NCBI GenBank assembly: GCA_951406725.2
Contig: OX597833.1
Location: 4,712,001 to 4,776,000 of the forward strand
From: Octopus vulgaris
Taxonomy: Eukaryota
Direction of reading: 5' to 3'
Length of the DNA stretch: 64,000 nucleotides
How positions within the stretch are numbered: position 1 is the first letter of the stretch; each line of letters begins with the position of its first letter. The notes beneath the pieces were generated by a model. That model saw only the letters and a list, made by a program, of their open reading frames with translations, ran no database searches and was not told the origin of the DNA. Below, in pieces: positions 1 through 64,000 of this stretch. The position numbers and the translations under genes are program-made.

Positions 1-2302
1 AAAATAATTTTAGTACATTAAAGCACAAAAGCCCAACTTAGTATAATATGACTTTGGGTGGTATTCTTGGAAACAATTTCTTCAGTGGATGTTAAAATGA
101 ATTGTGAAGCTAGGGATTAGTAGAATTAGTAGGGTTTGGTAAAATGCCTTGTGGTAATTGTATCTATTGGTGTTCCAAGTTTAAATCCTGCTGAGATCAA
201 ATTTGCCTTTTTTTTAAATATTAGTGTATCTTATTTGCCATCAAATACAAATTAAAGTTTTAATTTAAATTCTGCCCTTAATTTTATTATGATTGAATAA
301 TATTTTTTGTCTTTGCTAAGTTGGAACCTACTTTACTATTTCTGTCGTTTCTATCTTTACAGCTATGAAAAACGGTTATTTTAGAACCCAGATGAAATTG
401 CAATCTGCTCAAGTACGAATCATCATCATCATCATCATGTTTCCATTAGTATTTGGTTCCGCACCGTTTGTCACCAATTCAAAATCAGTGGTATGGATAT
501 ATATACTACAACCGTTGACCATTAACTCTAACAAGACTCGGTTTTGTATTGACTGCATCGTTCGGAACGCTCCGCAGTTGGCTCACTAAACCTGCTTTCT
601 CCACATCAACCATCCATGCTCAACTCATATCCATATTTTAAAAATGAAATAAAAATGTTTAAAAAATAAAAATCAATTTTTAATATTTTTCCCTAGAATT
701 TCAACTTATTTAGCTACAAATAAAAAAAAAAAAACAGGAATTAAAGAAATTCCTCTCTTTGTAATTGTACAAAAATCTTGTAAATAAATAAATATATATA
801 TTTTGAATTCAGACCCTTGTGTACTTTGGACGGTATATTTTAGGGCCTTAAATGGTTGTGGGGTTAGCGAGGGGAAGATATTGTTGAGTCCTTGCTATTG
901 AATGTAGACTGATTGAAAAGAGGTTTAGTGATTCGTTTTTGAACTTTTTCCTTTCTACACCCAATGGCGGCAATAACTTAGGGGACTGCAATACCACAAA
1001 ATCTACAACCAATTTTGACTAATATTTTGCCAAAGATGGCACAATGTAAATGATTTGTGAAATAACAGAACCAATATTAAATGGAAAAGATGGGCCCCAT
1101 ATATAATAATGATGGCTATGATCTTGTTCATGTTATTTTAGTAGCAAAAACTTAGTTGCTCTTTTAGTTTCTGTTAGCAACGATGTTTTTTAGTCTTGTC
1201 TTTTAGAATTTGCCATGTTTATGGAAGATAAGGAATGGTGTAATCAGTGACTAATGACATCCTAAGGGGGGTGAACTGGCAGAACTGTTGGAGGATTTGC
1301 ACTGAATGCTATGCAGTATTTGTTTCAGATTTCTGTACCGCAGGTTCAAATCCCACCAAAGTGTCCTTTGCATTTCAACTGGAGGGAGAGATGAGAAAAA
1401 AAGGATAGGTACCAATCTAAGGTGGTGGACCTGTGAGAATGTAGGACCAGGTGCCTTGTGGTTTTTTATGTTCAGGCTCTGTTCTGAATACTAATCTGTG
1501 TGTGGGAACACCCTACTACCACTTGGTACCTTGGTTGCTTTTTTTTTTTTTTCTCTCCCAGGGTCCACTGTAGCAAACCTTTGGGTCACATATCTCTAGT
1601 TTAGAGGATACCTCTCTCTCCTACCAGTTCCAGAAACCCTGCAAAAGGTCATGGACACTGCCTAGTCCCTTGACAAGAAAAACATTGAATCCATATTCCC
1701 GGTTTTACACCAGTTCTTACAACAATGACATGGCGTAGTCAGCCTCTTCCGCAAATAACTTTTCTTATTCTAAGTGTTTAGTTATTTTTATTCTCTTAGT
1801 TCTAGCTGAAACTAGTGTCAGCCAAACAGCACGGTGACCAGTAGCCATAATTTAATCTCATTACATATTGATGTGTCTTCTTGTCCCCACTTCTCTGAGC
1901 TACCCAGTTCTAGTCCACCCCTAACACTTGTTCCTTTCCTCCAAGTTACCCCGGTTGTTTAGTTCACCTCTATCCACATCCTATTCATATCATAAACAAT
2001 AAACCGATCTACTGAAGAGTAGATGTGTCTCTTCGGAATCTCGACATTCTGTTGTGAGTGCCAAACTTATTAAAAATGGTTGTCATAATCATCACCATCA
2101 TGATCATCATCATCATAATAATAAAAATTATCAAAAAAATATATATTCAATGAATAAAAAATTTAAAACAAAAAGGATTTCTCTTCTTTTCTTTTCAATA
2201 ATTTAGTTTTTTGCTCCTTAACCCTTTCGTATTCTGATTTATCAAATGTGATATTTACCTTATTTTGAATTAATCACGAATTATCTTGTAGCTTCAAGAT
2301 AA

Positions 2303-2697
2303 GGCGGCGCGAGCTGGCAGAAACGTTAGCACGCCGGGCAAAACGCTTAGCAATATTTCGTCTGCCGTTACGTTGTGAGTTCAAATTCCGCCGAGGTCGA
2401 CTTTGCCTTTCATCCTCTCGGGGGTCGATAAATTAAGTACCAGTTACGCACAGGGGGTCGATGTAATCGACTTAATCCGTTTGTCTCCTGTGTTTAGCCC
2501 CTTGTGGGTAGTAAAGAAATAGAAATAGGTATTTCGTCTGCCACTACGTTCTGAGTTCAAATTCCGCTGAGGTCGACTTTGCCTTTCATCCTTTCGGGGT
2601 CGATAAATTAAGTACCAGTTACACACTAGGATCGATGTAATCGACTTAATCTGTTTGTCCCCTCTGTGTTTAGCCCCTTGTGGGTAGTAAAGAAATA
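2303..2697 (+). mobile_element. tRNA-derived SINE family A (dimeric), inserted in a piggyBac-type MITE
   Basis: Head ggcggc..gagctggcagaa, B box gagttcaaattcc; 17-bp TSD tatcttgtagcttcaag (2282-2298 and 2698-2714). Confidence 0.85.
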
Positions 2698-3823
2698 TAT
2701 CTTGTAGCTTCAAGGTTTCAATGATGTGACAGGCCAGGTGTGGCTAGTTTCAACATAAAACCTGTAGAATGTTCAGGTGATTTGACCAGTTTAAATGCCA
2801 AAGGATTAAAATTATTTTTTGGAATCTTCGGGATTTGAAATCATAATCATCGTTTAATGTCTGCTTTTCATGCTGGCATGGGTTGGACGATTTGACTGAG
2901 GTCTGACGAACCAGATAGCTGCACCAGGCTCCAGTCTGATCTGGCAGTTTCTACAGCTGGATGCCCTTCCTAATGCCAACCACTCCAAGAGTGTAGAGGG
3001 TGCTTTTACGTGCCACCGGCATGAGGGCCAGTTTGGTGGTACTGGCAACGGCCACGCTCAAATGGTGCTTTTTATGTGCCACCTGCACAGGAGCCAGTCC
3101 AGTGGCACAGGCAACGACCTCACTCGAATGTTTCATTTGCCACTGGCACAAGTGCTAGAATTCCAGGAATCAACTTATTTTCAAACTTTTGGGTTCATAT
3201 CCACAATGGTCATCATTGCTTTTTGCCATCCTTACATGGGGTGGCTTGAATTTGATTTGCTACAGCTGGCTGCCCTTCCTATCGCCAACCCTCACCTGTT
3301 TTTCAAGCAAGGTAATATTTTCCCAAGGACAAACTGAAAATAAGGGACACTGCCAGCGCTGGATTAGCCATTAAATAAAATAAGCATGTGTTGAGGGCAT
3401 CAAGGGAGAGGGGGCAGCACAGAAATAGTAAATGGTTTACAGTACAAAAGAAATCACTTTAAAATTACAGAGATGTACTTGCATGGCAAGTGACCTGATC
3501 CGAGATTGGGTGCTGGAATGAAAACAATTGCAGTATGGAAGGTGTTTATAAGCCATTTAAAAACACACATAAAAACCGTTAGATTCACTTCAACATTTGA
3601 CCTGTTCACTAACAAAATTCCATGCAGCATGGAATTTTGTCAGTAAACAGGTCACCCCATCGAGTAAGGGAGACCGCTCACATCAGACGTTGGTCCCATT
3701 CGGGCTCCATAACAAAAGCAGAGATTTCACTGTGCCTGCTGAGACAGTAATAAGTGGATTGTTCCAGGTTATCAACTCACCTTGTATCAGCACAACTGAT
3801 GCATTGGTATTTGCTTATTGAAA

Positions 3824-4041
3824 GGTGGCGAGCTGGCAGAATCGTTAGCACGCCGAGCGAAGTGCTTCGCGGTACTTCGCCCGTCGCTACATTCCGAGTT
3901 CAAATTCCGCCGAGGTCGACTTTGCCTTTCATCCTTTCGGGGTTGATAAATTAAGTACCAGTTACGCACTTGGGTCGACGTAATCGACAATCTGTTTGTC
4001 TGTCCTCTCTATGTTTAGCCCCTTGTGGGTAGTAAAGAAAT
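3824..4041 (+). mobile_element. SINE family A monomer
   Basis: Same head and B box; flanking direct repeat ggtatttgcttattga. Confidence 0.85.
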
Positions 4042-5418
4042 AGGTATTTGCTTATTGATCTACCATTGATATAGATATATAAAATATGGCAGACATTTCA
4101 ACCTTAGTTTCTTTACATTGTGAGAAATGTAAGGCAAAGTCAAGCTTCTCCAGTTTGGTCAATCTGTTGCACTTCATTCTGTTCCCTTCCAACTGGTCCT
4201 CATGCAGTTATGGTCTCTCGGGAAGTCTGGCACCAAGTGTTCCCATACTGTACCTAGTTTTTTACCATTTTCTTTCTCCCAATGTTCAAAGAGAAATTCT
4301 TACCATTCCACATGGTTGGCAGCTACAGAGTTACAAGCTGTAAGGTTATATTTTTAACTGGCAGCACTTCAGTGTTTTGCGGTGCCTGGAATTTCCTCCG
4401 TTGTAATCCCACCTCGCCTGAGGATTTTCAGAATTTTCTGAAGATATAGTGAAGTCATTTTCTGAAGACATCATGCTGATTCCAGTTAAAAAAAAAGTGC
4501 CCAATATACTCTGTAAAGGGATTAGACAATTGGAACCTGTTGTGGCCCCTGGCCTTAGCAGTTCCTGTCAAACCGTCCAACCCATACCAGCATGGAAATG
4601 GACATTAAATGATGATGACTGGTGGTAGTTGTCCAGCTTCTTAACCACATTTCCTGTCATACAGTTCTTGTAATGGGTTATTAAAAAAAAAAACTGGCTT
4701 AACGGAATCTATTACTTAGGTGCAGACACAATTGGGTGTTTAAGAACTTCATTTCAAAACCAACTGGTTTTCGGTTCAGTCCCAGTGCAGTCAAATGCCT
4801 TCTATTATAGCTCGGGGACAACCCAAGCCTGAGTGTGTCTGACAGATGGAAACTGAATGAAGCTTCTGTGTGTGTGTGTGTATCCATGCATGTGATTGCC
4901 TTCCACCAGCTCACTGTAAAACAGTTTCTTTGGGTGACCTGTTACGTGTCGGGTGGCCTGCCCACCTGATTTGTGTTCTATTCAGTGGTGTGTAAATGCT
5001 GGGTAGATCAGCTCGAGCAAGGACCTTTGTGTCTGGGGCCATGTCTTGCTAGGTGGTGCTCAGCAGCTCACGTAGAAGTGGTTCAGCTTTTTGGCTAATC
5101 AGATCAACCCTGACACAAGACCACCCTCCCTGGCAAAGCTGCACCAACAGATGCACCACCTCCTACAAACAGGGGGCACAAAGAAAGTGCAAACTGTGCA
5201 AGTCCAGAGTGAAGTCCTTGCCTCTAGTTCCAACAGACCCCTAGAGTCCAACCAGTGACTGAGCCTTCCAAGCATGCATTGGACTGACCAGCCAGTTGGG
5301 ACACACTGTTCTGTCCCCTTCTCCTATGGGATGTCCTTGGTCAGCATCAACAACAAATGAACTAATAATACATACAGGTGTGTGTTAGTATAACACCTTT
5401 GCTAAATATTGCATCATA

Positions 5419-5751
5419 GGCGGGAGGGGAGCTGGCAGAAGTGTTAGCACACCGGACGAAATGCCTAGCGGTATTTCGTCTGCCGTTACATTCTGAGTTC
5501 AAATTCTGCCGAGGTTGACTTTGCCTTTCATCCTTTCAGGGTCGATTAAATAAGTACCAGTTACACACTGGGGTCGATATAATCGACTTGATCCCCTTGT
5601 TTGTCCTCTCTGTGTTTAGCCCCTTGTGGGTAGTAAAGAAATAGGTATTTCGTCTGACTTTACATTCTGAGTTCAAATTCTACTGAGGTCGATCTAATCG
5701 ATTGGCCCCCCCTCCCCCCAAATTTCGGGCCTTGTGCCCAGAGTAGAAAAG
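5419..5751 (+). mobile_element. SINE family A
   Basis: Same head; flanking direct repeat aatattgcatca. Confidence 0.8.
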
Positions 5752-6852
5752 AATATTGCATCACAGTTTTAGTGTCTGATATTCTGTGAAAACATGTCTG
5801 GGCATGAGAGAGACATCACCTTGCGCAGAAACTAGTGAAAGTTGGTGACAGGAAGGGCATCCACTCACAGAAAAGGGCCTCAACAAAATCCTTCTAAACC
5901 ATGCAAAGATGGGGGAAAGGTGGGCATTGATGATGATGATGATGGTGATGGCTATATGCATAAAAAAAAAACAATAAGTATTGACATATGCAATGTTCAT
6001 TTATCTTTTGTTTCAGTCATCAGGCTCTGGCCATACTGGGGCACTCCTTGAAGACATTTAGTACTTATTCTACCAGTCACTTTTGACAAACTGAACATTC
6101 ACCAAATACATGAAGTTGTTGTGAGTCAAGCTGGGACCAATGTGGACAGTCTAATCTTGTGTTTTAGATAACTTGTCATTAATTACTCTTTTACTTGTTT
6201 CAGTCATTTGACTGCGGCCATGCTGGAGCACCGCCTTTAGTCGAGCAACTCGACCCCGGGACTTATTCTTTCGTAAGCCCAGTACTTATTCTATCGGTCT
6301 CTCTTGCCGAACCGCTAAGTGACGGGGACGTAAACACACCTGCATCGGTTGTCAAGCAATGCTAGGGGGGACAAACACACACATATATATATATATATAT
6401 ATACATATATACGACAGGCTTCTTTCAGTTTCCGTCTACCAAATCCACTCACAAGGCATTGGTCGGCCCGGGGCTATAGCAGAAGACACTTGCTCAAGAT
6501 GCCACGCAGTGGGACTGAACCCGGAACCATGTAGTTGGTTTAAACAATAAATTTTATGCACAACACAGATACACACATAGTGGAAGTCACTTGTTATTAC
6601 CAGGGATAATGTAAGCGAAAGCTTATTGGGGATGTAAACAAACCAACACTGGTTGTCAAGCTGTGGTGGAACAGAAACATGGACACACAACAGGCTTCTT
6701 TCAGTTTCTGCCTATCAAATCCACTTGCAAGGTTTTTGGTCAGCTTAAGGCTACAGTGAGCCCTGCAGTAGGACTGAACCCAGTGGGAATCGAACTCATT
6801 ACCACAGAGCCTCACCTGCACCGGTTGTGAGCATTATTATTATTATGTGACG

Positions 6853-7660
6853 GCTAACTGGCTTCCGTGCCGGTGGCACGTAAATGGCACCATTCGAGCG
6901 TGATCGTTACCAGCATTGCCTTACTGGCACCTGTGCCGCTGGCATGTATAAAAAGATTTGAGCGAGGTCATTGCCAGTACCGCCTGACTGGCCCCCATAC
7001 CAGTGGCATGTAAAAGCACCCACTACACTCTCGGAGTGGTTGGCATTAGGAAGGGCATCCAGCTGTAGAAACTCTGCCAGATCAAGATTGGAGCCTGGTG
7101 CAGCCATCTGATTTGCCAGCCCACAGTCAAATCGTCCAACCCATGCTAGCATGGAAAGCGGACGTTAAACAATGATTATTATTATTATTATTATTATTAA
7201 TATCTGTTTGCCAGCCTCATCTGGCACCTGTGCGGGTGGCACGTAAAAAGCACCCACTACACTCACGGAGTGGTTGGCGTTAGGAAGGGCATCCAGCTGT
7301 AGAAACTCTGCCTGATCAAGATTGGAGCCTGGTGCAGCCATCTGGTTTGCCAGCCCACAGTCAAATCGTCCAACCCATGCTAGCATGGAAAGCGGACATT
7401 AAACAATGATTATTATTATTATTATTATTATTAAATATCTGTTTGCCAGCCTCATCTGGCACCTGTGCGGGTGGCACGTAAAAAGCACCCACTACACTCA
7501 CGGAGTGGTTGGCGTTAGGAAGGGCATCCAGCTGTAGAAACACTGCCAGATCAGACTGGGCCTGATGCAGCCTTCTGGCTTCCCAGACCCCAGTTGAACC
7601 GTCCAACCCATGCCAGCATGGAAAACGGACGTTAAACGTTGATGATGATGATGATGATTA
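6853..7660 (+). mobile_element. Three tandem copies of SINE-like family C with (GAT/TAT)n tails
   Basis: gagtggttggcgttaggaagggcatccagctgtagaaac...ccatgctagcatggaaagcggacgttaaac repeated three times. Confidence 0.8.
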
Positions 7661-8137
7661 TTATTATTATTATTATTATTATGTGGTGAGGAAAACAACA
7701 ACAATAGTTAGTGGCTGATATTGTTAGACATGCGTTGCTGAGGGGTTAGTAAAATACACAACATCTGTTGTAAGATTTTACTGAACGATGGACTTACCTG
7801 AAACTCGGTGTTACACTGTGGGACTAAACCTGATATCAACAGGTATGGGTGATACTGTACTACGTCAGTTCAACAGGCTAAGCAAGCGGATATACAAGGG
7901 GCACAAAGGTTAACGAACATGCATTTTACAAGGCTGAAGAACATGGGAAGATAATTAAAGACAAGAGCAAACAAAAAAAAAAAGAAGCACAATGAAATTT
8001 GTGTACGAAATTAATTTAATTTAATTTAAAAAAAAAAAAACAAACAGAAATTATAAACAAGTCCCTAAATGACATCTGGATATTAACTGGATCTTAATGG
8101 AATTTCTGCATTAACTGAATGGAGACAACCACAAACA

Positions 8138-8171
<34 letters not shown>

Positions 8172-8339
8172 ATGAGAGAAACCACATTTTATGCTTGTTT
8201 TCCATAACTGCATCGGTTGGAGAGTATGGAAAGTTGACAAAATGACAATGAGATTACCATTTGTGGCTCCCCTTCTCATTATATATATAAAATTGTATAT
8301 ATATCAGCATGTATGTATGTATATATACATACATACATG

Positions 8340-8370
<31 letters not shown>

Positions 8371-8385
8371 TTTAGATATTTCAAT

Positions 8386-8447
8386 TAACCTGAAGATTGA
8401 CTGTAACCATAACTCGAATTGTACAGCCATGAAACGATCGTAGTGTT
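8386..8447 (+). ncRNA. Degenerate hammerhead-like motif
   Basis: CTGAAGA-ttgactgta...tacagccat-GAAA-cgatcg-TA; palindromic stem III, weak stem I. Confidence 0.4.
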
Positions 8448-8634
8448 TTACTCTTTATTTTTTATTAAACTTTTAATACTTTTGATATATATTTAAAATA
8501 ATATAAATTAATTAATTTTATGTATTGGCTTATGTTTTTCATTGTTTGATTTGCCAAATAGTGGTTTTATCTCTAATTTAATATAATATAATATATATAT
8601 CTGTAAATTAATGTTACCATTATACAATAGTCAA

Positions 8635-8695
8635 GATAAAACTCTGAGTTTCAGATGCTGAAGTGGATATCCACAACACCATCTCTTCGGTTATC
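8635..8695 (-). ncRNA. Variant hammerhead-like motif in the probable 3' UTR
   Basis: gataa-CCGAAGA-gatg...catc-t-GAAA-ctcagag-TT-ttatc; U4C variant, long stem II. Confidence 0.45.
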
Positions 8696-8814
8696 TGGCC
8701 ATCTAAGAGATTAACTATTGTATAATTGTCACATATTAATTTACAGATAAATTTCCTCTATTTACATAATATTGAGGTCTCTTTCTTTCTTTTGTTATCT
8801 TACCGTTTTTACCA

Positions 8815-8860
<46 letters not shown>

Positions 8861-10560
8861 TTGTATGCCATTGTCTATATGATTTGTCTGCTAACCACAA
8901 ACTGTGCAGAAAGATAAAAGATTGTCTCTTACTAACATGCAGATAACATCACAGAGTTTATATATATATATATAGATATATTACACACAGACACACACAT
9001 ATATATATATATACGTGGGTGTGTGTGTAGTATATACCCAGAGTAAAAAATGTCAAACAAACAAAAAAAAGCATCAGATATAAACTAACAATTAATTTCA
9101 ATTAATTGGATTTGATAAAACATTTTTTTTTTTTTCAAAAATCATCTCCCCCCCTCCTCTGTTCTTGTTAAGTTCTAGCAATTTAACAAACCAGACTTTA
9201 ACACAAAATAATTCTTTTCTGAAGAATTTACAATGATAATGCGGAGGGGAGGGGAAGAGGGGGGAGATATGGGTGGGAGGAAGAGGAGTAACGGGGGGAG
9301 GGGGACAAGCTCCTACCCTTCCGGTCAATTACTCAAATAATTTTTTTGTTGTTGATTAAAATGACTTTTATTTTGTTATACATACATATATGACTATATA
9401 TATATATACACATATATATATATATATATTTTTTCTTTTATTCCATTTGTAGTATTTCCAGAGCAGCAAATTTTGGCCATTATGGAGATGGGGCATCAAT
9501 GCTTTAAAAATTTTCTTTTTTCTATTTATTCTTTAAACATTTTTACATTCTTATAATAACTACCAGTTTTATTTTTTTTTGTCCATTTTTGGTAAGCACT
9601 TCAATAAGAAGTGATCTGCCATAGTTTCTTTCAGACAGGCAATAACTTTTATCAACTGTTTCCCTCCTGAAAGAAGGGGGTGACGATAAAACAAAGTCAA
9701 CTGAAGTTAAACCACTTCGACTCAAAGACAAACCATAACCCACCTCTACCTCCTGCCTCCATGGTAAATATTTCTTCTGAAACTCTGCCAATTCCAAGAG
9801 TATAACAACCTTTCTGCAATATCTATAATACAGATTCGTTTACCATTATTATTATTATTATTATTATTGTTGTTGTCAGCCACTCTATTTCCAAGGAAAT
9901 GAGCTTCTGTTTATCTGATGTGTGTGTTTGTGTTGGTGTGGTCGAGGTTGGAGGTAGGGGTGCGCATGGTCATGATTAAATTGAAATTACAAAATACATG
10001 GTTTTCTTAAAAAAATTTACAAAAAAAAAAAATTTAAAAAAAAGAAGTTGGTTAGAACTCGTTTGGAGAACTGGAAGTTTCTGGTTGGTTTATATATATT
10101 TTTTTTATTGTATGTATTGTTGTTGTAAGTGGTGGTGGCAATAGTGAAGGGGGAAGGGGTGGGGGAACGAGCAGCGAAACCGTTTCCCACTTGACGACGT
10201 TGAAGAAGTCCTCGGAATATTCTCGCGGTTGTCCTGCAGTGATTAGTAACAATAGTAGTAGTAGTAGTAACAGTTGTGGTGTTGTGGTTGTTGTAGTAGT
10301 AGTATGTCAATGAGCAAATGTGTGCAGACTAATAAGGCAAAATATATAGGTCCTGCACACACACACACACACACACAAAAAAAAAAAGGGATCTGGTATG
10401 CAGGACATTCGCTTCTCCACCACCACCACCACCACCACCACCACCACCACCACCACTGCCATTATCTCCACCACCACCACCACCACCACCACTGCCATTA
10501 TCTCCATCATCACCACCACCACTGTCATCATCCTCAGTAGGTTCAATACCAACTTCTAAT

Positions 10561-10625
10561 TTAGTCGTCCCAATCATCGTCCAAATTTTCATCATCATCG
10601 CTGTCTTCCTCATCACTTTCACCAT
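10561..10625 (-). CDS. WASL: N-WASP last coding exon, acidic domain (DGESDEEDSDDDENLDDDWDD*)
   Basis: ttttgcag acceptor, phase 1, TAA at 10563-10561; acidic tail with the Arp2/3-binding Trp. Confidence 0.96.
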
Positions 10626-10768
10626 CTGCAAAAACAAAAAACCAAAAAACAAATGAACAGATTTTTGCGAGGTGCATTTTTCTCTTTTTCTTGTTTTTTT
10701 TTTTGTACTTATTTCACTTCCTTGACCACTGGACATTTAAAATGTTTTTTGAAAGCCTGGTAGTTAAT

Positions 10769-11326
10769 CTTATTTCTTTACTACCCACAAGGGGCTAAAC
10801 ACAGAGAGGACAAACAAGGACAGACAACCGGATTAAGTCGATTATATTGACCCCAGTGCGTAAATGGTACTTAATTTATCGACCCCCGAAAGGATGAAAG
10901 GTAAGGTAGACCTCGGCGGAATTTGAACTCAGAACATAGCGATAGGTGAAATACCTATTTCTTTACTACCCACAAGGGGCTAAACACAGAGAGGACAAAC
11001 AAGGACAGACAACCGGATTAAGTCGATTATCTTGACCCCAGTGCGTAAATGGTACTTAATTTATCGACCCCCGAAAAGATGAAAGGTAAGGTCGACCTCG
11101 GCGGAATTTGAACTCAGAACATAGCGATAGGTGAAATACCTATTTCTTTACTACCCACAAGGGGCTAAACACAGAGAGGACAAACAAGGACAGACAACCG
11201 GATTAAGTCGATTATATTGACCCCAGTGCGTAAATGGTACTTAATTTATCGACCCCCAAAAGGATGAAAGGCAAAGTCGACCTCGGCGGAATTTGAACTC
11301 AGAAAGTAATGGCAGACGAAATACCT
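10769..11326 (-). mobile_element. SINE family A body, three tandem units
   Basis: About 185-bp unit (tttctttactacccacaagggg...gaaatacc) repeated three times. Confidence 0.85.
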
Positions 11327-11756
11327 GAACTGCTAAGTTATGAGGACAGAAATGCAGCAACAACCGGTTGCGAAATGGTAGTGGGGGACAACACAAACAC
11401 ACAAAGCACGTGTGAGTGTGTGACTGTGTGTGTGTATCATCATCATCGTTTAACGTCCGCTTTCCATACTAGCATGGGTTGGACGATTTGATGACAGAGC
11501 TGGCTGCACCAGGCTCCAATCTTGATCTGGCAGAGTTTCTACAGCTGGATACCCTTCCTAACGCCAACCACTCCAAGGGTGTAGTGAGTGCCTTTTACGT
11601 GTCACTGGCATGGGGGCCAGTAAGGCAACGTTGTTAACGATCACGCTTGAATGGTGCCCTTTTACGTGCCATCGGCACAAAAGCCAGTTGGCTACTTTGG
11701 CAACGATCACACTCGGATGGCTGCTCTGGCAATATATATATATATATATATATATA

Positions 11757-12050
11757 GTAGTGAGTTCGATTCCTGCACCAGGCAGCGTGTTGGGTTCTTG
11801 AGCAATACACTTTATTTCACATTGCTCCAGTTCACTCAGCTGTAGAAATGAGTTGTGACATCACTGGTGCCAAGCTGTATCGGCCCCTTTGCCTTTCCCT
11901 TGGATAACATCAGTGGCATGGAGAGGGGAGGCTACTATGAACGGGCACCTCGAATGCTGGTCTTCTGTAAGCTTACCTGGACCAGTGCCTTGGAGGGGAA
12001 CTTTCTGGGTGCAATCCCATGGTCATTCGTAACAGATGGGGGTCTTTAGC
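11757..12050 (+). mobile_element. 5'-truncated tRNA-derived SINE, fourth family
   Basis: B box gagttcgattcc followed by ttgagcaatacactttatttcac...cactcagctgt. Confidence 0.5.
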
Positions 12051-12797
12051 CTTTGTATATCTCTTTTACTTGTTTCAGTCATCAGACAAAGCAAAAACAA
12101 TCACTTGGGTTATATGTGATGCTTTGAGGGCAAATCAAGACGAACGTCTCCAGTCTTCTTATTCTGCCGCCCAAAAGGCTAACCCCTGAATGGTACTGAC
12201 CAACAGCCCCTTAAGGTAAACCAATGAAGGAACCTCTCTATAGCGTTCGCTTGATCCTTGATTTGGCTGTTAGAAAGAGCAGCCATAACCTGCAGAAATC
12301 AAACACTGATGTAAATGGAAAGACACAGTAGACAATGTAGCCCCAGGTAAGAAGAAAGTTGGAAAGGTCATGGCAAGATCATCTTTGATCACAGGTTGGC
12401 TGGATCAGGGCTGTTTGATGGGTGGGGCGGGGCGGAGGGAGGTAAACAAGAACAACAATCACGTCCTCTCCACCACCAACAAAGGAGGGAACCACTACAA
12501 GGTCATTCAACCTGCTAAGAAATAGCAGTCAAATCTCCCTCAAATCACAGCTGTGTCTTGAAAAAGAGGACTCCTTGAATATTGTACTCCTAGATGTACT
12601 ATGCTTCAGAGAGGGACAGAGCTAGCTGGGAGTGGAACACTTTGATTAGAGCTGACTTCAGAGACTAATGCTTCACCACCGCCATCACATACAGAATCCT
12701 CATCATTTAACGTCCGTTTTCCATGCTAGCATGGGTTGGACGGTTCGGCCGGGGTCTGGGAAGAATAGAAAATAAATAAATAGAAAATGTTATTTAC

Positions 12798-12900
12798 CAG
12801 ATCCTTGCAAGGTTTTCTTTCTGTTGGCCAGTGCTCGGGACAATGCTCCGACAATTCCAGTGTCCTCAATGCCGGGGGACTGCGGGGTGCCGGCTTCCAC
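12798..12900 (-). CDS. WASL: N-WASP exon, central (C) domain (VEAGTPQSPGIEDTGIVGALSRALANRKKTLQGS)
   Basis: cttgcag acceptor, CTG|gtaaat donor, 103 nt, phase 0/1; GIVGAL..AL..R motif. Confidence 0.95.
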
Positions 12901-14033
12901 CTGCAAGTGAGAGGAGGAAAGAGTAGAGAGAGAGAGAGAAATGTAGAGAAAATAATGAGTGGAGTGGAGTAAGTAGGTGGAGTGGAGTGGAATGGATTGA
13001 GTGGAGGTGATTGGTGAAGAAGGGAAATGTGAGAAAGTCGAGGAAAACATTGAGTGTGAATAACAAGATGGGAAACTGGAACGAAACTGGAGAACCAGGT
13101 TTAGAGTAAACCAGGATGTACGATCCAGCTGCTGGCTCTGTGGTACAAATGTCTTGTTTTCATAAGTTCTGAATTAAAATCTTCCACCAAACCTTAGTCA
13201 CAATTTATGTTCCTAACACTTGCTTAATGATAACGAAATTTTTTTACTAAATTCTTTGTTATATTTGAAATCAATTGAAAGAAACACAGCATCTTAACAG
13301 AAATATGGTAACAAAAGGGTTAAAATATATAATAGAGAAACAATTCCTAATCCTTTTGATACCAACCTGGCTGAAACTGCCTCTGACTCTGAGTACAAAT
13401 GTCTTGTTTTCATAAGTTCTGAATTAAAATCTTCCACCAAACCTTAGTCACAATTTATGTTCCTAAAACTAGCTTAATGATAACGAAGTTATTTTACTAA
13501 ATTCTTTGTTATATTTAAAATTAATTGAAAGAAACACAGAGTATCTCAATGGAAATATGGTAACAAAAGGGTTAAGAAAGTTAAAGACACTTTGGATACT
13601 GTGGTCCTAAATACAGGGTCTGTCTTGAAATAAGACATGATGGTCACCAGGGCCAGCGCTAGTAAGTGTGGGGCCCAATTAGATAATTGTCAATGGGGTC
13701 CTCTACTCTACAAAAACTGAAGATCGATGTTTTATGCTTTGTGCAGTACACCAGTCCTAACCAAAAGGTGTTGAGGGTTTGAGGTTCCACCATTAGCCAC
13801 AATGAAATAATAGAAAGTCATCATGGTGTCCTCTGCTCAAGTGTCTGTGTGGGGCCCAATTTGAACATGTCCATCTAATTGGCTTAAAATTAACCCTGAT
13901 GGTCACTGCTAGACAATCTTTAATCTTAAGCCTATTGAATAAGGACTGACCTGAGCTAAACAAGAGAACAAATGCAAAGGAAAGATAGAGAGAGAAAGAG
14001 AAGAGGTAAAGACAGAAAGGGAGAGAGGTGGAG

Positions 14034-14096
<63 letters not shown>

Positions 14097-14153
14097 GGAG
14101 AAAGAGGGAGAGAGAGAGAGAGAAAGAAAGAAAGAAAGCAAGCCATAGGTTAC

Positions 14154-14665
14154 CGGTTTCAAGTTCTTCATGCCAATATTGCGGATCTCACACATGAGGT
14201 TGCCTCTCTTGTCCTCAGACGCCGGCTGCGATGAGCTGTTGGGGGTGACCTTCTTCAGCTGTGCTCCACGATGGATCTCGTCCAGCAGGGCCGATCGATT
14301 TGAACCGCCCGAACTCGGCCTGCCACCGTCCGGCTCGGACCTTCCGGGTTGGGGTAACGGGGGTAAGCCATGGGACGGCGAGCCGCCGGCATCGCTGCCT
14401 TCCACAGACTGCTGCCGCTGCATGGGGGGTGGCGGGGGAGGGGGCGGCGGTGGAGGGGGAGGAGGGGGAGGCGGCGGAGCGCCAGGAGCCTTTGGGGGAG
14501 GCGGGAGGTTGGAGCGTGCTGGCGGCGGCGGCGGGGGAGCAGTGGTGTTTCGTGTAGGCACTGAACGAGACGGGGGCACGGGGGCTGTGGATCGACTGGG
14601 AGGCACGGGTGGTGGCGCAGCTGACCTTGCTGGGGTCGGTGGCCCAATATGACGAGGTGGTAGGG
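14154..14665 (-). CDS. WASL: N-WASP exon, proline-rich region plus two WH2 domains (RSALLDEIHRGAQLKKV; RGNLMCEIRNIGMKNLKP)
   Basis: cctttcag acceptor, CCG|gtaacc donor, 512 nt, phase 1/0; poly-Pro and tandem WH2 as in N-WASP. Confidence 0.96.
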
Positions 14666-14883
14666 CTGAAAGGAAGAACACACAGAAGATTACACACAAA
14701 ACATTACAGCTGTATAGGCAACAGTACTTTCTCACCACCACTACTACTACTACCATTACCCCTACTAGTTCCATAACCACTGGCACCAATACCACTACAG
14801 ATACATACCATTCTCCCACCACTACTGCAACAATACAAGTACTGCAATAGCAGAACTAAACTACCATAATACTCATGACCAGT

Positions 14884-15265
14884 ACACTGCAACGACACTA
14901 GCTGTGCACTCCGGTGACGCCAACTGTGCACCCCAGCGACGCCGGCTGTGCACTCCAGCTGACGCTGGCTATGCACTCGGGCGACGCTGGCTGTGCACTC
15001 CAGGCGACGCTGGCTGTGCACTCCAGGCGACGCTGGCTGTGCACTCCAGGCGACGCTGGCTGTGCACTCCAGGCGACGCTGGCTGTGCACTCGGGCAACG
15101 CTGGCTATGCACTCTGGCGACGCTGGCTGTGCACCCAGGCAACGCTGGCCGTGCACATGAGCGACGCTGGCTGTGCACTCCGGCAACGCCAGCTGTGCAC
15201 TCCAGGCGATGCTGGCTATGCACTCTGGCGACGCTGGCTGTGCACCCAGGCAACGCTGGCAGAAC
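14884..15265. repeat. GC-rich 23-bp minisatellite, about 16 copies
   Basis: Unit caggcgacgctggctgtgcactc. Confidence 0.92.
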
Positions 15266-15466
15266 ACTGCAAAGACGCCGGCAGTACAATACAGCGAACA
15301 ATCACTTATTTACCCAGATGTCCACCCAGGCAGAGACACATACACACACCACCCAGAGCATTACTACTCAACCCATAACGAACTCCAAGAATATTTACCA
15401 GCATCATCATCATCATCATCACCACAGTCTGTGATCAGATTGTGCTAAGAATGTGTTTCTGATTAC

Positions 15467-15499
<33 letters not shown>

Positions 15500-15584
15500 T
15501 AAAAGAGAGAAGAGAAGAGAAACCCTTTCTCTTATTACAAAGGGACTCTAATGATGCCGTCTGTCCTCCCCCACCTCCACTTAC

Positions 15585-15593
15585 TGTGGTCAA
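15585..15593 (-). CDS. Candidate 9-nt microexon (TTGACCACA, inserts IDH)
   Basis: aaacag|TTGACCACA|gtaagt; frame-preserving in a phase-1 intron. Confidence 0.4.
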
Positions 15594-15604
15594 CTGTTTC
15601 TCAC

Positions 15605-16174
15605 TCACACACACACACACACACACAGAGAAAGAGACACACACACACACAGAGAGAGAGACACACACACACACACACAGAGAAAGAGACACACACACAC
15701 ACACACACAAAAGACACACACACAGAGAAAGAGACACTCATACACACACACACACACACAGAGAAAGAGACACACACACACACACAGAGAAAGAGACACA
15801 CATACACACACAGAGAAAGAGACACAAACACACAAAAAGACACACACACACACACAGAAAGAGACACTCACACACACAAAAAGACACACACACACACCCA
15901 GAAAGAGACACACACACACCCAGAAAGAGACACACACACACACAGAAAGAGACACACACACACAGAGAAAGAGACACACACACACACACACACAGAAAGA
16001 GACACACACACACACACACACACAGAAAGAGAGACACACACACACACACAGAAAGAGAGACACACACACACAGAAGAGACACTCTCATACACACACACAC
16101 ACAGAGAAAGAGACACACAGAGAGAAAGAGACACACACACACAGAGAAAGAGACACTCACACACAGAGAAAGAG

Positions 16175-16200
<26 letters not shown>
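15605..16200. repeat. Compound (CA)n/(GA)n microsatellite array
   Basis: Repeated agagaaagagacacacac units. Confidence 0.95.
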
Positions 16201-16205
<5 letters not shown>

Positions 16206-16245
16206 GAGTATACTGAGGTAGTTTGTCCCCCGCCCCCGTACTTAC

Positions 16246-16423
16246 TGTGTGGTGGTGGCGGCGGATGCTGTTTCTGGTCCATCTCCTTCTTCACGGCATC
16301 GATTCCTCCGTTCTTTTCGACAAAGTCGTAGATGAACGTGAGGGTCTCCTTGTCCACCTCCTGGCTCGACGCCAGACCAATCGATTCCAGAAGCTGCTTC
16401 ATGTGTTCTTCCATCTGATTTAT
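16246..16423 (-). CDS. WASL: N-WASP exon, GBD autoinhibitory helices (INQMEEHMKQLL...ETLTFIYDFVEKNGGIDAVKKEM...PPPPPH)
   Basis: gttttag acceptor, ACA|gtaagt donor, 178 nt, phase 0/1; FIYDFVE contains the conserved regulatory Tyr. Confidence 0.95.
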
Positions 16424-18426
16424 CTAAAACAAGAACATACAGTAATAGTAGTAGTAGTAGTAGTAGTAGTAGTAGCAGTGAAGGAGGAGGAGGAGGAAGA
16501 GGGGGACATAAGTGGTGCGAGACATACATCATCATCATCGTTTAACGTCCGCTTTCCATGCTGGCATGGGTTGGACGGCTTGGCTGGAACCGGTAAACTG
16601 GAGAGCTGCCCCAGTGTTGGTCATGTAGATATTTACCAATTTTCATCTATCCACCTACCTATCCACCTATCTATCCACCTACCTATCCACCTACCTATCA
16701 TCATCATCGTTTAACGTCCGTTCTCCATGCTAGCATGGGTTGGACGGTTTAACCGGGGATCTGGGAAGCCAGAAGGCTGCACCAGGCTCCAATCTTGATC
16801 TGGCAGTGTTTCTACAGCTGGATGCCCTCCCTAATCACTACAATAGACGTCAAATATTGCAAAGCCATGCTCTGGATTGGATAACACTCTAAATACATCC
16901 TATGACTTTGATGTGTAGAAGAAAAAAGGGCAGGGTGGCGTCCCCTTACAAATCATTTCCAGATTTGTTGAACCCTCACCAGAGAAGCAGTAGTACCCAG
17001 CTCCCTTCTTTTACCAACAGCATAGAACATTCACCATATATAGAAAGTTATCCTAAGTTAAGCTAGCACCGTAGTGGATAGTCTAATTTGCATATTTCTG
17101 CATTAGATAACTCATCTTTAACTAAATACATTTTACGCACACACACGTGGAAGTTATTATCAGGGATAATGTTATCAAAAACTTAAAGGCATCAAAAACA
17201 GTGGGTCCTCCCAAGCATCCTTAGAATACTGTTATACTGGCCTTAATGTTATCAGCCAGTTATTGTTATCTAAATAGCTTCCTGTGGAACCTGGGCTGAG
17301 TATACCACAGACGCCACTTCTACATTTAATATTACACACAAGCAGAATCAGGAAGATAGTGTGCGACCGTGACAAGGCTGGACCTTTGGAATCATGGATA
17401 TAATCCATCCAACAGGCTTCTGTACAGTTTCCAACTGCCCGGTTTTATTTACAAGGCTGGTATTGGCCCAAGGGTGCTGGTGAAGATCCTTGTGTGTGAT
17501 GCCATGATATGGGACTAGACATGACACATCATGGTTGCTTGAGTAATTAAGAAGTTTCTTTAGTAACTCTGTGTGTATTCTTTTGTTTTTTTACTTGTTT
17601 TAGTCATTTGACTGCAGCCAAGCTGGAGCACTGCCTTTAGTTGAACAAACTGACCCCAGGACTTATTCTTTGTAAACCTAATACTTATTCTATTGGTCTC
17701 TTTTGCCGAACTGCTAAGTTACAGGGACATAAGCACACTAACATTGGTTGTCAAGCAATGGAGAGAGGACAAACACAGACACACACAAATATATACATAT
17801 GTATATATACGATGGGCTTCTTTCAGTTTCCGTCTACCAAATCAACTCACAAGGCTTTGGTCGTCCCGAGGCTATAGTAGAAGACACTTGCCTAAGTAGC
17901 CATACAGTGGGACTGAACCCAGAACCATGTGGCTGGGAAGCAGGCTCCTTACCACACAGCCCCTCCTACACCTATAAATATATATATAATTGAAAAAAAT
18001 TGGAGTCAACAAGAAGGGGTACGGTTGGACATTTAGTTCTAATCCCTACAATTGTTTCCATGCAGCATAGTCCTCCAGATATGCAGGGAATTGATCAGGC
18101 AACCGCTACCCTGCATTATGAGATCTGAACCTACGGAAACAATATTTACATATCACCTGAGGAAACACTATTAGATTTAATAATGCAGGGAAACAGTTGC
18201 ATAATCAAGAACCTGCATGCCTGGAGAACTACGTTGAGTGGAAACAATTGTAGTGACTAAAAAATAAATGTCCAACCACTCCAATTTTTTTCAATTACCT
18301 ATTCACACATGACAGAAGCCCAAATGCAAACCTGGAAGTATACATAATACCACAACTGGATAGTATAGGGTAAATCTGAAGGTGGATGAACTCTATACTG
18401 TACTATGTTCTTAACACAACATACCA

Positions 18427-18463
<37 letters not shown>

Positions 18464-18693
18464 GTTGCAGTGTGGAAGGTGTTTATAAGCCATTTAAGAA
18501 ACGCACAAAAACCGTTAGATTCACTTCAACATTTAAATTTAATTTGTCAAAATATTTTCGTCAAATATTTTAAGTGAATCTAACGGTTTTTGTGTGTTTC
18601 TTAAATGGCTTATAAATATCTTCCACACTGCAATTGTTTTCGTTCCAGCACGCGATCTCAGATCAGGTCACTTGCTATGCAAGTACATCTCTG

Positions 18694-18738
<45 letters not shown>

Positions 18739-18842
18739 CCGGAGTAAACACATAAATGTGAAACAAGATGGAAAAAAGAGTACTCAAATACCAGTGGTAG
18801 AGTAATATGCTTTATTTAAAGCAGCAGAAAATTCAACAAAAC

Positions 18843-18880
18843 CTGTTACTCTGAGTTTCACGTTGCCGTTCGTCAGACAG
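18843..18880 (-). ncRNA. Minimal type-I hammerhead ribozyme motif (sense to WASP pre-mRNA)
   Basis: ctgt-CTGACGA-acg(gcaa)cgt-GAAA-ctcagag-TA-acag; compensatory stem II change relative to the plus-strand partner. Confidence 0.8.
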
Positions 18881-18893
18881 TTTCTAGCAAAAA

Positions 18894-18931
18894 CTGTCTG
18901 ACGAATGGGAACATGAAACTCAGAGTAACAG
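18894..18931 (+). ncRNA. Minimal type-I hammerhead ribozyme motif
   Basis: ctgt-CTGACGA-atg(ggaa)cat-GAAA-ctcagag-TA-acag; intact core, GNRA-capped stem II, GUA triplet. Confidence 0.8.
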
Positions 18932-20339
18932 GTTTTGTTGAATTTTCTGCTGCTTTAAATAAAGTATATATATATATATAAAGGTGTTATTATTATACCA
19001 CTTCCTCTTGTATATTGTTTATCATAAATGTTGACACCAATCTCCCAGACGATATATATATGTGTGTATATGCATGCAGATAGTGTATAGTTTAAACACT
19101 ATCTCTATATCCTTCAGACTGGCTGATTTGATTTCGCTTCACAAGTGACACAAATACCTGACATTGATAAGCCACAGCAATGGGCAAAATATGCATCTGT
19201 TGCTCAGGGAGTCACTTCTGGGGGGCGATTTTGTTTCGCACAAGTCTGAAGCACGCTGTGTTCTTTATTAACACAATATGTTTTTTAAAGGTATTTTCCC
19301 TAAACAAAAACTGCAGCCTCTGGCTTTTTAACAACATATATAAATGTTATATTGATAACATTTCTACTAGAGAGTTGCTTTCAATGCATTATTCAAACAC
19401 ACACATACATAAATATCAACAGTTTCTGGGCTGAGCTAGATTAGGGACTAAAGGCGAAACATAACTGATGATTGTTGGTGTCCCTTTTATCAAATGTGTG
19501 GATATATGTTTATGTATATAAATATATATACACAAATATACACACACACAGTTAAAAGAAAATGGAGATATGGCAGTTAATAATTATTATTAACAAATTA
19601 GAAGCAACCATCCCTTTACGAGGTTAACATATTCTCTAATTAAATTTATATATATATGTATATATGTGTATGTATATATATATAAACAAATACACACACA
19701 CACACACACACAGAGTTAAAAGAAGAAAATGGGGATATGGCAGTTAATTATTATTATTATTAACAAATTAGAAGCAACCATCCCTTTACGAGGTTAACAT
19801 ATTCTCTAATTAAATTTATATATATATACACTACCTAGAATGTAGACAGTAAAGTATACACACTGTGACAAGTGTATTATACTACAGAGAGGGTACAATA
19901 TATCTCAAATGACAGCCAAGGAAATGTTTAGTGACATAACATACATACAGACATGTAGGCCACTACACACATCCACTAAACATACACATCCACACAGATT
20001 ATACATGGTGACATTACACACACACACACACATGCACAGATATCTCTCTCACTCACACACATACACAAATAATGAAACAATATTGATTTTTTTCCAAATG
20101 GTATTTCGTACAAAATCTACATGTAGGATGGTTTTACTAACATAGACACATGGACTGAGCCATGGAGACAGAGGAAGGAAGAGAGACAAAGCAAAACACA
20201 TGAGGACATGGAGGTACAGGTAGATGTAATTAACACTGAATCATGGAGACACAGACGTCCTCTAAAGTACACACATAGAGACAGCAGAAGTACTCCAAGG
20301 CACAAATAGACATCATGTAATGTAAATTAATACATACAG

Positions 20340-20775
20340 GTACACACACACACAGAGGACATTTGATAGAAGCAGGCACACACACACATGCTCAAACACA
20401 CACGTGCTCAAACACACACACACACACACTGAGGACATTTGATAGAAGCAGGCACACACACACATGCTCAAACACACACGTGCTCAAACACACACACACA
20501 CACACTGAGGACATTTGATAGAAGCAGGCACACACACACACACACACACATGCTCACAAACACACACACACTGAGGACATTTGATAGAAGGAAGCACACA
20601 CACACACACAGAAACATTTGATAGAAGCAGGCGCACACACACACACACATACACAGAAACATTTGAGAGAAGCAGGCACACACACACACACACACTGAGG
20701 ACATTTGATAGAAGGAAGCACACACACACACACACAGAAACATTTGATAGAAGCAGGCATACACACACACACACA
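20340..20775. repeat. Tandem repeat, acatttgatagaagcaggc plus (CA)n
   Basis: About eight units. Confidence 0.9.
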
Positions 20776-21136
20776 AAGATAATGGTTAGAATGAGTGAGA
20801 GGAGACATCTAAGAAGAGAAAAAAAATGTAGAGAAAGTTGAGAGCGGAAGGAGCTTTGTGAAAGAAACGGGAGAAGAAAGGATATTCATACAACAACAAC
20901 AACAGCAGCAAAATCGGAAAATAAAATCTACTGAAATCAATCAGGTAGGTAGCAAGCTGTCACCTGGAATGCAATGATGTCACACAAAGGCTAATTGCAA
21001 TTGGTAGGAAGGTGTTAGTTGAGGGGTTTCATATTGAAATCATTGCATAAGAAATCAGTTTTAAAAACACAAACAAAAAATTAAAAATAAAAACAAAAAA
21101 AGGGTACCAAACATACATGAACCAGTAAAATCCAGT

Positions 21137-21345
21137 TTAACCCTTTAGCATTAAAAAGGGCCAGATCTGGTCCAGATATTCTACCTGTTTGATGTTCAAG
21201 CTGACCAGATCTAGCCTCTCACACTTACCCTACAATGTCATTGTAAAAATGAACAATCACATCGTCAGACTCTCAGAGTTATGAGATAATCCAGAATTAA
21301 TTTCAAAGCAACGTGAAACAGATAATCCGAATGCTAAAGGGTTAA
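21137..21345. mobile_element. piggyBac-type MITE, second family (related copies near 2218-2810, 35840-35948, 39710-39910)
   Basis: ttaaccctttagcatt ... aatgctaaagggttaa terminal inverted repeats with TTAA. Confidence 0.75.
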
Positions 21346-21782
21346 TCTTCAAATAATAACGATTTGCAATCAAAGGTGAAAAAGGGATGTGAGTGGGGAA
21401 ACACAAAAAGTTCCAATTTGGTTACTGAACAAAGAACGGTAATTGGTGTTATCTAAAGAATTCTTTAACTACTAACACTACAGTAACAACAACAACAACT
21501 ACGATTGCTATTGCTACCACTATTACTAATTTAAACCAGTAACAGCATAAACAACAACAACATCAATTGCAACACCAAAATAACAAAAAACAAAATAAAA
21601 CTAGCAATTATGTTTAGTAGTCATTAATTAATGTAACGTTCGTTAATATTTCAGTCTTGATACCATGCCTCAAACCTTTAACATTGGATTAATTAAATTA
21701 TTTTTTAATAAAAGATTTGTAACTGAATAAGATTTTAGTGTCAGCACAACCACTTCTTGTTGTCATTGTTGTTGTTCTTGAA

Positions 21783-22152
21783 GGCGGCAAGCTGGCAGAA
21801 TCGTCAGCACGCCGGGCGAAATGCTTAGCGGTATTTCATCTGCCACTACGTTCTGAGTTCAAATTCCGCCGAGGTCGACTTTGCCTTTCATCCTTTTGGG
21901 GCCGATAAATTAAGTACCAGTTACGCACTGGGGTCGATATAATCGACTTAATCCGGTTGTCTGTCCTTGTTTGTCCCCTCTGTGTTTAGCCCCTTGTAGG
22001 TAGTGAAGAAATAGGTATTTCATCTGCCGAGGTTGACTTTGCCTTTCATTCTTTCAGGGTCGATAAATTAAGTACCAGTTGCGTACTGGGGTCAATGTAA
22101 ACGACTATCCCTCTCCCCCAAATTTCAGGCTTTCTGCCTAGAGTAGAAAGGA
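21783..22152 (+). mobile_element. SINE family A
   Basis: Head, B box and body match the other copies. Confidence 0.8.
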
Positions 22153-22568
22153 TCATTGTTGTTCTTGTCACCATCAAGGTTTCATTACTTTTCTAGACAT
22201 TGCTGTAGTTGTACCAAAGGTTGCACCATTGTAGAGATGGTATGTACAACAGCTGTACAAGGTATGTGTGTGAAATCTTGTGCCCTAGTGGTTAAGCTGT
22301 CACACTCATTATTGCAAGGGCACAGTTTCAATTCCCAGGCAAGGCAATGCATTGCATTCTTGAACAAAACCCATTTCCTGTTGCTCTGTTATCACTTGGA
22401 CACTTGACATTGCAGTACACCGAACACCTGTACAGGTAACATCAGTTTAACAGATGAAGTGATGTAATACTCAGCACAAACACCTCATCACTAGAAACAA
22501 AACCATCTGAGCAGGTTGTTCAACAAGAAGTTGTGGAACTTTCATCTGTTGTCTACAAGAGGTGACTC

Positions 22569-22623
<55 letters not shown>

Positions 22624-22729
22624 CATGAACAAGGTGGGAACAAATAGTACTTGAATACTGGGGGCAGAGTAATATGCTTTGTTTCTTTTACTGAAGTTGC
22701 AAGAACATAGAAAAACAAAAACTGATCAC

Positions 22730-22769
22730 AACTGGCTGATGAACAGGAATGTGAAACTGAGTAGCAGTT
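22730..22769 (+). ncRNA. Hammerhead ribozyme motif, same family as 18843-18931
   Basis: aactgg-CTGATGA-aca(ggaa)tgt-GAAA-ctgag-TA-gcagtt. Confidence 0.65.
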
Positions 22770-23035
22770 TTTTGGTGATGTTCTTGCAGCTTTAATAAAA
22801 GTGTGTGTGTATGTGTATATATATATAAAATCATCATCATCATTTAACGTCTGTTTTCCATGCTGGCATGGGTTGGATGGTTCAACTGAGGTCTGGAAAG
22901 CCAGAAGCTGCACCAGGTTCCAATCTGGTCTGGCAATGTTTCTACAGTTGGATACTCTTCTTAACACCAACCACTCCAAGAATGTAGGGGGTGCTTTTTA
23001 TGTGCCACTGGCATGGAAGCCAGTCAGGCAGACTT

Positions 23036-23089
<54 letters not shown>

Positions 23090-23091
<2 letters not shown>

Positions 23092-23500
23092 AGTATTGGC
23101 CAGACTGTCAGATGCTGTTATACACCAATGGTCACAAAGCACTTTCATTTCTGTCCCGTTTGTGCCATTCTTTTCCATCTTGACCCAAATTGCTTGACCA
23201 CCTTCTAGGTGGCCTTTTCCAATCTTTTGGACACCACTTGGCAAATGCATGGGTTCACCTGTTGTCTGTGAACCTTGTGACATGTCTGACCTTGTACTTT
23301 CGTCATTCTGTAATCATATCATTCACTCCACTCCATTCTTGTAGCAGCCCATGTCTGTCTCAGTTGTGTATAAGGGTACAGGTAAGACGAGGCTATTGAA
23401 GAGCCTGGCATGAATGGCATTGTCTAGCTTTGTTTGGGGCACATCCTTTACTAAGTTAAACGCCTGCCATGCTGCCCTTATTGTCTTTGAGATTTCAGCA
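23090..23500 (-). mobile_element. Highly degenerate RTE-like LINE fragment
   Basis: KRPPRRWSSNL resembles the RTE C-terminal GRPxxRW motif. Confidence 0.4.
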
Positions 23501-25799
23501 CATATTCATACATAGCTGACTATAAGACATAGTAAATAAGAGTATACCACAGTTGGTCATAATAGAACATGGAAGGTCATAGCAGGATATGACTGATCTC
23601 AGGACACAGATCAGAGTAAATTATAGTTTGTCATACTTGAACAAAGACAGTCAAAGCAGGAGATGGTTGATCATAGGACATAGATCACAGTAGACTATGG
23701 TTGGTAATAGTAGGACATGGATGGTTATAGCAGGATATAACTGATCTCAAGACACAGATTATAGTAAAATTTAGGTCATAGGAGAACATGGTTGGCCATA
23801 GTAAAGAAAGAAGGATTAAAGATAGGGAGTCATCAAAGGTTGAGTTATTTCACTGGAAAGGACAAAGGTTGCTTCAACAAAAACCAAGAAGTAGTTATAG
23901 TTAGGGTCATCATCATCATCATCATCGTTACCATCATTATTAATGATCAGTTATCCAGTCATTCAACAAACCCTTTCCATCGTTAATACCATCACCACCA
24001 CCAATGTCCCCACCCACCCCTCGTTCCTCAATAATCCCTTTCACCACTTATTTCCCCTAATCCTCAGCCACCCACATCACCCATAAATATTCTTTTCTAT
24101 TCTAGGCACAAGACCCAAAATTTTTGGGGAGGAGGCCAGTTGACTAGATTGACCCCAGTACACAATTGGTACATAATTTATTGACCCCCAAAAGGATGAA
24201 AAGCAAAGTTGATCTCAATGGAATTTGAACTCAGAATGTAAAGACAGACAAAATACAACTAAGCCTGGGGCTAAACACTAACATAATTATTGTCATTGTC
24301 ATCACCAGCCATAGAATTTATCATTATTCTTCTCCTCCTCCCAAGAATTCATCATCATCATTCACAAACCATCTTCTCTTTCTATCTCCAAAAGGCCAGC
24401 AGAGAGAGAGAGAGAGCGAGAGAGAGAGAGAGAAAAAGAGAGATGTGGCAACATCCAGCTTCTATAATTCTTAATCTTTTACTAGTTTCAGCTATTGTAC
24501 TGTGGCCATACTGGAGTACTCAAAGAAATCAACCCCAGTAGTTTTTTCTTTTTGCCAAACCAATAAGCTATGGGGATGTAAACAAACCAGTACCAACTGT
24601 CAAATGGTGTTGGAATAGACAAATGTGTAGACACACACACACATACATATCGGCTCCCACACAGTGCCATCATAACAGTCACCATCATCATCATCAACAT
24701 CCACACGCCATGCTGGCATGGGTCGGATGGCTTGAGAGGATCCAGTAGGTCTGAGGACTGCTTTGTGTCCCAGAGTTCACTTCAGCATGGTCCTTATGGC
24801 TGGATGCTCTTTTGAATGCCAGCCACTTTGCAGTGTGTACTGGGTGCTTTTTTCCATGCTACCAGCAATAGTGAACCCACTAGGCCAGTTTGTAAGACTA
24901 TGGACCCGAAGAGAGGCAGCTTTAGGTTGGAAGCTGAAGGGTTAAGGGATGAAAAGAAGGGCCAGAGCAGAACAGATTTCTTGCTCTCAAAGCCCAAAGC
25001 TATAACAGAAGACAACACCTGTGCGAAGAGCTACGCAGATGGACTGAATCAGAATCCATGTGACCGCAAAGCTAACTTCTTCTAAACCACACAGCAACAC
25101 CTGTAAACTAATACGATATGCTTTTCCAATAAATCCTTACTAAGAAAGGATTTAGACAGGTAAATGTTACAAGATTAATGGAGAGTAAATGATGATGGGA
25201 TTAATGTATAAAAGTGCAGGATTAACATTGACCCAAACACTTGTTCGTCAGGTCACGTTGGAGTGTGTTAATTAAGATTACCTCCAGCCCAACCAAATAC
25301 CTTTTGCCTTCTCGTGACCAGATTTCTAAAGCAATTTCATAGTTTTAGGTTTTGGCTGATCATGGAAATGATAAAGAATTTGCAGGAACTTTGTACAATA
25401 ATTAATTTTTTAATTAATTACCATATTTTTGTTGAAATACATTCTCTTTGTTTTAATTAATTTAGTAAAATAACTGTCATTATTAAGTTGGTGTTTCGAA
25501 TATAAAAGTGAATTTTGATGGAAAGTTTTAATTTAAATCACTTTAGAACAAGTTTGTATCATACAAGCAGGGGTGGTCACATGTGGGTTGGTATCGAAAT
25601 GGTTAAACAAGGGTTTGGAGCATAACAAAAAAAGTTTTGTTGAATTATAATTAAATATTTTAAAAAAATTAAATAAAGTACTAATCAAATACATTCCGAG
25701 TTTAAATGCCACAGAGATCAACTTTGCCTTCCATCCCTTTGAGTTTGATAAAATACCAGTCATACATTGGGTTTAATGCAATCAACTAAATTCTTCCAT

Positions 25800-26385
25800 C
25801 ATCATCATCATTGTTTAATGTCTGCTTTCCATGCTGGCATGGGTTGGACAGTTTGACTGAGGACTGGCAAACCAGGAGGCTGCACCAAGCTCCAATCTGA
25901 TCTGGTGAGGTTTCTACAGATGGATGCCTTTCCTAATGCTAACTCCTCCAAAAGTGTAGTGGATGCTTTTTACGTGCCACCAGCATGGAAGCCAGTCGGG
26001 CGGACCTGGCATCGATCACGTTCAGATGGTGCTTTTTATGTGCCACCAGTACAGGAGCCTGTCAGGCGGGCCTGGCATCGATCACGTTCGGATGGTGCTT
26101 TTTATGTGCCACCAGCACAGGAGCCTGTCAGGTGGGCCTGGCATCGATCACGTTCGGATGGTGCTTTTTATGTGCCACCAGCACAGGAGCCTGTCAGGTG
26201 GGCCTGGCATCGACCATGTTCAGAGGGTGCTTTTTACATGCCACTGGCATGGGAGTCAGTCAGGGGGCACAGGCATCGACCATGTTCAGAGGGTGCTTTT
26301 TACATGCCACTGGCATGGGAGTCAGTCAGGGGGCACAGGCATCGACCATGTTCAGAGGGTGCTTTTTACAAGCCATTGGCATGGG
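25800..26385 (-). mobile_element. Family C element with an internal tandem array of about 63 bp
   Basis: Family C 3' end followed by six or seven units containing ggtgctttttatgtgccaccagcac. Confidence 0.8.
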
Positions 26386-26657
26386 AGTGAGTCCAGCTGC
26401 CAAAATTTGAAACTATAATCATTTTGTCATTATTAATAAGGTGACAAGCAGACTGAATCATTAGACATTGGATGCTTAGCGGCATCTCTTCTGGCTTGTT
26501 TATGCTCTGAGCTCAAATTCCGTCAAGGTTGACTTTGCCTTTCATCCTTTTGGGGTTAATAAAATAAATACCAGTCAAACATTGGGGCAAATGTAATCAA
26601 TAAGCATCTTTCCCTCTAAATTGCCGGCCTTGTGTCAAAATTAAAATGAACTACTAT

Positions 26658-26860
26658 ATTATTATTATTATTATTATCATCATTATTATTATTATCATCA
26701 TTATTGTTATTATCATCATTATTGTTATTATTATTATCATCATCATCATTATTATCATCATTATTATTATTATTATCATCATTATTGTTATTATTATTAT
26801 TATCATCATCATTATTGTTATTATTATTATTATTATCATCATTATTATTATTATTAGTAT
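26658..26860. repeat. (ATT/ATC)n microsatellite
   Basis: Direct reading. Confidence 0.95.
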
Positions 26861-28009
26861 TCATTTGGCTGTTGTGCTTTGAGCTCAAATCCCTCCAAGA
26901 GTGACTACCTTTTATCCTTTTGGGGTTTGCTAAATGAAGCACCCCTTAAGCACTAGCAATAATACAACCAACTACCCGATTCTCCTAAAGTTTCAGGTCT
27001 TGCGCTCATAGTTGAAAGGATTATTGTTATTATTACGGTTAGCTGGCAGAATTGTTAGCATGCTGGGCAAAATGCTTATCAGCAGTTTGTCTCCACATTC
27101 TGAGTTCAAATTCTGCCGAGGTCGACTTTGTCTTTCAACATTCTGGGGTCGATGAAGTAAGTACCAGTTAAGCACTGGGGTCGATGAAATAAGTACCAGT
27201 TGAGTATGGGGGTCGATGTAATCGACTTAACCCCCTCCCCTCAAATTTCAGACCTTGTGCCTACAGTAGAAAGGATTATTATTATTATTTTCATTATTAT
27301 TATTCAAATTCTTGCAGGTAAGTATAATAATTATGCAACAACGGAAAGGGTTACGGCTAAGTTTTTCAAAAGTATATTTCATACAATAAAAGGCAAAATA
27401 ACAGAGGAGGTAAATTATGAAACAGAATAAAACAACTTCACAGACAACATGCTGTGTGCAAACAGGGGGTCGACATATAGGGGTGTGCACGAGTGTGTGA
27501 CTGTGTGAGTGCATGTCTGTCTGTGTGTGCCTAAACAAGGAGGGGGAAACGACGACGGATGAGGCTGGCAGGGTTAGTAATCACTGGCAGAGTTGTTAAA
27601 AGAAAGTTAAAAACTTACCGATGGGGGGAAAAGTCCATGAAAAGTGGAGAGCATGAGGATTTTAGGATGACAAAAGAGAGAGAGAGAAATAGGAGAGTTG
27701 GTTCATAATGTGAGGAACAGAGGACTCAAACGCTTAGCAAATTACAGTATCGCAGCAGTAGTAGTAGTAGTAGTAGTTGTAGTAGTAGACATACAAATGG
27801 ATTGATATTTCAGACCGACTGAGGCTTCTCTGAGTAATTCTTGAAGCAGGAGCTTCGAAAATTTTAACACTAAACATTTGATACTTCCACTGAGGAACAG
27901 TGACATTGTGTTGTTCTAGAACTTTCATGTGAGACTTCTAGAGACATTCCAACTGGATAGTCAACATTAGTTTCATTACAGTATAGACTTGTAGATCATA
28001 GTAAGGCTT

Positions 28010-29105
28010 TGGAGGTCATGGGGCATCATAGCAGAGAATAGTAAATCAGTCGGATCAAGTGGAGCATAGTTAATCATAATAGGACAGTCGATCATATATT
28101 ATAGGACATAGTTTATGATAGTAGGAAGAGATAGTTTATCATAGATCATAGTTGAACACAGTAGGAGAATATTGTTTATCATAAGATATGATTAATCATA
28201 TTAAAACATCATAGCTCATAATAAAATGACGTTGATAATAGCAAGTGATAGTGATCAAAATAGATCATAGTAGGATGTAGTTGATCATAATATTAATCCT
28301 AATTGGTCAGTTGGACAGTTGTTCATAACATTAAGACATTGATCATTAAGGCAGAACACGTAGTAGGACACACTGATCATTATAGAACATAGGTGATTAT
28401 AGTAGGACACAGTTGGTCATAGTAAGATATAATAGATCACAGCAGATAGTTGGTCATAGTTGATCTCAATAGTGAAAGTTGATTATAGCTGAACAACAGA
28501 CCAATCATAGTGATGGCACATAATTGATCATAGTAGGATATAGTTAATCATAGCAGTAGAACATAGTTGACCATAATAGGACATGATTGAACATTAACTT
28601 TGGACATAATCACAGTATGATATAGGTGGTCATTAAAAGATAGTTGATCACAATAAGACATAACTAGCTGGTCATAGTAAGACATAATTGACCATAGTAG
28701 GTCATAGCTGATCACAGTTGATCATCGAAGGTCATAGTTGATCCTCATAGGTCATCGTATCGTAGGTCACAGTTGATCATCACAGGTCATAACTGATCAC
28801 AGTTGATCACCAAAGGTCACAGCTGATCATATTTGATCATCGAAGGTCATAGCTGATCACAGTTGATCACAATTGAACATCGTAGGTCATAGTTGATTGT
28901 CACAGCTGATCATCAATTGATCATCGTGAGTCACAACTGATCACAGTTGATCATCGAAGGTCATATTTGATTACTATTGATATATAATTACACAGTATAT
29001 TACACCTGATAACAGAAGGACATATTTGGCCATAGTTGATCACAGGACCTAACTGATCATCAATTGATCACAGTTGATTGTAGAATAGCAATTGATTATA
29101 ATGGG
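28010..29105. repeat. Degenerate TGATCA-rich satellite-like tract (similar tract near 23550-23800)
   Basis: Recurrent agttgatcatagtagga and cacagttgatcat motifs. Confidence 0.8.
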
Positions 29106-29298
29106 ACACAGGCAATCAATATTTCCTGTTTAAAATACATTCAAATAACATAACTTATTCTACAAAAGATTGATTACACACTGATGATACATAAATAAAG
29201 CCTTACTTTAGTAACATTGCACAAAAAGCTCAATGAGAAATGATGACAAAAAAAAGGTTACAATAGAGAAAAACCCAAAATGATGACGTTATACTTAC

Positions 29299-29344
29299 AT
29301 CTACTTTTTTACAGTCAGGGTCCCAGCCTAAGTGTTTAATATGT
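29299..29344 (-). CDS. WASL: N-WASP exon, second half of CRIB (HIKHLGWDPDCKKVD)
   Basis: Polypyrimidine tract plus catcag acceptor, GAT|gtaagt donor, 46 nt, phase 2/0; HxxHxGWDP motif. Confidence 0.95.
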
Positions 29345-29644
29345 CTGATGAGAAAAAGAAAGAGAAGAAAGGAAATTACATGTGGAAGCCATAAAAGGTA
29401 CAAACTTGGACAGCATTCAATAGACACCCCTCCTCCTCCTTGTCTTCCAAAACCAAAAACCACCAGTGTCCCCGTTGTGACTTCATAACAAAATCCATCC
29501 CTGGGCTCAAATGCTATTCACACCTTCATCGCAAACAGACTCAGCTTCTTGGTGTTGTTATGTGTTCCTTTCTAACTTAAAGTCCCCTCCTTCAAACATT
29601 CATACGTCGAAACCAATGGCAGCAACCGTTATTATACCATATGG

Positions 29645-30100
29645 CAACTGAGTTACCAGTGCTGGCGGCACGTAAGAGAACCATCCGAACGTGGCCGTTG
29701 CCAGCGCCGCACCCACTGGCCTCGTGCCGGTGGTACGTAAAAAGCACCATCTGTTCGTGGCTGTTGCCAGCCTCGCCTGGCCCCCGTGCTGGTGGCACGT
29801 AAAAAGCACCATCCAATCGTGGCCGTTGCCAGCCTCGCCTGGCCCCCGTGCCGGTGGCACATAAAAAGCACCATCCAATCGTGGCCGTTTGCCAGACTCG
29901 TCTGGTACCTGTGCCGGTGGCACATAAAAAGTACCCACTACACTCCTTGAGTGGTTGGCGTTAGGAAGGCCATCCAGCCGTAGAAACATTGCCAGATCAG
30001 ACTGGGCCTGGTGCAGCCTTCTGGCTTCACAGACCCCAGTTGAACCGTCCAACCCATGCCAGCATGGAAAGCAGACGCTAAACGATGATGATGATGATGA
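29645..30100 (+). mobile_element. Family C element with internal tandem units
   Basis: Repeated ggtggcacgtaaaaagcaccatcc units, then the family C tail and (GAT)n. Confidence 0.8.
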
Positions 30101-30281
30101 TGATTACTGCTACTGCTACAAGAGTTTGATTCCATCCAGGGTACCAGCCTCCAAAAGTGAGACCCTGTGCCAATGTCGGTTAGTGATATGAAGAATAAGC
30201 CAGGCAGCCAAAGATGATTGGTTTGCAAAATCAAAAACAAGGAAAAAAAAAAAAAGAATAAGAAAAAATGCAAAATCTTAC

Positions 30282-30381
30282 CGGAAGTTGGTAGGTTGTC
30301 CAATGTCTTGTTTTGTTAGGCGGGACTTTTTCTTCTCTTTCTTTATTGTTGATTTCTTCAGCGTACCATGTTGCGTAGAGC
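30282..30381 (-). CDS. WASL: N-WASP exon, basic region and first half of CRIB (GSTQHGTLKKSTIKKEKKKSRLTKQDIGQPTNFR)
   Basis: cttccag acceptor, CCG|gtaaga donor, 100 nt, phase 1/2; Lys-rich basic region followed by LTKxDIGxPxNF. Confidence 0.95.
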
Positions 30382-31341
30382 CTGGAAGATAATAAACAGA
30401 CTATGTATGTGTGGTAAAGAACCTTGCTTTGTGACTTTGTGGTTTCTGGTTCAGTTCTACCAAGTGGCACTTTGAGCCAGTGTCTTTTAACTATTGCTTC
30501 AGGCTGACCAATTCTTTGTAAGTGAATTTGATAGAAACTGTGTGGAAGCCCATCATGTGTTCACACACATGACTGTGTCTGTTTGTCACCCCACTACCAC
30601 CACTGCTTGAGAACCAGTGTTGGTTTGTTTATGTCCCTGTAACATAGCAGTTTGGCAAATATAAAGCTGAAGTTGTCTTCAGTGTATGGCAGGTTTGGCA
30701 GCCTTCAACTAACACCATCTCTTCCGAGACCCTGTGGCGCAAGTTGACCAAAATTGAGAGTATGATAAAAGAAGGCTTGCTCTTCCTTCCTTCTCTTACT
30801 ATGATAAATTCAGATCGGACCATGTTAACACCAAAAATTATTTACATCAAAAAGGTGCTTTTTTTTCTATGAAAATCCCTATTTTTTACGATTTTTTTAC
30901 TGCTGTGTCGCCATTTTTTGGTGTATTTCAACCAGAGAAATGTTCACTTAAAGAGAAAAACAAGCTACATAATGCAAAATTTTTACTTTTCAAAAATTCC
31001 AATTCTAAAGGGTCGAAACAAACCCAAGCAATGCCGGGTGATACTGCTAGTTCCCATATAAACTTAATCAGGTGGAGTTAATTTTTTGTTAATTTTTAAA
31101 AGTTTGGAGATGGTTAGCCATGTGGGTCTTTATTTTTTTCCCAGAGCTTCAACTGTGCATCGTTAGATTACATTTCTTTTCTCACATGAATTCTTAAAAT
31201 TAAAATTTATGTAATATATACGACAGGAGCAGACGAGCCAGAAGGCTCTGCCAAGTTGCATCTGTGTGTTTGTGAGAGAAAGAATGTATGTATGATGAGC
31301 CTAGATAACAAAAATATTTTGCTAAAAAAAAAGGCTCTTAC

Positions 31342-31446
31342 CTCCAGTATCCGGGGTTTTCTGTAAAGGTGCCTTATTCAAAGTGACGTTATTCTGGGTC
31401 ATGTTGCCTTGCTGGTTCCGTTGAGCATTCTGCTGGTTCCTCCGTT
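31342..31446 (-). CDS. WASL: N-WASP exon, Q/N-rich linker (ERRNQQNAQRNQQGNMTQNNVTLNKAPLQKTPDTG)
   Basis: ctcgcag acceptor, GAG|gtaaga donor, 105 nt, phase 1/1; joins the flanking exons in frame. Confidence 0.85.
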
Positions 31447-32329
31447 CTGCGAGATAAGTAATACAAGACAAGGATTTCAATAATGAACATTTGTAAGCCA
31501 TATCTATACATTTCACTGACCAGTGGCTATTGCTTATGTTTATGTTACACAATCGCAAGTCAACTTTTAACGTCCTTCTACTATGTTGGCACTGATTGGT
31601 CAGTTTGACAAGATCCAGTTGGCTGGAAACTATGTCATGCTCCAATGCCTGCATTATATCTATCATCATCATCATCATCCATATGTAACATATGCCCTCC
31701 TTATGCCTATTCACCTTCTCCTTGACTTACAACCAAGTTCCGTTCCGACTGACTGGTCAGAAGTTGATCTGGTTGTATGTCAGATTTATATTTTTCAAAC
31801 CATTTTCATTCAAATGGGTTGTAAAAATATAAAACACAAAAATCTAATCCATAATTTTTGTACCTAATGTGAAAAATACATAATATGCATTCTGTTGTAA
31901 TGTAAACAAAAATACAATCTAAAATTAACGAAAAAATTAATACAAATGAAATTCCGCCGCATATATTAAAAAATATTAAAAAATTGTTTCTGTGCGAAAA
32001 GTGGAATTGAAAATAAATTTTTAATCTTCAGTCATGTTCTTGGGATGAGGTAAATGGATTTTCGAGAAACATTGTGAACTTTGAACAGATTTTTTTGTCA
32101 TATATCTTACGATAAGAACTAACAGAATCTTGAATGATACATTCAGACTTTGCAAAACGTTAGACTTTTTGCGGTCGTAAATGCGGAGGGCCATAAGTCG
32201 AGAAGGTGTATACAAATGCTTTCCTTATGCCTATATGACATCTTGTATCTACATAAGCGTATATATATATATATATATATATATTACAAAATTAGAGAAT
32301 GGAGAAACATACTTATATATATATATTAC

Positions 32330-32582
32330 TATAATACAAATAAGAATATGGAGAAACAAATTTGGTTTGTTCATCAACTTATGGATATTATAATGTTGGA
32401 TTATTTAGTCATTTTATAAAATGAGAACATCAAAAGCATACAAAAATATTATATTGATTTATATAATATTTTGTATGCTTTTGATGTTCTCATTTGTAAA
32501 GTGAATAAATAATCCAACATTATAATATCTGAAAGTTAATGAGCAAACCAAATTTGTTTCTCCATTTTCTTCTTTGTATTAT
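32330..32582. repeat. AT-rich imperfect palindrome (foldback element)
   Basis: ggagaaacaaatttggtttg ... caaaccaaatttgtttctcc, arms about 120 bp. Confidence 0.8.
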
Positions 32583-32733
32583 AAATTTTACGGTAAAAAT
32601 ATTTCTTTACCTTCACCCGTTTAATACAATAAATGACTTAATTGCATTGCAATTAAAAACATTTATGTATTAAGAATTTGAGTACTTTACCAACAGTATA
32701 TTAGATAAATGATATCCCATATCTTACTTTGTA

Positions 32734-32783
<50 letters not shown>

Positions 32784-33416
32784 GTCAGGTCATTCCACAA
32801 GTAGTGTTTGAAAACTGATCTCTGTCAGCTGGATAGCTTCAGTTATTATTTTAAAGTGCCTGAATAACAACACCACATCTTACTGTGACCGTGTAGTATA
32901 GTCAGATAGTGATTTACATCATTACATTACAGTTACTACAATGGCTAATTCCTTCTGTAACTAGTTATTGGTTTGGCAGCCTCTCCTAAAGACAGACATT
33001 TTATGAATCCCGGAAATGCACTAAAACAGCAGAAACAATCCAAACTATTCGTGGTGTTTAGAAGAATTTGGGAAATGGATTTCACTGAATTTAACGCAAA
33101 ACATCTGTACAAGACTAGTCCTGATCTGCACTTCTCTACTCTCTTGTGAATGGATATCACCATTTATGTTAAGTGATGCAGACAATGGTTTAATGAAGGT
33201 GAACTGGTCAAACTACAACCCAAAGGAGACCATCACCCAAGTGTTAGCACTAACAAGGTCACCAAGTATCTTGCAAGACAAAGCCCCTCCACCCTCTTCA
33301 ACTGGGATGGGGGGTAGTATGGAAGGGGTGTGGTTTTGTGCCATTTGAGAGATTTAAAGAACAGAGAAGTGCGATGCGTTTCTGAGAGATATTCTTTGAA
33401 TGATTTCCTCACTTAC

Positions 33417-33516
33417 CTTCCTTCTTCTTCTGCCTCTCCAGGATTTTACTACGGACGACCTGTACAAACTTGGCTGCTTCATCTTCATTGGCAAAGTTTA
33501 TACCAGCCTGACAACA
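33417..33516 (-). CDS. WASL: N-WASP exon, end of WH1 (CCQAGINFANEDEAAKFVQVVRSKILERQKKKE)
   Basis: ttttccag acceptor, AAG|gtaagt donor, 100 nt, phase 0/1; GINFANEDEA motif. Confidence 0.95.
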
Positions 33517-33761
33517 CTGGAAAAGAAATAGAATGCAATGAGACATTGTCAAGTTTTTCTCTTTTACTCTCCTTTATTTGTTTCAGTCATTTGACTGCGG
33601 CCATGCTGGAGCACCGCCTTTAGTCGAGCAAATCGACCCCGGGACTTATTCTTTGGAAGCCCAGTACTTATTCTATTGGTCTCTTTTGCCGAACCGCTAA
33701 GTGACGGGGACGTAAACACACCAGCATCGGTTGTCAAGCAATGCTAGGGGGACAAACACAG

Positions 33762-33792
<31 letters not shown>

Positions 33793-34244
33793 CGACGGGC
33801 TTCTTTCAGTTTCCGTCTACCAAATCCACTCACAAGGCTTTGGTTGGCCCGAGGCTATAGTAGAAGACACTTGTCCAAGGTGCCATGCAGTGGGACTGAA
33901 CCCGGAACTATGTGGTTGGTAAGCAAGCTATTTACCACACAGCCACTCCTACATTGTCAAGTTTTTCTACAGTTGTCTGTCTGTATGTCCCTATTTCTCT
34001 CACTCCATGTCTCTACGGACAATACAAAACAGAATATACAAACAGTAAAATAAAAAAAAAAAGATTAGAAGCAGTGGCATGATTATGTGGTTAAGAAGCT
34101 CATTGTGCAATCATATGGTCTCAGGTTCAGTCCCACTGCATGGTACCTTGCACAAGTGTCTTCTAATATGATCCTGGCCCAATCAATGCCTTATGAGTGA
34201 ATTTGGTAGATGGAAAGAATAGAAACCTGTCACATATCTCTATC

Positions 34245-34296
<52 letters not shown>

Positions 34297-34904
34297 TGTG
34301 CTGATGATTGCTTCATCTTGAGAGATGATAGCCCTCCCATCAACACACACACCACACCCCATCACACAGCACAGTCACTCTATTGACGAGCCCTTAGATG
34401 ACTTTTAAGACCAGCTGCTGACACGGTTTAAAACACGAGTGATGACAGATATTATTGAAGTTTCCTCTATATCTTTGCCCTTTGGAATCTGATTCCGAAG
34501 GAATGTTTTTATGAACTAACACATGTCTTTTAGAGGAAAGGGGTTAATTACACTGACCCCAGTGCTCAACTGGTACTTATTTTAAAGACCCTAGAAGGAT
34601 GAAAGACAGAGTTGACTTTGGTGGAATTTGAACTCAGAATGTGAAGAGTTGAATCAAACACTGTTAAGTATTGTGTCCGACACACAACTCACTCCGCCAG
34701 TTTGGTGCCTTAATAAAGATAATGGTCGATAGTATTCAGCGTGGCGCCATATCCTTTGTAGGTTTGACTGATTTAATTAATCCCAATAACAAATAGCTAA
34801 ATAACAAGAAAGCAGGAAGGACTGGAGATTGACTGTTATATCCAGCCCTTAATCACAAAAAGCAGAGCCCTCCAATTTCAAATATGGAGGGAAGCTTCTA
34901 GAAG

Positions 34905-35315
34905 GTTTACCAACCCAAAGGCTGAAGACGCTCGACCTTTATTCTCTAGAAAAATGACGATGCCATGGTGATCTCATTCTTGCTCACAACATCATAAGCA
35001 GAAAGTGTAACCTCTCAAAAGAGCTGTTCTTCACTCCTGCTCCAGAGCGTCGGCTGCGGGGTCACTCCAAAAAGCTCTATCTGCAACGATTTCATCTCAA
35101 TCGAAGGAGAGGGGCTTTCTCCGTCCGGGTTGCGGATCCGTGGAATAAGCTGCCGGACGAGATGGTGAAGCTGCCGACGACCGCTCGGTTCAAAGTCTCC
35201 CTTGACCACAGGTGGCCTGAACTCTTTACATGAACACCACCTTGTACATAACTCCATGTCCCCCTACATGGCCTTGCTTTTTGCTTTTTGAGCCAAAAAA
35301 TTAACTTAACTTAAC
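34905..35315 (+). mobile_element. CR1-clade LINE 3' fragment
   Basis: Translates RLKTLDLYSLEK*R..GDLI...LRGHSKKL...FSVRVADPWNKLPDEMV...FKVSLD; short (aactt)n tail. Confidence 0.85.
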
Positions 35316-35436
35316 CCCACAAGAATTAACCCACTGACATTCAGATTATTTCTCTGTCAAATGTAATACTCATTAATTCACATTGATTTAAATTAATCGT
35401 GCATTATCTCATGGCCTTGAGCTTTCAATAATGCGA

Positions 35437-35832
35437 CTCTTTTTACTTGTTTCAGTCATTTTGACTGCGGCCATGCTGGAGCACCGCCTTTAATCGAGCA
35501 ACTCGACCCCGGGACTTATTCATTGTAAGCCCAGTACTTATTCTATCTGTCTCTTTTAGCCAAACCGCTAAGTTACAGGGACGTAAACACACCAGCATCG
35601 GTTGTCAAGCAATGCTAGGGGGACAAACACAGACACACACACACACATATATATATATATACATATATACGACAGGCTTCTTTCAGTTTCCGTCTACCAA
35701 ATCCACTCACAAGGCTTTGGTCGGCTCGAGGCTGTAGTAGAAGACACTTGCCCAAGGTGCCACGCAGTGGGACTGAAACCGGAACCATGTGCTTGGTAAG
35801 CAAGCTACTTACCACACAGCCACTCCTGCGCC
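35437..35832 (-). mobile_element. tRNA-derived SINE family B, full length. Other copies near 6186-6545, 17578-17975, 33560-33950, 37500-38110, 41728-42020, 44150-44785 and 63075-63405 on the minus strand, and 62673-63030 on the plus strand.
   Basis: Minus strand reads ggagtggctgtgtggt (A box), ggttcagtccc-type B box, ccttgggcaagt, an internal (TA/TG)n tract and the tail gaaacaagtaaaaagag. Confidence 0.85.
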
Positions 35833-36002
35833 TGATTAATTTTAGAATGACATTGTAGGGTAGGTGTGAGAAGCTGGATGTGGCCAGTTCAAACATAAAA
35901 CAGGTAACATTTTGGTCAGATAGGGTCGGTTTAAATGCTAAAGGGTTACACTGGAGCTTGTCCAGGCTTCAGATTGAACCCCCGTCTCACAGTCAAACTT
36001 AC

Positions 36003-36089
36003 CTCAGCTTCAAATGTGTGGAAGAATGAACGAGGGCTCTTGTATTTCAGTTGATTGTACATCTCTTGTTCCCATAGCAACTGCTGCCG
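36003..36089 (-). CDS. WASL: N-WASP exon, WH1 domain (RQQLLWEQEMYNQLKYKSPRSFFHTFEAE)
   Basis: ctttag acceptor, GAG|gtaagt donor, 87 nt, phase 0/0; WEQE.Y and FFHTF motifs. Confidence 0.95.
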
Positions 36090-36236
36090 CTAAAGAAAGA
36101 AAGACAAAGGATTCAATGATGGTGCGGGGAAAGAAATATAAAAAAAAACAAAAACATTTAATGAAAAAGATATTTTAAATCCTATTTTAAAAAAAATACA
36201 TGGTGGCAGCACATAAAAAGCCCTGTTCAAGCATTG

Positions 36237-36943
36237 GACCCCAGTGCATAACTGCTACTTATTTAATCAACCCCAAAAGGATGAAAGGCAAAGTCGACCT
36301 CGGCGGAATTTGAACTCAAAACGTAAAGACGGACGAAATACCTATTTCTTTACTACCCACAAGGGGCCAAACACAGAGGAGACAGACAAGGACAGACAAA
36401 CGGATTAAGTTGATTATATCAACCCCAGTGCGTAACTGGTACTTATTTAACCAACCCTGAAAGGATGAAAGGCAAAGTCGACCTCAGCAGAATTTGAACT
36501 CGGAACGTAGCGGCAGACGAAATACCTATTTCTTTACTACCCACAAGGGGCTAAACACAGAGAGGACAAACAAGGACAGACAAACGGACTAAGTTGATTA
36601 CATCGACCCCAGTGCGTAACTGGTACTTATTTAATCGACCCCAAAAGGATGAAAGGCAAAGTCGACCTCGCTGGAATTTGAACTCAAAACGTAAAGACGG
36701 ACGAAATACCTATTTCTTTACTACCCACAAGGGGCCAAACACAGAGAGGACAAACAAGGACAGACAAACGGATTAAGTTGATTATACCGACCCCAGTGCA
36801 TAACTGCTACTTATTTAATCGACCCCCGAAAGGATGAAAGGCAAAGTCGACCTCGCTGGAATTTGAACTCAGAACGTAACGGCAGACGAAATACCGCTAA
36901 GCATTTTGCCCGGCGTGCTAACGATTCTGCCAGCTTGCCGCCT
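36237..36943 (-). mobile_element. SINE family A, head plus about four tandem body units
   Basis: Repeated body units; head at 36943. Confidence 0.85.
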
Positions 36944-38893
36944 TTGGTGATATACCATGATGTGTTGACCTGTCAAACCAAGTGAGACCGTAGTCATGGT
37001 TGATATAAGTGTCAGGTCAATGGCACGTAAAAAACGTCCACTACACTCTTGGAGTGGTTGGTGTTAGGAAGGGCATCCAGCTGTAGAAACCATGCCAAAA
37101 CAGATTGGAACCTGGTGCAGCTCTCCGTCTTACCAGTCTTCAGTCAAACTGTCCAACCTATGCCAGCATGGTAAAGTGGATGTATGATGATGATGATGTA
37201 ATTAAAACTGAAGGAGAAAACTGGATTTCGAGAATCAAGTGGTAACCATGGGAGACACTCCAGCTGAAGAATTAGCGATCAAGTGACACAGAAATTAAAT
37301 TACAATGTAATTTAATTTGATTATGGAATTGAAAATCTAGGTGAGGCCGTGTGGAAAGAAGTCTACTTCCCAACCACATGGTTCTGGGTTCAGCTCCACT
37401 GTGTGGAACCTTTGGTATGTTCTACTATGGCCCCGGGCCAACCAGGACCTTGTGAATGGGTTTAGTAGATGACAGAAACTGAAAGAAGCTCTTCATCTAC
37501 ACTCTTTTATCCTTTTACTGGTTTCATTCATTTGACCATGGCCATGCTGGGGCACCACCTTGAAGGGTTTTAGTCAAACAAATCGACTCCAGGATTTATT
37601 TTCAAGCCTTACACTTATTCTATCAGTCTCTTTCATTGAACCGCTAGGTCACAGGGATGTAAATACACCAGCACCAGTTGTCAAGTGGCGATGGGGGACA
37701 AACACAGACACAAAGAAACCCAAATACATACATACTCTTTTACTTGTTTCAGTCATTTGGACTGTGGCCATGCTGGAGCACCGCCTTTAGTCGAGCAAAT
37801 CGACCCCGGGACTTATTCTTTTTGTAAGCCCAGTACTTATTCTATCGGTCTCTTTGCCGAACCGCTATGTGACGGGGACATAAACACACCAGCATCGGTT
37901 GTCAAGCAATGCTAGGGGGACAAACGCAGACACACAAACACACCCCCACACACACACATATATATATGTCTACCAAATCCACTCACAAGGCATTGGTTGG
38001 CCCGGGGCTACAGCAGAAGACACTTGCCCAAGGTGCCACGCAGTAGGACTGAACCCAGAACCATGTGGTTGGTTAGCAAGCTACTTACCACACAGCCACT
38101 CCTGCACCTATACATGTGTATATATATATATAAAATGATGATGATGATGATGATTGTTTTAAAGTTTAGGAGACCCTGCCATTTGCTTTCTTTTCTTTAC
38201 TTTCAGACGAAGAGTAAGAACAGGAAATGGCGAAACTTTTTTTATTCTGTTGGCATTGGATCCCCATGCTAGTAGGGTGTTAAGAGCACCATCCAAGCGT
38301 GATCATTGCCAGAGCGGCTATCTGGCCTCCATGCTGGTGGCACATAAAAGGCACCATTCGTGCGTGATCGTTACCAGCATCGCCTTACTGGCACCTGTGC
38401 CGGTGGCATGTGTAAAAAGATTCGAGTGGGGTCGTTGCCAGTGCTGCCTGATTGGCCCCGTGCCGGTGGCACGTAAAAGCACCCACTACACTCTCGGAGT
38501 GGTTGGCGTTAGGAAGGGCATCCAGCTGTAGAAACTCTGCCAGATCAAGTTTGGAGCCTGGTGCAGCAGTCTGGTTTGCCAGCCCCCAGTCATTCATCCA
38601 ACCCATGCTAGCATGGAAAGCGGACATTAAATGATGATGATGACATTCTTCATTACTTTCAAATTAAGTAAAACGAAGGCAGTGGAGAAAATTACTATTT
38701 TTAAATCTCACATCAAGAGATATTCAGTAACAGTACTTTGTAGTAAAGATTGTTTGCCAACATAACATGGCAGTCCTGGTTTAGGATGAATGTTGCTGTA
38801 ATTTAACTCCAGGAGACATCATCTCCCACTGGCTATATGACATAATCTGTGTCCTTATATTTTCGAACAAGGGAATCTAGCACCCCCACTCAT

Positions 38894-38938
38894 TCTGTGC
38901 TGATGAAGGGAAATAACCCAGAAATCGCGATACACAGA
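38894..38938 (+). ncRNA. Hammerhead-like motif in the loop of a foldback element
   Basis: tctgtg-CTGATGA-aggg(aaataa)ccca-GAAA-tcgcga-TA-cacaga; 6-bp stem I, palindromic stem III, A.A mismatch at the base of stem II. Confidence 0.6.
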
Positions 38939-39289
38939 TATTGTTTTGAGCTGAGTGGGGGTGCTAGATTCCCTTGTTCGAAAATATAAGGACATAGATC
39001 GTGTCGTATAGCTATCGGGAGATGATGTCTCCTGGGGCTAAATTACAGTAATATTCGTATTAAACCAGGACTGCCATGTTATGTTGGCAAATAATCTTTA
39101 CTACGAAAGCAGTGCATTTCAACAGAAATATAGTAACAAAAGGATTAATTTCATTTAATATGTGTGCGTGTGTGTAATTAAAAAGTATTCGTTAACTATA
39201 AATTTGATAATAGAGGAAGAGCAGAGCTTATGAACCCTTCACCCCTACCTGTAAAATTGAAGAGGGTCAAGTTCAGTTTGAATGTCAGC

Positions 39290-39690
39290 TGGTCAACGTT
39301 TGGTAGACAACATGAGCAAGTGAGATTCCAGAGGGTTGCAGTAGTTCTGGGGAGAAAGGACTGGGTAATGTTATTTTGGTGTGGGATGCAGGAGGTGAGG
39401 CCCAGTGACATTGATGAGAGATGCTGTGTGTATGTAGGGGCCACATGTCCAAGTAATTCTGGGAAGCAAAGCACATTGTAGTGATAGACAAATGCAGAGA
39501 GAGAGGAGAAATAGCATGGCTGTGAAGCTGAGAATGTAGAAATTAGACCCTTGCCAACCAGTTGAAGATGCCTTCTTTTAGATGTAGTTTCAGATGTGTA
39601 AGGCGATATAGATTGATGGAGTGGATAAATGAGCCTCTTAACTCTGGTCTGAGACCAGACACAGCTGAAGGCCATTCAACCGTTTACCAA
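39290..39690 (-). mobile_element. Degenerate CR1/L2-group LINE 3' fragment
   Basis: QSFLPRTTATLWN motif in the ORF track, frameshifted. Confidence 0.5.
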
Positions 39691-40449
39691 AGATTCACAC
39701 ATCTGCCCTTAACCCTTTTAGCATTCAGATTATTGTCAAGCGTTTTGAATTAATCTTGGATTATCTTGTAACTTTGGTATTTCAAAATGATTGTTTTATT
39801 TTCGGAATGACATTACAGGGTAGGTGTGAGAGGCTGGATCTGGTTGGTTTGAACACAAAACAAATAAAATATTTAGGCTGGATGCGACCAGTTTCAATGT
39901 CAACGAGTTAAACTGCTCCTAGAGTCACCTCTGTTCTTCTGTGCTAGTAATCTGCTTTTTGAGCAACTGTTTGGAGATTTGAGCAACTGCACGAACGGAT
40001 CCCAACAAAGCATACTTAGAATTAGAGAATCAACCAGCCCCTATAACACAATAAACACCAATTCTAGAAATACATAAAACCATCATCATATTTATTCAAA
40101 CTGAACTTGACCCTTTTCAATTTTACAGGTGGAGGTGAAGGGTTGCTGAAGGGTTCATAAGCTCTGCTCTTCCTCTATTATCAAATTTATAGCTAACAAA
40201 TACTTTTTAATTACTCACACGCACACATATTAAATGAAATTAATCCTTGTGTTACTATATTTCTGTTGAAATGCACTGCCTTCATAGTAAAGATTGTTTG
40301 CCAACATAACAAGGTAGTCCTGGTTTAGGCCAAATGTTACTGTAATTTAGCCCCAGGAGACATTGCCTCCAGCTGGCTATACGACACGATCTCTGTCCTT
40401 ATATTTTCGAACAAGGGAATCTAGCACCCCAACTCAGCTCGAAACAATA

Positions 40450-40494
40450 TCTGTGTATCACAATTTCTGGGTTATTTCCCTTCATCAGCACAGA
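40450..40494 (-). ncRNA. Hammerhead-like motif (inverted copy of 38894-38938)
   Basis: tctgtg-CTGATGA-aggg(aaataa)ccca-GAAA-ttgtga-TA-cacaga on the minus strand. Confidence 0.55.
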
Positions 40495-41289
40495 ATGAGT
40501 GGGGGTGCTAGATTCCCTTGTTCGAAAATATAAGGACATATTGCTACAAAAAAATAACCATTATATAATATCCATAAAAATAAAGCAAAAAACAAACTCA
40601 AACAAAGATCTCCAAATCTTTTCATGAGAGACAAGAAAGCCTAAAGACACATTTCCAAACAGATCTAATTCTATGGAATCCACATCAACAACCAGGAGAG
40701 AAAGAGAGAGAGAGCTACTGAAGGTGATGCAGGAGATTTAGGATTACTGTTATCGCCTTCCAAATGTTGGGAATGAAAGCAACAAGAGAATCAGGAATTG
40801 GCTGGATTATACAGACGAAGGATGCTACTTGTACCAGGAAGTGATTAGATGCTATTATGACAAGTGCTGTTATTCCTGGTTAAAAGATGTGGTTTACTCT
40901 TTGCTTTTTTGTTTTTTCCCACTGAAATTTTGTTCATATCTTTTTTTATGAAGTTCTCTCAAAGTCAAGTGTAATGGCATTGGCCTGTTTTTACACAACA
41001 TATTAAATGTAATGTGAGTTAGGTGGTATGGGAAAAACAAGTCAGAAAAAACCCCCAGAAAAGATACTCTTTCACACACACACATTATGATACTAACCAT
41101 GTGTGCATGTACATACGCACGCACACACACACATATATATATCATCATCATCATCATCATCGTTTAACGTCCGTTCTCCATGCTAGCATGGGTTGGATGG
41201 TTCGACCAGGGTCTGGGAAGCCAGGGCTGCACCAGGCTCCAGTCTGATCTGGCAGTGTTTCTACAGATGGATGGCCTTCCTAACACCAA

Positions 41290-41333
<44 letters not shown>

Positions 41334-42198
41334 CCATATGTACACATATACATACACATATGTACACATATATGCATTTATATATATGTGTGTGTGTGTG
41401 TGTATACATATACACACATTTGAAAGAATATCAGTAATAACAATATGAGCAATATTTCAAAACCTTCGTTCCTACAGCTGTTTCAATAACTCATTACATA
41501 ATATTAAAGATGGTCCTACTAATCCTACTTATAGCACACAAGATCACATTTTCTTGTGGGGGGGGGGCTTTTTCAATGATGAATTACCGATTTCAAATCA
41601 GCTATTATGTAGGTTGAAGATTCAAGGAGAAAATAAAATGAAAAAAAAAAAGAGAAAATAAAATAAAGGAATATTGAGATGAAAAATAGGAAGAAAGCCT
41701 GAAGGTGGAAGAAGATGGCAGAAGACACTCTTTTACTCAATTCAGTCATTTGACTGCAGCCATGCTGGAGCACCGCCTTTAGTCGAGCAAATCGACTCCA
41801 GGACTTATTCTTTGTAAGCCTAGTTCTTATTCTATCAGTCTCTTTTGCCGAACCGCTAAGTTATGGGGACGTAATCACACCAGCATCGGTTGTCAAGAGA
41901 TGTTGGGAGGACAAACACACATATATATTCATATATACGACAGGCTTCTTTCAGTTTCCGTCTACCAAATCTACTCACAAGGCTTTGGTCGGCCCGAGGC
42001 TATAGTAGAAGACACTTGCCCCTGGAAAATGGCTCAACATGGAAGAAGATATTACAAGAAAACATGAAGAAAGAGGAAGATGATGAAGATGAGGTATAAA
42101 GGACTTTGTGAACATATTTAAAAAAAACAAAAAAACAGACAACAAAGTATGATGCTGGTGAGTGTAATTAATAGAAGCATTCCTGGTTCCGCTCTTAC

Positions 42199-43503
42199 CT
42201 CATCCATGGCATACACTTGTGCAAGGGACTTTAAATAATCAATCAGAATGGGATCAACCTCGTAATATGATTGATGGTCTTCATTCTCCATATTGGAATC
42301 CTCGGTTCCATAATAATTACCATTGTCCAAAGAGCTGTTGTAATTATGGTAATTATTATTCTCCTCAAAAGCTCCCATAGAGTCTGGGTTTGTTTGGTAA
42401 GATTCGTAGCCGAGGGCCGAGCTGTGGTGGTGGCCACCAGTGGTGTTAGGACCGAACCCTTCATACTGACCATACCCTTGAGATTTCCCATTGTATGCAT
42501 CTGTTTTGCTGGATTCCTGATAAGCACCGGTCATTTTATAGGGGTCGTATTTGTTATGGGAAGGGCTCGCTAGGTAGATAGCCTTGCTCCACATTTCACG
42601 AGGATTAAAATTCCTATCGGATATTTTTGTGGTTGAAGCCGTTTGGTGGTGATGGTCATGGTGATCAGAATGTTGGGGGTCCTGATGGTGATGGTCGTGG
42701 TGGCTTGGCTGATAAACAGAATTGGTTGAGTCATAAGAATTATGTCCATTGTACAATGCAATATTTCTATAGTAACTCCGAGCATGCTCAAGAGCCTTTG
42801 ACCATCGGTCTTGAGGTTTCGCCGTGTCATATTGGACCGACTGATTGTATTCGTTATTATTATGATACACCGTACCATTGTGGTAAGAATGGTTAGATTC
42901 CAAATGGTACTGAGAATTTTCATATTCAGAAGAAATATGGTTAGAATGGTTAGTCATATTACTGGAATTCTCTTTCTGGTAACCATTAGACATTTTGTCT
43001 TGATAAAACCGGTCATTCTGTGAATGTTTGGCTCCGTATGTCTGGGAGTGAGAGTCATATGGTACTTGGACGTCTCTAGATGTTTGTCTGTAAACAGTCT
43101 GGTCAAAAGATTGCTGGGTATTAAACTTCTTTGAACTGGACAACTGACTGTGTGTGTAGTGAGTGGAGGTGTGATAGGGCTGTTGGTCAGAAGTCTGTTG
43201 GAAGTTAACTTGGTCAATGGAATTATTCTGACCGTAAGAATACACAGGTTCAGCATGTTTGTAAGTGTGATGTTGTGTGCTATAGTCGGACTGAGAACTG
43301 GAATGGTGTCCATTGTATTGATATTCTTGGATAGGAGACAAAGTCTGGTTTTCGTGTGCCTGTTGTTGTGGTTGGGACGTCCAATGGGTACCATAATCTA
43401 AGTATTCTTCCGATGGATCTTTCTCGCACAAACCGTACGGATCATACTTCCTGTTTCCATTGAACGGTCTGTATGAGTAACGGTACGGTTTGGTCGCCGC
43501 CAT
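42199..43503 (-). CDS. Putative alternative first coding exon of N-WASP (or nested gene): 435-aa Y/H/Q/N/S/D-rich low-complexity domain
   Basis: Longest ORF in the window and not microsatellite-derived. In-frame TAA lies directly before the ATG. Composition changes abruptly at GAG|gtaaga (42199), a phase-0 donor compatible with the exon starting at 36089. Confidence 0.75.
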
Positions 43504-44389
43504 TTAGCCGAAGAAATCGGTGCAAAAGGAAGAGTTATTGGGAAATATTAGAATGCAGCAGTTTCTTTTTGTTTTTGATTTTTACTAATAGACAATCCAT
43601 CTATTGTAACTATAAACTTGATATTGAGACAGCTACAGTAATTTCTGTGGATTAACAGCATGTAATTGGGGGGGGGGGGGGTGATGTGGTTCACAGGATG
43701 ATAGTGGTGGCGGTGGGAGAATAGAATGCTGTTGCAATACAGATTAGGATTACCAATAGATAATCATTAAAAAGGATTATTGCATCAAAGTATGTTCTCA
43801 TTCTTCACCGAGTGGAACCCCTCCCCTACCTATGGTGGATTAATGGAATCTAGAGAGACTGCTGTCTAGTGGTGGCTCTGCGCTTTATTACTGAGGACAT
43901 GAAGTCACGTGTTGGTCATATCTTTGGCTGGCAATAAACGCTGAATCACACTGCGTAAGGTTAATTATGCAGCCATGCAAGGGATTCTGGGAAATAAGTA
44001 TGACGACAACAGGATGACCAAAGAGAGACAGAAACGAATATATATATATATATATATATAGTCACCATACACATACACAGAATCTTGTATATAGTCTCAC
44101 ACACACACAGAACCAGTTACTTGAATAAGATCTTTGTCCCATTTGCTTTCAGTCATTAGACTCTGGCCCTGCTGGAGCACCACCTTGAAGAACCTTTCAG
44201 TTGAATGAATCAACCCCAGAATTTATATTCTTTAAGCATAGCATGTATTACATCAGTCTCATTTGCTGAGCTGCTCAGTTACATGGACACAAACACACCA
44301 ACACCAATTGTCAGATGCTGGTGGGGGAGACAAACACACACACATATACACACACACACATATACACATACACACATATACACATACAC

Positions 44390-44440
<51 letters not shown>

Positions 44441-44583
44441 CATATGGTGTTGGAAAGGGCATCCAGCTGTAGAAACACTGCCAGATCAGACTGGAGCCTG
44501 GTGCAGCTGCCTGGCTTCCCAGATCCCAGTCGAACCATCCAACCCATGCCAGCATGGAAAACAGAGGTTAAACGATGATGATG

Positions 44584-44620
<37 letters not shown>

Positions 44621-47600
44621 GATGGGCTTCTTTCAGTTTCCGTCTACCAAATCCACTCACAAGGCTTTAGTCGGCCCGAGGCTATAATAGAAGACACTTG
44701 CCCAAGGTGCCATGCAGTGGGACTGAACCCAGAACCATGTGGCTGGGAAGCAAGTTTCTTATCACACAGCCATGCTTTTGCCTGTCATCACCGTCATCAC
44801 ATGCAGACATTTACACCAATATATAATGAAGCCAGAGTCAATTTTACTGAATTTCTCAAAAAAACTTGGTTGCATAAAAAAATTTATTGAAGAACAGAGG
44901 CAGCCTAATTGCAAGAAATATATAATTATGAAAGTTCATTAACAAAGGTGGAGTGTGTCGTTTAATTAATCAAACACGCAGTAACATTACATACTACTAT
45001 ATTCGAAGGTGGGTGGGAAAGAGAAGGTGAAATCAGTTCGTTATCTCTCAGAATGAGTAGCTAATTAATATTTCCAGTAAGTAGTAGTAGTACACAAATG
45101 CAACTGGGGGAATTAGCAATGAAAAATAGCTTGGTGATGGAGGTGGTAATGGTGGCAACAGTAGAGATGGAGGTTGCAGTGGTGGTGGTGGTGATTGTAG
45201 ACAATGATATTAAATGAAAATAATAAATAAATAAATAAACGACTGCTTGAAAAACAGAACCAAAATTAATGAAACAAATAAAAACACAAAAGAAGGAAAA
45301 AAAAACTATGTAAGTTACAAAAAATTTTTTGAAAAAATATCTTGAATTTTTTCCGTAATTTAGTCTGAAGTGGGTGGGAAGAATTTGGTTTAGAGATAAA
45401 GACAGATTTTCCCAAACTTAGAGCCTTAATATTTCAGGTTCAAATCCTTCTTTGGCCATATTTCTTAGCAAAATGCAGGGCCTGTGTATTTTAATTAATT
45501 TTGTATACAATCAAGAACAACGGTCTGGTAGAATCGGTTGAGCATCAAAACAAAATGCCGGCATATATTTAGTCAGAATGTAACTACGCCTAACATTATG
45601 TTGTGTGTTGGAAATCAGCCAAGGTCAACCTTGTTGTTTATCCTCTTGAGGTCGATAAACAAAAAGAGAGAGAGAGAGAGAGAGAGAAAGAAAGAAAAGA
45701 GTAGCAGAGAAGTATTGCAGATGATGAAATATTCCCATGATGCATCACCTGAGACATGAATGGGGAAAATCAAATGATTAAGACCAAGGCTTAAAGGATG
45801 GGTTAACGGCTTACTGAAAGAACTTTGACATTATCAATCTGGTGCTTGGAACAGGAGTAGAATATGAAGTACAAAGTTTATCATGATGATATGCGTAGCT
45901 GTTATTCTAGTCATCATTTAACACTCATCTTCCCTGCTGTCTTTATATGGACAGTTTAAGAGGATCTGACGAAACAGAGGGCAATGTTGAGGTCTAGTGT
46001 CTGCTTTGGTACGGTTTCTACTGCTGGATGCCCATCCAAATGCCAGCCATTCTATACAGTATACTAGGTGGGTTTTTTTTTTGTGACACCAACACAAATG
46101 ATGTCACCAAATAGCTTACAAGACCCCTTGACTTGAGTGTGGGCATGGCACTGAGGGAGGTGGTTTCTGTAACAGGTATTGAGAGGCGAAAGTATGAGAG
46201 AGAGAGAGACAAGAACAGGTGTTTTGCTGTAAAGGAGACACATGGCTACCTTAGCTGGAAAAAGGGAAATGGTGGAGACAAGGTGTTAGGGCAAAACCTG
46301 CAAGGTACGAGAAAGTATATAAAGACAGAAAAGGGACAGAGAATCAAGGATGTCTGGACATTCAGGTAGTTTAGTTGATTGCAAATTGGAAAATTATGGC
46401 CAGAAATTCTAACCAAAATCCACTGAGTGTGTGTTTTTGTTTTTGTTGTCCTTGCAGGACAAAAAAATAAAAAGAACCTGTGAAAAGATGAATGAACTCA
46501 GAAGAGTTAATGGCCATTCAACAGCTGAGAATAAGGGACACCCTAGTCTTTATTCAAACATTTCTCGAAGAGAAGGAATTTCCAAAATAACACCTTTACA
46601 TATTGCAAAGCTGGACATGTTACTCTTACCCGTTTCTTAATTTTAAATGTCAACACTGGAATTGCTGACAATATATAGTGTATCCATCATTGGTAGGGTC
46701 AACAAAAAACTTTGAGTGAGAAATATCATTCAATAAGCATAGAATTTCTATACGAGTTACTTTAAGTTTTATACTCAGATGGTACAACAAGCAGATGTGC
46801 TTGTAGAGCATGCTGTGTACTATCCTACACAGGCTCAAGACACACAGATACACAACCATTTTAATGTACACTTTTCCATGCCTGCATGAGTCAGATGATA
46901 ACCCTATTGAATCAGATTTTTGTACAACCAGATGCTTCTCCTGTCGGCAACTCTCACCCGTTTTCAAACAATATATTTTCCCTGGTCTATCAAGCAACAA
47001 ATGGCCCCGATGGGCTTTCACAGAGGCTTGAAAACAAACAATATTATCCGTATGAACAGTGACTATCTGAGCAGATATACAACCAAGGGGAAGTACAGGA
47101 CTGGCACGAACCTGGATAGCATCCCCAAAGTCCATCCCCTCCTCACCGTGGTGGGGACGCTGTCAACGGAACTTCGGTTCCTGGTAGGGCCACCCAAGGT
47201 GGATTGGTCTGACACCGAGTGGTATTAGGGCAACAACCCAGCAGACGGGGCTCTGGTGAAAATCCTCGGAGTATCTGCTTCGGCAACCGGTGGCTCCTCG
47301 ATTGTTCTGTCCCTGTGGACAATCTGTGGCAAACAGGATGTCTCCACATGCGGGATTGTTGGAGACCGCTTGTGAAATCCACATATTTCCATGAAACTTC
47401 TTCCATGAGTAGAAGAAGCCGACTCAACCCACCCAGGATGAATGCCGCCACAAGTACAAGTAAGAACCTGGATAGTTATATGACTAACTGGAGTTGAAGC
47501 TAGTAGGAATCTGGGTAGATGTAAAACAAACTGGGGTACAGGTAGGAATGAGCCAGCTTGGGTGGATATACAAGTAGCTGGATTAGAGATTGGGGTGAGA

Positions 47601-47687
47601 TTAGGTGGAGTGAACCTGGGTAGATGTTCAAATAGAGACTGGAATAGAGCCAGACAGAGAGAGGAAATGGTATCGTTTCTGAGTCGA

Positions 47688-48102
47688 GGCGGCGAGCTGG
47701 CAGAAACATTAGCACACCGGGCGAAATGCGTAGCCATATTTCGCCAGCCGTTACATTCTGAGTTCAAATTCCGCCGAGGTCGACTTTGTCTTTCATCCTT
47801 TCAGGGTCGATAAATTAAGTACCAGTTACATACTGGAGTCGATGTAATCGACTTAATACCTATGTCTGTCCTTGTTTGTCCCCTCTGTGTTTAGCCTCTT
47901 GTGGGTAGTAAAGAAATAGGTATACCGTCTGCCGCTACGTACTGAGTTCAAATTCCGCCGAGGTCGACTTTGCCTTTCATCCTTTCGGGGTCGATAAATT
48001 AAGTACCAGTTACGCACTGGAGTCGATGTAATCGACTTAATACCTATGTCTGTCCTTGTTTGTCTCCTCTGTGTTTAGCCCCTTGTAGGTAATAAAGAAA
48101 TA
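47688..48102 (+). mobile_element. SINE family A dimer
   Basis: Head plus two units; flanking direct repeat atcgtttct(g/a)agtc. Confidence 0.85.
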
Positions 48103-49106
48103 GGGATCGTTTCTAAGTCAGTGATTGCAGTTTAGTGACGGATGTGAGTGAATGTTTGGTGAAAGAGAACAACCAGTAGGTTTGGATGGGGAAAAACCCT
48201 GAAAAACTAAGCAGTTTATAGTACAATATTGCAGTCGGTCAACCAATTTCCCTTGGGGTGGTGTTGAGTTGGTGAGCAGGTAAGTGTTTACACCAACACA
48301 TAAACCAACTCTTCACAAAATAACAAGGTTAATAAAATAATGAAGCTGTGTTTAATTAACACTAAGCTTTTTTTTATGGAATGTGAAAGTGGTGATGGTT
48401 GGTGGTTGTGAAGGTGGTGGTAAGAGTAGTGATGGTGATAGTGGGGGCGACGATGATGGTAGTGGTAGTGGTGGTGGTGGTGGAGAGAAAGTGAGCAACA
48501 TTAATGTGTTGGCTGCAAATGGAAATTAATTAGACAAAAGGTTGTTAAACAGCCAAGAAAAGAAAAAAAAGTACATATACAAATAACAAATTAGACGCCT
48601 ATATACGTTGCAACATTCGAGCGGAATTAGCAGAAGATCAATCTAATAAATAAGACAGATGTTATGCTAATGAACAGACCTAACACAAAACACACACAGG
48701 CCACATGGAGATATATATGTGCGTGTATATATATATATATATATACACACAAACACACGTCTTGTACACATATACACACATGCACACATATGCACTCGTG
48801 AACTTAATAGCTTCGTTATAATGGCTGCGAGGAATTTAGTAATTTATAAATAAAGTCAAGGCAATATATAATTTAAGTACAAGCTACATACGGGGTGTGG
48901 GGTAGGGCGGGGCAGGGGGGCGTCTAGATGCTAATCAATGAACTCCCTACGCCCCCCACTCGCCCCTCCCCCCAGTTATTGATCTGTCGTGTATTTTATT
49001 ATCCCAGCAATGATGACCTTGATGGGATATATTGACTGACAGGTCTGCTGGGTCAGGGTTAACCTGGAGTTAAAGAACAACATCTCTATATATATAAACG
49101 GCAAAA

Positions 49107-49138
<32 letters not shown>

Positions 49139-49634
49139 CATGTCATTTATACAAATCCACAATTTTTCAGTTTCTATGGTCATTCAAAACCGTCCAAGGG
49201 TGGTCATGCACATCTTTACATTTCCCCAGTCACCCCGCAAAGCCATTAAAAAAATCAATAGAAGTGACTTTTTTGTGAATTTTCTATCCAAAATCCAATC
49301 AAAATGCCCGAAACTTGATACGCCAATTGAATGCCAGCTAGCTGTATGTGATTGGTCGGAGATTTGGACAGTACTCGCGTGTATGTGTGCACGCACACAG
49401 CTGTATATGCATGCACTAGCACTATGACCTGGCAACGCCGGGTCATAGTGCTAGTCTATACATATCCTACAATGTATGTATGTGTATGTCTGTGTATTAT
49501 ACATACACACTATCATCACCATCGTTTAACATCCAAAAACCTTGTGAGTCACTTCGGTTGACAGGAAGTGAAAACAAACCCCGTGTGTGTGTCCTCATTT
49601 CTGTATCATGCACTAATCAAAATTAATTATAATT

Positions 49635-50735
49635 CATCATCATCATCATCATCATTTAGCGTCCGTTTTCCATGCTAGCATGGGTTGGACGGTTCAACTG
49701 GGGTCTGGGGAGCCCGAAGGCTGCACCAGGCCAGTCAGATCTGGCAGTGTTTCTACAGCTGGATGCCCTTCCTAACGCCAACCACTCCGAGAGTGTAGTG
49801 GGTGATTTTATGTGCCACCGACACAGGTGCCAGACGAGGCTGGCGAACGGCCACGCTCGGATGGTGTTTTTATGTGCCACCGACACAGGTGCCAGACGAG
49901 GCTGGCAGACGGCCACGCTCGGATGGTGTTTTTATGTGCCACCGACACAGGTGCCAGATGAGGCTGGCAGGTGCCAGACGAGGCTGGCAGACGGCCACGC
50001 TCGGATGGTGTTTTTATGTGCCACCGACACAGGTGCCAGATGAGGCTGGCGGACGGCCACGATCGGATGGTGTTTGTTACGTCCCCAAAGCACGGAGGCC
50101 AGTCTATGCGGTACTGGCTACGGCCACGTTCGGATGATTTTCTTGTGTGCCACCGGCACTGGTACCACAAAGATACAAATTCCATTTATGTTCATCTATT
50201 TTGATTTGTTTTGATTTGATTTGATTTTCACTTGCCTCAACAGGTCTTCACAAGTGTCACAAGAAGGAAGGTATGCACAGGTGGACTGTCTACGTCGCCG
50301 GGTCTTCGGATGGTGTCTTTATGTGCCACCGACACAGGTGCCAGATGTGGCTGGCGAACGGCCACGATCGGATGGTTTTCTTGTGTGCCACCGGTACTGG
50401 AACCACAAAGATACAAATTCCATTGATGTTCATCTATTTTGATTTGGTTTGATTTTCACTTGCCTCAACAGGTCTTCACAAGTGTCACGCGTGTCACACA
50501 CTTGCCTCAACAGGTCTCCACAAGTGTCACACACTTGCCTCTGCCTCAACAGGTCTTCACAAAGTGTCACACACTTGCCTCTGCCTCAACAGGTCTTCAC
50601 AAGTGTCATAAGAGGGAAGGTATGCACAGGTGGACTGACTACGTCGCCGGGTCTTTGGATGGTGTTTTTATGTGCCACCGACACAGGTGCCAGGTGAGGC
50701 TGGCGAACGGCCACGATCAGATGGTGTTTGTTGCT
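49635..50735 (-). mobile_element. Long family C element with expanded internal repeats. Related copies near 2850-3130, 11436-11720, 22832-23040, 38255-38645, 57587-58190 and 59228-59480.
   Basis: Family C tail plus repeated tgtgccaccgacacaggtgccaga and cacttgcctcaacaggtcttcac units. Confidence 0.8.
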
Positions 50736-52218
50736 ACAATAAATTTTCTATGGCCCATGCAAGAAAAAGGAAACTAAACATTAAAGCCATGATGAAAATA
50801 ATGCTGATGATGATGATGTGTGTGAGTGTTAAGGAGTTTTCTTTCAAACAGTGTGCCATGTAGTGGCACTTTAGACAAGTGTCTTCCACTTCTGCTAAAG
50901 CCTTGGGCTGACCAACACTCTGGGAGAGCTTGGTTGATGGAAACTGTGTCGAAGCCATTTCAGTTGTTCACTTAAAGTTTTCAATGTTAAAACAGGTTGG
51001 CTGGAACTTATCTGAAGAAAGAATTTGTATTTGGATGCTCTTGCTGCTGCCAACCCTTAGCTATTTTCCAAGTGACGTGTGTGTGTGTGTATGTACGTTC
51101 ACATTTATGTATGTTTATATGTGCATATGTTAGTACATGTCTGTTTCTATGTATCATCATCATCATCGTTTAACGTCCGCTTTCCATGCTGGCATGGGTT
51201 GGACGATTTGACTGAGGCCTGGTGAACCAGATGGCTGCACATGGCTCCAATCTTGATCTGGCAGAGTTTCTACACCTGGATGCCCTTCCTAATGCCAACC
51301 ACTCCGAGAGTGTAGTGGGTGCTTTTAAAGTGCCACCGCAAAAGCACCAACTACATTCTCGGAGTGGTTGGCATTAGGAAGGGCATCCAGCTGTAGAAAC
51401 TAAAAAAAAAAAAAAACCATCAGTGACCGAAAGCATATCCTTGGAACTAAGTACTGTAATAAATATAAATTACTAAAAATAACCAACAGGCTGACAAAAT
51501 AAAATATTGGTATTGATAAGATTAAAAAGGGAAAGGAAAAAAAACCTGTCTATGGTGTTCTAGGATGGACTAAAGACAAATGATTGAAATGAAAGCAAAC
51601 TTTAAACAAAATGCGTGTGCATGGATACATGTGTATGCACACACATCGATTAATGACTGACCAAGGAACAAGAGTTACGTAATCCTGTTCAATAGCTCAC
51701 AGTTGTTTCTGCTGTAAGCAGCATTGCACTCATAGTTGAGTGCTTGCGTAACATCTTATAGCTCTGCCAAAACCATTTCAGTAAACCATCACCACCATCA
51801 TTTAACATCTGTTTTCCATGCTAGCATGGGTTGGACAGTTTGACAGGAGCTGTCCAGGTTCCAATGGTGAGTGTTGTCATGGTTTCTACAGCTGGATACC
51901 ATTCCTAATGCCAACCACTTTACAGAGTGCACTGGGTGCTGTTTACACGGCACCAGCACAGGTGACTTTTACGAGGTGCTGGTATGTATGTTTGTTGCAG
52001 AAAGCATTTAAATCTGTGGAGTTGATTACATACAGAACCATGAATTAAATCTGATAGAGTCGGAGGTGAAAAAAACCCCATATTAATTGATAATAAACTC
52101 TGCTTTAAAGCAGAATTATATTAAGTTCTAACTACTGGTCAATAGAATGGTTATACCTAGGAGGGATCATAAAGTATGGACACACATGATATGAAAATTA
52201 AATGCCAGAGAAACCAAC

Positions 52219-52359
52219 CTGCACATCGTATATCCGAAAGTAGTAAGAACGTCTGCTGTTGTCTTTGACAAAGCAGACGGCTCCAGAATGTCTCTTGTTC
52301 CATTGCTGTAAGTTGGGTCGTTCTGCAAGAAACAGCTGGCAAAGGGCTGATGCTAAAGT
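52219..52359 (-). CDS. WASL: N-WASP/WASP exon, N-terminal half of WH1/EVH1 domain (TLASALCQLFLAE...WNKRHSGAVCFVKDNSRRSYYFRIYDVQ)
   Basis: ttttgcag acceptor, CAG|gttggt donor, 141 nt, phase 0/0. GAVCFVKDN..RSYYFRIYD is the WASP WH1 signature. The upstream first exon was not found in the window. Confidence 0.93.
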
Positions 52360-52739
52360 CTGCAAAAGAGTGAAATAATAATAATAATAATAATAATAAT
52401 AATCCAGCATTAGAAGCTGTGCAAAGACAATATAATAATAACAATAAAAATAATAATAATAATAATAATTATGATGATGATGATTTCAAATTTTTGTCAC
52501 AAGGGCAGCTTGGGGGGAGGGGATTAAGTGGATTGCACTGACCCCAGTGTTTCAGTGGTACTTAATTTATCAACCCCAAAAGAATGAAAGGCAAAATCGA
52601 CCTCGGTGGAATTTGAACTCAGAATGCAGCTAAGGATTCTGCCAGCTCATCACCTTTCCTGATAATAATAATATTAACGATTTCATTTATATGCCACAAG
52701 GGCAAAGGATGAAGGGGACAAAACAAAGACAGACATAAA

Positions 52740-54930
52740 GTGTGGGGGTTTTACAGGTAGTGAAAAAGAAAAAAGATAAAAGTATACATGGCATACATTA
52801 AAAGAAGGGAATTATAGAATGTGGCACTAGAAGAAAAAAAAAGAAGAAAAAAGTGATAGTGATGGGGTCCTCCTGATATAGGCGGACCTCTAGGGAGGGT
52901 TGAGGAACCCCACCATCCAAGATCACCTTGGATACCAAGGATGAGTGCCCTCTCCAAATCTCTTTCTTCCGACTCACAGGTCTACTCTGAGAGTGGTACC
53001 ATTCACTCTTGCCATTTTCACAACCTTCACTCAAGGACAGCACCTCCCTCTCCACCTTCACTTTATTATCCGAGTGAAACTTGAAAAAGTCAATGAGGAA
53101 TGTTTCTGTCCTCATTCCTTCTAACCTCATCCACCAGAGACACCCTGTTTTGCCAGAGCCACCCTGTTCATCACCTCTTCCCAATTCTTGTCCACCTGAA
53201 GGTCGGGACTGAACCAGACCCCGATCAGTTTAACAGGTCCATCAGCCCAACGTCCGCTGCTGCTGTCCAACAGCATTGATCTGCCTCTCCAGGTACCCAG
53301 TTGCAATTCCACCAACTTGTCAGCGTTGATTTTGGCTTCTGCAATCGACTCATACTCCCTTACAATGGAGTTGACCATCTCCACATCAGAGGCATCCCAA
53401 TACCATGATGGTGACATCATCTGTGTATGCCGACACTGCTCTCCTGAGTCCAATTTTGAAAGTGAGACCTTTTAACTGTTCCAAGTTCTGCAGCAGTAAC
53501 TTGAGAGCCAACGCATACAGAAGAGGTGACAGCAGGCAGCTTTGACGTACTTAACATGCAATACTAAACGGTTCTGATAGGTGGCCATTTACTTTGACCA
53601 CCGAACAGGTGCCACTGTCCATTGCAGCAATCCAGCCTCTGAAAATGGGTCGGAAATCGGCCGCTTTTAAGACAGTTTCCAAGTAGCAATGGTTGACTAT
53701 CAAAAGCTTTCAACTATCTAAATTGATGAGGGCCCCATCAAAGCTAGCTTTAGTTATTGCCCTCTCTACAATTTATTGCATTAAGGTGGAGGCTGTCATG
53801 GATGGACCTGCTTGGGATAGCAGCACATTTGTGCCTCCCTGGCCAGCGACAAGTGCAAACTTTTGTGCTAACACCTTGACCAGAATCGTAAACTGTGTTT
53901 AGCAGAGTTATGGCCTGAAAATTCCCTAGCATGTCCCCATTGCTGGCATCCTTTCTCAGCAGCGTTAAACACCTTGGCTAACAGCACTAGGAATTCTCCC
54001 ATTCTGCTGCCAGTTATTGCAGACATCTGCCAAGAAGCTACCAAACAAATCTGACACAAATAAACCGGGCAGTTTGCAACTTGTGCAATTGCTCATCGCC
54101 CCCCGTATTTTAGTGGCTGTAATCAGCTTTATGCAGAACCTCATATCCATTACCAAGAGCCGTGGTAGGTTGTCCAGGTACGAAGTAAACTCTGCTACTG
54201 TTGCCAATTCATCACCCTCTCTAAAAATCCATGCAAAGTGCTGCTGAAAAGCCACACATATCTGCTCCAAACCAAGTAGCACATACCTGTCCTGATCCAT
54301 CAAAGACTTTGTGCTTTTGTTTTCAGGTTGCATCACTACCATTCAGGCCCATTGGATGGCTTCAGATCCTTCGAGTTTTAGTGCACAGGCCTTAGCTCTG
54401 ACAATGCACCCTTCATGTTTCACCTCAAAGAAATGGTCAAGGGCTATTCTCACTGCTAACACATCAATTGCGATGCCTTTACTAATAATCTCTTCCAGTT
54501 TGCTAACAAGTTCTCCCTCTAATCTATTTCTCTCTGTTGCTAATTCTTTGCTAAACGCTATCAATTCTACTCAAATTGCTCTCTTCAGAGCAATCTACCA
54601 CCAGTTGTTGATGATTGCCCGTCAACCACCACTTAACTATTTCACTAATCCAGTCTCTGTAGTCTTTGTAAGCCGGTAAGGACGCATTCAACTTCCAGTA
54701 ACTGGGTCTCTGTCTATGGGTCCTATCTAAACCAACTGTGCGTATCACAAATTTGTGATCTGAGTAGCTGACCAATTTAAATTGTGAAGAACCAATGCTA
54801 TTCCTATCCTCTGACCGTACAAATATTTTATCTTAATATGATCTGGATGACCCATTGTGGTTGCTCCTTGTCCACATTGGCGCATCTGGGAAATCCAGTC
54901 AGTACCTGTCAGAAAGCTGGAAAGTCCAAA
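52740..54930 (-). pseudogene. Degenerate L1/Tx1-like LINE ORF2 (end of endonuclease plus reverse transcriptase)
   Basis: Fragmented frames give SDHK, SYWKLNASL, ITLLNTVY, LINLD..KAFD, LSPLLYALAL, SAYTDDVT and EAKIN, with many stops and frameshifts. Confidence 0.85.
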
Positions 54931-55129
54931 GAAGGAACTTTGGATGTAGGTTAGAAACCAGTTCTTTCTTTATTGGCAAAAAATCTTGAAAAACTGAATG
55001 ACAGACATACATATAGTGAAGCTTCATGTAGCGAACATGTGCATCAGAATAGGGTGTAGCAAACGTGTGTAGTGGTGCTTAATGTAGTGCCCATGGGCAA
55101 GGGAGCTGAATGTGGTGAATACGAACAGC

Positions 55130-55220
55130 TGAGCTGGGTGTAGTGACCATGTGCATTTGAGCTGGGTGTAGTGACCATGTGCATTTGAGCTGGGTGTAGT
55201 GACCATGTGCATTTGAGCTT
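55130..55220. repeat. 28-bp tandem repeat, three copies
   Basis: gagctgggtgtagtgaccatgtgcattt. Confidence 0.9.
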
Positions 55221-56126
55221 GATTCTGTGAACATGGGTAGCATAGCTGAATGTAATGACTTTTTGTGAATGCAGATAACTTCCTGATGTTATTTAACAAT
55301 TAGTTGTAGTGGCAGGAGGAGGAGATAATGATGACTAACAACAACAACAACAGACTGGATAAACATGTTGCAGCACAAATCATTTCATCCAAGTGTCATC
55401 TCCGGTTTATGTGACAGTTTTCTTTTGTCCTACTTAGAACCACTGCAACACGTTCGTAAAATCACACGCAAGCTCACCTACGCCCTCACCTACACAGTCC
55501 CCTTCTTGCAACCAAAATATAGATCACATAACCCCTGCTCCTTCTCTCCCATTTCAGTTTCATATCACGATTTTAAGTATCCTCAATGAAACTCACGATT
55601 AGCATTAACACTAAAAACATTCACACAATCTCATTGTTCTCAATTTAAAGAACACTCAGACCACTCTGAAGTACTCTAAAGTACACGCATCCACACACAA
55701 TCCTATTTAAGGTACATTTATACCATCATATAACACCCCCACTTAAAAGTGCATACTGACATATAGATACATATGTTCCCCAAACTGTGCCCAGTTAAAG
55801 AATATTCTTTCCACTCCCTTGTTTTTTTATTTAAATTCTATTTACACCACATCATGTCTTTCCTTCCATTATCTCCGACTGAAATCTTAATTGATACCAT
55901 CCCTGTTTCCAATTTGGAGCAAACACATAACAGCATTCGTCTGTTTCCAATTCAAAGCATACTCTTACCACTTCCTCTATTCCCAGTTAAAAATATGTCT
56001 GTGTGTACATGCAATATATATCTATATACACATATATATATATATATATATTACAATTAATAAGAGGAATGACTACTAAAGTGGATTCCTATACACTAGA
56101 GAGAGACATCAAATTGCCTTCCCACA

Positions 56127-56175
<49 letters not shown>

Positions 56176-56187
56176 TACATACATACA

Positions 56188-56490
56188 TACAAGGGGGAGA
56201 GTCAAAAAGTAATGCCATTTTGTTTAGGACAGGTGTAATTTCCAACACAGGATCAGGTATCATACATCAAAACGAAGCTGGTCCTCTGTGGATCACATCC
56301 CTACTTCTCAACAGTCACCGTTTCTCTCAATAGCAATGTTCCACCTTCGAATGAGAGCATGTATCCCTGCCCCGTAAAATTCTGTTGACAGTTCTTTGAG
56401 CCACTTCTTCACTACAGTTTTCACTTCCTCACCACTGGAATAATGGTTGCCTCTCAAATCCTCTTTCATGGGGCCGAAGAGATGATAGTC
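56188..56490 (-). mobile_element. Mariner transposon 3' fragment with terminal repeat
   Basis: DYHLFGPMKEDLRGNHYSSGEEVKTVVKKWL...FYGAGIHALIRRWNIAIERNGD; TA|caagggg.gagtcaaaaagt terminus. Confidence 0.88.
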
Positions 56491-56607
56491 CAGTGACGAG
56501 GAAGTGAAAACTGTAGTGAAGAAATTTGGTAGATTTTAATTCAAAACTTATGAAAACAAGACACTTGTACTCAGCCAGGTTGGTAACAAAAGGATTAAAT
56601 ATCTATC

Positions 56608-56900
56608 GGTGTGTCCTTGTCCTTGTAGCGACATTCACCCTGGGCGGGTTGAGTCAGCTTCTTCTACCACTCTTGAGGCATCTTGAACCATGGCAGCTGA
56701 CGCATGACAGTCCTGCGCCAGTTCACTGGAGATAGCAAGCCAGTCACGGTTCCATCGGCGCAGGCCGACCACCCGCGGTCCCGTGAGCACGGAGAGGTTC
56801 TCCTTGATCATCGCAACCCAGGTCCTCAGCTGCCCGCCCGCGCGTTTCTGCCAGTTGGGAAGTGGAGTTGGGAGAAGGACATCATGGCTCAGTTCACCCA
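56608..56900 (-). mobile_element. RTE-clade LINE 3' end (related 3' end on the plus strand near 47040-47465)
   Basis: WQKRAGGQLRTW...ELAQD...STRPG*; terminus gaagctgactcaacccgcccagggtgaatg matches 47414-47465. Confidence 0.7.
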
Positions 56901-59900
56901 CTGTGTGTGTGTGAGTATACACACACATACATATTACATGAAAGGTAATATAGATGTACGACTGCCACCGATACATTTAAAGCTCTATGTAGATTACAAT
57001 CGTATAGTCTGCTTCCTGTATGAGTTATTACATAACTTCTATACTGAGTAGCGTCACTACATATCAACTACAATGCGAATGTAGGAAAAATAAGGATAGA
57101 CACAAGTTTATCTTAAACTTGTGCTCATCCTTATTTCTAATGTATTAAACACACACACACCCAAACGAACATATAAGAAGCTTCTTTCAGTTTCCGTTTA
57201 CCAAACCCACTCACAAAGCTTCAGTCAGCCTGGAGCTATAGTAGAAGACATTTGTCCAAGTTGCCATGCTCAATACCTACAAGATTATTATAATAATTCA
57301 TACTATTAATAATCTCCAAATTCTACGAGGGGAGTTGTTTTCTGTTATTTCTCTATGAAATTAACATGAAACTTCCAAGACATTTGAGCAGGATCGAGGG
57401 GTTGAGGAAACAAGCTGTCAAACCGTTCTCAAAGACATTAGAAATGTAAAATGAATAATAAATATCAGAAGAGAGTATTGTAGTTCGCTTGAAGCCTTGT
57501 GTATTGTTTGGAAAGAATGAAATGTTTTGAATGGTACAACAATGTACTAAAATAAAGACAATGGGCTATATACCTGTTGGATTTAACCAGTAAGGCGACG
57601 CTGGTAACAATCACGCATGAATGGTGCCCTTTTAAATGCCACCGGCATGGAGACAGTTGGCTGCTCTGGCAACGATCATGCTCAGATGGTGCTCTTGGCA
57701 CCCTACTAGCATGGGCACAAGTGCCAGTAAGGCAACGCTGGTAACGATCACGCTCGAATGGTGCCCTTTTACGTGCCACTGGCACGGAAGCCAGTTGGCT
57801 GCTCTGGCGACGATCACGCTCGGATGGTGCTCTTGGCACCCTACTAGCATGGGCACAAGTGCCAGTAAGGCGACGCTGGTAATGATCACACTCGAATGGT
57901 GCACTTTTATGTGCCACTGGCACAGAAGCCGGTTAGCCGCTCTGTCAACAATCACCCTCATATGGTGCTCATTGCACCCCACCAGCACTGATGCCAGTCG
58001 TTGATTTTGATTTCACTTGCCTCAACAGGTCTTTGCAAACAGCGTTTAGTGTCCAAAGAAGGAAAAGGTACGCACAAGTGGGCTGGTTACGCTCCTGGCA
58101 TAGGCCACAGGTTATGGTCTCATTTGGCTTGCCGGGTCTTCTCAAGCACAGCATATTTCCAAAAGTCTGGGTCGCTAGTCATTTCCTTGTATCATTCAAA
58201 ACCTTTTATTCTTTATTAGAAGTTAAACTAGGATAGAAGAACAAATTCTTAGAAGTCTTACTTTCTTACAGTGCAATGGCCACCGGTTAAGGGGTCTGTC
58301 ACTATCCTAGAAGGCCCACATCTTCAATGTAACCCAAACCATATTGATGCTACTGGATTTTGTTTCCAGAGTTTTCGTGCACTTCCAAATATGGTATGCA
58401 GGTAATGCCACAACTGATTGCAAAGGTGTGTTCATTACAACCAATAAAAGACGATAATATAGAGGCACAGGCACGGCTGTGTGGCAAGGAAAAGCTTGCT
58501 TCCCAACCACATGGTTTCAGGTTCAGTCCCACTGCACGGCACCTTGAATAAGTGTCTTTTATTATAGCCACGGGCTGATCAAAGCTTTGTCAGTGGATTT
58601 GGTAAACGGAAACTGAAAGAAGCCCATTGTGTGTGTGTACTTGTGTGTTACTGTCTCTTCGCCTTGATTCTGCATGACAGTTGTAAATGAGGGTCACCAT
58701 CATACAATGTCTGAAAACAACAACCAACTAGATGGTCACATCTGGAACACCTTTGGTCATAAATCAGCTAGACATGACAACACAATAATCTTTGTACTGA
58801 GCAGGTCTTTTATAATAAAAGAAAGATTTTCTTTGCCATAATGTTTTAGTAAATGGCAGAGAGCCAAAGTCTGAAAAAGTGTACTAATTACTGCAATGAG
58901 ACTTAATTATACTAATTTGCAGTTTGGCCGTTTCTGACAAAGAATCTCTGTTTAATAATGGTCAATATAAATGTTGGTTGGTTGATTCTCCAGTCATGCT
59001 TTACATTGTTGAGAGAGAAGGGGAAAGAGAGTAAAAGAGAGATAGAGAAAGAAATAACATAAGAGGTGCAGAAGGATGACTGCACCTACTGGGCTTGGTG
59101 GCAGACAATGAGTGAAGGAAAGCTATACACACACACAGAGTCAGTGAAAGAGAAAGAATCATAGACAAAGGAAGATGGGGAGTAAATGACAGTAGTTAGG
59201 AGACAAATTAACACAAATTAGAAATTTCATCATCATCATTTAATGTACGCTTTCCATGGTAGCATGGGTTGGACGACTGACTGAGGGTTGACGAACCAGG
59301 AGGCTGCACTAGGCTTCAATCTTGATCTGGCAATGTTTCTACAGCTGGATGCCCTTCCTAATGCCAACCACTCCGAGAGTGTAGTGGGTGCTTTTACATG
59401 CCACCGGCACGGGTCCAGTCAGGCAGTACTGGCAATGACCTCGCTCGAATCTTTTACACATGCCACCGGCACAGGTAACGATCGTTTTATTTAATTATAT
59501 TTTAAGGTAACAAATATTTTTCTTTTAAAAATTAATATTCATTTCATTTTGTATAAGCACCAAATTATTTGATAAGAGTTAAATTATAAATATTGTATGC
59601 ATGCCATATTTCTTGACATTGGCCATAGTGGAAAAAGTATATGTTCAAAGTCACCCCATCATATGACCAATAATAACCGTGTGTGAGAGAGACTTAGTCT
59701 TGATATCATGCACTAACAGTAAACTAATTTTACTATCATACAAGTGGAGTCATTCATTAAAATATATCTGGTCATTGTGCTGTTTGAGTTGGAAGAACCA
59801 AGGGAATTGTTACTTTATTAGCAGACAACAGATGAAGGCTGGTAACGAGAACACTCAGCCATAGAAGACCAGGTTTGATGAATTTTGTGTGATTCATACG

Positions 59901-60822
59901 AGCACAGAAAAGTGGACATTAACTCTTTTGTTACCAACTTGGCTGAAACCGCCTCTGGCTCTGAGTACAAATGTCTTGTTTTCATAAGTTCCAAATTAAA
60001 ATCTTCCACCAAACCTTAGTCACAATTTATGTTCCTAACACTAGCTGAATGATAACGAAGTTATTTTACTAAATTCTTTGTTATATTTAAAATTAATTGG
60101 AAGAAACACAGAGCATCTTAAAATATGGTAACAAAGGGGTTAAAATATATAATAAGAAAAACCAACCCTTTTGATAACAATGGCTTAAAAGAATGATGAT
60201 GAAGATAGATTATTTGGAATTGCCTGATAACATCATCATAATGCTAAAATGAATGTTAATTTTCAAAAGAAAAAATATTTTTTACTTTAAAATGTTTTCA
60301 TTATTTAATCAAAAATATTAATGTTTGGGTGATTTCCAAATGTAAAGGTTAATAAACTAATTCATAAGTGCAACACAGATAAATCTACAGTTCTTTAGTT
60401 GAAAACCTTAACCATGATGATTGCAGATGATGTGAAGACATCCTATTGCTCTCTGGAGTAAATAGGAAAAAATAACTGGGAATCCTTTTAGAGACCTGAT
60501 AGGGGTGATTCTTCCCTCCTCTGATAAAATGAACCTTTATTCTTGGATTACCCAGTGAACTATTAGCTTAAATTTCTATAATGGCAGCTGGAAATGAGTA
60601 TTAGTGACAGACTGGCAATCCATACGGTGGGGAATAGTGTACCCACAATCATTTACATACCATGAAAAATGGACAAGCTCCAGCCCAATCAGCATTTTGG
60701 TAGGTGCAGGGTAGACATAATACCTAAGGGCTTAGTACTTAATTTTTGCAAGAGTGGTTAGATATTGTATCAAAGAGTAGAACAAAATTCTGAGAAATAG
60801 GAATGGAGAAATTACCATTGTA

Positions 60823-61306
60823 TTAACCCTTTCATTACCAACCCTGCTGGAACCGGCTCTGGCTCTGTAGTATTGTAGTCTTGTTTTCATAAGTTCTGAA
60901 TTAAAATCTTCCACCAAACCTTAGTCACAATTTATGTTCCTAACACTAGCTGAATGATAACTAAGTTATTTTACTAAATTCTTTGTTATATTTAAAGTGA
61001 ATTGAAAGAAACACAGAGCATCTCGACAGAAATACGGTAACAAAAGGATTAAAATATATAATAGAGAAACGATTCTTAACCCTTTTCTTACCAACCCTGC
61101 TGATACCGGCTCTGGCTCTGTAGTACAAATGTCTTGTTTTCAAAAGTTCTGAATCAAAATCTTCCACCAAACCTTAAGTCACAATTTATGTTCCTAACAC
61201 TAGCTGAATGATAACTAAGTTATTTTACTAAATTCTTTGTTATATTTAAAATTAATTGAAAGAAACACAGAGCATCTCAACAGAAATATGGTAACAAAAG
61301 GGTTAA
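60823..61306. mobile_element. Two tandem piggyBac-type MITEs (other copies at 13130-13575 and 59919-60142)
   Basis: About 225-bp units bounded by TTAA|CCCTTT ... AAAGGG|TTAA. Confidence 0.75.
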
Positions 61307-61603
61307 TGCCTATGTGGTGAAATACAGTGGTTGTTAGGGATAAAAGTGATTACCATGGGGCACACTAGTTACTATGGGACCCATCAGTTAGTGTGGGGTA
61401 TATTTGGTTAGCATGTCACTATAAAGTGACAATCACAGGGCACTATGTCAATGAACAAATTGGTTAACCCTTTTAATACCAACCTGCCTGAAACTGCCCC
61501 TTGTTCTATGATATGGACAGCTTGTTAAAGTAATCTAGCTGGCTATACGACACGATCTGGGTCCTTATATTTTCAAACAAGGGAATCTAGCACCCCCACT
61601 CAT

Positions 61604-61648
61604 TCTGTGCTGATGAAGGGAAATAACCCAGAAATTGCGATACACAGA
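61604..61648 (+). ncRNA. Hammerhead-like motif, third copy of the 38894 family
   Basis: tctgtg-CTGATGA-aggg(aaataa)ccca-GAAA-ttgcga-TA-cacaga inside a foldback copy at about 61537-61812. Confidence 0.55.
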
Positions 61649-63539
61649 TATTGTTTTGAGCTGAGTGGGGGTGCTATATTTCCTTGTTCGAAAATATAAG
61701 GACACAGATAAAGTCGCAGAGCCAGCTGGAGACGATGTTTCCTGGGGCTAAATTACAGCAACATTCGTCCTAAACCGGGACTGCCATGTTATGTTGGCAA
61801 ACAATCTTTACTCCATAATGAATTTGTATAACTCAGACAGCACAGTTAAACTGCGAGTAGGGGGCTTTTAGAGTGAACTGGGTCCACAACAGTGTAAGAA
61901 ACTAATATTGGTTCCAGACTTTGGCTCCAGACTAAAGTCTATCTTTTTGCCTCTCTACTTACCTATATAATCTGGCTCTCATCATCATCATCATTTAACG
62001 TCTGTTTTCCATGCTGGCATGGGTCAGATGGTTTGACAGGAGGTGACCAACTAAAGGGCTGCTCAGGCCTCATCCCCGTTTTGGCATGGTTTTATGGCTG
62101 CCCTTCCTCACGCCAGAGTGACACTGGTTGCTTTTACACAGCACAAGCACAGGTGCTTTTTATGTGGCACCAGCACTTACCGACCTGCAAGAAAGCTGGC
62201 ATGGGTCAGATGAGTATACTGAGGGAAGACTTTTCTACAACCATAGGCCCTTCCTGATACCATCCTCCCACCTGTTTCCAGGTGAGTTAATAATCTCCCA
62301 GATTATCAAAGAACAAACACCAGAGTCACGGTTATTTGAAGAACTTGAAACTAATAATACCGACAGAGGGAGCCTTTCGTTTATAAAGTCCAAGCAGCAT
62401 TTTTTAAAGCTTGGACATGCTGTTGCGATGGAGCTGCAAGGAAGCAAAACTGTTTGTGAGGTCACAGCTTACAACTTGTGACCATATATGAAGGTGAGAA
62501 GAAATGCACACTCACTCACACAAACACATGTGCACATACTTTATACGCACTTTCTGACAAGTTGTGGTGCACCTGAGCACTGTATACAATAATTTCATTA
62601 TTATTATACTATATACGCGCACACACAAACATATGCATACCATGGGTATGTGAACTTCTGTGCAAATGATACTGGCTGTGTAGTAAGATGCTTGCTTTGA
62701 ATCACAAGGTTCTGGGTTCAGTCCCACAGCATGGCACCTCGGGCAAGTGTCTTCTATTATAACCACGGGCCGACCAAAGCCTTGTGAGTGAATTTGGTAG
62801 ACGGACATTGAAACAAAGCCCATTGTAAGTATGAATGTATGTGTGTGTGTGTGTGTGTGTGCATCCCATCACTGCTTAACACTTGGTGTTGGTGTGTTTA
62901 CATCCTTGTAACTTAGCAGTTCAGAAAAAGAGACTGATGGAATTAGTACTAAGTCTTAAAAAATAAATCCTGAGGTTGACTTGTTTGACTAAAACCCTGA
63001 AAGGCGGTGCTCCAGCATGGCCACAGTCAAGGAATAAGGGTGGGTATATCAATAGATACATACACATACATTTTTTTATTCGTTTCAGTCATTTGACTGC
63101 GGCCATGCTGGAGCACTGCCTTTAGTCAAACAAATCTACCCCAGGACTTATTCTTTGCTGAACTAAGTTACGGGGACATAAACACACCAGCATCAATTGT
63201 GAAGTGATGTTGGGGGGACAAACACAGACACACATATATATATACGATGGGCTTCTTTCAGTTCCTGTCTACCAGATCCACTCACAAGGCTTTGCTCAAC
63301 CTGAGGCTATAGAAGACACTTGCCCAAATGCCACACAGTGGGACTGAACCCAGAACCATGTGGTCGGTAAGCAAGCTACTTACCACACAGCCACTCCTCC
63401 GCCTATACATACATACATATATATATTTATTAATAATTAAGGGTACTACAAGCAGTACCAGCATGCTAAAATAGCAGTCAAAATGACTCAGACCACAAGT
63501 TTTCACTTAAACACAAAAGTGAAGGTCGGTAGATGAGCC

Positions 63540-63742
63540 AAATCCTTAAGACTCTGTACCAACGACAAAAATAATCGGAAATTGGAAAAGTCAGACATAC
63601 CTGTATCACTGTGATTTCAAACTTTGACAAAATACCATTAGTTCATCCCAAGAGTATTGTGTCCAAGTTTGAAATCACAGTGATACAGGTATGTCTGACT
63701 TTTTCAACTATTTTTGTCATTGGTATGGAGTCTTAAGGATTT
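63540..63742. repeat. Imperfect palindrome (foldback/MITE)
   Basis: aaatccttaagactc...tcactgtgatttcaaactt and aagtttgaaatcacagtga...gagtcttaaggattt. Confidence 0.8.
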
Positions 63743-63747
63743 GTCAA

Positions 63748-64000
63748 GGTGGTGAGCTGGCAGAAACGTTAGCATGCCAGGTGAAATGCTTAGCAGTTTT
63801 TCGTCTGCCGTTACATTCTGAGTTCAAATTCCGCCGAGGTCGACTTTGCCTTTCATCCTTTCGGGGTCGAAAAATTAAGTACCAGTTACGCATTGGGGTC
63901 GATGTAATCGACTTAATCCGTTTGTGTGTCCTTGTTTGTTCCCTCTGTGTTTAGTCCCTTGTGGGTAGTAAAGAAATAGGTATTTCACCTATCGCTATAT
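63748..64000 (+). mobile_element. SINE family A (runs off the window)
   Basis: Head and body match. Confidence 0.8.

Follow-up and report, generated by a model that had tools for sequence, protein, structure and literature searches.

The window analyzed here, a 64,000-nt stretch of Octopus vulgaris DNA (contig OX597833.1, positions 4,712,001 to 4,776,000), holds three copies of a repeat with a predicted hammerhead ribozyme. Copies 1 and 2 are flanked by exons of a WASP gene on the minus strand (52359-52219 and 36089-36003), so that copy 2, itself on the minus strand, is sense to WASP, as a first-pass annotation of the sequence had stated. Copy 1 forms a foldback in which arms of 156 nt (38737-38892 and 38952-39107; 90% complementary) enclose a loop of 59 nt, and its predicted folding energy (-273.5 kcal/mol, z -33) was equaled by 0 of 100 shuffles. 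Type I hammerhead cores were detected in three places, 38894-38938 (plus), 40450-40494 (minus) and 61604-61648 (plus), each with a helix I of 6 bp, a helix II of three G-C pairs beneath an A.A apposition, and a U16.1-A17 pair. A strict hammerhead scan gave three matches in the window and none in each of 200 block shuffles, while an Rfam search of the window and of a 131-nt stretch found no match to a hammerhead model and only generic hairpins below gathering scores. These results bear out the annotated foldback with a hammerhead in its loop, and its arms are indeed unrelated to a foldback near 18.8 kb, with which they have only chance words of 7-11 nt in common. Arms of about 150 bp, ascribed to all three copies, were found in copy 1; those of copies 2 and 3 are just 43 and 69 nt. 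The features of the three copies are as follows.

38673-38684, plus: left target site duplication (12 nt), followed by 1 extra base at 38685
38686-38741, minus: optional 3' tail of 52-56 nt, in the inverted copy only, placed from contig depth and ends
38742-38892, minus: inverted 5'-truncated body copy (left arm), head-to-head, 136/151 identical to the right arm
38894-38938, plus: type I hammerhead of copy 1, from core scans and folding; activity is a prediction only
38894-38899/38933-38938, plus: helix I of the copy-1 hammerhead
38900-38906, plus: CUGAUGA of the copy-1 hammerhead, with A at 38907
38908-38910/38917-38919, plus: helix II of the copy-1 hammerhead, with A at 38920
38921-38924, plus: GAAA of the copy-1 hammerhead
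38924-38931, plus: palindrome (helix III) of the copy-1 hammerhead; predicted cut after 38932
38939-38951, plus: 3' strand of distal helix I left without a partner, the opposite strand having been lost at the inversion junction
38952-39102, plus: forward body (right arm), ending at the short 3' end of the family
39103-39114, plus: right target site duplication; its first 2 nt could equally belong to the element
40094-40538, minus: copy 2, most readily understood as 38850-39283 duplicated locally in inverted orientation (445 columns, 91% identical); left arm 43 nt, hammerhead at 40450-40494, body reaching 40286, flank in common with copy 1 over about 180 nt
61534-61812, plus: copy 3, a separate insertion with its own flanks; left arm 69 nt, hammerhead 61604-61648

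The edges of copy 1 were defined from the flanking DNA and from other members of the family. The sequence at 38673-38684 matched both 39103-39114 and its equivalent at copy 2 with 1 mismatch in 12. Since the host repeat is present uninterrupted at 25.4 kb and there contains the matching stretch once, in register, the 12-nt repeat represents duplicated target sequence. The stretch 38686-38741, unmatched on the right-hand side, accordingly falls within the insert, and the element extends leftward to 38686, beyond the left limit first assigned to it. The family was surveyed by aligning four of 24 listed sequencing runs (X1, X7, X15 and X24) to 38640-38975; an insect run with a small share (X20) was left out. 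DNA contigs aligned numbered 6,347 (X1) and 6,434 (X7), where depth sums do not equal copy number, and in several related species the family accounted for thousands of contigs in each run. Summed contig depth was 59-365 left of 38676 against 55,405 (X1) and 158,141 (X7) at 38688-38699, and 112 (X1) and 102 (X7) contigs diverged at 38686 into dissimilar flanks (agreement 0.43-0.44). This jump in depth and these contig ends place the tail piece within the family. A second class of ends fell at 38737-38742 (56 + 76 contigs in X1, 39 + 49 in X7), and the end of the right arm at 39102 mirrors the class at 38742 (76 and 49 contigs, respectively).

Other repeats were seen around these copies. A repeat of about 230 nt, partly tandem, at 60823-61306, 13122-13575 and 59918-60159, is related to the repeat into which copy 1 inserted. 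A very abundant SINE-like repeat with an ATG-repeat end lies beside copy 1 (38263-38643) and in about 20 other places; two of its copies form an inverted pair at 51265-51401.

At position 38892, 81 (X1) and 79 (X7) contigs and 84 RNA reads passed into another, common 5' sequence, with an agreement of 0.6 (X1), 0.66 (X7) and 0.9 (RNA). By inspection of the 30 letters seen in three runs, the end of its consensus is complementary to 38940-38946. Judged by this complementarity, the other 5' sequence would supply the strand of distal helix I that the inversion removed. The canonical type I form (6-bp helix I, loop 1 and distal helix) was recognized by inspection in this parent and was absent from the three foldback copies. 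The upstream motif of the parent had one match in the window at 2 mismatches, and 33 of 100 shuffles did as well. A joint table of 143 rows placed junctions at many positions among the 15 rows listed; the joint tables carry no count of contigs with copy 1's own junction. The earlier view that the family is designed as a ribozyme in a hairpin does not survive the common 5' sequence at 38892 and the many other junctions: the hairpin is the insertion layout of copy 1, not the design of the family. The core itself was kept in DNA, with A6 changed in 0.15% of depth and A17 in less than 1%.

The relationship among the copies reduces the number of insertions. About 180 nt of 3' flank are common to copies 1 and 2 (174 identities, 7 mismatches and 11 gap columns), and copy 2 is therefore best read as having arisen from copy 1 through local inverted duplication, which leaves two independent insertions among the three copies. 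Copy 3 has a junction and a 3' end identical to those of copy 1 and no tail, and a search of its ends for a target duplication found none. The 3' end falls on the same base in all three copies. The junction of copies 1 and 3 is alike to the base even though their flanks differ, so the whole foldback may have been copied again in one piece. An extended form of this idea, in which the exact-junction foldback is a mobile sub-family whose hairpin RNA, with its hammerhead loop, is re-copied from the 3' end and 5'-truncated in the left arm, we consider quite unlikely. It would account for the agreement of copies 1 and 3 in junction and 3' end, for left arms of 151 nt plus tail, 43 nt and 69 nt, and for the equal distances among the three copies (190-191/210 identities for each pair). 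However, the independent copies number only two and lie 23 kb apart, a pattern to which gene conversion, or a hot spot for junctions, could equally lead, and the survey revealed many other junctions among the rows listed. Such a sub-family can be compatible with the explanation favored below.

The first-pass annotation had regarded the A.A apposition at the base of helix II as a family trait that might need an A-to-U repair. Two independent copies stood behind that claim. In the survey, position 11.1 (38920) was G in 53% (X1), 45% (X7), 66% (X15) and 73% (X24) of depth, and no row with U there was found among the 40 of 110 listed. With G at 45-73%, the trait is A.purine, of which A.A is one form. 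A search with the A.purine pattern returned 97 loci, five of which (four distinct) had a helix I of at least 5 bp and a helix III of at least 3 bp, whereas 500 shuffles averaged 0.086 and never exceeded 2; the pattern was selected for the mismatch, so that 5/97 shows recurrence in nature and not frequency. A U.U mismatch at the base of helix II has been found in active hammerheads (excerpt of PMC3088659), and the axolotl hammerhead HHR_Amex2, with U.U at this place, still cleaves (excerpt of PMC7229834). As mismatches there are known in active hammerheads and recur in unrelated ones, the A.A would by analogy not be a lesion awaiting repair.

Well-formed type I hammerheads with A.A at the helix II base were also observed on metagenome contigs (L065 2977-3050, L071, L077, L053 and L064). 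They lie mostly between prokaryote-like genes, and that of L064 has a palindromic helix III.

Helix III of copy 1 is a perfect 8-nt palindrome with a predicted self-duplex energy of -10.1 kcal/mol. Through C-to-T changes this duplex is weakened in copy 3 (-5.9 kcal/mol) and lost in copy 2 (+1.2 kcal/mol). The loose-end consensus of X1 (agreement 0.71) has a second palindrome in which C-G replaces U-A. In the monomer, the pairing probability of helix III was 0.0 in all three copies. Palindromic helices III occur in PLE and retrozyme hammerheads (excerpt of PMC4209133), and dimer-type hammerheads have been reviewed (excerpt of PMC6765202). From these folding models we infer that the ribozyme is of the dimer type, in which two copies would pair through the 8-nt palindrome as helix III. 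Because the distal helix I strand has been lost, the foldback ribozyme is probably weak or silent. RNA was sampled from about 6% of one run, in which 2,097 reads aligned in both orientations, 173 of them at least 95% alike; no pile-up of read starts or ends was seen at the predicted cut site, or at any other position, in this sample, from a cDNA library that may hide such ends. The annotated proposal that cleavage opens the loop of a long dsRNA is thus not borne out: helix III is predicted to be unpaired in the monomer, the foldback has lost the 5' strand of distal helix I, and RNA ends did not pile up in the run sampled.

One hint of cleavage came from the junctions themselves. Twenty-three distinct joints were listed, of which 12 were counted, those with their second side in 38894-38955; six opposite-strand joints, four at 38892-3 and one deletion in the arm were dropped. 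Five of the 12 fell at 38932-38935 (p = 0.0006 for that window, p = 0.025 for any 4-nt window), and this is a lead only, because the kind of joint is unstated for three, two may reflect 3-nt microhomology, and the rows listed are a minority. It is possible, though we hold it unlikely, that the foldback is a master copy spread as a unit, with a self-complementary rod RNA that has the hammerhead as its loop, that would be cut only when two meet as a dimer through the palindrome, and whose cleavage would also set the 5' ends of many copies of the family in vivo. If true, this would be genomic evidence of hammerhead cutting during transposition, an open question for PLEs.

Two further observations concern the RNA reads. 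Core-breaking changes (38903 and 38932-38934) were present in 35-39% of RNA reads (X24) against less than 1-1.2% in DNA, and could mean either one expressed dead copy or the survival of uncleavable RNAs; as one expressed locus could explain them, they were set aside as evidence. RNA editing was likewise considered and is not claimed: A>G and T>C made up 55 of 106 changed places in RNA and 13 of 30 in DNA (p = 0.54), and the RNA-only excess of 42/62 is near the 61% A+T content, in RNA and DNA that were not matched.

The position of copies 1 and 2 in the WASP intron has its own consequences. In the predicted minus-strand intron fold, copy 2 pairs with the antisense copy 1 over 371 + 43 bp. Such insertions yield long intronic dsRNA, a likely editing substrate. 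The predicted burial of copy 2 in this duplex also speaks against cleavage opening the copy-2 loop, as had been supposed. That the host has adopted the hammerhead as a switch in the WASP intron, cleavage opening a long dsRNA, seems scarcely credible. Copy 2 does lie sense within the intron, and variable columns were fewer in the loop (3/59) than in the arm (26/151; p = 0.025), but the CpG content of the arm can explain that difference, the palindrome of copy 2 is lost (+1.2 kcal/mol) and the copy is predicted to pair with the antisense copy 1, and none of the 173 of 2,097 RNA reads that were at least 95% alike could be tied to the window locus.

Two open frames were noted in the same region. 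A 461-aa frame at 42118-43503 (minus), rich in Q, H, Y, S and N, has no Pfam match and is sense in the WASP interval; it is possibly a long alternative exon or a nested gene. A 159-aa frame at 39199-39675 (minus), also with no Pfam match, has its 3' part within the inverted duplication, and its end presumably resembles the C-terminus of a CR1/L2-type LINE ORF2.

Collectively, these data are probably best explained by a short, non-coding, high-copy retroelement of the PLE pseudo-LTR/non-LTR retrozyme group that is mobilized in trans by the reverse transcriptase-endonuclease of a PLE. The Penelope pseudo-LTR lead of the first-pass annotation was well placed. Copy 1 combines three PLE hallmarks, namely a 5'-truncated copy in inverted orientation, a one-sided tail and a target duplication of 12 nt. 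PLE insertions typically pair such a truncated, inverted copy with a tail at one end and a duplication of 8-10 bp (excerpts of PMC3846280 and PMC8557442), and the PLE-type features found here are a palindromic helix III, a head-to-head truncated copy, a variable junction, an optional tail and, in copy 1, a short duplication of the target. The parent unit would consist of the 5' sequence, the type I hammerhead, a body of about 165 nt and the optional tail of 52-56 nt. The partner enzyme, putatively a PLE RT-endonuclease, would nick the target, and cDNA synthesis would begin at either of two internal positions, so that the tail is included or left out, by extension from the two internal RT start sites that account for the optional PLE tail in vitro (PMC11167929). 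A second, 5'-truncated copy would then be placed head-to-head beside the first to give the foldback, a process suggested by the anatomy observed. In copy 1 the forward copy happens to begin immediately upstream of helix I, which leaves a loop made up almost entirely of ribozyme. Repair would leave a target duplication, observed at 10-12 nt, and the copies would afterward decay neutrally, with the CpG loss observed in the palindrome.

The three copies have no open frame in common, and the element was thus classed as non-coding. No RT or GIY-YIG Pfam match was found in the 100 of 192 window ORFs scanned, and the element does not qualify as an autonomous PLE. In a search for relatives, the hammerhead pattern matched 1 viral and 96 metagenome loci, none of which resembled the arms, and an exact arm 20-mer had 0 matches both in prokaryote genomes and in viral contigs. 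Several findings stand against the PLE reading: the tail of 52-56 nt is longer than the 30-40 bp reported; the 6-bp helix I with a distal helix suits the canonical retrozyme type more than the minimal PLE type; the junctions of copies 1 and 3 are identical, unlike a de novo inversion at each insertion; and copy 3 has no duplication that was found, nor is an autonomous partner tied to the element.

Some of these features would suit a tandem non-LTR retrozyme making circular RNA, of which the window would hold dispersed, rearranged monomers. Such retrozymes likewise have a canonical type I hammerhead with a distal helix I (excerpt of PMC7229834), the unit is non-coding and at least about 300 nt long, inside the 150-450 bp range, and one joint row, of unstated kind, links the end at 38737 to the hammerhead start at 38892 via 37 other letters. 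However, no tandem copies were found in the window, the tail end exits into unlike flanks (agreement 0.43-0.44) with no common next monomer, and RNA ends did not pile up in the run sampled (about 6%). We therefore regard this reading, which puts rolling-circle RNA at the center, as unlikely; it overlaps the PLE explanation, since non-LTR retrozymes have themselves been argued to be PLE derivatives (excerpt of bioRxiv 10.64898/2026.07.22.740005).

Long near-perfect inverted arms and a target duplication are also what a DNA-transposon MITE or foldback element would present, its hammerhead-like loop having arisen by chance. This is highly improbable: the motif appeared in 0/200 shuffles, the ends are asymmetric (one-sided tail), the arms and junctions are variable, and the motif also occurs without a left arm. 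Symmetric fixed termini and internal structure were not found, and the contig data largely refute the MITE reading, which the first-pass annotation had itself named as a threat to its proposal.

Other foldbacks were observed in the window. One at 18805-18969 has arms of 79 nt, a loop of 7 nt and a hammerhead core in each arm (18898, plus; 18876, minus), with A-U at the helix II base and a sequence unrelated to copy 1; from its sequence it appears to be a second inverted insertion of PLE type. Six more lie at 32330-32583, 33810-34216, 18037-18262, 18458-18640, 63538-63744 and 62753-63316, and a loose scan found no convincing hammerhead core in them.

No description of this hammerhead family was found in the openly accessible literature searched, and the supplementary figures of hammerhead papers may list similar mollusc motifs. 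In the Octopus vulgaris genome, 190 PLE families occupy 6.83% of the sequence, according to an account whose accessible text does not mention ribozymes (excerpt of PMC13282606), and the family may well be present in the PLE library of that work. The family would be new; its layout is already known for Penelope-type elements, so that the finding is mostly ordinary. Its value is as a test bed, since each run offers thousands of contigs in which to compare the positions of 5' junctions with the predicted cut site. What PLE hammerheads do is described as unclear (excerpts of PMC8557442 and PMC7761336), and no RNA ends were found at the hammerhead site of PAc (PMC11167929).

Among known systems, the octopus element resembles the insertions of EN+ PLEs (Penelope/Poseidon and Neptune; Pen2a_Av of Adineta vaga, excerpt of PMC3846280; PAc of Anolis, PMC11167929) in its inverted, 5'-truncated head-to-head copy, its optional tail at one end, its short target duplication and its type I hammerhead with a palindromic helix III. 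It differs in having no RT-GIY-YIG ORF and no ORF start in its body or tail, in a tail of 52-56 nt against 30-40, and in having no parent linked to it. With metazoan non-LTR retrozymes (excerpts of PMC7229834 and bioRxiv 10.64898/2026.07.22.740005) it has in common that it is short, non-coding and high-copy and carries a canonical type I hammerhead. Those retrozymes, proposed to be derivatives of PLE pLTRs and often present as solo monomers (same excerpts), are tandem, whereas the octopus element is dispersed and inverted; the mismatch at the helix II base is U.U in axolotl HHR_Amex2 but A.A or A.G in octopus. Pairs of opposite-strand hammerheads in Schistosoma mansoni PLEs (excerpt of PMC4209133) provide the likeness of hammerheads in inverted, truncated PLE ends, a layout that fits the 18.8-kb foldback and the pair formed by copies 1 and 2. 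In contrast to that layout, the inverted part of copy 1 stops short of the core, so that a single hammerhead remains, in the loop.

Follow-up and report, generated by a model that had tools for sequence, protein, structure and literature searches.

Does a long reading frame inside an intron of the octopus WASP gene belong to that gene, and what kind of N-WASP would it then produce? The question arises from a stretch of 64,000 nucleotides of the Octopus vulgaris genome (G000:C20:4712001-4776000, hereafter the window), for which a preliminary description had proposed that a giant exon, lying in the intron that splits the WH1 domain, could give N-WASP a prion-like N-terminus of 435 amino acids (hereafter the arm) in place of half of this domain.

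The reading frame and the WASP gene

The minus strand of the window holds an open reading frame of 461 codons (43503-42118) with a TAA directly before its ATG. After codon 435 the frame reaches a donor in phase 0 (GAT GAG|gtaaga, the gtaaga occupying 42193..42198), and the acceptor of WASP exon 3 at 36089 (tttag|CGG) has the same phase, exactly as had been described for the intronic frame. The chance of a frame of such length staying open at the composition of the intron is about 2e-12. The coding part of the new exon (42199..43503, minus strand) is situated in intron 2 of the WASP gene, which is also encoded on the minus strand.

The canonical exon 1 (G000:C20:4782233-4782349) is found about 6 kb beyond the window, and exon 2 (52219..52359), absent from the new isoform, codes for WH1 strands 1-3 and the conserved Trp. 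Exon 3 (36003..36089, 87 nt) provides the shared acceptor and begins the second half of WH1, exon 4 (33417..33516, 100 nt) contains the last WH1 strand and the C-terminal helix, and exon 5 (31342..31446, 105 nt) a linker. The basic region and the first half of CRIB are located in exon 6 (30282..30381), the second half of CRIB in exon 7 (29299..29344), and the autoinhibitory helices of the GBD, including the conserved FIYDF tyrosine, in exon 8 (16246..16423). Exon 9 (14154..14665) codes for the proline-rich region and two WH2-type repeats, as in N-WASP (one of them was scored by Pfam), exon 10 (12798..12900) for the central (C) region, and exon 11 (10561..10625) for the acidic region with its Trp, followed by the stop. 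Every joint between exons 3 and 11 is AG/GT and in frame. The summed exon lengths give 866 amino acids for the new exon plus exons 3-11 versus 514 for the canonical form, in agreement with the product that had been predicted, i.e. one lacking the Trp-bearing WH1 half of exon 2 and keeping the basic, CRIB, proline-rich and VCA regions.

In the searched genome (2.8 Gb, 227 contigs) the arm-coding frame was a single copy at both the DNA and the protein level. With the full cuttlefish-type WASP as query one WASP locus was found, the remaining 7 of 13 matches being weak and confined to the proline-rich or C-terminal half. The proteins of the WASP gene were 88-100% identical to those of Octopus bimaculoides over most matched exons. 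Two further loci with WH1 domains (G000:C11:45535593-45561028 and C15:39224258-39239270) are probably of Ena/VASP or Homer type, although this assignment is a guess. The intron that holds the new exon contains many repeats. Four broken frames of the window (53127-54832, 46650-47162, 39196-39675 and 34958-35233), which we take to resemble remnants of non-LTR retrotransposons, had no Pfam match when scanned.

Splicing of the new exon

Part of the reading frame was present in 20 of 24 listed sequencing runs; none of these is recorded as RNA, and 16 of the 20 (studies P1-P5) were guessed to be RNA. Four of the 24 (X1, X4, X6 and X12, from four studies and two organisms) were aligned on 41950-44030. 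In each of the four, one contig matched the exon, and the match ended exactly at 42199 with unmatched letters beyond it, 28 in X1, X6 and X12 and 215 in X4 (these are lengths, the letters themselves not being displayed). The value of 215 is the sum of exon 3 (87), exon 4 (100) and 28. We infer that the 28 letters are what remains of a 31-mer graph when two paths share AG alone at the acceptor, the word size of 31 being taken from the 31-letter index of the contig search.

The same junction appears in a RefSeq protein of O. bimaculoides, XP_014771603.1 (P0001 in our comparisons; 679 amino acids), in which ...AMDE passes directly into RQQLLWEQE and onward through CRIB and GBD. The model was made automatically and bears the name 'putative uncharacterized protein DDB_G0282499, partial'. 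The length arithmetic of the loose ends, together with this model, gives good support to exon 3 as the partner exon in O. vulgaris. As an alternative exon, the 435-codon unit uses its own donor and is joined in frame to a shared internal exon, as seen from the contig breakpoints, the arithmetic of 215 and XP_014771603.1. The splice from 42199 to exon 3 had been predicted from the letters of the window; the contigs leave at the predicted donor in all four aligned runs, and the RefSeq model carries the exact junction. On these grounds we regard the existence of the isoform, and its being coding, as very probable.

Cover was absent at 42160-42198 and at 43700-44030 in the four aligned runs, which is compatible with splicing and a nearby start and was not counted as evidence. 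The contig depth over the exon was 6-11, a poor measure of expression level. The same-species runs X21-X24 had a share of 0.00 and are uninformative on tissue specificity. If the 215 letters are indeed exon 3, exon 4 and 28 more, the X4 contig passes the exon-3 acceptor unbroken and stops 28 letters into exon 5; such an end near 31446 is a hint that exon 5 can be entered by another route and that exons 2 and 3 are seldom joined canonically in X4.

The 5' end of the transcript

The aligned contigs extend to 43575, 43620, 43625 and 43637 without unmatched letters at that end, so that 43504..43637 (minus strand) is the likely 5' UTR. These ends fit a transcription start near 43640, with the reservation that contigs cannot show a start. 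A candidate 3' splice site on the minus strand (43680-43645, 13 C in a row and then ttaatccacag) is located at about 43645, 141 nt before the ATG and in frame with it, with an in-frame stop between; the contigs end 7-69 nt short of this site. The joining of an upstream non-coding exon there is possible. Because of this possible acceptor and the nature of contig ends, the 435-codon exon is called a likely, and not a certain, alternative first exon. The likely 5' UTR also contains a 21-codon upstream frame (minus strand, 43600-43535), out of frame with the arm, which could damp translation of the isoform.

What the isoform loses and what it keeps

The canonical ortholog P0003 (cuttlefish-type WASP) was modelled from 24 sequences, with a pLDDT of about 95 in WH1. 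In this model a helix (29-39), three strands (43-57, 65-77 and 82-89) and W64 precede the exon 2/3 boundary (K91/R92), and the strands 94-101, 114-118 and 122-128 follow it together with a long helix. Of the 111 positions of Pfam WH1 the isoform matches 54-110, while exon 2 holds 10-57; a complete N-terminal WH1 is therefore missing in the isoform, and the canonical product of this gene has one. Since all that precedes the exon 2/3 boundary is lost, the isoform is likely unable to bind WIP: to judge from the model, the remaining half of the WH1 sandwich should neither fold nor bind it. Kollmar et al. hold the same opinion on the half WH1 of an exon-2-less WASP (PMC3298513). WIP binds WH1 and stabilises WASP (PMC3298513), and a WASP without WH1 may simply be unstable without WIP.

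The regulatory and catalytic parts are retained. The basic region and CRIB/GBD are present (PBD E 1e-8 in P0001; exons 6-8 intact), and the proline-rich region and VCA with the acidic Trp are encoded by the in-frame exons 9-11. P0001, a partial sequence, breaks off within the proline-rich region, and we infer that exons 9-11 belong to one molecule with the new exon. Because the stretch from the basic region through CRIB and GBD (tyrosine included) to the proline-rich region and VCA is undamaged, autoinhibition and control by Cdc42 should, as in the established mechanism of N-WASP (PMC3298513), be kept.

Sequence properties of the arm

Among its 435 residues the arm contains 56 Ser, 48 Tyr, 40 Asn, 39 Gln, 37 His, 28 Asp, 27 Thr, 23 Glu and 21 Gly. 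Ser, Tyr, Asn, Gln and Gly together make up 47%, aromatics 13.6%, aliphatics 9% and His 8.5%; charged residues account for 18%, with a net charge of -22. FoldIndex was negative in every window of the arm, which is thus predicted to be disordered throughout. The best 60-residue prion-like log-odds was 11 and the mean per residue negative, as calculated with approximate PLAAC-style parameters. The earlier term 'prion-like N-terminus' goes too far: an acidic sequence with 18% charged residues and such log-odds is weakly prion-like at most.

The comparison of the arm among three close species revealed a block-like conservation. The conserved blocks are found near residues 1-36, 121-140, 226-251, 297-324 and 414-435; 19 of 20 positions are invariant in each of 1-20, 121-140 and 301-320 and all of the last 15, versus 10-12 of 20 in several linkers. 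The motifs WSKA and KYDPY occur twice each, all four copies being invariant. The YDxV/P phosphotyrosine motif, which is of the Nck type, was absent from the arm. Aromatic residues are conserved more often (54/59) than the other residues (267/376; P~3e-4); 43 of 48 Tyr, all 8 Phe and all 3 Trp are invariant, while His is poorly conserved (20/37). It should be emphasized that aromatics are conserved in most proteins, so that their retention in the arm does not point to clustering in particular. A single-sequence AlphaFold model of P0001 (mean pLDDT 40, low confidence) placed helices in the arm at 229-251, 299-310 and 417-429 alone, on three of the conserved blocks; a model of this pLDDT can show neither disorder nor the fate of the half WH1. 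Taken together, these predicted features resemble a classic prion-like domain less than they do a disordered tether that carries aromatic stickers and short binding motifs in repeated copies.

In a comparison for internal duplication the two halves of the arm align with a score of 104, compared to 68+-10 in 300 shuffles of the whole sequence, which ignore local composition; the WSKA pair alone scores 40, which is not significant. A derivation of the arm from exon 2 was considered and rejected, the arm scoring -1.1 bits against the profile of the N-terminal half of WH1, where exon 2 itself scores 78.

Conservation, selection and distribution

The arm of O. vulgaris is 91% identical to P0001 and 80% to P0002, a protein derived from an assembly of a third relative, and 321 of the 435 positions are invariant. 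The anticipated conservation of both frame and donor was observed in O. bimaculoides and in the third relative. P0002 originates from an unspliced contig that reads through the donor: all 19 residues before the donor are identical and 12 of 26 after it, and the stop at 42118 is not kept, the frame running on for 122 codons. On account of this difference and of the lost stop the donor appears to be the edge of selection, which argues against a nested gene.

In a sister organism (organism B) two contigs differed from the exon by 15 mismatches, 13 of them listed, of which 10 were silent and 3 replacements. The expected number of silent changes was 4.1 (P~9e-4), corresponding to an omega of about 0.09-0.12 in this small sample, and one in-frame insertion of 3 nt was also detected in the exon. 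Judged by this pattern of substitutions, the arm is under purifying selection. One of the replacements, N100D, corresponds to an A-to-G change in the sense of the transcript and might result from editing, but P0001 also has D at this position.

The search of 1.84 billion representative proteins by phmmer matched the arm to P0001 and P0002 alone, and the searches of Pfam and Atlas with the arm gave no match; with the junction region, Atlas yielded leads to WH1 alone, under 0.9. Among 50 WASP relatives a foreign N-terminus at this junction was seen in P0001 alone, 46 others being alignable by motif and either canonical or N-terminally partial, and 3 unreadable by motif. No full-length long isoform (763-2175 amino acids) was detected among 1264 candidates, a weak negative, nor by length in six clusters, of whose 77 members 61 were read and 38 listed; in the cuttlefish-type cluster all six proteins have 503-526 residues. 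Thus the arm, as had been supposed, is so far restricted to octopus-like relatives in the sequences compared. The term octopus-specific is provisional, because exons that lack annotation in the genomes of squid or cuttlefish would escape such searches.

Proposed function and alternative explanations

The explanation that we consider best is that a conserved exon in intron 2 of WASP yields a WIP-free N-WASP of 866 residues, still regulated by Cdc42, in which the arm replaces targeting by WH1 and WIP and adds weak clustering. It is held with fair confidence, which is lower than that in the existence of the isoform, because the function is a predicted one. In such a mechanism an internal promoter near 43640 would produce a second transcript from the WASP gene, and the protein, with the basic-GBD-VCA autoinhibition retained, would respond to Cdc42, PIP2 and SH3 adaptors. 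It would be freed from WIP-dependent placement, stabilisation and damping, and the arm of 435 residues would serve as the new targeting module: the two WSKA and two KYDPY copies, the N-terminal 35 residues and the last helix might dock on an octopus-specific partner or structure, while the many conserved aromatics might support weak multivalent clustering and thereby raise the local density of VCA and the output of Arp2/3. A single WASP gene could in this manner supply both a WIP-bound and a WIP-free activator. A more far-reaching version, that the aromatic-rich arm arose de novo from non-coding intron sequence, docks on an octopus-specific structure and also condenses, so that actin is branched without a WIP/Nck scaffold, perhaps in a cell type that only octopods possess, is offered as a tentative proposal, more doubtful than probable.

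The arm might instead be mainly a self-associating domain that separates into phases and builds N-WASP condensates of its own. The high share of Ser, Tyr, Asn, Gln and Gly, the numerous aromatics and few aliphatics, the predicted disorder in all windows and the nearly complete invariance of Tyr, Phe and Trp all speak for this, and the activity of N-WASP increases with clustering. The low approximate log-odds with a negative mean, the charge and acidity of the arm, the poor conservation of His, and a position-by-position conservation with repeated motifs that exceeds selection on composition only, speak against it, and we regard such a role as rather unlikely. A somewhat smaller probability is assigned to the view that the promoter and the loss of WH1 are the point, the arm being a tolerated spacer or stability tag on a WIP-free N-WASP that is short-lived or more easily activated. 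The neural WASP without exon 2 was reported as an active form and WIP stabilises WASP (both PMC3298513), and indels are tolerated over much of the arm. However, omega is near 0.1 across the arm, nearly invariant blocks are found far from the junction, and for the removal of WH1 a much shorter exon would have been just as effective.

Two other readings are far less probable than these. An independent nested gene would run unspliced to the stop at 42118 and code for a protein of 461 residues, unrelated to WASP, with a hydrophobic C-terminal tail; the frame is indeed open for 26 codons past the donor (42198-42118), and P0002 was called from a contig reading through it. Nevertheless, the contig leaves at the donor in all four aligned runs, the tail and its stop are poorly conserved in P0002 compared to the residues before the donor, and the RefSeq model joins the exon to WASP exon 3. 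The tail of 26 residues is probably just T-rich intron, and the unspliced run to 42118, named beforehand as an outcome that would make the frame a separate gene, is largely ruled out; we give the nested gene very little credence. Least probable of all is that the frame arose by chance or remains from a transposon or from a decayed duplication of WH1 exon 2, its splicing being leaky and without function. The repeat-rich intron and the contig depth of 6-11 (a value that measures level poorly) would suit it, but the frame is a single copy in DNA and protein searches, has no Pfam family and bears no likeness to the N-terminal half of WH1 in the profile comparison, and its opening by chance is highly improbable; by the conservation of the arm and the purifying selection on it this reading is refuted.

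Relation to known WASP forms

The isoform shares its gene and all regions from the middle of WH1 to the acidic tail with N-WASP/WASL, and the cuttlefish-type ortholog aligns with N-WASP end to end (6uhc, E 3e-112). It differs in the exchange of the first half of WH1 for the 435-residue arm, relatives of which are limited to three octopus-like sequences. XP_014771603.1 is the orthologous isoform with an identical junction, but automatic, partial and misnamed; no description of it under its accession or name, or of an octopus WASP isoform, was found in a literature search that misses most subscription papers.

The neural exon-2-skipped form of WASP/N-WASP, whose exon boundaries are presumably the same as those of the octopus gene, likewise lacks the exon coding for the N-terminal strands of WH1 but retains the second half of the domain. 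It arises by exon skipping and gains no new domain, whereas the octopus form has a selected arm of 435 residues and is seen in four studies. According to Kollmar et al. (PMC3298513), the neural form was reported as active by Le Page et al. 2004, and they themselves were unable to recover it from cDNA data and suspected that it was an artefact. In their 2012 survey of 400 sequences Kollmar et al. recorded almost no alternative WASP forms, and described WAWH genes without WH1 (PMC3298513). Like the octopus isoform, these code for basic-GBD-proline-VCA activators lacking a working WH1, and WAWH type II has an N-terminal region of its own; however, they are separate genes of amoebae, Apusozoa and a lizard (PMC3298513), while the octopus form is an isoform of a true WASP gene that shares the canonical locus and retains half of WH1, and hence is not a WAWH.

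The wsp-1 gene of C. elegans is likewise a single invertebrate WASP locus with two predicted isoforms. WSP-1B combines a shortened WH1 with a long N-terminus of its own, and the octopus isoform may by analogy have a close precedent in this architecture, the difference being that phmmer found no sequence likeness of the octopus arm there. WSP-1A and WSP-1B were predicted from two start sites, WSP-1B being below detection at gastrulation (PMC11463545), and gm324 affects wsp-1a only (PMC12636343); PMC3285579 and 10.1101/504787 yielded no description of the domain layout of WSP-1B. The view that no such WASP isoform is known was therefore too strong: the junction already exists in an automatic RefSeq model, and WAWH, the neural exon-2-skipped form and wsp-1 are precedents. 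The isoform is present in RefSeq but unrecognised; WASPs without WH1 are known, and it is the large lineage-restricted arm that is unusual.

An isoform that breaks WH1, found in four studies, retained by three species and subject to purifying selection, stands against a survey of 400 sequences that doubted the sole WH1-truncated isoform (PMC3298513). It offers a natural test of how N-WASP behaves when freed from WIP and of whether a fused low-complexity arm can replace the adaptor scaffolds that cluster N-WASP, and the new exon is a good candidate for a large coding exon that is specific to a lineage and has no detectable source. Under its RefSeq name the protein is not recognisable as a WASP isoform, and octopus expression data at the level of the gene pool two differently regulated proteins.

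The arm also resembles the prion-like domains of FUS/TAF15 type in its richness in Tyr, Ser, Gln, Asn and Gly, predicted disorder and dispersed aromatics. It is distinguished from them by being far more charged and acidic, by its many His residues and weak prion-like score, and by its conserved repeated motifs.
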